A stretch of 55,895 nt of DNA, filler included, from Sphacelaria rigidula (taxonomy: Eukaryota), in NCBI GenBank assembly GCA_964200075.2. It is 3 parts of 3 records of this genome, joined end to end, with 100 filler letters (N's around TTAATTAATTAA, not from the genome) between each part and the next. Parts side by side here need not be neighbours in the genome. Positions count along the whole stretch, not along the records: positions 1 to 18,575 come from CAXNAA020000835.1; 2 more parts are not named here. The stretch is one strand, 5' to 3'. A program made the position numbers and the translations under genes. Shown piece by piece: positions 1 to 55,895 of the stretch. The first letter of the stretch is position 1. Every line of letters starts with the position of its first letter. The notes under the pieces were generated by a model. That model had not been told where the DNA came from, made no database searches, and saw only the letters and a program-made list of their open reading frames with translations.

Positions 1-169
1 CTCCCTACTTGTGCTGCATATACCACCCGGCCGCTGCTAGATGAATGCTACTTGTTGCTGGTGATGGTATCTGTACTCGTGTGTGCGGCAACCTAGCTGC
101 GATGGCCAACCTTTCTACTGGCAGCGGCACTGCAGCTGGGAAACAAGAACAGACACCGTACCGTTTTTC

Positions 170-2400
170 TGTACGTACGTCCCACATTGTCAGAATTCGT
201 AAACGCCTACGCAAACACCGCTTTCATACTGAACGCTACATATATGAGAATAGAACGTAAGGAAAGGAGTACAATAGACAAGAAGAGACAGCCAGGCTCG
301 TTTCCGGCGGCGGGGGGGCGCGCAGACAGAACAGAAACAGACAAGAAAACAAGAAACCACCAGGAACATAAGATGGAAAAATCAGAGATGGGAATCAAAC
401 ACAATGCTTCACGTATTTGGCGTAGGCTATGATGAGTTGCTGTTGGTATTGTCGGTCCCAGGTGCTGTCGGTGCACCTTGGCCTGCAGCTTTCTTGTGCC
501 GTAACGCTGCCTCTGCGTCGTCGTTTTGGCACAAGTCCGCCATGCACCTTTCTGCTCCCTGTTCAATATAGCTGTGCCACTCCACTGCATTCAAGGCTCT
601 GGTAGTCCACCCCTGCCATTCGATACCGAACGCCTTCATGTATTCCGCTAGGCAGCGGATCCAGCCCTTGAGCCTACCGTGGAACTCTTTTTCTTGTCCC
701 TTCACGGCTATAATTGAACCGAAAATGACATGTTTCGGTATCCGTCCGGGTGACATGCGCGTGACGCAACCGACGAAATGGAGTCTCCTCTTCCTCACCG
801 TCGTCTCGATGCTTTCGCACACTGTCCTCGCGCGGGTCTCTCGGTATGGCAGATCGTGGTCTGTGCGATTGAGCTTGTGCCATCCAAGACAGCACATGGG
901 CAACGCATGGTGGACCGTGGCGCAGTGTATTGTAGTGGCCGGTGAGAGGGGTCCATGTGACGCACCCGTGCAGGAGCGCTTCGACAGCCTCGGCTTCGAT
1001 CATGCGGACCTCGAGGTGGTCGGCCGCGTTCGGTCGATTATACAGTTGGACTTTCTGCTGGTGGTAGCTCGACCACGCCCCTTGTGCGCGCTTTTTAATT
1101 TCCACCGAGAGGTCGCCGCTCTCCTTAGCCGACCCCCCCAGGTATTCAAAGTTGTCTGTTTGTTCGTATATCTGGCCAGCTGCGTTGATGCCGAGGTGCC
1201 CCGCCTGTGAGTGCGGTGGCATGATCTTCGTCTTTGATTCCGACACGGTCAAGCCGAACTCTCCGTCGATCGTCACAATCACCGTCATTATCTTCTCGAG
1301 GCTCGATGATGTCCGCGAGACGATGCAGGCGTCATCGGCATACAGCATACTCCATAAGGACCGTTCCCCTACCGCCGCGATTGCTGTGGCCACGTCTGGC
1401 TCGACCCATGCTACCGCACTTTCCTGTTGGAAATCTCCCTTTTCGCGCTTTTGGACTCGCACCAGGTCCCCCGAGATGCCAGGGTCATCGCAAAAAGTTG
1501 CCAGGGCCACCGTGAGTTTTGCCGGGAAGAAAATGTTGAACAGCAGTGGTCCTAGGACGCACATTGTCGGAGGCCCTAGTCGATGTCGAACCATTTTGAG
1601 TATCTCCCGTCGTTCGTGCGCACCCGAGCTTGTATACCATCGTGGAATTGGGGGATGATCGAGAGCATGATGGGTGGGACGCCATAGCATTCCAGAACTT
1701 TCCCCAGCAATGAACAGGGGATTATATAAAATGAGGTTGATAAATGAAATGAGGTTTGAGGAGGCTAGCCAGTATGCGACAAAAACTCAAGGGAAGTACC
1801 GTCCGCAAGCGCCTTCGCTCATTTTCGGGAGGGGGGAACGTACCCATTCCTTGCTTGCCTCAGTCGTTTGACCACTGACCTTTCGGGACGAAGCAGGGGA
1901 TGCGTAGTCAATGGTCAAAGGACTAAGGCAAGCAACAAATGAGTACGCTCCCCCCTCCCGAAAATGAGCGAAGGCGCTTGCGGACGGTACTTCCCTCGGG
2001 TTTTGTCGCATACTGGCTAGCCTCCTCACACCTCATTTCATTGATCAACCTCATCTCATAGAATCCCCTGTTAATGGGCGATCGACAGAATCGTATGCTT
2101 TCGTGAGGTCGACAAAACACATGCAAAGCGGGATCTGTCGTCTCCGGCCAAGTTCCGGGAGTCGTCGGGCGGTGAACATCATGTCGACGGTTGAGCGCCC
2201 GGGGCGGCAGCCGCACTGCTTTTCAGGAAGAATTCCATTGCCCTCGCAGTAGGTGCATAGACGGGGGGCGAGTTTTTTTAGGAGCACCTTGCCGGCATGT
2301 GACACGAGCGAAATTCCTCAGTGGTTCCCGCATTCCGTCCGATCGCCCTTTTCGTGGAGTACGATGATGGTGGCATTCTTCCATTCTTGTGGCATACAGA
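170..2400 (-). mobile_element. 5'-truncated, degenerate non-LTR retrotransposon (RTE-like LINE), RT and C-terminal region, interrupted by a foldback element
   Basis: Minus-strand translations give LINE RT motifs: [95 protein letters not shown], then RRLHFVGCVTRM..RIPKHVIFG. Stop at 427; multiple frameshifts. Both ends are approximate. Confidence 0.9.
1713..2072. mobile_element. 360-bp foldback/MITE element with ~167-bp inverted arms and 4-bp TSD (AATG)
   Basis: 1713-1879 is the near reverse complement of 1907-2072 (termini AACAGGGGATT...AATCCCCTGTT). AATG flanks both sides (1709-1712, 2073-2076). Removing the element and one TSD copy restores the LINE frame DSVDRPLLGKVLECYGVPP. Confidence 0.9.
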
Positions 2401-2995
2401 TACCTTGTTGTATGCCGGAGCTCACAAAGATCCAACGAACATGAGTGAACATCTTGCGTACACACCAGCCCGAACGGCATCATGCAGTGACAATATCAGA
2501 TGGTTGCCGGATCTGCAATTTGAAGCTCGGACACAGAGATGGACACCGACTGCATTCCGGATTGGAGGAAGAACGCCTGAATCCAACGGGGTAGACTGTA
2601 CAGTCGGATGTCTTCCTCTGATCGTTGCCATTGCATCCACGAGACCACCACTCGAAATACCCAAAGATGTAAGACCGACGCACCATAACCCAAGCAACAC
2701 GTACCAAAAACGTTCACATTATCGTGAGCAGCAAAGGTCCACACGATACCGCCGCGGAACAATGGCAATGCCCCCCACAAATGGTGCTTCGCTTTAAGGC
2801 CGCGCCGACCATTCACCAAAGAGCAGATTGTTCACCTCGGTCCATTCCCACAGAAAAGGAGTTTCACGGGCTCTGAGTGATGATACATTACGGAAGGGTC
2901 ATAGACGTGGGGAAAAAATGAAGTCGGGTGGGGAAAAAAGTGATCGCACGCTGAACCGCGTCGTGTACACAGTAAAACGTCGACTATACCGTTGT

Positions 2996-3217
2996 TTATG
3001 TATCTTGGACGTGCCTTCGCTCCGGGAGTAAACCATTCAATATGTATTGTGCATGCCGGCCGTGCTGTATTGGAGTGTCAACATATATTGAGTCGAAGCG
3101 ATACGTGGCATATTGCTGCCATAATATATATTGAACGCAAACCATGGGGAAGTATTGTTTTTGCAATATATATTGCGCAAACTCATCGCACAGCTTTTGT
3201 GCAGCCAATACATCTTG
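2996..3217. repeat. Array of a 12-bp palindrome (consensus CAATATATATTG) at ~42-bp period
   Basis: Copies at 2996 (degenerate), 3038, 3079, 3122, 3164 (perfect) and 3206. Spacers are 29-31 bp and largely dissimilar. Confidence 0.75.
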
Positions 3218-3505
3218 AAGGCGCTTGCGGAGGAATATACTGAGCGAGACACTGATGACGAGATAGCCCCCCCCAAAAAAATGCAGCGGCGACCGTCCGA
3301 CAATGCGGCTGCGATCCCACTATTGGGCTCGTTTACAGCAATTTCGCCCACATAAGAGGCGTGGAGCGGTCCGAAACTAGCTAAATTGCCCAAATGGGCT
3401 GCGTCGTGCAGCACGGAACCAGCTCTAACGGCGTTGATGATCATCGCCCCCGTGCACGTTTTTGGCCGGTTCGATCAGGGGATATCTCGTTGGCAGTCGA
3501 GCGTA

Positions 3506-6500
3506 CGATCACGTGAACACTCCTCACCTCTCCGGACGATCACGTGGACACTCCTCACCTCTGCGGACGCACGGATTACGACCCTGCAGCCGGTGGTGCA
3601 TCCTCGCACAGGTGGGGGAGCAGAAAGCCGTTGGTATCGTGTTCGTATGAGCGACCCGTAGTTCCTGTCCCATGATCTGTTGGAGAGTTGCAGGCGACCA
3701 CTCGTGACCGGCAACATCATCGAAGTCGCAAGGCACCAGCACAACGCTTCACGGACACGACGTCAGGCCTTGGTCGATCGATTATTCTTCTCTCAGTACG
3801 TTTGTCGACCTATTCCGTCGATCGTCACTGTCTCCTGCCGTCGGCTCTTGGGCCTCTGTGCTGCTTCGTCAGTCATGCAATTGAAACAAGACGATCATGC
3901 ACTTGAAACAAAACAATCACGCGGGAAGTTCCGAGCCGCGCGGAAGAATGGTTGTGATCCAGACGATCACGCACCGCCGGCTGCGGTTGCGGACGAAGGA
4001 CCACGACGCAGGGCCACGACGCAGGGCCACGAAGCAGGCAAGGGGAATAATTGCATTGGTATGTCTGGTACCTCGCCTCCGAATGTGTCGGTATCTCACC
4101 GCCGTATCAAGGAGCTCGTCATGTATCTGTAGAAAGACGAAGATCCCTGCTGTCTCTCACGATCGTGGTGTGCCCCTCGAGCGTCCGCACATCATTCACC
4201 CCCCCCTTCATATCGGCGACTCCTGTCTGTAGCAGGAGTCGCTTTCTCGACACCCATCCCTTCCTCCGTCATGCCGCACTCCGTCTGCTTCGCTGAGTAG
4301 CCCACGCACCCTGACGGTCAGCGGGTACCCTGCAGCACGCGCTGCCCCGTCTGTACACGCACTGATCCACCGGCATCCAACGCGACACGGCTCGAGAGGT
4401 GTAACAGAAAATGATAAAAGCCAAGGTGGTGTTTGCGGGAGAGGATATCTCGTGAATAAAGAGCGTCAGAGAACGTATCCCGTGTAGGATTCGCCTTGAT
4501 CACACCGTCTCTGTCAGATCTCACATGTTCATGCTGAGCGCGTAGCGCTGCGTGGTGCAGCGTCTCAGTAAAGGACTTGTTCGAGATGGATAACAGCCAC
4601 CCGCCCTAGGCTTGCGAACTTGATCTACTCTGGGCCACCGTACCCGCCCCCTGGGGTGTAGAAAACGGGTACCGAGAGGAGTAGCGGGCGGGAATTGTCG
4701 CACACAGTGGATGCCGATCACACCACCGCAAGTAGAACAAGGTCGCGTGTAGTAGACGCGAGCCCGAACTTCCAAGTTGGCAGACTCGTCGAGTCGACCG
4801 CTGACTCTCGTATGAATGTCGCGCCAGAACCCCATCATGTTGGAAACAGCCTCGAGTAATGGTACCAGACCTAGTTGTTCACGAAGAAAACGTTCGTGAC
4901 CCCGCCAGCGCCACCGTGTGCCGCCCGCTGTGGGCTGTGCAGTGCATCCCACTGTTTGTTTCTCCTCCTTTTCGGCAGATGGGAAAACGAGAGACCGGCA
5001 CAGCGAGAACGCGATCACGTGGACACTCCTCACCTCTGCGGACGCACGGATTACGACCCTGCAGCCGGTGGTGCATCCTCGCACAGGTGGGGGAGCAGAA
5101 AGCCGTTGGCATCGTGTTCGTATGAGCGACCCGTAGTTCCTGTCCCATGATCTGTTGGAGAGTTGCAGGCGACCACTCGTGACCGGCAACATCATCGAAG
5201 TCGCAAGGCACCAGCACAACGCTTCACGGACACGACGTCAGACCTCGGGTGATCGGTACAGGGAATGCGTTGGGCATCAATCCAGCCGTCGTAGATAGAA
5301 TGACGGAGAGAGGCCAGTGTGTTTTGCAAGAACATATATCGATGGCTGTACGCAGCCCTTATCGCCCAGCGATTCCTGCTTGGTAGCCATTCCAGTATAC
5401 GTACGGGTACGTTCCCATGGTCGCTCGGTGCGTTGATGCACAAGGGCTGCGCAGGATCGTCCGTGGACCCCAGCGTTACGAGCATACCATACATCCACAA
5501 GTAGAAACGGGCAGGCGCAGAAATTATCTGCTCCCAGTCGACTACGTGTATATCGCTTGTTGAAATCGGAATGTGGGCTTGCTGTGCTCTACCCATTGCC
5601 TACTCGGCGAGAGAATCGAGTGACTGAGTGGTGAGGTCCGAACGCAAACGGGAAGATGTCTTTGCATGCAGAAAGCAACGCATTCACACCACCATGATCA
5701 TACTCGTTGATTGTTCCGTTTGTGTATCGACGGCTGTTGCGACCAGTGGACCGTGATACTTGGTCGCGATTTCAGGACGCCATGTCTCCGCCCTCGCATG
5801 TCCGCGGGGTCGTCGAGTGAGTGAAGTGTGCTGCAGATGGCTAAAGGCTTTCCGAAACGTGCGCTGTCGAAACCGTCAGATGCCGTTAAAGCTGGGACAT
5901 ATCGCCATCGGACGGCGGCGTAGGAAGAAGTGGTGTATCGTCCATCGATTTCGAAATAGTTGACTCGCGGCGCGAATGGACATTGCAAGGTAACCGGTAT
6001 ATCACTGTCGGACTGTGTTGTTTTTCGTGTCCTGTGCTTTGTCGGCGTCTTACGTCCGACGCGAAATGACCAAGACATGTGCATCGACTGCACGACTTCT
6101 GCTAGATGTATGAGTGTTGCAAGAGCTGCCCGCCATACTGTAGGCAGTACCTGCTGTGGAAATTGCAACATCGATGCCGTACATCCGGAGCTCGCCGAAT
6201 CGGCGTTCGTTGTGATTTTCAAATCGTCCCCGTTGCAAATCTCGTGAACACCATGCCCAAGACCTGATCTGCTCGCGTAGCTCGACTATGTTGATCGATC
6301 GGAGGGGTGAAATGTTTGATGTGACTGTTATTCCAGTACGGTTGGTCACCTGCTCCACCGATCGTCACTGTCTCCTACCGTCGGGTGTCGTGCCTCTGTG
6401 CTACTGCCTCAGTCATGTAATTGCAACAAAACACTCACGCAGCAGATATGGAAACCACGCGCAAGTATAGCTGCGATCATGACGAGTGCGCACCGTCCGC

Positions 6501-8089
6501 TGGTGCTGCGGACGGAGGGCCACGACAGAGAGCCACGACGCAGGCAAGGGAAATGATTGCAGTAATGTGCCTGGTACCACGCGTACGAATGCGTAGTTAC
6601 CGTCACTCACCGGAAGGTGGGGATACTGTTGGTTTTTCACCTCCGTATCAAGAAGCTCCTACTTCATCTGTCGATTATTTTTCCGCGCGAAATTCGCCGA
6701 CCATCTTGAGGTGCAGATATGGCGGATCTGATGCCGACACATTGAAGAGCTAGGTGTATGAGGTCAGGAACGAGTATGGGTACCCCATGCTGGTGACCTA
6801 CTTCATGATGAAATCTTCACGACGTCGTAATTTTCACGTTTTCTACGCGCCGATGATCGCATGGCACATGATGCTCCAACTCGCCCATCGCGCCTCCGAG
6901 AAACGAGGCATTGCTGGGAATGGTGCCGTTGTTGTAGACAAGCAATGAAGCCGCACCGGTAGCATAGATCTGACAGTTGCGGCAATCGGACGGATCGAAA
7001 TGGGTTTCGATCTCACACTGAACATGATCATGACCGTGTGATACACCTCATGATTAGTAGTCCGCCTCAAGCGCGGCTTGCGTGCATCCTGGAAGGGAGA
7101 AAATGCAAACCAATATCCGTCACAATGGTCAAACATCGCCAGCAGCTCGGACAACCCCACAAACTAACTACGACGCCGGATTTGCAGATAAATAAACGCA
7201 GCACTGGATAGATATCCCCAGTGTTACCAAACAATATCGCACCACACGACAGGCGGTGTGCCGAAAACGAGAAAGACGAAATGCCCTCATTCGTGTGTCC
7301 TTTTCTCGTCGAGAAGAGGTGGATTCCCCCTGTCTCTCACGATTGTTGCCCTTCCCCTTGGGTATCCGCACATTATTCGTACACCCCCTTCGTAACGACG
7401 AACTCCGTCTCAACAAGAGCTGCTTCCTCGAGACCCATCCCCTGCCCTGTCGTGCCGCACTCAGCCTGTTCCCAGGCATCATGTACGTCGACCCCGTATT
7501 AGAATCCAGCCCGCTTTGCCGCTGACCCGCGTCGGCCGGGTTCTCCTCCTGTGTCCCCTGGTATGCCCAACGTACCTCAAACTCGAGACGACTACCAACT
7601 AGTCCGGTCCCATGCCAGCACGTAATCGAACACCTGTATCATCGCTGAGTAGTCCACGCGCCCTGACGGCCAGCAGGTACCCTACAGTACGCGCTGACCC
7701 GTCTGCACACGCAATGATCCACTGGCGTCTGACGCGACACGGCTCGAGAGGTGTAACAGAAAAATAAAATGCCAAGGCGATGTTTGCGGGAGAAAATATC
7801 TCGTGAATAAAGAGCGGCAGAGAAAGCATCCCGTGTAGGTTTCCCCTTGAACACACCGTCTCTATCAGAACTCATATGTGCATGCTGAGCGCGTGGGACT
7901 GCGTGGTGTAGCGTCTCAGGAAGAGGGGTTCTTTGAGATTGATAATGGCCACCCGCCCTAGGCTTGCGAACTTGGGCTGCTATTGGCTACCGTAGCCGCC
8001 CCCTGGGGTGTGGAAAAGCGGTACAGCAAGGAGTAAAGGGCGATAATTGTCGCACACGGTGGATGCCCATCACACCACCGCAAGTAGAA
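3506..8089 (+). repeat. Mosaic of direct repeats of unknown origin, probably a large decayed element
   Basis: 3537-3766 is nearly identical to 5012-5241; 4291-4737 resembles 7643-8089 (447 bp, diverged); ~3819-4110 resembles ~6359-6660; ~4130-4290 resembles ~7270-7470. Confidence 0.8.
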
Positions 8090-8187
8090 TTATCTTGGGC
8101 ATTTTCTCATGTCATGTTGCTTTCTTGTGACAGAAACATTGTGGCAAAAGGGTTTGAGCTTTAGAAACACAAAACTTTGGTTCCAAC

Positions 8188-9064
8188 AAGAGTTGTGCTC
8201 CGCTCCGTCCGCTCCGTTTGAAAAATAAATCCGCGGATTTTCCTCTTTTATTTTTGGATATTACGATGGAACCTGCTCTGACCATCAACGAAACCCCGCT
8301 CAAGGGGTGGGCGCTAAGTGCGCGCAAGTATACCCACTCATTGCGCATGTCGCTCGGAACGCCCTGACTGCTGCGGCATCGTCAGGTCTCTCAGAGCGAG
8401 TATCCTCGCAGAGTGGGCATATTTTGACGCAACGAAGGAATGAACTCAAGCCGGAACGGCTTGAGCAGCCGATGTTTCTAAAAGACTCTTGGGCGACGGT
8501 CGAGAAGTTTACTCGATCGGCCCTCAGTTGAAAATAATGCGACAGAGTCGTTGCCACCGGTACGTGGTCGTGAGATCGTGAATTGTATTGTCGCGGGAAG
8601 AGATGGAGCAGCCGATGCGTCTGGTCGTGACTAAGATTACACGCGTGCTGTGGTTTGTAGTGGTTTTTCGACAGTTGGATATCGTGGTCGGACTTGGTTT
8701 TTCCGGTTTGCTGTGGAAAAGGCGCTCATCCTTGCACATCACTGGCACAATGTGGGGATAACGGCGACCATCTTTTTCACTTCAATCTTCGTTTGAATTG
8801 TGCATCTGACTCGTGATACGTGATCCAAGGCTTCACTACCCCTTTTAGACATGCGCAACGTGCCTGTGGGGAGAGTTGAAAAGTATCCATCACTCGTTTA
8901 CCTCAAAACCCGTCTTCCAATCACACATCCGGATATTCGGATATATATATCCGGATGTATATCCGGATATCCGGATATCCACCACTTCTTATACTCCGCG
9001 GATTGATCCAGATAAGGTTGCCGGAAATCCGAAATCCGCTCCGTTCAAACGGAGCACATCTCCA
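8188..9064 (+). mobile_element. Non-autonomous hAT DNA transposon (internal deletion derivative)
   Basis: TIRs AAGAGTTGTGCTCCG / CGGAGCACATCTCCA; 8-bp TSD GTTCCAAC (8180-8187) / GTTCCAGC (9065-9072); subterminal ATCCGGAT/CTCCG motif clusters; internal hAT dimerization-domain remnant. Confidence 0.88.
8307..8531 (+). pseudogene. hAT transposase C-terminal dimerization domain remnant
   Basis: YPLIAHVARNALTAAASSGLSERVSSQSGHILTQRRNELKPERLEQPMFLK matches the hAT dimerization pattern YP.LA..AR..L..PASS..SER.FS..G.I.T.RRN.L.P..LE.L.FL. Confidence 0.85.
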
Positions 9065-10562
9065 GTTCCAGCGCATTCGTACAATATCATAGATAGTGGG
9101 GTGTGTTACACTGAACACAAGACAGGAGTGCGATAGTGTTTCAAATTGAACTTCGTTTTAAAAGTCAAACAGTGTTGCAGCAGGACGCATGAGTATTCAC
9201 AAGTACAGGCCGTGGATTTTTCTAACATTGCGGCATTACAAGTATAGGCTGTGATTCGCAAACACGGTACAACTGTAGCCTATACTTGTCACCCTGTACT
9301 ACTGCATGTCCGAGTCCAGGCTGTACTCTACAAGCACAGACAGTACAGTAGTGCAAGGTTGGATTTTGCGAGCAGTACGAGTTTACGAGTATAGGCTGTG
9401 CTTCGCAAACACGGCACAACTGTAGTGCAAGGTTACAAGTATGGGTTGTCCTCGCGAGCACAGTAGGTTGCTGTGCTTTGCAAATACAACAGTACAGTAC
9501 AGTACAGCGATACAGTGCAGTACAGTACTGTCAGAACCACAACTGGCTTGTGGTGTCCTCGCAGGTTCACGGGCTGGGGTGTTCAGAGTTCTCGCTTGTG
9601 TTGCGGCTTGCTGATCGTGGTCAAGAGGTGTCGAGTGGGTGTCCCAAAACGATTTTGTCTCGTTGAGGTTTTGTTATACTGCTTAGAGTGTACTCTGGTC
9701 TTGGACTTGCTGCTGGTGTGGCTCTCGGAAGACTGATCCCGATGGGCCAGTAGCACACGCTCAAATCCCCCTTGAACCCCTGTCTACATTCACATATCCA
9801 TGGTGCTCATTCTCCTCGCAAATAGCAAACCTTCAGTCCCGCATATTCCTACGGTCAACTGCAACTTCCTGTTGTTGGCTGAACCTACTTGTATCGAACT
9901 GCACATCTATCTGAGATATATCACCATGCCAGCTTTCCTCAAAAGCGAGCACTGCATGCGGGATCCTTCTTTATTCGTATATCGTACACCTGCTAAAGCT
10001 ATATACGTCGGTGCATACTTCAACACAATATCCTTACAAGTATATTATACCAATAATTGCTCTGCGTAATGGTAGCTGAAATCCAGGCCAAGTTTGTGCT
10101 CACGATATAAGACCATCCTGTGAACAAGGTATGGACCCATGTACCAGGTGAGTACCTGTGAACAAACACCCGAATACAGGTACGTGAGAGAGCAAACTGC
10201 CCCTGCGCAGAAACCAACACATCAGCCGTCACCCTGGACGACGTCATGTCTCAAAAAAAGACAACAATCAAACGACACTGAGACAGCCATTCCTCGATCA
10301 CCTTCCCATGATCGAACCCTTGTCAGTCCCCGGCATCCCTTGAACCAGAACGGAATGTCTTCATGTCACGTAGAAAACAAAACGGGCGACAAGAACAAAG
10401 AACAAGCTAACAAACGCGAACAAACCACCCGAAAGAGTCTGATCGTCCATATACCTACGATGCCCTGGCGTTGTTCAAACCCAAAACCAAAAGACAACAA
10501 CACAAGCATTGTATCCGAGCACGACAAAAAAAACAAAAAAATCCAGTAAACCGTTTCATTAT

Positions 10563-10582
10563 AAAAATAATAATAATTATAA

Positions 10583-10621
<39 letters not shown>

Positions 10622-10664
10622 TATAATAATAATAATAATTATTATTATTATTATTATTATTATT

Positions 10665-10709
<45 letters not shown>

Positions 10710-10896
10710 ATAAATATATTTATAATCATAATTATAATAATATATTATTACTATTATTATTACTATCATTTCTATTTCTATTACTTTTACTTTTACTATT
10801 ACTATCACTGTTATTACCATAATTACTATTATTACTCTTACTATTATTACTGTTATTATTACTATTATTATTACTATTATTATAATTATAATTATA

Positions 10897-10958
<62 letters not shown>
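10563..10958. repeat. Compound trinucleotide microsatellite (AAT)n-(TTA)n-(TTG)n-degenerate (TAY)n-(TTA)n
   Basis: Directly visible. Confidence 0.97.
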
Positions 10959-10959
<1 letters not shown>

Positions 10960-11365
10960 GTGAATCACACTTATGAGAACCCAACATACCTTATAGTTCT
11001 GTCCAAGAACCTTTTATTGGTTCTATTCATGGGAACGTTCTAGCACTGAGGAAGATTCCTGAGACGTCCGCTAGATCTTTGGAGGATGGTCTATTTGTCT
11101 CGGAATATCGGGACAATATCAGACCGAATATGCCCAAGATTCACAGAACGTTGTACACACCCAACCCAAGGCGATCTACACGTTGAACTGAACTCTAGGC
11201 CAATGTCTATCGTATGAAGAGTCACAGAACGTTGTCCACACGAAACCCAAGGCGATCTACACGTTGAACTGAACTCTAGGCCAATGTCTGTCGGTACATG
11301 GTCCTTTGATCCATGTCCTGCTGTCTGAGATGAGCTGCATGGAGAGATTGCACCACATATCCACC
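10959..11365 (+). repeat. Left LTR copy, 3'-truncated, with an internal 81-bp tandem duplication
   Basis: Matches 18020-~18345. The unit TCACAGAACGTTG...GGCCAATGTCT occurs twice (11141, 11222) versus once in the 3' LTR. Confidence 0.88.
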
Positions 11366-12245
11366 ACTCAACATCTCGTATATTTTTATATACGCAAGAC
11401 CCTAGCACGATCTACAAGAAGGATGTTGATTCACCTCAAGGTGTAATGGGGGTAGATTGTATCTCAATTGACATCAAGTGGCAACATAATGTTTTTCGAC
11501 AATTTATTTTCACATTTTTTCTCGTAAAATACATGTCAATATTGCACGTTTTCACCTATGTATTTTGTCCCATTTTATATGCAAACAGCACACAACAATG
11601 CACTGAACCTGTCAGCCATGATTGTCCACACCGAATAATATTATTATGAAGTGATTAACAGTTCCATAGATAACATAATTGTCTGGCCACAATGTTATCT
11701 CGTTGCTCATGAACAAGGCACTACAGGATCGAAAATAAGCATTTTTTCTTCATATTTTTATGCTCATTTCATTTTATTTTGTCCAAAAGACAAAAATTTC
11801 AACCCTGCAGGTCGCCGTTTTACACGCACTGTCTGGATATATTCAGTCTATGATTGAGTCTCTTACCAATGATCGATATAGACTGAGTGATATTCTCAAA
11901 TCGTGTTAACTGCGAAGAAATTAAGCCTGCCTGTCAAAATCACTTCAAATTTATTGATCCTGAAGTACTATTTTGCAAATTCAAAATAAATACAAATGTC
12001 TGTCCGGTACTTATGCGTTCGAATATTTGTTTGCATACATGTCTGTCATTCTGTGAATATTACGCTCAAGTGTAAAAGTAAACACTTTAAAAGTATTTAT
12101 ATATCTATCAATAAATGTTGAACCATATCATCATCTGGGATTATTTAATATTTTCATTTTTGACGGAGTGAGAGCTCTAACACCGTCACAACTAGGGGGG
12201 TAATGTGAATCACACTTATGAGAACCCAACATACCTTATAGTTAT

Positions 12246-13330
12246 AATGTAACGTCAATTCCGGCGACCACTGACACACCCGAAAAACTGTCCAGCAGTT
12301 GTCGTACGCTGAAATACTGTCCAGACCGAAAACGGTCACATTGACTCGAGCAGATGTCAAACGCTTGCCTTGATTAATTGGTAGTGTAGAAATCGCCAAT
12401 GCGAGCGATGTAGATGTGCAGTCTGTACTAAATCAATATCGTACGGTCGCAGGATTTCGCGCCCAATCTGTCAGACCAAATGACCCACAATATGCTGACA
12501 GACTCGCTTTTGAATATTTCAGTCTTATTTTGGATGGTCCAGCTGCCACAATGTATCAACAGCAATATCAGGATGCATCAATTGGCAAATATCTGTCATA
12601 AACACTGACACCAACGATAAGGCCGGTTCGTTTCTTCCCCCTTCCACCTAGAAGGAGCTGTCTAATGCTGTACTAGATCTATTGATGCCTAGTCACAGTG
12701 TCGAAGAGTGCGCTCTTCGTCTCGCTTCGTTCAAGATGGAAAAACACGAGTCTACCCAAAATCACGCTCTTCGTTTTCGTCCTGTCTTGACACGTTTCGA
12801 GAGATCTGTCGATAGAGCAACCCCTGGTCGTACGCCCTAGGCTGTCATGTCTGTCGTTTTGTGGCAAAATGGCCTCGCACCAGCCATTCAATGCCTTCAA
12901 CTGTCAGAATAGCCAGTCACCTCTTCTCGTGAGGCTGTCGATCGTGCTAGACGCCACGAGGGTGCTAGTCTCGTTGGTGGTGCCACGACCAGTGCATTAT
13001 CATTCACACACATACCCAACCGCTTCGCAATTGCTCAACAACAGTTCGCTCATGATGCTGCTTCAAGGGGTTACAATACCTACCATAAGAAGAACAACCA
13101 ACGCAAACATTCGTCAAGGAAGGAAAAGCGAAAGCCAACCACAACGTCGAACCTACTCCTTCACACGAAGGAGAACGGAAAGGACGCTCGCATTGCACGT
13201 GGGACCCGTGTGAGAAGAAACCTGGCCACACGTACGAGAACTGTTATCAGAGGAAACGGTTTGAAATCCAATAACAGCAGCTTCAACGGAAGAAGATCAA
13301 GAGAGCGAAAACTTCAGCTAAGCGTCTTGT
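12246..13330 (+). pseudogene. gag remnant with a CCHC-type zinc knuckle
   Basis: Lies between the LTR stub and the protease; frameshifted coding-like segments; CTWDPCEKKPGHTYENC at 13194-13244. Confidence 0.6.
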
Positions 13331-13799
13331 GTCTAGTAATAAAGACAGTAAAGGTAGCGAAGATGAATGATGTTGCCCAGCTGTTGTAGCGTCTGATACA
13401 GTTGGGTTGTCTCCTGTCTCGCACAGGGAAGGCGTGAAGAGGAAACAATTCCTCTCCACGTTAGCAGCAGTTGACACATATTTTTCAGCTGTGCCCCGAG
13501 TTCGTGTTCGGAATCAGCAGTATGTCGTACCTTGTCTTCGTGACAGTACGCAGGGTACAATTAGAGGAGTTAAAATAGTACATGATTTGAGTGTCCCTTC
13601 GTTAGAAAATACCGTTGATGTTCCCCCAACTACGGTTTGTAAATCGCTGAAGCGAGTAACTATTCCCGGTAGATTACCAGAGTCTACCAGTAGGCAGAGT
13701 CGTGAGTGTTTCCAAGCGGAAAACGTTTGTACGAAGGAAAAATAAAACAATGGTTCAGCTCTTCGCTGATCCACAAACCCAAGTCTGTCGCTCTCTCGT

Positions 13800-16700
13800 T
13801 TTCGTCACGACGTGTCCGTGTTGCTGGATATGTCGATGACCATCACGTTGATGACGTGACTATCGACACTGCTACTGACGTGCCTATTGTTTCAGTAGGA
13901 CGGCTGAGAACCCTCCCAAGAATGCGAAACATGCCACCCAAACCAGTTCCAACTGCTGCTTTTTCATTGAGCGCAGCGAACGGTTCACCAATGAATGTTC
14001 TAGGTTTCATCGATTTTTCCCTGACTCTTGGTGACGTCACTCGTACAGTTACCGCACTCGTTGTCCCATCACTCGGACCTGATTCTATACCTTTAGACAA
14101 CCAAGTCACGTCTGATTCGGAGCAATATTAAACTGGGAAAATCAAATACTTTCTTTCACATCAACGGGTCTGTCAACCCCAGCAATTCACCGCAAAAATA
14201 CTGCTACACAACGTCACACTAATGCCTGTTTTACAGCACCAAATTTCTCTTCGAAATCTATCGCTACTGTCAATAGCAATGCTGAGGCAATTAAAGTTAC
14301 TTTGTGTGAACGTGTGAATTTTAAACAAATGCACGAAGCTCTTGCAGTACATTTCACAAATTATATTCCACCTGAAGACTGTACAGTGATAATCGAGCCG
14401 CGAATAGTAACTGGGGAGGAATTTTCACACGACCCGGAACTGATACCCTTCCAAAATATTGTTATAGTCCGCACTCTCTCTACATGGAGAGCATCGGATG
14501 GGTCTGTAGCTGTGCAAATAGCCAACCCGTCTACAGATGGTGTAGCCCTGCACGCAGGACTATGTCTCGGACACCTGTTCACAGTTACAGTCACAACTCC
14601 GACACAAATTATTGTCAGTGCAGTCGCGAAAAATCCACAGAGAGCACAAGAAGTCAAACATGCAAGGTCTGAACTTAAAGGTCTTATATCCAAAGCGTTT
14701 TCAACGACAACGCTTACTACCGACCAACAGGCATCTGTTCTAGATTTATGTGCTAATTTTTGACCTGTTTTTTCGCTGTCCATGACAGAATTAGATCGCT
14801 GTACTATTGCAGAAGCAATTTTCCCTGTCCCTCCTGGTACTCGTCCTGTAGACAGACCTCCTTATCGTTCCAGCCCACGTGCTTCCGCAGTAATTGACAA
14901 GTGTGTCAAGGAAATGCTGGATTGGGACATTATTGAAAAAAGACCAAGCCCATGGGGTAGCCCATGTACCATTGTAGCCAAACGCAATGGTAGTCCACGG
15001 TTCTGTGTTGATTATTGTCACACCCCTAACCGTCATATTGTCCGCAAGAGTTGGCCCATGCCAAATATTGAATCTTGCCTTGACGCAGTAGGTGAAGCTC
15101 TATACATTACTCTATGCGATGTCCCCAGCGCATTCTGGCCAATTCCAGTGGCCAAAGAACACGTGGACCGGACTGCATTCGTCACACCAAACGGCAAGTA
15201 CTGTTTTACGCGTATGCCTTTCGGAGTGTGCAATGCAGCTTGGCTTTTCCAACATATGATGTCAATGGCTCTAGGTCACCTTGGCCCAGAATCTGGTGTT
15301 CTGTCATATATGGATGATTTAATTTGTATCAGTTCCACATTCAAAAATCATTTTCAATCATTGGAGCAAATAGTTTCAGCACTCCAAGCAGCAGGCTTAA
15401 CTCTAAAACCATCGAAAATTCAATTCGGACAGAAAGAAATGGAATACCTCGGACATATTATTTCTACGAAAGGAATTTCTGTCAGCAACAACCGCATAGA
15501 AGCCATCCAAAAGCTGCCCATGCCAACAAGCATCAAAGATCTCAGATCAGTTTTAGGCATGTTAAAGTTTGTCCGGCGTTTTGTCAAAGATTATGCTGAC
15601 ATCACAGCACCACTTGTCGATCAAACTCGCAAGGAATTTGCCCTGAAAATAAATTTAAAGAAAGCTTGGGGTACAGCACAAGACGCAGCCTTCACGAAAA
15701 TTAAACAAGTGCTAGCTTCTGCTCCTGTCCTTCACTTTCCTGATTTTTCGAGAGAATTCGTAGTTCATACCGATTCTTCAGAAATTGGCGTAGGCCCTTT
15801 TCTCGCTCAGCTACGCAAGGATAGTGTCGACAGTAAAGAAATCGATATAGTGGCATACTAAAGGAAACGCTTTTCTAAACGCCAATGCCATTATAGTCCA
15901 ACTATGAAAGAATGTCTCGCTGGTGTCTGGTCTTTTGTACACTGGAGGCCATATCTCTGGGGTCAACATTTCACCTGTCATGGAGACCATCAAGCTCTCA
16001 TGTACTTGTATAACACGCAAGATACATCTAACATGTTGACACGTTGGGCTATAGCACTTCAAAATTGCGATTTCACTGTCAAGCGTGTCCCAGGAAAATT
16101 GAATCTTATACCCGACTCCCTGTCTCGTCTTTTCACAGAAGTGGGCGGCGAAGAAATACCTTCTGAACCGAGGTTAGCAGCAATCTGTCGAAATGTACCA
16201 GAAAATAAACTATTTCATTCGCCTGCACCTAGAGAATACGAAGTATCCGCCTATGACTTGGACGATTTAGTACCCGTGGAAAGCGACCGTGAACTATTCT
16301 CGCGTGCAGTATCGGTTTTTCCTGCTGTTGATTCAGTGAACTTACTCGAACAACAGAAAAATGAATTCAATCAATATTTTGAATATTTTCTCGAGCCGAG
16401 CTCAGCTCCTGTCCCAGCTCAACAATCGAAATCGAGCATGAGCAAATTCCTTGTCCACGACGATTTATTATACCGTTCTTACCGGCCTGGTCACTTACGC
16501 CGCCGCGATGATTTTCGCGATCAATTAGTAGTACCCGAATCATTACGGAAACTAATAACCAACGCGTGTCATGACTTACCATCTTCCACGCTACATTCGA
16601 CAAAGTGCGTGATCGATATTGGTGACCTACAATCCATACTGATGTACAACAACATGTCAACAGTTGTGTATCATGTCAACACCGTACAACTTCTCATCGT

Positions 16701-17735
16701 CCACCCACCTTACCTGTGAGACATCGTCCAGTCGAACGCACATTTCAATGTGTTGCAGTAGACCTTGTCGAATACAAATCTCTATCAGAAGGCGATCGAT
16801 ACATACTGTCAGTGATCGTTCATCTTACGAGATTTGTTATACTAATTGCCATTAGAACAAAGACGCCACTACAGTTGTTCGAGAACTTGTTGAGCATGTT
16901 ATCTCGGTGTTTGGACCACCCGAAACTCTTCATTCTGATCAAGGAACAGAGTTTGAAAACCAATTGGTCGACGATTTACAAACTGTTTTTGGATATAAGA
17001 AAAACACATAGCCGCATATCGTCCACAAGGCAATTCTGTCCTGGAACGAGTACACAGCACTGTCCATAATATGCTAGCCATGTATAGCAATTTAGCCTGC
17101 GATAACTGGGCTGAATTACTACATTTTGTCCAACTGGCACACAGCAGTATATTCATCACCACTCGAGGAAACACCTCATTATTTAATGTTCGGAAGAGCA
17201 GCTGTACTCCCAGTGGATCTAATCCTTGGCGTTCCAGCCACATCTGCACCGCAAACACGACTTGATTACTCTCGTCAAACTGTCAACAACTTACAGCTAG
17301 CATACGAGCTAGCCCGGCGCAATCTCAAAGAACGCGCAGATAAACAAGCGGTTGCAAATGAGAAATTATCGTTTCCCAGTTTCAAACAAGGCGATAATGT
17401 TTTGATACATCGCCCATATCACGAGTCTTACGGTCCCAATCCTAAGCTTTACAGCCCATGGCATGGTCCGTACGTAGTCCGAATGCAACTGTCACGAGTT
17501 ACCTAGCCAGTAAACCAAATGATCCAGCGGAAACAACTGTTCACCTTGGTCGCATGAAAAAATACAACGATCCTATATCGTTACCTGTCCCCGACCTTTA
17601 AGCGCTCGACGACAAATTCTTAGGAACAACTCTTCCAGTCCCAGACCTTGATGGTTCAGTGCACAAGGTACAAGGTAACGTTAGGACCATATACGGTAGA
17701 AAATATTGATGGTCATACGCGGGGGGTTTGAGCTA
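13800..17735 (+). pseudogene. gypsy pol pseudogene (protease, RT, RNase H, integrase, possible start of a chromodomain)
   Basis: Protease VTIDTATDV...LSAANGSPMNVLG; RT SPWGSPCTIVAKRNGSPRFCVDY, RMPFGVCNA, SYMDDLI; RNase H VVHTDSSEIGVG, KECLAGVW, DHQAL; integrase zinc region (CHD...CVSCQ), core VAVDLVEY, HSDQGTEFEN, ERVHST; WHGPY motif; GPYTVENIDGH near 17685. In-frame stops at 14761 and 15859 plus frameshifts. Confidence 0.93.
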
Positions 17736-18019
17736 GAAAGTCTATCTGTCAAATCACTTCAAATTTATTGATCCTGAAGTACTATTTTGCGAATTCAAAA
17801 TAAGTACAAATGTCTGTGCGGTACTTATGCATTCGAATATTTGTTTGCATACATGTCTTTTGTCATTCTGTGAATATTACGCTTAAGTGTAAAAGTGAAC
17901 ACTTGAAACGTATTCAAATCCTTTCAAGGAATGTTGAATCATCTCATCATCTGAGATTATATAATTATCTAGTTTTTGACGGAGTGAGAGCTCTAACACC
18001 GTCACAACTAGGGGGGTAA

Positions 18020-18528
18020 TGTGAATCACACTTATGAGAACCCAACATACCTTATAGTTATGTCCAAGAACTTTTTATTGGTTCTATTCATGGGAACGTT
18101 CTAGCACTGAGGAAGATTCCTCACATGTCCGCTATATCTTTGGAGGATGGTCTATTTGTCTCGGAATATCGGGACAATATCAGACCGAATATGCCCGAGA
18201 GTCACAGAACGTTGTACACACCAAACTCAAGGTGATCTACACGTTGAACTGAACTCTAGGCCAATGTCTGCGGTACATGGTCCTTTGATCCATGTCCTGT
18301 TGTCTGAGATGAGCTGCATGGAGAGATCGCAGATCATCCCCACCTCAGCTCACAACAACTTCTTCTCTTCACCTCCACTCTGTCTGTCAAGCTCACTCGA
18401 GCCCTGTCCTGTCCACTCAACGCTACCGATGTAGCTTAACTGGAAAGAGCACTCTGCGTCTTGCTCGCGTTTCGCAGAGAGAGTAAGGGTTCGAATCCCT
18501 TCGTCGGTATTCTTATCATATACGACTC
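18020..18528 (+). repeat. 3' LTR of the gypsy element
   Basis: Begins with TG directly after the PPT (18010-18016), is homologous to 10959-11365, and runs until the (TTA)n microsatellite resumes. The exact 3' end is uncertain. Confidence 0.8.
18425..18509 (+). tRNA. tRNA-like sequence (pseudo-tRNA, anticodon not assignable), apparently within the LTR
   Basis: Acceptor ACCGATG/CGTCGGT plus discriminator A; D arm GCTT-AACTGGAAA-GAGC; anticodon stem CTCTG/CAGAG closing 18 nt; variable loop AGAGT; T arm AAGGG-TTCGAAT-CCCTT; intact A-box and B-box. Confidence 0.8.
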
Positions 18529-18575
18529 TTATTATTATTATTATTAGTAGTAGTAGCAGTAGTAGTAGTAGTAGT
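18529..18575. repeat. (TTA)n/(GTA)n microsatellite, right flank of the gypsy element
   Basis: Directly visible; runs into the gap. Confidence 0.95.
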
Positions 18576-18675
18576 NNNNNNNNNNNNNNNNNNNNNNNNN
18601 NNNNNNNNNNNNNNNNNNNTTAATTAATTAANNNNNNNNNNNNNNNNNNNNNNNNNNNNNNNNNNNNNNNNNNNN
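18576..18675. other. Assembly gap with artificial TTAATTAATTAA spacer
   Basis: 44 N + TTAATTAATTAA + 44 N = 100 bp. Confidence 0.97.
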
Positions 18676-18929
18676 GTAAGGGAGTGCGTGGCTAAACTCA
18701 AGAACAGAAAGGCAGCAGGGGCAGACGGAGTAGCGAATGAGTTTCTCAAGCCCTTTCAACATCGTGCTCGTACTGACTGTTGAAATTCTAGTCCAGGGTC
18801 TGCTTCAATTCCACATGTGTGTAATTTTAATCGGTGAAATTGTGAAATATCCGCAACATCTGGGCGAGATGCAGGTGAGGCAATCACCGAAATATTCGCC
18901 TGCAAACTCTGCTCCAGTGCACTGTAAGT

Positions 18930-19210
18930 TGATATCGCCAGAAGGACACGACCGTAACCACCTTCTGGCCGCCAGACTGTCAGGACGTAGGATCCGCAAG
19001 CATTGCTACTGTCTGTACGGGGATGTTGCCTCCTTGTAGGGTACATGGGGAAGGGTCCGTGGCAGAACGCAGTGGTCGCGGCAAACAGCTGCACACTGCG
19101 CGTTCTCCCCCAAGACTTCGACTTGGAGGATGATTCTGGCCAGGCAGCAGCAGCAACTGCTGTGTGTCCAGGTGCCCCTTGGAGCAAGATGCGTTTGGTT
19201 TCTGTATGAG
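18930..19210 (+). pseudogene. Possible PIF/Harbinger-type (DDE_Tnp_4) transposase remnant
   Basis: HDRNHLLAARLSG...YCLYGDVA resembles the HD....L...Y.lYGD.AY core. Short and frameshifted. Confidence 0.35.
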
Positions 19211-22200
19211 AAGGCCATCCCCAAAAACTCGAAATCAATGGGGGTTTGATAGTGGGGAAATATGAAAAGTAAAATCGCGAAAATCGATTCGCAAAAAAAC
19301 AGTTCATCGATTTTTCATATGCAGCAGAAAACCAAATTCACGAAGGGAAATTGGAATTTATCGTGTACTTGAAGAGTGCAGCAGCGAGCGATACCTCTAA
19401 GAAAAAACATGTTTTTTCGGCCAGTCAGAAGACAGCGTGTCACTAACCCCTCTCCTCTGCGTGTAACCTACGGTAGCCTTGCTACTGTGACTGTAAGTGA
19501 GTATTTCCACGGCATTCATTTAGGTATCACGTGGTTGTTTGAGAGTACCCATCCGCACACAATAAGCAGCTTACGAGATCACTCCTTGAAAATTATCGAA
19601 AGTTCAGCACAGCAGTAGCATAAAAAAACATGAAACAAACAGGAAATCAACACCAAAGAAGACATATGTGCAAATCATATACTACTTCACACGGACGGTT
19701 CTTGAATCCTTCATTGGTTATTGGCAAAAGTAATTTCAACCAACCCACCCCCACACCCTATATATCCATTCGATGCATTTCCCTGCAAGAGGTTTGTGAT
19801 GGCTGTCTTTCCCGTATATTTCCTTAAACCTCCCATGTACACTCTTTCGCCGTGAGCCCCGATCGTGAAAGACCCGGAGACATATAGGTATGATTCCTGC
19901 TCGTGATATGAGTTTCCCTGCCCCCCTGTTCACCTCAAGATTTTGCCCACTACTACGAGATTGATTGTTCGGGCGAAAGAGATGGTTGCTTCAACGGTGC
20001 ACGTTCGCCGTGGCGCGGCGTCGTGCCCCGCAGAACTTTTGACACCTAACAAGACCATCCAGCATTTTTGTTCTGTCAGGACTGAATCCTTTTCAACTGC
20101 ATGTAGAGAGAACAGACGTTACGTGCCAATTCCACGCTAAAAACTTCCATGAAGTTACCACGTATATATTGCGCTCTCGCCTTGTCCATGGGGAGGACGG
20201 AAACATATTGCGGATCCCCCCCCCCCGCAACGATAAATTATTCGACGTCGTATGACGTTACAACGATCATGTGAAAGCAAGGATGAACTACCAACCAAAT
20301 AGGCTTTTGTACTAACCCATGCTGAGCTGTACCCACATCACGAAGCTTTGGCACTACACTGTCTTATTTTTACGTCTCATTGGTCATTCACGTTTCAATT
20401 TTGCCACACAAGAAAAAAAATGCAGCACCGTTATACATGACTAAACTCAACCATGCTCAAGCAGTAAATGAACCACTACACCCCGAAGTAAAAACGAAAA
20501 CAAAGCAAGAACAGAGCATGCACATTTTTGCACGTCCCGCGGAGCACACGCCTTAGTGAACAACTCCAGAGGGTGGTAACACTTTCTTGTGTGTTAACTC
20601 GAGACAAAAACACCACACTTCAGAGCCAACCATGTTACTTGTTCCATGACCGCTTGTAGCGTACGTGCCAAAAGTACTTCACATCTTTTTACTACGACCT
20701 ACTCATATTCAAACAAGTATACACAGATCGCACCCGCTGACCGTTGTCCGATGAATACGGCGCCAACTTTCTGCACTGCGAGCTGGTCTAATCCTGCCAT
20801 TCCTCCTTCTCCGTAGGCATACCTCTCGTCTTCGTAAAATGTATGTCCACCACACTTGTGAGTTTCGTCTCTCGTACTTCACCGCTCGCCGAGATAAAAA
20901 TAAAGCAACAACAAAACCCAGCCCCACATTTCCCTTCCACTTACAGCCCGGATGTCTCCTCTTTTCTACCCTCTGTATATTCGACGATCATCTTAGGTGG
21001 CCACGCGCCATTGCGCACATAAATCGTGACACCGTGATAAAAATCGATTCAACTGACCCCATCATTTCGCACCCTTAAGGAGACATTACAACCTGGGACT
21101 GAAGGCACGCACGAACAGCAAAATACAAAACGAAAAACAAGATGGTTGGATTCGCCAATATGGGCTATGAAAAATTACACCGTCAAGATATAAAAAAAAT
21201 ACGAGTACGTGGGAAGGACATATCACACCCCTTTGTACTAGATCGTAGCAACGCGAGGGGACTACCGAAGCGCTGTGTGTAGAAGTATATATATATGAAT
21301 GTATATTTGTATACCACAACACAACACAACGAGACCGATGGGAAGTCACGAAAAAAACGACAGTGTCCAGCTTTTTACATGCTACATCATCACGAGTACA
21401 ACTGGAGCACATACCCGGGAAAAAACATGGTTAATCTAGGCACCATCCAAAGAGCCCAATCCAAAGCAAAACAGCACAAGACGAGGAAGGAAGGGACAGG
21501 GAGGAGGGGAAGGGGAAGGGGAAGAGACGGGAGGGGGGGGGGGAGGCACTGGATCACAATACTGGGGGTGTTACTGACTACAATCTTTTTCCTCCCTCCG
21601 CACCCGAAGCCCTCCTCAGAAATTCTACGCTCAAAAAACAAGGCACGGAGCATCAAGAACTTCATACATGGCGTATTCAATCATCGTCACAGCACGCATC
21701 ACACTCGTGGTTGTCGCCACGAACGAACACCACGTGGCGTCAACAACGACCGCCACATGGCACAGAAGAACGACACCATGATGATGCTACACCAAAAAAA
21801 TGTGTCTGGAACAAACGGAGAAGCCCCCGTGCCGTTTTTTTGCGCCAGTTTCGACCCCTGCGTCTCCATGCATCCATCTTTTTCTTTCACGAGAGACGCA
21901 TTTCAACAAACCGAGAAAATAGTGAAAGAAATACGTGCGTTTCATTTTTGCCAATAGAACCTCCACGCTTAAAGCCCCGAATCGCCATCGCACGTGGCCA
22001 CCACACTCGTCCGGCATGAAAGGGGTACTTATCTACCCCATGTGCCATGGTCGATGAACATAGTGAGTGGCGTACTGTGGCGCGAAGGGGGGAAGGGGGA
22101 AATAACATCAAGCCCGCCTGACGCTTTGCAGGGGAACCCCATTTCTTCGTTTTGCACTTCTCGTCGCACCACACGTATATGCCTTGGAATAACCGCGGAC

Positions 22201-22778
22201 AAGACATACGTCAGCGAAACCGCGTCGGGATGCCACCGCCTGTACAAAATACAAGAAACACCAAGAAGACTCCCTCTTGTTCCCTCCACCCCATCACCAC
22301 TGGCACGAACCGACGAGCCAGATGCAAACACCATGAGACAAGCCACCGCAAAGCCAACAAAAAGCACACACGCCAAAAAGTGCTTGTTCTCTTGTCCGAC
22401 AGGGACATGGTGAGACGAGGATAACAAAAAGATGACACAGTAGAGTTGCTCCCCAAACGCGGGCGACTGGCGGCCTTTTCAGCCTAAAACGGAAAAGAGA
22501 GAAGCAAGCGCACTTATAGAGTAGCTAAGTCGGGGCCCCCAGAGGAACCAGCACAACGAACAGTCCACACTGTCTCCGTTGCGGGATATTGACATGGCAC
22601 AAAACACGAGATGGCAGCTGACGGCGGCGAAAGTCGCACAACATGAATTGTCGACATGGGCTGATCCCAATCCTCTTCATTCCCTCTCCCCTAGTGTAAT
22701 TCGTTGTATACAGTACAATGACTTACGCCCTCTCCGCCGCTTGCTTGTGATACGGATCAGCGGCGTGCGTCTTCGTTC

Positions 22779-25700
22779 TCATGCGCAAGCCATGACCTCG
22801 CGTAGCAGTGCCTCATCCTCCTTCTTCACGAAGCGGCCTTTGACCCGCATGCGGGTATCGGCGAAGTTTTTGCGCACGTCGTATTTCACCATCTTCGTCC
22901 ATACCTACAGAAGGATACGGCGGCAAAATCAAAGCCACAGGTCAACAATATGGAACGAATAGCGTAATGCAATCACGTCGTGCACCGTAGGATGAAGGGG
23001 GGGGGGCAAGGGAAAATAAAAATAAAAAATGATACTGATGCGTCTAGAGGCTTTGTAATATACAAAGTACGTACACACCGCGAAAACAATACCACGGCAC
23101 AAGTAACTCACCCTATGCTCGCGCTTCTCAAGGAATCGTTCAATCCGTTTTCGTCGAGCCTCGGGCGAGTACGCTCCGACAAACTTCCGATTCTCGTCAC
23201 CGACAGTGCCGGAGCCCGTCCCGCTCCTTTGGTGATGGTGCGGTACGGGGCCCCTCCCGACCATGACTCCCATGCCCGATACCACCGGTCGGCCACGCAC
23301 TGCACCCGTGCCACCGTGCCCAGATGCGGAAGCTTGGTGCGATTGCGAGGCGATATCGAGTTGGGAGTGTTGGTGAAGACCACCGCTCACATTCGCCATC
23401 CCCGCCCCGCCAGCGGTGGTTCCGCGCGCATTCCCCGCCCCCGCGGTGGAAGACGACACGGCGGCGGCATTTGTATAATACGGGGGTATATCGCTCTTGC
23501 CCCCAGTACCGACGCCCGCCGCGGTGAACTCTGCTCGGTGACCGCCCGCCGGAGCGGCGGCCGCGAGGGCAGCACTTGTGAGCCGCACCGTGGTCTGACT
23601 CGCGGTGGATGAGGCCGGCAAGCCAAGTTCATGTTTGATGACAGGCCCTCCTCGAGAAAGAAGCTGGTGCTGCTGGCGGTAGGCGAGGCCGCCTTGACCG
23701 CCTACGTTCATGCCCATAATGGACGGGTACGACTCGACGCTCTTGCTGCCGAGGTGTTGGTCGGGGAGGGGTTCCGACAAGGAATCGAGGTCGCGCAGTT
23801 CGTCCTGTGGGAGGTATGTTGCCGGGTACCGTATGTGTACGTCAATGCATGCCGAGGGACAGGCGAGTGGACTCGAGACTGACGTCATATCACGACTAGT
23901 CTATGCACTGCAAGATACGACACAACACACTCGCTCCTACTACGCTCAGACACACCTCAGCTTCACAAGAGGGGAGGCTGAAGAACGACAAATGCCAATA
24001 CACGAACAGCCACATACCTTCAATCCGCCGCCGAGGTCAAGATGAATATCATCCGTGAAAGAAAATTTAAATTGCGGGCTGAAGTCTCCGATGGGCGCCG
24101 TGGGGCCGCCGTCCAAGATGCCATAGCTCGCTAACACCGCAGCATCATCGTCCTCCTCCACCCCAACCCCGACCCCGACACCATGATCAGCCACCCCCCG
24201 CCGCTCGCTGCCAGCGCCAACGCCGGCGTGATGGTGGTGGTGGCCCAGCGGAGAACCCTCCGCCTCGCCGACCACGTGCTGCCCGCTAGGCGACTCGCTA
24301 TCGATGCCTCCTGGCCCTTCGTGGTGGTCTCGGCCATCGTCATCCTGTGTATTCGTTGCCCCTCGCTGTTCCTGTTGTCGTTGCTGCTGTCGTTGTTTTC
24401 GTTGCTGGGCGGCGAGCTGGGATGGGGTAACCACGCGGAGGGGCCCCACCGCCGTTGGGCCCAGCAGGGTCGCGCCGTCGGCGGCTGCGGCTGCCGTTGC
24501 TGCCGCTACTACTCCTTCTTTCATGCCCACATCGTCCTGAAAGGATCATGTTTGGGTTGTCAAGTCATGAGAAAGATCGTGATGGATGCAAGCAAGACAT
24601 CCTGGACAAGCAGAGTTCTGGTACATGTCCCATATTTCAAACCAAGACTCACAGCCGCATTCAGCGTGCCACACTCCAAGCACAAATACCCGAATCTCGC
24701 CCGACCGGTTGGCCATAGCATCCGCGTTTCTGCTAAGTGATCGATCTCAACATGACAGACAAACCTGTGAATCGTACAACTTCTCTGTTTTTCTTCCTCC
24801 ATCTTTGAAAAATACGAATTATTTCCCCCACCTCCTGCTCATTGAAGTCAAACGCGGTGTCGAACGCGGTGTCGAACGCCATGTCGCCGATGTCGAAACC
24901 GTCGGTACCGAGCTGATGAACAACAGGTGAATGATATTTTCCGAGTGCCATGGGATGACAAACAGCACGACCCGTCAGACGCGAAGCCGACGTAGAAAAA
25001 ACAGACGGAAACGCAACATAAAGCAAAACAAAATTTAGCAACAGCCCAGCGGGAGGAATAGGGAGGATTGCCGCGACCCCGTACAGCAACCGATCAACAA
25101 AATGGAGAAGAGCGGGAGGTGCGGGGGGGAGTTCCTCAAGACACGAACGACAATAACTTGGTTGCTTTGGTTGCTTAGACCGTCTCTAATGGGAGCCGCT
25201 CGAAGTTCCTATTCAAAACTGCCTCCTTGGACCTTCTCCGTCGCTTCATGCCTGAAAATAGGGCTAGGCGGATGTTGACCCCTTGGAATGGCTTGCTCTA
25301 TTCATTGAGGTCGTTCCAGGGCAACTTTGCATTTCCCGCTGGCCGCACCTTCATTTATGGCCAATCACGGATTTTCAACGAAAAAACGGTCAAGCGATAA
25401 CAAAACAGAGGGGAAACTTGATCACCGTCTTTTACTGAAAATCCGCGTTTGGCCTCAGTTGCCCAAAAACTAAAGTGCGGCCAGCGGGAAATGCAAAGTT
25501 GCCCTAGAACGGTCTCAACGAGTAGAGCAGGTCACTCGAAGGCGCTAACATCCGCCTAGCCCTCTTTTCGGGCGTAAATCGGCGGAGAAGGGCCCAAAAG
25601 GCAGTTTTCGACAGAAAATTTTAAACGGCTCTCGCCAGAGTTGGCCTTAGTGAACGAAGACTTTGTCGCTGCGCGACGAAACAAATGACCAACACAATCT

Positions 25701-28700
25701 AGTACTCACGCCACAAAGCAGGAGGGAAAAGCGATGGATATCACAGTCGCCATGAAAATGCGATAATAAACAGTGAATAACGGCAATAATGAAAAGGTAC
25801 AAACGACACCATACAGGCTACAATTTCGAACCAACGCTATGGCGCTCACGTCAATCTTCTGCTCGCTGTCGTCGCCCTCCACCCCCTCGACCCTAGTACT
25901 CTTCTCGATCACACCACCACGCTCTCGACAAGGAGGCGCCGCCATCGACCGATCACCAACGGCAGCATCATCACCACTTCCACCGAGCCCCCCATCCTTA
26001 CTGCTATTTCTTGGTTCGGCCACGACCGCCGCGCTCTTCTTCGCACTACTCCTCCCCCGCCTCAAACTATCGGTTGTCCCCGCCGCCAAGCCACGAGAAA
26101 CTTCGGCGTTCACGCCTCCGACGGGGGGGGAAACGCCGTCGCCGGCCCCAGACCCCTTCACGTCGCCACCGCCACCCGCGCCTTGACCGAAGTCTCCCCC
26201 TCCGCCGCCGGAGTCTTTGCGTCTGATTGTGTCGATCGTATCATTACCTGCGTCGAACGCCTTGTTATTGTTGGTGGTGGTAGTCGGGGTGTTGGGGGTA
26301 AGGCCCATCTTGTTGATGCTGTTGTTCATGACGTTGTTGACGTCAGAGTCGGGAAGCGATGGGATGTCGCTATCCGACACACCCAGGTCCATGATCCCGA
26401 AGTCAAGATCTTGGAGAAGGTCTAGCGAATCGCGCCTGTCAAGGAGCCCACGCTCCATCATTGCTGCACACGAGTAAAACAGAAGGGTAACAGGCAGAGA
26501 GAGAGAAATCTTTGATGTTTCTGGAGGTCAATACACTAGCATCGAGGAAAAATGAACGAAGTATATATACCTCAACGAAAGGGGTGGTAGGTCTGCTAAA
26601 GGGATAGGCAGAGGGAAACGTTTCCAACACAAAACCAAAACTCCAACGACGAGTGGGCGGCAGCGTTTGAGGAACAGTGAGCACTGCGGATTAGCGAGTG
26701 GGGGGGAAAGCAAGAGTACCTCATGTATTGACTAGATGGGACGTTATTTTCCCGCACACACTGCCGTTATTTCACCAACCCCTCCGTCACGAGACTGTGG
26801 TTTCAACCCTGTATCGTTTCATTTACACCGAACTTCATCCTGGAAGGCGGGGAGGGGGTCACGTGGTGCGCTCACAATTTCACACGTCTGAGTGACTTAC
26901 AAAAGGGATAGGGGGTCATGTATGCATGTGCTTGGCGAAAGCAGCTTTCTTGTAGGGTGGACTAGAAAACGGTGGGCGAACAAACGCGGTTCAACATCAT
27001 GTGTACAAGGGGGATTTCTCCGACAAGTGAGCTGAGGGACAGAGATGATGAAAAAAAAATACAAGCATGCTCATGTGGTGGGCGGATGAGGAGACAGAGG
27101 CAGACTCGCTGACACGCGCCGCATCCTCGTCCTTGCGGTTATGAGTGATGGAAGAAAAAAATAGACAATTTAAATAGCACTCAACAAGTTGTGCGAATAA
27201 AAGGTACAGCCGCGGCGAGCGAATGCTGACGTACACACGCCTTCTGCCTTTCGCTGAAATTAGGTCTCTGCAAAATAAAAAATGAAAGAGTACAGTCGCG
27301 TTGTTCGAATTGTTTCATGAATATGCCTTCTGCCTTTCCTTGAAACACGTCTAGGTATGATTGGATTTCCTGAACGCGTTTTTCAATCATACTCGCGGTG
27401 ATAAACTTCACTAAACATCGGGCCTGGGAAATGACCGCGGTACTAAAATTTACTTTCAAATCCTTCGGCAAGTATAGGTCCATGACTGAGGCTACATTGA
27501 CCGACTAAAATATTCAACTTTAATCGACATGCGTAAATGGAAGCCTGTTCAACCGCTTTTACTCTTTCGTCTGCAGGAAAACACAAGCTCCGACAAAATA
27601 GGTGCAGCAGGGACCAAAATCGTGGAGGCGAATCAACCCGCCCGGATAGAAGGAGTTGTCGCCTGAGAAAGGTGTCAGAACAAGCCAGGGGCAAAAAAGC
27701 AAGACTTCAAGACTTCGAAAAAACATCATTTCCCTCGTTATGCCATCGAATTCTACAGACTACCAGTCCGCTGGCACGGCCAGGAAAAACTCGGTATCAC
27801 GCGAGTAAATGTGCTGAGTGACGAGGCAGTCGATATTATACACGTTGTGTCAGGGGTTGGCCTCCAAGGAGGCACTGCAGTGGTAAAGTAGACACGGCTT
27901 TGGCTGACAGTCCCGCGACGATTTGCACCACAACAGCCGAGTAGATGGAGCGCACCGTAACAGAGATGGAGGGAGATTCGCCGTTGCACATGTACAACAG
28001 ACGGCATGCCGTACGTATTATAGTTCGTGTCGCATGACATTGAATGTCTAGCAGCATTTGGTGTATAGTCAAGCGCTGAACTCGTAGAAGATCGACCGTC
28101 TCCCAACACAAGACAGCACACGAACTGAGTGGTGTACAAAATCGCTTTGGTGGGGGTGGATGATTCAATACCACCATAATAGCGTGATAGTGTGTGGAAG
28201 CTGGATCACCGATGTTTGCGGGACGGGTGAATCTCGATGAAACGAAATGAGACAAAACTCCACTGAACCGAAGGCAAAGAGAGCGGGGGAAATCCGTAGC
28301 AGTGGGGTGGGTAAACAAGTCACCGCAGGAGATACATACTGAAGTACTACCCCATATTTTTGAAAAAAAACATGATGCTCGTCACTTGGCTCACTGCACT
28401 GGTCTTCCTGCCTGCTCATCACGTTCACGAAGACACAACTGCACGTTTGTATTGCACGGCGTGCTCATAAAAAAAGCGAGGAAGGTAGAAAGAGGTTGGA
28501 CATTTCAAAGAATGTCTGACCGCATACACCCCCATAGATACGCTTTTCAAGGTGTGCAGCCAACAAACAGCTGCCGGACGCTAGTGCACGGCCTAGTACG
28601 ATGAACGGCGCATTTGATGCCCATTGACAACACAAGAAGCAAATAGTAGGATAGGTTTGGGGGTCTGTGCTCAACTTCTGCCCAACGCTACCCCAGGGTA

Positions 28701-31035
28701 CAACGAAGCCCCCACAATCGTTGCAAAATGCCAGTAGGAGGTCGTGAAATTTCAGGCCCTCGTGTCAGTTCAGTTGACGAGTGAGGAACCGCCGTTGGTT
28801 CACAACGATGGCACTTCAGATTACACCAAGTGGGCAAGTTACGGAGAATCGGTACAGAACCGAGTGCTGCTGAGACCTATGGGTGCTGAAGAATACTTGC
28901 ATGAGGTAAAACGCTCCTACCGACTCCCGAACGGCCAGAACGCGAGTCGGGGCCGAAACAAGACGACACTTATACTTGTACATGTCTGCAAACTTGAAAT
29001 AGCTTTCCCGGCTTTGCGGAACAATACGGCAGGTAGGGGGTCGGGTCATGCAGTACGGGGTGCACACGGTGATCGAGAGGCACCATTTCAAAGCGAAAGT
29101 GCGAAGCAGAAGACGGTACAGTATAGTTTGCCCTGGCTGGCGGTCATGGTCGATCAAGCTTTTGAAGGATCAAGAGAAAACTGATCACAACGTACGAAAT
29201 TAGAGAGGGTTCTTGAGCGTTCAACAGGGGCAAGATGCCAACATCTCAATATTGTTTGTAGGGCCCATCTCGTGGTGAATGAAGTCTGGGCCGTAGTCGT
29301 TGACTCACTGATTGTGTGGGTGAGCGGAAAAGTTCACGAGTACTCACGATGGACTTGATGTTTTTTTCTTTCGTACCCCGCAGGGTAATGTACTGTTGTT
29401 ATTACTGTTGTGACGAGTATCGTTTTGATACAACATAAATGCGGAAAAGCGTACCACAGAAGTCGACACAAGCACATGTGACTCGTGTAGCAGGTGGACT
29501 TGACATACTGGGAGACACGGAGGTGTAACAGAAACGGACGCCCGGTACAACACAAGGTCGGTCATGACAGCAATACATCTGAAGGTAGAATCCACAAAAA
29601 AATGGACACGGAAAAAATCCTTGTTGTAGGACTGAGGGTACCGATTTGTATACCGTACTGAGGTGCTTTGTAGTACCGTACGTGCTCCGCATGCCGCCTC
29701 TCACCTTCTAGCTGTGACGCATCCCCACGATCGTACAAATCCAGCGCGGCTTGCAACGCCGAATCCCCGCTGATAATCAAGTCCTTCAGCACACCCTTTT
29801 GGCTTTTGTCTATCAACCCTTTCTCCTCGAGGTCAGAAGCACTGCGCAGCCGCCCAGAAATACTCCCAGCGCGAGCTCGCTTCATGTGGGATATCTGATG
29901 CCCACAATTATTTAACGTTCATAATTGCATCAAGAGGGGTGGGTGGTGGTGATTCCGGGGGCTGGGAGAGGCGGAGGGGGGATGTTAGGTCGGGGTATGT
30001 TGCATGTTTTCGAATAGTTGCGCTGCTCAAGGAAATAATCTTGTACATACCCCACATTAGGAACCAACTTACTCGTTCTTGGCGTGTCGTTTCGGTACCC
30101 TGCTTGCGTGTGTGCCCTCGGGTGATGCGTCCCGTACCAAAGAATAGTCGGGTCGGTTGCAATCAGTAAAGATTCGCATTTCTTGGGGGGGCTCTGCAGT
30201 CTAAAAACAAGTGGAAATAAAGCAGGAGATGAAACGTCAACAGTAGGTACGTCGACAGGCGGAATAACAGAATACTGAGCTCTGCACAAAGAAGGGGAAA
30301 AACACCGGCTCACTTCACGTGTGTGCCGCAAAGCAAACACGCGTGCATGATGATGACGTCTGTGTTGAAATCACGTGCATGATCAAAGGCAGAAAAAGTT
30401 TCAACACAAACCCGTGGAGGCAATTCGTTCAAAGACTGCCCCACTGGATATCTTTCCTTCATTGCTCAACTTCTACAGTAGTGGGCGGCTGTGAGGGGTA
30501 CACAACATGTAAAGCACTGTCGTCAAGAGAACAAGCACCCTGTTTCAAAGAAGTCACCTGTGACGGTAAAATTAACAAGCTTCATCGACAAAAAAGCCCG
30601 AGTGAAGGAGCACACGCATAGCAACGAAAGCTTGTCGCGAATCTTCGCTTTACGCCCTTCGCACTGCGAGTGTGATAGAGGTGGCACGTGCATATCGCTG
30701 GCACATACACGGCTGATCCTTCGCACATCCAAGCCATCTTGCCTCATCCTTCGTACATCCAAGCCACCTTGCTTCAAGTATTACATGCACACTCTGGACA
30801 CAAATATAAGAAACAAGTTGTAGCCCGTATGTATAAAAAAACGCCTTATTTTTGTCACATAAACGCACACCTCATAGCTCCCTGGGCCTATGTTCGGCGG
30901 TGTGTGCGAAAGCAACAGTCCTCCGTTTCCGAACATGGCCATTCCCTGCAGCAGCGGATCGTCGTTGAAAAGATTCATGTCCACGCTCCCAGACGAAAGC
31001 CCTCGCTGCACCGCAGCCTGATTCTTTCCTCTCAT
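22779..31035 (-). CDS. CCT-domain (CONSTANS/CO-like/TOC1) protein, 7 exons, ~795 aa
   Basis: Exons (minus strand): 30871-31035, 29705-29894, 25850-26463, 24832-24912, 24018-24536, 23112-23804, 22779-22904. All introns are GT-AG with matching phases; total 2388 nt. The spliced C-terminus RRKRIERFLEKREHR|VWTKMVKYDVRKNFADTRMRVKGRFVK is a CCT domain. The start ATG at 31035 is a best guess. Confidence 0.88.
25178..25646. mobile_element. Tourist-like (PIF/Harbinger) foldback MITE in CCT-gene intron 3
   Basis: About 210-bp diverged inverted arms, e.g. GGGCAACTTTGCATTTCCCGCTGGCCGCAC / GTGCGGCCAGCGGGAAATGCAAAGTTGCCC. TTA flanks both sides (25175-77, 25647-49). Confidence 0.8.
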
Positions 31036-34000
31036 GCGCTCGCCCTCTGTCCTGTCGGCAAACGCAGCTGCCCGCGCTACGATTTTGAAAAAACCACCGA
31101 CGACCCCGGAAAAACTATCCGGCGTTTGTGTGAAGCCGAGTAAAGGAGGGCGGATCAGGGATGGATATCGGATGTCGTGATCGCGATCACTTAAGAGCGT
31201 GGAGCTCACAAAAAATGCTGCTACCGTTACGCCAGGAATGATGCCTGTCGGTGTACTCCTGATTTTTATTCCGCGGTCGGGTTTGATGCCTCCCTATGCC
31301 CAACGTTTGATGTGTGAAAACAGGGGGGGGGATGCGCAGGGCTGTTTATTTGCTGCTGGAAACAGGACACTCAGGCTACAGGGCCTTGTATACAACAGGG
31401 AAAACTGAGTTGTTTATTCGAATCTACAGTGGTCATTTTTTCCTCGCGTTTTCCTCGCCAATTTAATTATTCCAGAATGCGGACGAAGCGAGCTCTCAAT
31501 ATTTTTCGGAGCAGTTTCCTGAATGAATAATAGTCTCATGAGGGTGCAATGTGTATACACCACTACGTGTGACAAGGTAGTCCAAGAGATCGCGCGCGGG
31601 GACTCTTGATATGCCAGTAGGTCCCCTGTAGTTCAATCGGTCTTGTACGGATCTATCGTAGTCTAGGTGCTCTTTTTTCGTGCAGATATTTTGTTTCTTG
31701 CCTTCCTCATCGGGCTGTATGAGTGGTGTGCTCCTTGCACTCTGTGACCACGGGTTCGAGAGATTGAGCTAATATAATTAACATAATATAGTAATGAGTG
31801 AAGTGGTGATGGATATAGATGTACACAAGGTGTACTACGGGTGGGAAAGGTATTTCGTCATTTATTTTTTGACAAGTTTCAAGTAAATGATATGCACAGC
31901 AATGTCATTTGAGCAAGATTTGAGTGACGGTATAGAATTACAGTTGTGACTAGATGAGAACTTTGGCGCAAGAAAGTTAGTTTGAAGCCTAAACGCTGAC
32001 GCGTCACCTGACAGACATCGATACCTTTTCTTCATGATCATCTCTCGTGTTATTTTACAGCTGCATGGTGGTGCGTAGTTCGAGATGGGCAAGGTTAAAG
32101 TTCGTCAATGAATCAAACCAATCAAGTGGTGGCATATACGGGTAGTTTCAGGGTGTGCAAGTGGTGGTCGAAACGTGAAACGTACGTGATACATCAACAA
32201 ACGGGTCTGAATATATATTATTCAAGAATATGTTATGAGGAAAATCACATAATTCGAAGCCTCGAGACCTGATCTGTCTGGGGGTAGAGCACCGTAATAT
32301 ACACTGCAGCTGGAAGGCTCTTATCGCACCCTTCGAAAAGTATGGCTGAGTACGCAGGACAGGTGAGGTTGCAAACAGGTGACAAGATTTCCGCAATATG
32401 AGCATGAACCCAATCCACCCCAGAGATGCCTCTCATATCTCCACCAATCCTGCTCAACCGTAACAGGAAATGCTTCGACAAATAGAGGCGGATGGTTTTC
32501 GCCTGATGGGCGCAGTAGAACACACATGAACCGACCCAGGACATTAGCGTCCCACCCCAGTGTGGGTCGTCGTAGCGACATGGATCACCTTATGGGTTCG
32601 GATTACGAGTATTGTGTGGGACTATCCTGAATCGCCACAGGGTACTCCCTGTTGTCCCTCACTGCTGTCGTGTTTCGTCCTGGTCTTCCGAAATGTCTAC
32701 TGCCACGCTCCGTTCATTCACGTGCCCGCTGGCTGATAGATGTGGCCAATCGCCCACGAATCCCGTCACCCTAGATGGAAGGAACTTTGTTTGGAGTTGA
32801 AGCCCCATACACGCATCGTGACGTATCCATTACTGCGACAGCCTGCCACGCTATCCAGGGTGTTGACTTGCAAGGAACATACGCGCGGTACCCCTCAACA
32901 TCGTCTCATTGCCCGACGGAACACCCTGGCAGACAGCCGTGGCCGTCCTTTCCCACAGACAGTTCGTGTACGGGTTTTACTACAGTGTGCTCGTATACCA
33001 TATTGGCTGTTTGTGCCGTGCCCTGATCTACTCCATTTTACGCTATTTTCTGTTACACGGTAGTGACCAAGGCGTTCAAACTGCCGTAACTCGAAAGTGC
33101 AGTGCAACAGTTATAGTACCGACAACAGTGCAGCAACTTGCGACACAAGGCAACAGTTCCTCGTTTCATCTCGTGCGTCAATTAACGGAATGCCGGAGAT
33201 TCCGCCCACCCATCGATGGGAATCCTTCCTCTGTACTCCTTGATTGTGACCTTTTTTTTACTTGAACCCAGCCTCTTCCTCGTGACGAGTCTGTGGTCTC
33301 AAGGGATCAACCAATCTCTCCCCGGAACTAGTGCATAGCTGTTAGCATGGACTATGCTCCTTGCACACTGGACCGGTTTGAGCTGATTCATTCACTGGTC
33401 TCTTTGAAGCCGTTCGCCTAATTTCCCACAGGGCCAATTGTTCCGTTTTCTGTTCAATTCTCAAGCATGGATGGGCAGTACAGGAGTTGAGCAAGACAGT
33501 CTGGGCAAAGTTGTCTGTGTTTCCTGCAGGTGGCTGGCCTACACGCTCTTCTCTAGGCGATACCATGTTGTATATTCATGTAAAGCGGTGTTTCAGCTCT
33601 AAAACTTACGAAACAGAACAGCACAATACTTGAACTTGTGTGGAAAATAGAAAATGGACCTCCGGCCGCATGAGCGCGTAGCGCCGGGGTCGCAGGAGAC
33701 CTTAGTTGGCGGGCGAAAAATCGAGAGTACCGTGGCATTTTCAGGCATTTTGCCACGACACGCAGGGCGTGAGTGGCTCAAAAAACGTAATTTCGAACAA
33801 AAGGCCTTCGAAGATGCGATCCACGCGACTCGTACTTCTGTTGCAGTGGCAATCAAGCACGCCCCGGATAGATGGTGAGCTAGCTCACATTTCGTGTAAA
33901 GCTCGAGCCGGGGCAAATATGAGTGGCTCATGTAGTTCCCTGTAGCTCCTTATCGGGACAGATGAACTAGCTCATGTAGCCCTCAATAGCTCACTCTGAG

Positions 34001-36269
34001 CAAATGTGTGCAGATCAGCTACCGCCTGTGGTTTACCCTCGAAACATGATCATGACTCATGTACATGCCTCCTTGTACTGTGTTGTTCCTTTTCAACAAC
34101 ATGGAGGCAGTATTTTTGGAAATATGACGCCCCAACACAGTACACCTGGCGTCTGATGACGCTGAAAGTTGACGTATGTGTGGACTGAAGCCGCAGGTAG
34201 GTGTGGACGCAGCGGTTTCGGCGACCCGAGGCGTTTTGCATGCTGCGCGGCTCGAAAGGACGACCATGCACGATGCTGAACTCTTCCGAAAACAAGGACA
34301 CTTCCAAATGACAATTCTAGAGGATGACAATATAAAGTCCGCGCGCAGGCAGGAGTAGATCTTGCCGTCCTCGTTGTTTACGTCGGCCCCTGTCGGGCGA
34401 GGCTGGTACCAAGACCGGAAATATCCACCAATTAAGGTTCTCCATATGTCGGATGCAGATTCCCTCGGGTTATATACGCCGTGCCGAGCAAACCGCGGCC
34501 GAACAGTGCAGCCGAAGCGAAGAGTGTCTTCTGTGAAGGACCACTGCGGACCTGTTCCAGACTCAGCGTGCTCGTTACAACGACGGCCTGAGAATAACAG
34601 GAGCAGTTGCGGTAGTTTTCTTCCATCAGACCCAAACGGATATTCTTCCCTCGCATGCTCCCACGTGAATATTTTCGCCTTTCTGTGACGTGCGCGTGGT
34701 CACCCCTGTGCGGTATTTTCACTTGGTTTCAAAATAGGACAGAGTGCGAGTTGCAATTTGATATTTTTTTACGGATCGATCGCGGGTATTCTAGCCCTGT
34801 CGAGGCGTGGCTCGCATGGTACAATCAGTACTACGTGTACAGTTCTTTTTGTACTGCCACTAGGAACATACCGTATCAACGTCGTTGGGTATTGCCGTGT
34901 CGGGATTAGCATCAGGCTGCCAAATGCGCGGTCACTAGTCTGTAGCGCGAGGTCGAGGTATCCGTACTGATGTGGAAACCACTCTTTCAAGAACGCACGC
35001 CCCTCTATTCCCGGCATATATGACTCCTTAGAACATGACCGTTCCACTTGACACAGCGGATGATGAAATATAGTTTTAATAAATTGTTGTTGTCTTCACA
35101 TTAAAAGAAAACGTTCCGATATCTGCGCGGTACATTTGCACTCGGCATCTGATGCAAACGCCTTCCGTGGTCACAGGCTAGCCACCTATAATAAGGTATG
35201 AAGAAATCGAACAAAACCAAAAAAAAATAGACCTAGATTAAAACTCACAAAACGCGATATAAGCAAAACAGGGATAAATAAAGAAAAAGAGAATACAAAT
35301 GGCTAACATCAGAGATACGGTGCCGCAGGTGGCCATTCGGACTTCAGGGTATGGCACCCGCCTTTCCAACTCAACGCGCGAGGTCAAGTAGGAATGAACC
35401 TAGGGTCCGACTACGGGCAAGACTTGAGGCCCCGAGTATCACCAACCAAAGAACTAAGAATCGCAAGGTTCCATCTATCAACCTCTCGAGGGACGGCCAT
35501 ACGTACAAGCTTCCCAGGTGTATCAAGACAAGCACCGCATGACATGACGACACCCCTCATCGGGAGAGTTCACCTCCCCCCCCCCATCACTGTGTTATGT
35601 GGGCTTCGTTGGTCTCCCCTCTAATCGTACGCAGTCGGCTGGCCTCCTCTTCATGTCTGTGCCATGAAATGCTCCACAATATTGGAAAGCAACAACATTA
35701 TGTAGTTTTTCTCGGCAAAACGTGCGGGGGAAGCCACTGAAAAATACGGGTGGTCAGTTTCCAGAAACGTGGGGGGGATGAGCGAGGGGGAAATTAACTC
35801 GGGCAACAACGGTTCGCGATGCTGTCACCAATTGATAGTCGCACCACATCCGTCTCCTGCATGTCGTGAACCTCGACTTGAATACACACACCGTTGTTGT
35901 CACTTTACCGTGGATGCACTTGCCCCTCCTCCTTCCTGATTCTCCCACATTGAACTGCCTCACCTGACTCATGACACAGGCAATCATGCAAGTCACTGTG
36001 TCCTGAAATAGTTTCTAGACACCGCAACCACTATGAACATCTGGGAAATTCTTCCCGCTCCTGCAAAGATAAACTATTCTTCCCGAGCAAAGAGTTTTGC
36101 CATTTTTTTTACTCATCGACACATGAGTCGAGTAGTTTTCACTAATTTCTTGACTTTACCGTATGTTGTTGTATCCTCTTCACGACCATTATTTTGATGT
36201 AGCATCCATCATGTAACATGCAACCCGGCGTCACGAGCCGCCTCCCCTGGATGAGGTCTCTATTTGTCC

Positions 36270-36620
36270 CTCTATTCGGTGCCTTGACCAGGCTGTCGAT
36301 CTCGCTGCTACGTCTCTCGGCGAAAGCTTCTGACAACAAACTGCAAATGGCGTCGTTATCCCGCACGTATGGCTTCTACGCGTCGGATTTCCATGTGCTT
36401 TATTTCTGCAACATCCCGAAGTTTACTCCTGCCGCGGACGAACGTGTGGCGCCACCAATCCACAGAGAGTGCAGCGCGAGACTTCGATCAAAACGCGACT
36501 GTATAGAATCACTTTCCATGCGAAAAACTCTCGGGAAACTGCGGGATTTTCTTGGACAGCGAGAGTTTTCCGAATATGTCGAGAAATGCTGGTCAGTTTT
36601 GAGTGACATTCAACTGTTGG
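36270..36620 (-). pseudogene. Tyrosine recombinase remnant of a DIRS/Ngaro-type retrotransposon
   Basis: Motifs in order: SLKTDQ (~36590-36605), ALHSLWIGGATRSSAAG (~36428-36477; HSLRIGGAT box), WKSDA*KPYVR (~36361-36393, catalytic Tyr region). Contains stops and an internal deletion. Confidence 0.75.
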
Positions 36621-37240
36621 ATCAGGGGCACTCCATACACACTGCTCGCATACAGCACCGGCAATGACCGCAATGGATTTAGACGAGCTGAACAAAACAC
36701 CTTGGAGCTGTTCTTGACCGGGTCGCGTGAACAATTATCACTGCCTCTAGCTACTTGTGATGAGCTGCCCCGATAACCCCGGTAGGGAACTCACACAGAC
36801 GCTGGAGTACCCATCGCGCAAGTTCTGGACAACGAGACGACAATTGATGGGCGCTGGCAGTGGCGAAGAAGGCATATGTATGCTTCGCGTTGTTGCGTGC
36901 CGCCTGCTGCTGTATCAATGAGGGTGTGAGTGACGGATGGCCGTATGGCGCACCCTGCATCTTGTTTTCGAGATGCAAATGATTATCACCACCGTCTGCA
37001 CGCAGGCTAGATGATGGCCTTGGGTGTACAATCACCCAGGGAATTCCCACGAACTAGAAGGCGGACTTCTGATAAAAACCAGATTCTCTAAAGAAAGTCA
37101 CTGTAGAGAGTCCTCCGCCCTACCTTTATTCAGTGACTTATTACAGACTAAATTTCAGGTTGTATAGCTTCCCATTTGGGCGTTATGTACAGTAGTCAGC
37201 GTCAGAAGTATGCAGAATCCGTAATTTCTTAGTTTCTCAA

Positions 37241-37340
37241 NNNNNNNNNNNNNNNNNNNNNNNNNNNNNNNNNNNNNNNNNNNNTTAATTAATTAANNNN
37301 NNNNNNNNNNNNNNNNNNNNNNNNNNNNNNNNNNNNNNNN
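37241..37340. other. Assembly gap with artificial TTAATTAATTAA spacer
   Basis: 44 N + 12-bp spacer + 44 N. Confidence 0.97.
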
Positions 37341-38334
37341 TACCATGGAATTAGCGTACAACTTATGTGCAGTATCAGAGACCAAGGTATCAACGTGCTT
37401 ACAAGAATGTCCGCCTGCTTGCCTAGCGCCTATTTTGTATGTACCTGAGAAGAAATGCCGGCGAAAGAGTCGCAGATACTTTACCGGCCACGACCGCTGA
37501 AACAGCTGCTGCTGCCGGAGGAAACCTTCCCGGCATGCGAGGTCGACGAGTTTCAAATAGTCGGGGAGAATAAAATGAAGTAGCCCATGTGCATGCATGA
37601 ACATCAGACGAGATGCAGGAACTCGATTGAAAATAGCGTGATCGATAGGGCACGATCAAAATTACAACGGGGTGTGTATAGGGCTTTATCATCCAGCAGA
37701 CGCACGCAATCCACCTCCGTTGGCTGCATTTATGATGCATTTGTTTTCCTTACGGGTTCACGATAGCGCATTTGAGTACCCTGAATACCAAAATATATGT
37801 CGTGTCCGGTGTCTAATCATCAGAAGTATGACGGCGGGAAAAAAAATCCGACGGCTTCATATGCGTTTTAGTACCCTCCTATAATTGAAAGCTCATTGTG
37901 ATTCAGTGTTTACCGGTCCAACACGTTCCGAATAAAAAATTCGACTCAACATCCTCGGGTCCTCGCAGCAAACAGCTACATCTGAAAGTTGGGGCAACGG
38001 CATAGTACACATATGTGCCATTACCCCGGAAGGTATTCGACGTGTTGAGTGTGTGTACGCATTCATTTGCTTCTCGAGATTGGTGTAGCGCTTGCTCGAG
38101 CCGACGAAAAAACAGAGCGTACGCCGCCAAAACGTCCCAAGACTCATCCACCCCTCCTCTCCACCCGCCCCTCCCCCCCGCATGTGATTGAGCTATTTAC
38201 TGAGGGAGAGTGATCTACGAAAGAACCTGCCGACTCGTCGTAGATGTGCTCATCCTGCGCCCTCTCATGGTGTGCTCTCATGCCATGTTCGAGGCGCAGG
38301 ACAGGAAGAGGGGGGAAAGGTGGCGGGCGGGGGG

Positions 38335-38470
38335 TGGGGTATACTCATGATCATGCATGCCATAGTCATAAGACCATTGACCTCGCAGCGGGGGGGGGGG
38401 CGTACTCATTTGTTGCTTGCCTTAGTCATTTGACCATTGACCACGCATCCCTTTCGAGACGGAGCAGCAG

Positions 38471-38505
<35 letters not shown>
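38335..38505 (+). repeat. Two tandem copies of a dispersed ~70-bp module followed by a poly-G tract
   Basis: GTACTCAT...GTCAT..GACCATTGACC.CGCATCCC module, also at ~1830-1960, ~40415-40495, ~48430-48505, ~53783-53870 and 55735-55895. Confidence 0.8.
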
Positions 38506-39303
38506 GAGAAGGCGCGGCCAAACAAATACTAGTGGCGAAGCCATGCCGATAACACATGTGCAAAGGGGACAAATCCACGAAAAGAAGACGCTTCGAGTAA
38601 GCACCTGAAGATGCGGCAATACGCGTGCAAAAAAGCGGGGCTTGTACCGTAACGAACCACGTCGTGTATTGCCATACGCGAGTGACGAAGGCGCTTGTAA
38701 TTACGGGACGGTGCCATCGTTGCACAGACAGGATCACAACAAGTCGTCATCCATGTACGTGATAGATTACTTCACGACTCGAAACTGCAGAACAATCTGG
38801 GTTGGTGAGGTGACAGGTCCCCCGCAGGACGGGGATATGTTTGGGGGATACACACCTAGCTGTGACTCAATTCGAATGGTCGTAAAGCAGAGGCACATTC
38901 TCGAGGTCAAATGGTAGTTTTAAAACGTTCGATGTCCCATCATGCGAGGCATGCAGTGTGTTTGCACATCTATTGTAGTACGAGCCTCAATCTACAGTAT
39001 GATAGGCCAGTTTGGGTTACCTGAGTGAGTACTGTGGGACCAGAGTGCGGAGAGACTGGTGGAAAAGGCCGGTCGGTCACCTCAACACCGCCGACGAGTT
39101 TGCACCGCCCTTCCACACGAGGAGATGCAGGCATCCATTGGGGATGCGTTACTTCGCAGTCGTTTGACTACCATGGCTTGCGCATGGCAGGGTGGGTGAG
39201 AGGACGTGGGGGCAACCATTTATCGAGGCGGAAATGAGGTAATCGCGTAGGATCTCGACAGACTTGAAGAAAGCAGATGTTGGTTGGATTCGTGTGACGT
39301 TTA

Positions 39304-39565
39304 GAGCAATGCTACGGTAGGGGTGCACTTTTTTCGCGACATTATGTCTAGTTCAGGGGCTCCTATATTCGCGATTCAAGATGCACAAAAATATGGGTCA
39401 GGACATCCCCGTTTGCAAATTCATTCGGGATGTCCCCAGCACATCGGAGTAGTAATCCTGGCGTACTTTCACATATTTTCAAAGGTCGTATTTTGCTTGA
39501 GATAAAGGGCTCCTAACAATTCTAACCTCAGAAAATATATGTGCACCCCTACCGTAGCATCACTC
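39304..39565. mobile_element. MITE with 25-bp TIRs (Harbinger-like)
   Basis: GAGCAATGCTACGGTAGGGGTGCAC ... GTGCACCCCTACCGTAGCATCACTC. Left flank is TTA; the right TSD is not intact. Confidence 0.75.
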
Positions 39566-40989
39566 TCTACTGCATCATACGTACAGCGAAAAAAACGTCG
39601 AAGCTCCTTGTACTGTAGGTGCATTTCGGCAATAGATGTTCAGAAATATGGGCTGATGAGCAGGTAATCGGAAGTGCAAGGGGAATGTGAGACTGGAATA
39701 ACATTCCACGGTGTTTAATTGTACAACAGGTAGTTAGGCTTACACATCCAGCTGAAGGTTTGCGTCAAAACTACGAGAGAGAAGTAGTCTGTATGCTTGG
39801 GCTCGGGCTGAAATTGTTCACGCGGGAAGGATATCGAACACGATTGATGAGGATGAACTTATCAAAATTTGCGAGTTTGTCTAGCGGGTACTGCAAACAA
39901 CGCCAATCTCACGATGGATATCAACGGGCCCGGGTACATCGATTGTCATCTGGAAAACTGTGTAGTCACCTCCAAAAGAATCTCCCTTTTAAGGGTTGAT
40001 GTCGGTCAGCAACGACACTGTAAAACACGCCACTCACTGCGTAAGCTAGGCAACAAGGTTGCGGATGTTTTTTTGCACGCTTGCGTTTTCTTTGTGGTAA
40101 CCATATGGTGGTCGAGCGACATTATAGTGTGCGGGGTAGAGAACTTCAACTCCGCGCAAATGGGATGATCGTACTACGTGGTGTTTCAATGGTGAGACGC
40201 CCATGAGGTAGTGTGTAAGCCATGGATGCCTCTGGAAGTGGCGATACCATAAAACGAATCAAGTCATTGCAGGCTGTCAACCATGTGCAAGATAACCAGC
40301 ACGCTTCGCACCGAACAATCTTAGCAGGATGCAGCTCACCCTTCATGCCACTTGCCGAACACATCACGGCGCTTCGCGCTTGGTGATTGCGAGCCCGGTC
40401 CGGCGACAATCCGGCGTGCTCCGTCCCGGCTTTGTAGGGATGCGAGGTCAATGGTCATATGACTACAGCATGCAAGATCATGAGTACACCCCCCGAAAAA
40501 GCGAGGCAGTCGACGCCAGCAGCGAGCGAGGTCACATACTATCTTTATATATGTATATATATATATGTAGTCATCAATCAAGAAGAGGCAGCCGAGAGAC
40601 GGAGAAAAGGCATGCACTTCCGGGAACAGCTACGAGTACGCGGGATAATTGAACTTCTTCAAGACGCAGTTGCTGCGAACTCGCACCTGTATTGCTATGC
40701 TGACCGTCCTGTCAACAAAGCCAGGGCGTGCCAGCAAAATGCCCCTCCAGTGAGCACGGCAGCACTGAAATCGAGGTGGGGATACATGTATCAATACCCG
40801 GTCGGTGGCATGATGGGTGTTGAAAAGTTGACTCGGGGCTAAATTTCCGCCTTTGAATCCCAACTGATAGAAGCGGAGGAGGGACAAGCTTATGATGCAA
40901 TTGGCATGCCCACCGAACATATTATTGGTATTGGCTCTCCATGTACAAGTCATGCCAAGGAAGGAGTGGCACTTCGGGCTCAGATGTTT

Positions 40990-41193
40990 TCTCGTCGAGG
41001 GGGCCCTATAGTTAGGAGGTACACAAGAATATGGGTCAGGACATCCCCGTTTTTGAAATTCATTCGAGACATCCATAGCCCATTGGAATGCATTTCGTGA
41101 CGTGCTTTCACATATTTTCGTGATTCGTATTTTCGATGAGATGAAGAGCTCCTAACAAGAAATATTTCGTGCACCCCTACCGCGGCATGTCTC
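40990..41193 (+). mobile_element. Partial second copy of the 39304-39565 MITE
   Basis: Shares AATATGGGTCAGGACATCCCCGTTT, TTTCACATATTTTC, GCTCCTAACAA and the right TIR GTGCACCCCTACCG. Confidence 0.75.
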
Positions 41194-44100
41194 ATTGGAA
41201 TCGCGTCTGCATACGTGCGACGTAGCGCTGTCGCCGATCACGATTTTTCCACATAAAACACACTGGTCTTGTCACGTCACCTTCGCCGATCATCCATTGG
41301 CAGTTAAACAGAGGGGACAGAACGCACTTCAATACCGAAAATTCACTACCGTTTAAGCCTCAACACGGTATTCTTGGCACAATTTAGACTTACACCATGC
41401 ACCCTCACGACAGAGCGTGGCGTACAAAGACATCAAGGGCCTCACCCCTGCCATAAAGTCGCGACGGCTCAGCAGAAGCACGTGAGTACAGCGGAGATCT
41501 CCACCCTGGTCGACGATCACGAGCAGTTTCTCGCCTTCGCGAGTGAAGCGTCGGTATGCCCGTCCAATACCACGTAGCCACGTGTGTGGTGAGGCAACGG
41601 GGCAGTTTGGAGCGAAATGAGCCACAAGTGCACGCACAGGCTACTAGGCAGCTTGAAGACAGCGTCACTGGCTACACGTGGAACAACAGTTCACCAGCTT
41701 TAAACGTCTATACAGACAAGTTGTTTTCATAGTACTGCAAAACCCCTATTTTGCGCATGGAAGTGAAAGAGAGACGGACACACCCAGAAACTCACAAGTA
41801 CACACATACACGGATTCTCACCCCTCCGCACTCGTGCTGAATATTCAGCGTGTAGCTGGGCTCGCTCGCGCCAACGGGAACTCAAGGAGAAGGAAAGCTC
41901 GCGTGGATCGCCGCGACATGCGAGGAAGCTGGGAGAAGGGATCGGAAATCAGAGACTACAAAACTCTCACTAGCAAGCGCAAGCGACGCGGATGACAACC
42001 GCGAGTGGCGTATACTAATCTACAAAACGAGGTATCATAAGCTCGCCGTAGCGAGTGCCCTTCTCTACTTCCGACATACGCGAAGATCTGAGATGAACGC
42101 TTGCCAATTAAGACATTCGTCCCCTCATTGGATACACCACACACCCCACACATCGGTAGCCCGGCACCATCACGCACCATCACCCATCCTCCCGTGCTGC
42201 GCCTTGCAGCTCTCGGTTGAACCCATACAGGATGGAAGATACTGAGCACTCCTCTCGAAGGGGCGCCCTTGCGCGTGTTTAAATATTGCGGAAAATGAGT
42301 GTTGGGTATACAAGAAACAAAGCCCTCAGGTCTTGTGCGGTTGCTTCCTCAGTGCCGTCCTCCTTCCCCCTTGTCCTTCCCTTCAAACCTTGAGAATATG
42401 TACCATTTCGTCCGAAATTCCTTCCGCGTAGATATTCCCGATTTCAACGCTGTAAAATGCCCACTTCGAAGTGCACACCATGATTATCAGCACAAGGTAT
42501 CTGTCACACGTGACGACGGTAGATCCAATCAATCGTCGTATACGCACGCATCCATGACCTTCAGGAGACTACCACCGTCTTGCAGGTAACAGCGACCGTT
42601 GTTGCGCAAAGTGAAGAAGGCTAGCCAGTGGGAGAAAGCCCGTGGGGAAAACTCCCCCGTGGCATTTCCTGTTCTTCGAAAATAGCGCTCCACCATCGAC
42701 ATTTCTGCCTCCCTGGAAGAAGTTCCAGCACAAGGTGCCGGCAAGGAAGATATACGCGCATCTTCGTCTCCCGTACTTTGCCTCGCCGATCCACCACCAC
42801 GGCCACTACCATCGTTACTACCGTCATCATTATTTTTGTCTTCAACATTGTCTGCTCGAGTTCGTCTCCGCTGCCACGGTGATAGATCGCGCCGACGATC
42901 GGTTTGAAGATAGGTTGCTTGTTGATGGCGTTCTCGGATGGGGTCGTTTGTGCAGCGAGTATTTTGTTGTGTACCACTACTGTGTTTGTTGCATGTACTG
43001 ATGTTTTCCTCTCTGCTTGAAGTCCTCCAAACGAGGCTGCTAGACGATTGAGTCTGTGCGACCACCACACAACGGTCACGAGACCGACTCCGTGACCGAC
43101 TTTGCCTACGGTTACCCATCTTACCCATGTCGCCGTGTCTGCTGCTGCTGTAGCTATTGTCATCACCGATGCCGCTGTAAGCACTTGGAGAATAGAGTTT
43201 CTCGTGCATACTGTCGTCGGTTCGTTCGGCGCTTGTTTGGGTTGCGCGATCTAGATCCCTGTGCGTCGTTGCAGGTAATCCGGTGATGAAGCGTGAAGAA
43301 GTACAGGGTTCTACCCTTGGGCTGTTGAGCTGGTCTTGGTACCGCAGATCGATTGCAACTGTAAACGATGCTGCCCCCCGTAAATGGAAGGATTACGTGA
43401 CCTCACAGGGATGTGTTGCGTGATAGCACAACTCAAGGTGGAGGGAGAAACCCGTACAGTGCCGCGCTAACTGTGCTGTGTTTGTGAACAACGATGCAAA
43501 TTGGAGACACGGGGACGAAAATAGCAAGAAATGCGGTGCAACCTATATGCGGTGCAACGCCCCAGGTATGTTCAATTTCTTGTAACCGTAATGTGGAGTT
43601 TGGATACGAGCAAATCCTGAGTTATCGCCTTGAAGCCTTTGATGGATGTACGACGACAATCATTCTACTTTCATATTGTAGACATTATGGAGCGCGTGTC
43701 TTGTATGCGACACCCATGGACATAGTGTCGTTGATCAAACAGATCCATTCGGGTTTTTTCTCAATCTACATCGGCGATGAACAAAACCTAGGCGAACGAA
43801 ACGTACGTCGTCCCAGTCTGGACATCCTAAGGGTTCTTATTTTTATTTACACTATTCATTGTTGTACTCATGCTCGGGTTGTGCGAAATCCTACCGCCAT
43901 GAAGCAGTTCACATAGCCAACCTTTTGGGGTTTTCTGCACCGTCCTGTCTTGTTTGCCTTCTTCGAAGATACCTCCTGGGAGACTCCGCGCGTGCGGAAG
44001 GTTAACAGTAAAACGCCTTATAGGAAACTCCCACCTGGTCATGGTGACGAGCCGTATACCAGGAGGTTGCGGGATAACGCAAAGGCACCTCAGCAGGGTA

Positions 44101-45634
44101 CCATTTCACGCATATTTCACCGTGATGAGGTTATCGTGTGACGTAAGATGCCATGAACCCTAGTATCCGGAGAACCTCTTCTTTCCTAGAAAGTACCGTC
44201 GAAAGCGGAAGACAGACAGCATAGTAACCCCCAGAAGAGTGGCCATGTAAGCTGTCGTGCGGGGGTAGGACTCCACACAACCCGAGAAGCGTGAAAGGTA
44301 TGTCATGTGTATGCCGAGCAGAGAGCAGACAAGAGAGGTGAGAGAGCCCCAATCACGTTGGTGGCAGATGACGTGTCCGCTCAGCAGCCCGTCGAGGGGG
44401 CGGAAGCGTGAAATTCAAAACGGACGGGGTGCTCGGACCGAAAAGCTTATGTTCCTAACTTCAAGTCAAGGAAATGCCGCGTTGTCACGGCTCGAGAGCG
44501 CACGGAATGCTGCGCGAGGACACGGGGAGAAGATTCACCTGTGCTCCCAGTATATGATGTTTTCACCACGTAGAAAGAGGTCAATCGGACTGGAGGGGTG
44601 CTCTGATTTCACTTTGGAAAGTTTCCAGAATATGTACGGTGGGTTGTTGCATATAATTTGTGTGAAATATGAAGAGAGAACTTTTAAAATCTCCTCCATT
44701 TTCTCGCGCTGCAAGTATCAGGTATACTTAGAGAGATTCTTCGGAGGATAGCACCCATGGGGGAAGGGACGGGCTGCGGAACGAATTTAGAGTGAGAACG
44801 GCGCCAGTGAATCGCGCAACATCTACTACGGCGCGTGTACAGTCTCATCCTTGATCATTTGGTAACACTGGTTAGTTTTTGCACCATTCTTGTTGGCATT
44901 TTTTCCGCAACAAGAGCACACCCCCAATTGATTTTTATCGAACCTACGGCCTGCTGTTCCAATATCTCTCTTCAGTGCGGGGTAAACTTCACCTTTTTTA
45001 TCGCGTACGAGTGGATGTTTTCGAGTAGGGCAGTTGTGTCGAAACCAAACGGCGTGCGTGCAATTACAGGGACACCCTCACTCTGTGTACAACCGGCAAG
45101 ACAGCACAGATTCCGACGAAAACATACCCAGATTATATTTTTTCGTTCATCACTTCGGAGCTACGTTTCTCAACATGTCAAGGAAACGAGTGCGGGTACA
45201 CAAGCAAGACCACTAGAAGCCAAGCTCTAAATATTACACGATGAACATGATCACTGTTCACTTCCACTCAACGATCAAACACCCCCAAGAGTGTTTCCGC
45301 TTCCATTGAAGAGACTTCCGAGGGCACCAAAAACATAATACCCTCGAGCGCCTCTGCCCACCCTCGCCCGAAATACCCGAATATTTCCTGTTTGTGCCGT
45401 CATGTTCCAGACGCTTTTCTTTTCACTGGCTGGTACGCACGTCACAAGCAACATGAACAGAAGAGTTACAGAGGACAACGCTAACAAGCGTACGGCCGCT
45501 GTCCACTTTTGTCCAATTTTTTTGCTACATGCGCCGACGTTCACCGTTTGCAGTGCCCATGGTTCAATTCCAACGCCACTGCCCCCTCCTCCGACACACA
45601 ATTGACCAACTCTTGATATTTCAAAATCACTTAA

Positions 45635-48600
45635 TTAAAAGCCTAGTCCGCCCATAGCCTCTCCCTGCTCCTTCGAGAACATCTCGTAGTACTGGTAGAT
45701 GATAGTTACGGCGAGCAGAATACCGGTGCCCGACCCGATCGCTCCCAAGAAATCGGCCGCCACGGTCAGGGCTCCGATGCACATCCCACCGAACGCGGCC
45801 GCTGTAGGGATGTAACGCTCGAGCACCTGCACATGGCGACACAAAAATAACGCAGGGGAGGAAAAAAACTTCAGAGGGGGAACAAAATTGTTGGGAAAAG
45901 TTCGTCACGAGATATTAGTCATCATGGCAGATTGTGCCGTCATCGCGACGCCCCCAGTTTCCGCGTTTTCCTCGGCGGTTGATGGGAAAGCGAGTGGCCA
46001 CTGCCGGTCCACCTCAACAACGGCGCATCAGGAGCGGAATTTGCCAAGAGCGGCACCAGCCCTCTGTCGGCCGTTATGACCAACCGATCCGTCCTCTCGT
46101 CACAGCGGCCCTCATTTTCACGTCCTCGTCGCATGAAAGTGTCGAAGCGGGCGGTCGTTATTGGTCCACCCCGACCACGCGTGCCGCATCAGGCATGATG
46201 CAGCACCAGCGGGCGGAGGTGATCAATGACGAGCGTTCGTGCACTTCTCCAGCAACCGCCGAGGTGTTGGAGTGGGGGGCGTTGTAATGAGTCGGTGACA
46301 CCGCTCAAATGCCGCCATCGGCGGATTCCATGCTTTGATGCGACATTCCTAATTACGGTGGAACAAAAAAAAGCAGCCCGTGTCATCCCACGAGTGCCAC
46401 ATCCAGCATGGCATCGGCGGTCCCGACGACCCGTACGACCAACGCGAAGCCCTCCGTGCCAACGCCTCAATCAGCGTTCTGGGGAAGATGGTGGCCATTG
46501 TTGGTCGACTTCGACCATGGCTACCCCATCAAGCATGGGCGCCCGCGGCAGATGCGGCAGATGCTTGCTTGAAGCGGCATCGTGGTCGGCGTCGACCAAT
46601 GATGCCCCCCATCTTCCGCACCAACAGCCGAACAAGACGTGGTCACAGGAAGCGTCGCAATGGCGACACCAGAGTGGCGGTGACACCGCGCCGATGCCGT
46701 CATTATATTCCGTGCTTGTTGCAAGACTCGTGGTGAAGGTGGAACAGAAAAAGTCGCTCATACATCCAGCAGGGCATCGATGGTCCAGGTGGCCCCCGTC
46801 CGGCCAACGCGAAGCCCTCCGTACCAACGCCCTACTCGGCACTATGGGGAAGATGATGGCCATCGCTGGCCGACTTCGACCACGGCTACACCACCAAGCA
46901 CGGCACCCACGGCAGATGCGGCATGATGCCTTCCTTAAAGCGACACTCGTGGTCGTAGTCGACCAACGATGCCCCCCATCTTCTCCGTCAATCGCCGAGA
47001 AAAACATGACCACGGGAGACGTCGTGATGGCGACACAGACGGCGGTGACGGTCGATGCAGGTGAATACCACCGCCGGCAGATGCCGTACCTGATGCGGCA
47101 CCTGTTGTGCGGGTGGGCCAACTACGGCCGCATGCATCCCTCACCAACCACATCGTGGAATGTGGACACATGGGGATTGCGTTGACGAAACAACTACTGG
47201 TGAACGTACCCAGTGGTGGATATGCACATGCATACCAAACTCAAGACGCATACATGAAATAACGAAACCAAACGAAACATAACGAAGAATGAACTACAGT
47301 AGTGAATCCGGAATCACGATATGAAACATAGGCTTGACCGCACCAAAAATCTTTGTGTGCAAGCAGGAAAGGCACATCAAAAACCCGACAAAAGCACTAT
47401 CGACGACGTGGGCCTTGGCGGGCTACCGACAGGATCCAACTTTTCCCCAGCGTAATTCTCAAGGATTCTCCACGAACTACATGGATGCGTTCCAGTGTAT
47501 CATTCAAGAAACTTGGCGCAAACCACATGGAAAATGACAATAGACTACACTGTCCAAAAATGCACCGCGTACAGTATCGACTATTGCGTTCGTTGCAACG
47601 GACAATATATCCAGTCGGCAGTACGCTTTTCGACACGTAATCCATTGTCCGGGGTGTAGATGTTGCCACGACGTAGAAGTGAACACCCGACCGGGCAAAT
47701 CCGTTCAACGCCTTCACATACAGAGGGAGCATCGGCTAGAACAGCTAGCTAGCCGTCTGAAGGTTTGGTTGTGTAACACAACTGCCTATCCGCCGACATT
47801 TACAAAACCTGTCAGCTACATACACATCACGAAAAAAGAGAGCGCTAGAGTTATAATCGTCGACCAGCCGACCCGTCTGAGTAAAACTAAACCGGCACGC
47901 TCTTTCTCTCTCCTTTTGAAAAACTGCATGTAGATGATAAATTTCTACCCAGCACAACTCACGTGCACGAGAGCATCGTCCCTGTGCCCCTTCATCACCA
48001 TCTGCTGGTCTCGTAGCTGCTTCGCCACGTCCTGATGGATGAAATGCGCATGCATAACAATCACAAGGGGGAAAAGAAACAAGAAAAAAGGCGCCGAGCG
48101 GGCGGATAGCAGGTGAAGATGAATCCATCCTTTCCCACTACTGTACAAACCCTTGTGAATATTCCCTGCCGGGGCATCCATCAGACATGAAATAAATAGA
48201 AGAAAAACGAACAAAGCAATAAAGAACACGCTCAATAATAATTAGGGCTGTAAGCTGGCAGCTCCGGTGAATTTAGTTCACAGTGGCCGCGCCAGCGGTC
48301 AGCTCATCGATGTTTTTCCTGTTGATCGGCGCATCGCCGTTAAACTGGGAAAACATCGGCGGCGAGTGGCGAGGTCAGCCGAGACGACCCCCTCCCCGCC
48401 CCGAGCCTGGTCCGGCGAAAACCTGGCGTGCTCCGTCCCGGCTTTGCAGGGGTGCGCGGTCAATGGTCAGATACCTACGGCATTGAAGACCATAATTACG
48501 CCCCCGGCTGGTAAGGGGGCGTCGCGGGAGGGCCGCTGGAGGCAAAAAAGATTGCTGTATGTAGTTTGTTTCCCCCTAAAAAAATGTGAGCCCTCACGTT

Positions 48601-51600
48601 GAGGAGCTAAGAGGCTTAAATGACATGCAAATCCCACTGAAAGTGGTGAGCGATCCGAAAATCGTTCTCATACATTTGACAATTGGGGTTTGGCACTCGG
48701 CAGTTCCGCACCAGGCGTTCCGCTTCGCACAAGAGCCACAACTCCTCTTTTTTGTTGAAACTTTTTCACATCCGACGGATCAGTCGTCGACCTACACGCT
48801 ACGGCCGAAAACAAGCAGAATACACCTTAGGTAAGTGGTCAGCTTAGGATTGCCGCATGCTATGGTACTATTATACTACAGAACGCCAGATCTACGCTGT
48901 ACAAGTCGACCGAGACACGGAAAGACGAAGCACGAAGCTATGCACCGCTACTTCACGCGTCATGGACGTCAACAATTTCCGTCGACGCCTTCGAGGCACC
49001 TTCCGTCTCAAGTGATATCCATATTCCTCTGCAACTTCAAGTACAGGCCTCAATTCTTCATTCAGATTGTTTACAGGGGTGTACGCAGTTTGTTATAAAA
49101 TCACTACACTAATATCGGCATAAAAACAGCCTGTGTATGGCAAACTTCAAATAAGCTGGATGAAATGGCGCCGTCGTCGCCAGTTTCAGTTTAATCGACA
49201 GCACAGACTGGTCCAGTTCACACCCCTAATAATGAGTGGGTGATGCATGATCAAATTTCATGTCTGGTAGACCGAAAGGTCAGTAACTCGTGAGGTGATC
49301 AGAATCATATTCCTCATGTTCATTTCCGTTTCTTCATGACGTACCTTCGCAGAGGACCCCGACACTTCGATCCACGTCTTCGAGAAGAGCGCGCACGCCG
49401 TGAGGATAAAAGTGATGTAAATCACGGCGTGGACGGGATCTTTCAAGATCTCCGCCATGGTCGTCGGGGGGGAAATGTAGTACGCCAATCCTCCCACGGG
49501 CACCGAAGTTCCTGGCATACCGTCCACTTCGGCCCATCGCCCCATGAGCCGCACCTGCACCCACAAGGAAGAACGTGCACGGACAAACGGAGAAGAAAAA
49601 AAAACAGAATACTGTCACAGTATCATCCACAGAAAATAGGGGTCGCTACCGACACCCGTTGGTCTGGCGCGGTAGCTTTAGCCAAATGGAAGACACACAT
49701 CAAACACAGCGAAATAGAGAAAAAAGTCTGCCGGTAGCACAGTTTCAAGAAGGGAGCGGGGATGACATCCCATTGAACTGTTCTCCCCACCTCAGTAAAA
49801 GCAGATAACAAATATCATGCAGTGAGCCAAGAGGGGTCAAGTTGTTTTTCCGAAGCAAAAATATTCAGCATATCGAGAAAATCAAGTATACTACACTGGA
49901 ATAACAAAAACCCGCACCATTTTCGTTACCGCGAAGTATTTTCTCCAACCAACCGGAACAAATATTTCCTGCTACTCGCACAACAATTGCCGTCCATGAA
50001 TAAGACTGGCCCTCCTCCCTCTCGCTGGCCCCCTCTGCTATGCAACTTTTTCGAGCGTCCGACGATGATGCACCCCTGAATGTACCGGTCATTTACCAGT
50101 AGGGGGAACAATATCGCTTAAAAAAACACCTACACGCAGGCGTGGTCAACGGATAAGGTCAGTGGTGCGTTTTTTCAACCATCTGACTCACCAGCAGGTT
50201 CCCCGCATAACGGTTGTGCAGCAGCTGACTGAGGAAGTAGAGGTTGGACACGAGGGCCGTTTGGAGGATGACGGGCATGTTGCTGGTGTAGAACAGCTTG
50301 ATGGGATAGGTTCCCTGCTGTCCGCGGTACTTCTGGTACTTTACCTGCGCACAAGCGAAGAAAAAGTCGTGAGGAGTGGAATATGAGGAAGAGTTCATGA
50401 TTCATGTGTTATTCATGTACACATATCGTTTGCGGATTCATCCTCTGGCTCTTAGAATATGTGTGTGTTTTTCGATCTTCGCAAGAAATATAAATTTACA
50501 AGGTTGTATTCTAGATAGTATACCAGCAAAAAATTATGTATTCACGCAAGTATAATAAAAGGGGTACTGTGTGGGCAAATGCTCTTCCGAACCATGCCAG
50601 ATTGTTCGGGACAGGGCTCGACACCCTGCCGAGCCATCCCGGAGATGTTCGACACATATTTTAGCATGGTTTAGAAAACCAACAAAAAAAAACTTTTTGG
50701 GGGTATACCCCACATAACATGACCTTCAAAATATTTTGTTGGGAAAAGGGTAAATCTCAGCAAGGGATGGAAACTAGTAATAGCTGAACGCCACAACTGT
50801 AATAATGCAAAAACAGGAATGTATTTACCAAACATGAGCAGGCTAAGTGAGTCACGCACAACCATGACTTTTATTCCAGGGTAGGATTTACATCAACCAG
50901 TGATAGGGGTGCTTCTTATAATAGACAAGAATAAAAATCTGGAAAAGTGTCTTTTCAGAGCTGATACGTCGTTTTACGGGAAGATGTCCTGGAACCGCCC
51001 CAAATAGTAGAGTAAGTCATTCCAAGGTATCAAACTCCGCTTAGCTCTCTTTTGGGGCATCAAACAACGTGAAAGCTCCGAAAAGACACTTGTCCAGATT
51101 TTCATCTTTGTTTTATAAGGAGCAGCCTAACCCTTGTAGCTTGATTCTTCATGTCCAAATTCTCCTGAATAGTATCGAAGATCTATTCGGCAGTCCAAAA
51201 GCTAAACCGAGCAATTTAGTGACTTCGGCTTCAGATGGTGAACCTGCATGGTCGAGGACTTGATCTTCGATCGATTTGATTGTTTGACTGTCGAAAATCA
51301 ACTGAACCCCTTAACCCAGTGGTGACAAGATACAGGCGTACATAGGGTGATGATAAAAACGGAAACGCAGGCTCAAGAAAAAAACTCGAGAAGGGGACAA
51401 GAAACAACAATAGAGGAAGACAAGAGACATGTACTTACTCGAAGACGACAAACGAAACGGACAAAAAAAATGAAAAAAAATAGGTGTGCCTTTTTGTCAC
51501 CACCGTTGCGGTCACGTTTCCTTGTCACCCCACGAGCCGTGAAACAAAAAAAAAGCGCAATGATACACAAGACACGCATTCCACCAATGTGGGCGCAAGT

Positions 51601-54600
51601 AGTGAATCCTCATATCCCGCGTCCATTCTAAAAGTCATTGGGCAATGAACCATCGGAAAGAACATCCAAAAAATAAAAAACGGAATTGAGTCATACATAA
51701 ATGGTCTCAGAAACCCTCCCCGCCCACTACAAGGAACAAACCGGCTCTGCAAAAAAATAATGCCATAGCGAGACCGTAGTTCTTAGGTATGTACTTGGAA
51801 GGTGCGTTATTGTTGACTGTCGGCTACTGAGAAGTCATTCTCCACTTGAGTACCATGTGTACCGACGCGAGCACTCCGCGACTTGATTTCGGTAGACACG
51901 ACGCTCGCAGCCATGGAAGATCGCAAAACAAGACAGCTTTGGGAGGACCAAAACAAAACTCACTGGAAGGTCTACTCTCCAGCCCTGGAAATAGATGACG
52001 ACGATGAACACGAGAGCGGTCGCCAGCAAGTTCGTGATGTTGGGCAAGTTTTGTCTGTAGAAAGCTTCCTGGAGGGCGCGCATCTGGAAAATGACAAATA
52101 TAATGGGGTGGTGGGGAGGGGGCAAGAGAACGTGAAAAGGTCAGGGGGACACCAAGTGAGGAACATTTCTCGGCGCGTGAACTCAACAATAGCCAGCTTT
52201 ACGTTGAGTAATAGAGGATAATTGCACGTGGGTGTGGTTCCAATATTAGGTGGAATTGTCTGGATAGGACGATGCTGATAACTTTGCGCCATTGTGTGCC
52301 TTCGCTACTAGTGCTGCATGTATCCAAACTTTGTCCTGGGCGGTGACCATGCCACAGCTACATGTGGAACGACACGTACAAATGCAATTTGTTTGGTCCC
52401 ATGTCCCCGGTGATCCTCAACCCTTGAACCGCGAGGTCAGTCTTCTGTCGAATTGCCATCAATTCCAAGTGAAAAAAGTATGCATGATCCAGAAAGACTA
52501 ATCTCGCGGTTCAAGGGTTAACCAGGGTCCTCCTACGCGAGAGGGGGAGGTTGCAAAAACCGCACGTAGCCAAAAAAGACAACAAGATTGGAACAAAACA
52601 TTCACCAGTATATATACAAGAGTTTCGGCGGCTTTGCCGCCACGATCAATGGATCGACAGCCAAAGGATACATGAGCACCTGCGATAGTTGTGGGCGTTG
52701 CGTAAAAAGAATGCCGGTTCAACAAATGACCATTCATCACAGGTATATGAAAAAAAAAACTACCTTGTCGGGGCGTGTGATCATGAGGTGGAACAAGGCG
52801 ATGATGGCACCCTCGAACTCCGTTCCTCGGCCGGTGTTGATGGTCGTCGGCGAGAAAGCCTTCCAAATGATAGTCTCACAGATGTTCGTCGCGATGAACA
52901 GGGAAATACCAGATCCAAGACCATAGCTGCTCGCCAGGCAGAGGTGGGACGGTGGGTGAATACGTCGGTGGGAGAGTGGGTGAGGACGACGCAACGCGGA
53001 GACGTTACACGATACGACCAAAGAAGCAAGACAATGATATGGCATGTACATGTGATGCATGCTGGAAAAAAAACATGGTCAAGTGCAAACAGCTGCCGAT
53101 ACCTACCCACCTCCTGCCACAGGATGGGGGCTAGGAACCAGGGTCACAGTCCAGATCACAGCATCATCATGAAGGCATTGGTGATTAGTGAAGACATAGA
53201 CAGTAGTTTCGGTGTTTCAAGGGAGAGAGAGTAGAAATGTCAATGCGTTGTGAACTGAAGTTTCAAATCGTCCATGATTTTGAGTGATGGAAAAAAAACG
53301 AACATGTTTGGCAGCTTTTGTCTTCGAGATCTGCCGTTAATGGAACAAGTCACCAAGATATTCTACGGTACAATTTCCATAGTGGGGCAACAAGGCTACT
53401 GAGCAACAAGATACTAGTGAGATAGTAAATACCGATACTCGACTCTGCAGTAGTCAACTAAACACTGGTCGCTGTAGCGAGAGTCCGTCTCACCTCTCGT
53501 CTTGGAAGCGCAGATTCAGCACGTGATGGTATCGTACGTAGAATCTTTGTGCATAACTCAAGGCAGTCTGTTACCAGGGTACTGGAAGCATGTCTCAACC
53601 CCCTCGACGGCCGGAGGAATCCATTTGCGGAATCATCATTTCCGCTTGAAAAATGACTAAAATTGACGCCAATTCAACAATTAGACCCCTTTGACGGTCA
53701 AAGGACCAAGGACGCTGAAACTGATGGAACTCTACTCTCTCCCACCCCCCGCTTTCGAGCCTGGTCCTTCGAAAACCCGACATGCTCCGTCCCGGCGTTG
53801 TAGGAATGCGACGTCGATGCTCTCATGACTACGGCATGCAAGAATACCATATCATGAGTACCCCCCGCCCCCCTTTTCCCCGGCAGACCAAAACCCGCCT
53901 CACGATTAGGGGGTTGGTTGCACATCCTGGATAATGACAGTAGATTACGTTGTCAAAAAATGTGCTTCGTACAGTATAGAATATTTTGTCTATTGCAACA
54001 GACGTAATAGTCGATACTGTATGTATTACACTCATGTCAATGTAATCTTAAGTCCAGGGTGTGGCGGTGGTAGATTGCACGCTACAGAATGGCGGGTCTC
54101 CTTTTAGTCAGCTTCGTGTCGTTAACTCTCGTGATCCTCTCCAACGGCCGGCTGTAGATCTGCAGTTGCCAAAGAGGGGAACAAAAGTATGACCAGTCTG
54201 CTTACTGCACATCCACAGGAGGAAGCGATGAATCCGGTCACGTGAACTGGAGAAACGGACTCTGACAACCTCCGTGTATATGGTCATTCGTCAACTTTCC
54301 TGCCGCCTATCTACGACGACAGTGAGAAGAACTGCGCGCTTCCATATCCTCCGCATCATGTTTCTGTACCTAGGGTCGAGGCTAATCAAGGAAAGGGTCG
54401 CGAGTGCGCTGCGCCAAGTTGGCAGAGGGTATCAGCGAATTCGACACTCACACTGATCTTGAGTAAAGCTTGTCGAAAGCTCGAGGCGCCGACCCCACAT
54501 GACCGTCGCCGGAGGCGGTCTAGCCGGGCCTCTAGGCAATCGGGGCACGAACCCGCTTGCGGGGGAAGTGCTGGGTGAGGTTTCCTCCCCACGTCAAGGT

Positions 54601-55677
54601 GAAAAAAAGTAGGGTATTCCCAGAGGACTACAGTACCTCTGTAAAAAAAGCCACCGGTTTATCGCCTCTTCTCGCGTGAGTACGCCTGTCCCTTCACGAC
54701 GAGAAACGTTGAGCCCTACACTATTTCATCATCACTGACCCATTCATTTCAGACCCAGTGTCGCAAAAAAGAATATTTAGAAGCGCAAAAGGGGAACATC
54801 ATGGCTTACCCCTTCTGCAACAGTTCGTCGAGGATGATGACAATAAGTCCCGCGAAGAACAACTGGCAGATGATTAGAATAGCGTTACCGGCTCCCAGGG
54901 TGCTGAGATCTCCGTACATTCCAGACACCACGTAAGCCACAGCCTCGCCGATGGTGATCAGGATACCGAACAGCTGACAAAATCAGAAAGATGCGGGCGA
55001 CGTGTGGAGCAAACCAGCAAAAAATATACAAAAGAGTCGGCACCATGTCGTCGTGCTGCAACATCAAAATTGCACAAGATACACCAAAACACCAACATCC
55101 AACCGAGAAAGACGACGGTGCTTGCAACAGCATCTTGAAACTTCAGCGCATCAAATGCTCCCGACTCGGCCCTCAGCCGTCCCAGACAAGCTTCAAACGA
55201 GTAACAACAATTCCAACACGATTCTCCAGCCAGGACCAGCATTTTAGGGTCGTATCGCCTTGATTTTGCTGACTTTTTATTATTCCTTCTTCGCGTCCTG
55301 GCCTACTCTGTCGATCTGTTCGACTTTTTTTTTCTTCCTTTTTTTCCTCAGCGAGTGTCAGTTTTGTTTTTTTGGGGACGTCAATCATGAGACCACGCCT
55401 AGACCCCTGGGGGGTCAGTTGAAGTGCGACAATCAATCAAATCAAATCATATCAATCAAATACTTCCTGACCCTTATCCCCCTGAACCGCCAGTCCTACC
55501 GCCGTTCCACTACAGAAAACAACGTATTTTCATTTCCCCACGCTCCGCCCTCACGGCCCACCTTTTGGGCTCCGCTGAAGAGCGCGCGATCTTCCTTGAT
55601 GCTCTGATTTACTTCGATGATTCGAGAACCAGCGAGAAGTTGCATGACTAGCGATGACGTAACGATTGGAGAGATAC
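45635..55677 (-). CDS. SEC61A: Protein transport protein Sec61 subunit alpha (last 8 exons; 5' end beyond the window)
   Basis: Exons (minus strand): 55562-55677, 54810-54973, 52764-52926, 51964-52083, 50192-50344, 49345-49554, 47963-48031, 45635-45826, all GT-AG and in phase. Hallmark sequences: [103 protein letters not shown]. Confidence 0.97.
45940..47110. repeat. Tandem ~365-bp GC-rich units, each with an internal inverted repeat, in the last Sec61a intron
   Basis: ~46355-46700 resembles ~46738-47090. Hairpin arms at 46484-46517/46583-46616 and 46849-46882/46950-46983; degenerate copies at 45960-46200. Confidence 0.75.
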
Positions 55678-55734
55678 CTGTAGGGAAAGCACCGGGGGTG
55701 ACGGGAAGAGGGGAATAGGAACGGGAGGGGGGAG

Positions 55735-55895
55735 GGGGGGTGTACTCATTCGTTGCTCGCTTCGTCGTTTGACCATTGACCACGCATGCCTTTCCACACG
55801 GAGCAGGGGGGAGGGCGGGGTGGCGGGGTGTACTCATGATCATGCATGCCGTAGTCATCAGACCATTGACCTCGCATCCCTACAAAGCCGGGACG
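55735..55895 (+). repeat. Two tandem copies of the dispersed ~70-bp module in a Sec61a intron
   Basis: GGGGTGTACTCAT...GACCATTGACC.CGCAT twice; runs off the window end. Confidence 0.8.

What the first reader, a model, noticed from the sequence alone, without database searches (positions are those of the whole stretch)
18425..18509. Complete tRNA-like cloverleaf apparently built into the LTR of a pol-coding gypsy retrotransposon
Seen: an 85-nt cloverleaf with all four stems paired and intact Pol III A/B boxes. It lies about 400 bp into the 3' LTR and about 20 bp before the host microsatellite resumes. The anticodon arm is abnormal: 18 nt between the stems, extendable to 7 bp (CTCTGCG/CGCAGAG), with no U33. 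It therefore looks unable to decode, yet the acceptor and T arms are intact. Known: LTR elements normally borrow a host tRNA as primer, and small-RNA genes in LTRs occur in non-autonomous TRIMs (e.g. 5S rRNA in plant Cassandra). Inference: this gag-pol family may carry its own primer tRNA or a Pol III promoter/insulator. Caveat: both upstream LTR copies break off before this point and the PBS is deleted, so LTR membership is inferred only from the flanks.
Basis: partly seen in the sequence, partly recalled or inferred. Interest (0 to 1): 0.8.

Follow-up and report, generated by a model that had tools for sequence, protein, structure and literature searches.

The report
tRNA-like module inside algal gypsy LTR
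A sequence that looks like a complete tRNA gene is a built-in part of the terminal repeat of a jumping-gene family in a brown alga, a layout so far described only for tiny gene-less elements, and it probably acts as a docking site for RNA polymerase III, not as a working tRNA.

Summary
The cloverleaf at 18425-18509 (+) is real: Rfam tRNA 51.3 bits, E 3.8e-8, and ARAGORN finds it. Public assembly contigs of the same alga from three studies were laid at 80% likeness or more. They show a multi-copy repeat with a sharp 5' edge at 18020 that runs on through the tRNA-like part to at least 18513. Six of the 32 listed contig pieces, all from other, diverged copies, bridge LTR body and cloverleaf. So this is not a host tRNA gene beside the insertion.

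The RT is nearest to Ectocarpus proteins (74% identity), so the host is a brown alga. With introns allowed, ARAGORN reads tRNA-Lys(CTT) with U33 and a 9-nt intron at 37/38. The third anticodon base differs between this copy and most other copies, so a decoding role is unlikely.

The closest known kind is Helenus/TRIMp3 (Kojima 2024): tRNA-like sequences in the LTRs of miniature non-coding elements. Here the LTR is 511 bp and flanks a degraded 7.5-kb RT/RNase H/integrase element. Self-priming could not be tested because no PBS was seen. The Pol III promoter role is inferred by analogy only. Verdict: new variant of a known kind, moderate interest.

The parts
10560..10958 (.). AT-rich microsatellite block ((ATT)n, (GTT)n and related units) that forms the left flank of the element
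   Evidence: Sequence; repeat family D1.
10959..11365 (+). Left LTR copy, incomplete. It matches the right LTR only up to 18344, lacks the spacer and the tRNA-like part, and carries an 81-bp internal tandem duplication (11136-11212 / 11217-11293).
   Evidence: BLASTN gives 95.6% over 250 nt and 91.9% over 148 nt. Families D2, D7 and D15. Alignment A1. No Rfam match at E up to 1 in 10900-12400.
11937..12245 (+). Second copy of the element's 3' untranslated end, the purine tract and the first 42 nt of the LTR (equivalent to 17751-18061). It breaks off at 12245.
   Evidence: Families D8 and D10. 42 of 42 identical at 12204-12245.
14764..16719 (+). Degraded pol: reverse transcriptase and RNase H, split over frames
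   Evidence: Pfam RVT_1 E 5.3e-23, RT_RNaseH_2 E 2e-13, RT_RNaseH E 7.6e-17. ORFs are broken by stops and frame changes. Nearest named relatives are Ectocarpus sp. proteins at 74% identity.
16626..17506 (+). Integrase remnant. The evidence is weak: a zinc-finger match below Pfam's cut-off.
   Evidence: Integrase_H2C2 E 0.0017, 18.9 bits against a cut-off of 25.5. Relative P0002 carries PF00665 behind RT/RNase H.
18010..18016 (+). Purine run (polypurine-tract-like) just before the LTR. It is also present at 12195-12201.
   Evidence: Sequence.
18020..18530 (+). Right LTR, about 511 bp, the full form of the family repeat
   Evidence: The 5' edge is fixed by loose ends at 18020 in 19, 18, 18 and 3 contigs of X1, X2, X4 and X6. 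Cover continues to 18513 or beyond. Past the window's own divergent letters the tail stays conserved for about 17 letters, then agreement falls.
18345..18424 (+). CT-rich LTR segment between the point where the window's left LTR stops matching and the cloverleaf. It is part of the family repeat.
   Evidence: Six of the 32 listed pieces bridge 18344/18345 with 31 or more letters on each side: records 6, 7, 8, 13, 23 and 24.
18425..18509 (+). tRNA-gene-like module: acceptor 18425-18431 / 18502-18508; D arm 18434-18450; T arm 18485-18501; discriminator 18509. No CCA is encoded.
   Evidence: Rfam RF00005 51.3 bits; ARAGORN; fold.
18432..18443 (+). A-box-like motif (TRGCY...YGG pattern)
   Evidence: Sequence compared with the pattern quoted in PMC10886601, section 3.5.
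18460..18472 (+). Anticodon CTT (18460-18462) and 9-nt intron-like insert (18464-18472) in ARAGORN's intron-allowed reading. At 18462 most other copies carry a different base.
   Evidence: table 3: 18462 differs in 21, 22, 23 and 4 contigs of X1, X2, X4 and X6.
18488..18498 (+). B box, exact match
   Evidence: the only match in the window at up to 1 mismatch. At 18493 most copies carry the other purine.
18510..18530 (+). Last ~21 nt of the LTR after the cloverleaf, the presumed integrase-recognised end. It has no run of four T.
   Evidence: Sequence. The loose-end consensus at 18513 is conserved for about 17 letters in 9, 7, 10 and 2 contigs.
18531..18575 (.). (ATT)n then (AGT)n microsatellite, the right flank, running to the contig end
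   Evidence: N run from 18576.

Best explanation
The cloverleaf is a tRNA-gene-derived module that is an integral part of the roughly 511-bp LTR of a multi-copy Ty3/gypsy-type retrotransposon family of a brown alga. It sits at the downstream end of the LTR, 21 nt from the LTR terminus, in the same orientation as pol.

An ancestor of the family acquired it once, from a tRNA gene or its primary transcript and not from a mature primer tRNA. Three features point that way: it keeps an intron-like insert at 37/38, it has no CCA, and it is in sense orientation. Since then it has been copied with the LTR at each retrotransposition.

The copy in the window is an old, rearranged, non-functional element. 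Its left LTR has lost the module.

The RNA is most likely not a decoder. Its most likely activity (inferred, not shown) is that of an internal A/B-box Pol III promoter and TFIIIC binding site, as proposed for Helenus/TRIMp3 and shown for Cassandra. That would give short Pol III transcripts from each LTR, or a chromatin boundary effect, while full-length genomic RNA is still made by Pol II.

Confidence differs by step:
- Membership in the LTR: about 0.9.
- Any benefit to the element from Pol III recruitment: about 0.35-0.4. The rest of that probability goes mostly to an inert passenger.
For: Shown:
1. The sequence is tRNA-like at E 3.8e-8.
2. laid 334, 373, 324 and 61 contigs of X1, X2, X4 and X6 (three studies) at 80% likeness or more.
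   - Loose ends at 18020 have near-random flanks, with agreement 0.39-0.41 in the three larger runs.
   - There is no fall in cover at 18344 or 18425.
   - Six of the 32 listed pieces (1115 more were not shown) bridge 18425 with 31 or more letters on each side: records 8, 14, 15, 16, 23 and 31. Each has 16-40 other letters plus 5-22 gaps, so they come from other copies.
   - 25, 26, 18 and 7 contigs cover 18430, and 33, 32, 40 and 7 contigs cover 18493, with the family's majority letter.
3. The 80-nt segment upstream of the cloverleaf is also part of the repeat (records 6, 7, 8, 13, 23, 24). This does not fit a separate Pol III-transcribed SINE that starts at the tRNA 5' end.
4. The same LTR start follows the element's 3' end in other copies (records 1, 2, 3, 9, 18, 25) and in the window itself.
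5. Pol domains are present.
6. At 18430 most copies carry the base that makes pair 6-67 Watson-Crick, where the window has T-G. So the founder's acceptor stem was fully paired, and this copy has decayed.
7. The B box is exact and the A-box pattern matches the one in Helenus.
8. Intron-allowed reading, with no CCA and no T4 terminator.
9. The anticodon's third base differs between copies.
10. Control: ARAGORN found a tRNA in 1 of 60 loci around distant gypsy RT relatives and none in pairs. These were the 60 longer of 80 loci fetched. A tRNA-like LTR is therefore not a general gypsy trait.
Against: - No single listed contig spans internal region, LTR and cloverleaf. The chain is built from overlapping pieces.
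- The laid stretch ended at 18530, so the 3' edge of the repeat is read only from a 30-letter loose-end consensus.
- The best DNA holders may be the very sample the window was assembled from. Only X4 and X6 are other studies.
- Within the window the left LTR lacks the module, and the LTR does not end in the usual CA.
- No evidence of selection on the module. The variable sites listed are about as dense in it (4 in 85 nt) as in the LTR body (18 in 405 nt). No compensatory pair change was seen. Only 40 of 135 variable sites were shown.
- No transcription data. There is no Pol III terminator in the 67 nt after the module, and T runs in a 7-kb internal region would stop Pol III, so a Cassandra-like Pol III life cycle cannot apply to full-length copies.
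Confidence: 0.6

Rival explanations
1. Inert passenger. A tRNA gene fragment or tRNA-derived SINE landed in, or was captured by, the LTR of the family's founder shortly before amplification. It has simply been carried along and has no effect on the element or the host.
For: The density of listed variable sites is the same inside and outside the module, and no compensatory changes were seen. The window copy has decayed in the module at CpG-type sites as elsewhere. Copies that appear to lack the 5' half exist: joints 18326-18355 to 18464-18471, one contig each. The window's left LTR also lacks the module. Kojima proposes a SINE insertion into an LTR as the origin of such elements.
Against: In most copies all stems are paired and both boxes are intact. 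Sequences with intact A and B boxes usually bind TFIIIC whatever their origin (general knowledge, not tested here). The module has persisted across subfamilies that differ at several LTR sites.
Confidence: 0.3
2. Self-supplied primer. The LTR-encoded RNA is cut out by RNase P and RNase Z, receives CCA, and primes minus-strand synthesis at a PBS complementary to its own 3' end.
For: The module lies 21 nt from the LTR end, so in a 5' LTR it would sit next to the PBS. Its acceptor and T arms are intact. In one run (X1), the 12 letters that follow the LTR end in the loose-end consensus start with TGG and share 9 of 12 letters with the predicted PBS.
Against: That consensus is a plurality of 9 contigs with low agreement, and it differs in X2 and X4. 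It was also noticed after the fact. In contig 1 no 18-nt window matches the complement of the RNA's 3' end at 80% or more. The 12-nt probe gives only chance-level matches: one at 10 of 12, against a shuffle mean of 0.65, and none beside an LTR end. For Helenus, Kojima looked for such complementarity and found none.
Confidence: 0.05
3. Not part of the LTR. The gypsy family integrates at a fixed distance upstream of Pol III genes, as Ty3 and DGLT-A do. Its target is a multi-copy tRNA-like SINE or tRNA gene family, so many independent insertions look like 'LTR plus tRNA'.
For: Ty3-type elements are known to target Pol III start sites (review PMC5911963, search listing only). The two LTRs in the window stop matching 80 nt before the cloverleaf. 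Summed cover is highest over the T arm, so extra copies of that part may exist elsewhere.
Against: The 80 nt between 18344 and 18425 are conserved among diverged copies (six bridging records). Upstream flanks of independent SINE or tRNA gene copies would be unrelated. No cluster of loose ends near 18344-18354 appears among the 24 rows shown (284 rows were not shown). The 21-nt tail after the cloverleaf is conserved too, and there the repeat ends.
Confidence: 0.04
4. Single host tRNA pseudogene, or an assembly artefact at a contig end.
For: The cloverleaf lies 67 nt from the end of a contig that stops in a microsatellite.
Against: Dozens of diverged contigs in four runs of three studies carry it joined to LTR sequence.
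Confidence: 0.01

Closest known systems
Helenus (TRIMp3), Kojima 2024, PMC10886601. Read: abstract, sections 2.1, 3, 4 and the legends; supplements not seen.
   Same: A tRNA-derived sequence with conserved box A (TRGCY...YGG) and box B (GGTTC) inside the LTRs of an LTR retroelement. It is unlikely to encode a working tRNA because the isotype and anticodon are inconsistent. There are many LTR copies.
   Different: Helenus are TRIMs of 311-1263 bp with LTRs of at most 323 bp and no coding capacity. They have been reported from fungi, animals and Selaginella only. Here the LTR is about 511 bp, flanks about 7 kb with RT/RNase H/integrase remnants, and the host is a brown alga. Kojima kept only TRIMs under 1000 bp although 'not a few' Repbase LTRs had tRNA-like parts. 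He argued that autonomous partners should not share such LTRs.
Cassandra TRIMs of plants (5S rRNA-derived LTR segment). Known here through Kojima's account and search listings.
   Same: A small Pol III gene module carried in both LTRs and spread by LTR retrotransposition.
   Different: The module derives from 5S rRNA, not tRNA. Cassandra is non-autonomous and 565-860 bp long. Pol III transcripts are reported for Cassandra. No such data exist here.
tRNA-derived SINEs (SINE2)
   Same: A tRNA-like head with A and B boxes, a degenerate anticodon region, and a simple-repeat sequence close behind it in this copy.
   Different: SINEs begin at the tRNA-like 5' end and are moved by LINEs. Here 405 nt of conserved LTR precede the module, and the repeat ends 21 nt after it.
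Ty3 / DGLT-A type integration next to tRNA genes
   Same: A gypsy-type LTR close to a tRNA-like Pol III unit.
   Different: In those systems the tRNA gene is host DNA outside the element. Here the spacer, the cloverleaf and the tail are all part of the repeated LTR.

Membership tests
Helenus / TRIMp3 | tRNA-derived sequence with box A and box B inside the LTR | tested here: met
   Rfam tRNA 51.3 bits; exact B box; TRGCY...YGG pattern by eye; inside the family repeat.
Helenus / TRIMp3 | TRIM: whole element under about 1-1.3 kb, no coding region | tested here: not met
   The LTRs flank about 7 kb with RVT_1, RT_RNaseH and a weak integrase match. The LTR of 511 bp exceeds the longest Helenus LTR of 323 bp. 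Whether short derivatives also exist in the genome was not testable.
Helenus / TRIMp3 | PBS after the 5' LTR and PPT before the 3' LTR | tested here: inconclusive
   A purine run lies at 18010-18016 and at 12195-12201. No PBS was seen next to an LTR end in this rearranged copy.
Helenus / TRIMp3 | 4-5 bp target-site duplication | tested here: inconclusive
   Both flanks are (ATT)n, so any 5-mer matches trivially.
Ty3/gypsy LTR retrotransposon | Two LTRs in direct orientation around pol with the order RT - RNase H - integrase | tested here: met
   LTR pair at 95.6% and 91.9% identity. RT and RNase H domains, with a zinc-finger remnant behind them. Integrase support is weak because the match is below the cut-off.
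Functional nuclear tRNA gene | Canonical cloverleaf scoring above the family threshold | tested here: met
Functional nuclear tRNA gene | 7-nt anticodon loop with U33 and purine 37; anticodon stable among copies; standard spacing between D and anticodon stems | tested here: not met
   The loop with U33 exists only in a register shifted by one base, which leaves an extra base after the D stem. Position 32 is G. The third anticodon base differs between this copy and most copies.
Functional nuclear tRNA gene | Pol III terminator (run of T) shortly downstream | tested here: not met
   No run of four T between 18510 and the contig end at 18575, nor in the conserved tail of other copies.
tRNA-derived SINE | The repeat unit begins at the tRNA-like 5' end, and upstream flanks differ between copies | tested here: not met
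   Diverged copies align through the 80 nt upstream and the LTR body.

The most novel reading that the evidence does not exclude
This gypsy family encodes its own replication primer. The LTR-borne tRNA-like RNA would be made by Pol III or cut from the genomic RNA by RNase P and RNase Z, would receive CCA, and would prime reverse transcription at a matching PBS. The element would then not depend on any host tRNA species. It would also be a possible autonomous ancestor of the TRIMp3 elements.
Probability: 0.05. Interest if true: 0.85.

Novelty: new variant of a known kind. Interest (0 to 1): 0.48.

Why it matters
LTRs that carry small Pol III genes were known for miniature, gene-less elements: Cassandra, and since 2024 Helenus and Ajax. 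It was argued that their autonomous partners should not share such LTRs (PMC10886601, section 4.2).

A tRNA-like module fixed in the LTR of a pol-coding gypsy family would be a first example from brown algae. The claim that none is in print rests on my searches, which found no such report. These searches cover open-access text only, and Repbase and the paper's supplements were not seen.

Such a module would also:
- offer a route by which TRIMp3 elements could arise from autonomous ones by internal deletion;
- inflate tRNA gene counts in annotations of this alga, as Helenus does in rust fungi;
- place many potential Pol III/TFIIIC sites around the genome.

Tried and rejected
- The whole genome of the window is not held, so copies could not be collected directly.
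- Earlier scan findings: nothing for this genome or sequence. The word search gave only unrelated items.
- An exact 20-mer from the T arm to the tail (18494-18513) found 0 stretches in metagenome contigs and 0 in viral contigs.
- The RT-profile scan of metagenome contigs gave only distant relatives at 32-37% identity. They served as a control and were not family members.
- No RNA holder was listed by the look-up of sequencing runs. X6-X8 are marked 'RNA?' as a guess only, so nothing is said about expression. X6's contigs are used only as further contigs that carry the junction.
- By eye, the left LTR's downstream sequence (11372-11395) seemed to resemble the LTR tail. BLASTN at word size 7 did not find this, so I dropped it.
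- By eye, 12368-12463 seemed to hold a D-arm-like string and a string complementary to the tRNA-like 3' end. Local alignment scores were reached by 74 of 300 and 197 of 300 shuffles, so I rejected them as chance.
- A TGG-initiated string at 12377-12393 could be a PBS. It lies 131 nt from the LTR stub, and without the host's tRNA set it could not be judged.
- Reading a PBS from the loose-end consensus was rejected as too noisy, because the three runs disagree.
- The joints that skip the 5' half of the cloverleaf are single contigs at low likeness. I treated them as possible deletion variants only.
- An origin by read-through of the primer tRNA was rejected. That would place the tRNA complement, without intron, on the + strand (reasoning from the standard reverse-transcription scheme).
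- ORFs of 200 aa or more in the other two contigs of the window gave no Pfam match at E up to 0.1: 0 of 6 tested.
- Slips: searches (search term too short; wrong frame) returned errors. I corrected or dropped them.

Full report
**Observation.** The window holds one tRNA-like sequence, at 18425-18509 on the + strand.
- Rfam's tRNA model matches it end to end at 51.3 bits (gathering score 29, E 3.8e-8). This is the only match above threshold in 55,895 bases (alignment).
- ARAGORN also finds only this one.
The folding energy alone is unremarkable: z -1.27, with 27 of 200 shuffles as good.
- The B box is exact. The A-box region shows the TRGCY...YGG pattern (compared with the pattern quoted).
- No CCA follows the discriminator. 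No run of four T follows before the contig ends.

With introns allowed, ARAGORN moves the anticodon stem by one base. It then reads a 7-nt loop with T33, anticodon CTT (Lys) and a 9-nt intron at the canonical 37/38 position. 'No U33' therefore depends on the register. That reading costs an extra base after the D stem and has G at position 32.

**Surroundings.**
- The window is three contigs joined by N44-TTAATTAATTAA-N44 linkers. The first contig ends at 18575, 67 nt after the cloverleaf, inside a microsatellite.
- Upstream lies a degraded retroelement. RVT_1 and RNase H domains are split over frames, followed by a weak integrase zinc-finger match.
- The RT is 74% identical to proteins named from Ectocarpus sp. 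CCAP 1310/34. In that search 163 proteins had E of 0.001 or less among 2221 candidates. The host is therefore a brown alga.
- The right LTR starts at 18020, just after a purine run.
- A left LTR copy, 10959-11365, matches it at 95.6% and 91.9% but only up to 18344. It carries an 81-bp internal duplication.
- A second fragment, 11937-12245, repeats the element's 3' end and the first 42 nt of the LTR.
- No tRNA remnant is detectable around the left copies.
- Both outer flanks are (ATT)n. This fits one insertion into a microsatellite but makes the target-site duplication uninformative.

**Is the cloverleaf part of the LTR?** No genome is held for this window, so I used public runs.
- Ten runs were listed, and eight hold part of the stretch.
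- I laid Logan contigs of X1 and X2 (one study), X4 (labelled algae metagenome, a second study) and X6 (a third study) on 17700-18530 at 80% likeness or more. That placed 334, 373, 324 and 61 contigs. Most were 80-99% alike, so they come from other copies of a repeat family.
- The family's 5' edge is sharp. At 18020 there are loose ends in 19, 18 and 18 contigs of X1, X2 and X4, with agreement only 0.39-0.41, which means many different flanks.
- From there cover continues, with no fall at 18344 (where the window's left LTR stops matching) or at 18425, up to 18513.
- Of the 32 pieces listed (1115 more were not shown), six bridge 18344/18345 and six bridge 18425 with 31 or more letters on each side. 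Each piece carries 14-40 other letters plus gaps, so none is the window's own copy.
- After 18513 the contigs run on with about 17 conserved letters that correspond to the window's tail, and then agreement falls.
- The repeat unit is thus about 18020-18530: 405 nt of LTR body, the 85-nt module and a 21-nt tail.
- Caveats: no single listed piece spans everything; the laid stretch ended at 18530; X1 and X2 may be the assembly's own sample.

**What the copies say about the module (table 3).**
- At four positions inside the module the window differs from most or many other copies.
- At 18430 the majority base turns the window's T-G pair 6-67 into a Watson-Crick pair.
- 18493 is a purine exchange in the T loop that keeps the B box.
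- 18466 lies in the intron-like insert and is polymorphic.
- 18462 is the third anticodon base, so the anticodon is not constant.
- The founder therefore had a fully paired cloverleaf with intact boxes, and the window's copy has decayed.
- Listed variable sites are no rarer in the module (4 in 85 nt) than in the LTR body (18 in 405 nt). No compensatory change is visible. Only 40 of 135 sites were shown. There is no evidence of selection for or against.

**Mechanism.**
- Shown: the module is inherited as part of the LTR.
- Inferred about its origin: it came from a tRNA gene or pre-tRNA. It has an intron-like insert, no CCA and sense orientation. A primer tRNA copied by read-through would appear as an intron-less complement.
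- Inferred by analogy about its activity: it recruits TFIIIC and Pol III.
- It cannot drive a Cassandra-like Pol III life cycle for 7-kb copies. T runs would stop Pol III, and the LTR has no terminator after the module. Full-length RNA must still come from Pol II.
- A role in short derivatives, in boundary formation, or no role at all remain open.

**Self-priming was not testable.**
- This copy shows no PBS at an LTR end.
- No 18-nt window of contig 1 matches the complement of the RNA's 3' end at 80% or more. The 12-nt matches are at chance level.
- Candidate likenesses in 12246-12600 are chance.
- The letters beyond the LTR end start with TGG in X1 and share 9 of 12 letters with the predicted PBS. 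The three runs disagree, however, and agreement is low. I report this as unexplained and not as support.

**Comparison with what is known.**
- The literature search led to Kojima 2024 (PMC10886601; abstract, sections 2.1, 3, 4 and legends read; supplements closed).
- Helenus are TRIMs with tRNA-like sequences in their LTRs. They occur in fungi, animals and Selaginella, are 311-1263 bp long, have LTRs of at most 323 bp, mostly cannot encode a working tRNA, and show no complementarity between the tRNA-like part and the PBS.
- The paper notes that 'not a few' Repbase LTRs contain tRNA-like parts but kept only TRIMs under 1000 bp. It argues that autonomous partners should not share such LTRs.
- The present case meets the defining LTR feature but fails the TRIM criterion, and it lies in a lineage not on the Helenus list.
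- Searches for a report in brown algae or in autonomous elements found none. A 2026 sugar-beet paper only cites Helenus in passing (passages read).
- As a control, ARAGORN found a tRNA in 1 of 60 loci around distant gypsy RT relatives. These were the 60 longer of 80 loci fetched, at 32-37% identity.

**Verdict.**
- LTR membership is supported (about 0.9).
- The primer idea is untested and unlikely (about 0.05).
- The Pol III module role is plausible but not shown.
- This is a new variant of a known kind, of moderate interest.

Noticed in passing
window 18576-18675 and 37241-37340: The window is not one continuous piece of genome. Three contigs are joined by 44 N, a 12-nt all-frame stop linker and 44 N, so features must not be read across these points.
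   Followed up: yes
window 11136-11212 and 11217-11293: 81-bp tandem duplication inside the left LTR copy. The right LTR has one unit (18197-18273).
   Followed up: partly
window 11937-12245: A second copy of the element's 3' untranslated end, the purine tract and the first 42 nt of the LTR lies between the left LTR and the coding region. This suggests a tandem or recombined arrangement (LTR, short internal part, LTR stub, full internal part, LTR). In one search, other copies' sequence upstream of 17738 resembles this fragment's upstream sequence more than the window's own 3' copy does.
   Followed up: partly
window 12377-12393: A TGG-initiated string that could be a primer-binding site lies 131 nt after the 42-nt LTR stub. 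It could not be judged without the host's tRNA set.
   Followed up: no
window 3537-8089: Several direct repeat pairs 84-98% identical: 3537/5012, 4290/7642, 4416/7767 and 4572/7924, three of them about 3.35 kb apart. They point to another repeated element or a segmental duplication in the first contig.
   Followed up: no
window 38421-38489 and 55760-55828: A 69-nt repeat ending in a long G run occurs in the third contig, 17.3 kb apart.
   Followed up: no
L013 5373-5445 (-): This is the only one of 60 metagenome loci around distant gypsy RT relatives with a tRNA call. A tRNA-Ala(AGC) lies on the opposite strand about 4.3 kb after the RT match, possibly at the element's edge.
   Followed up: no
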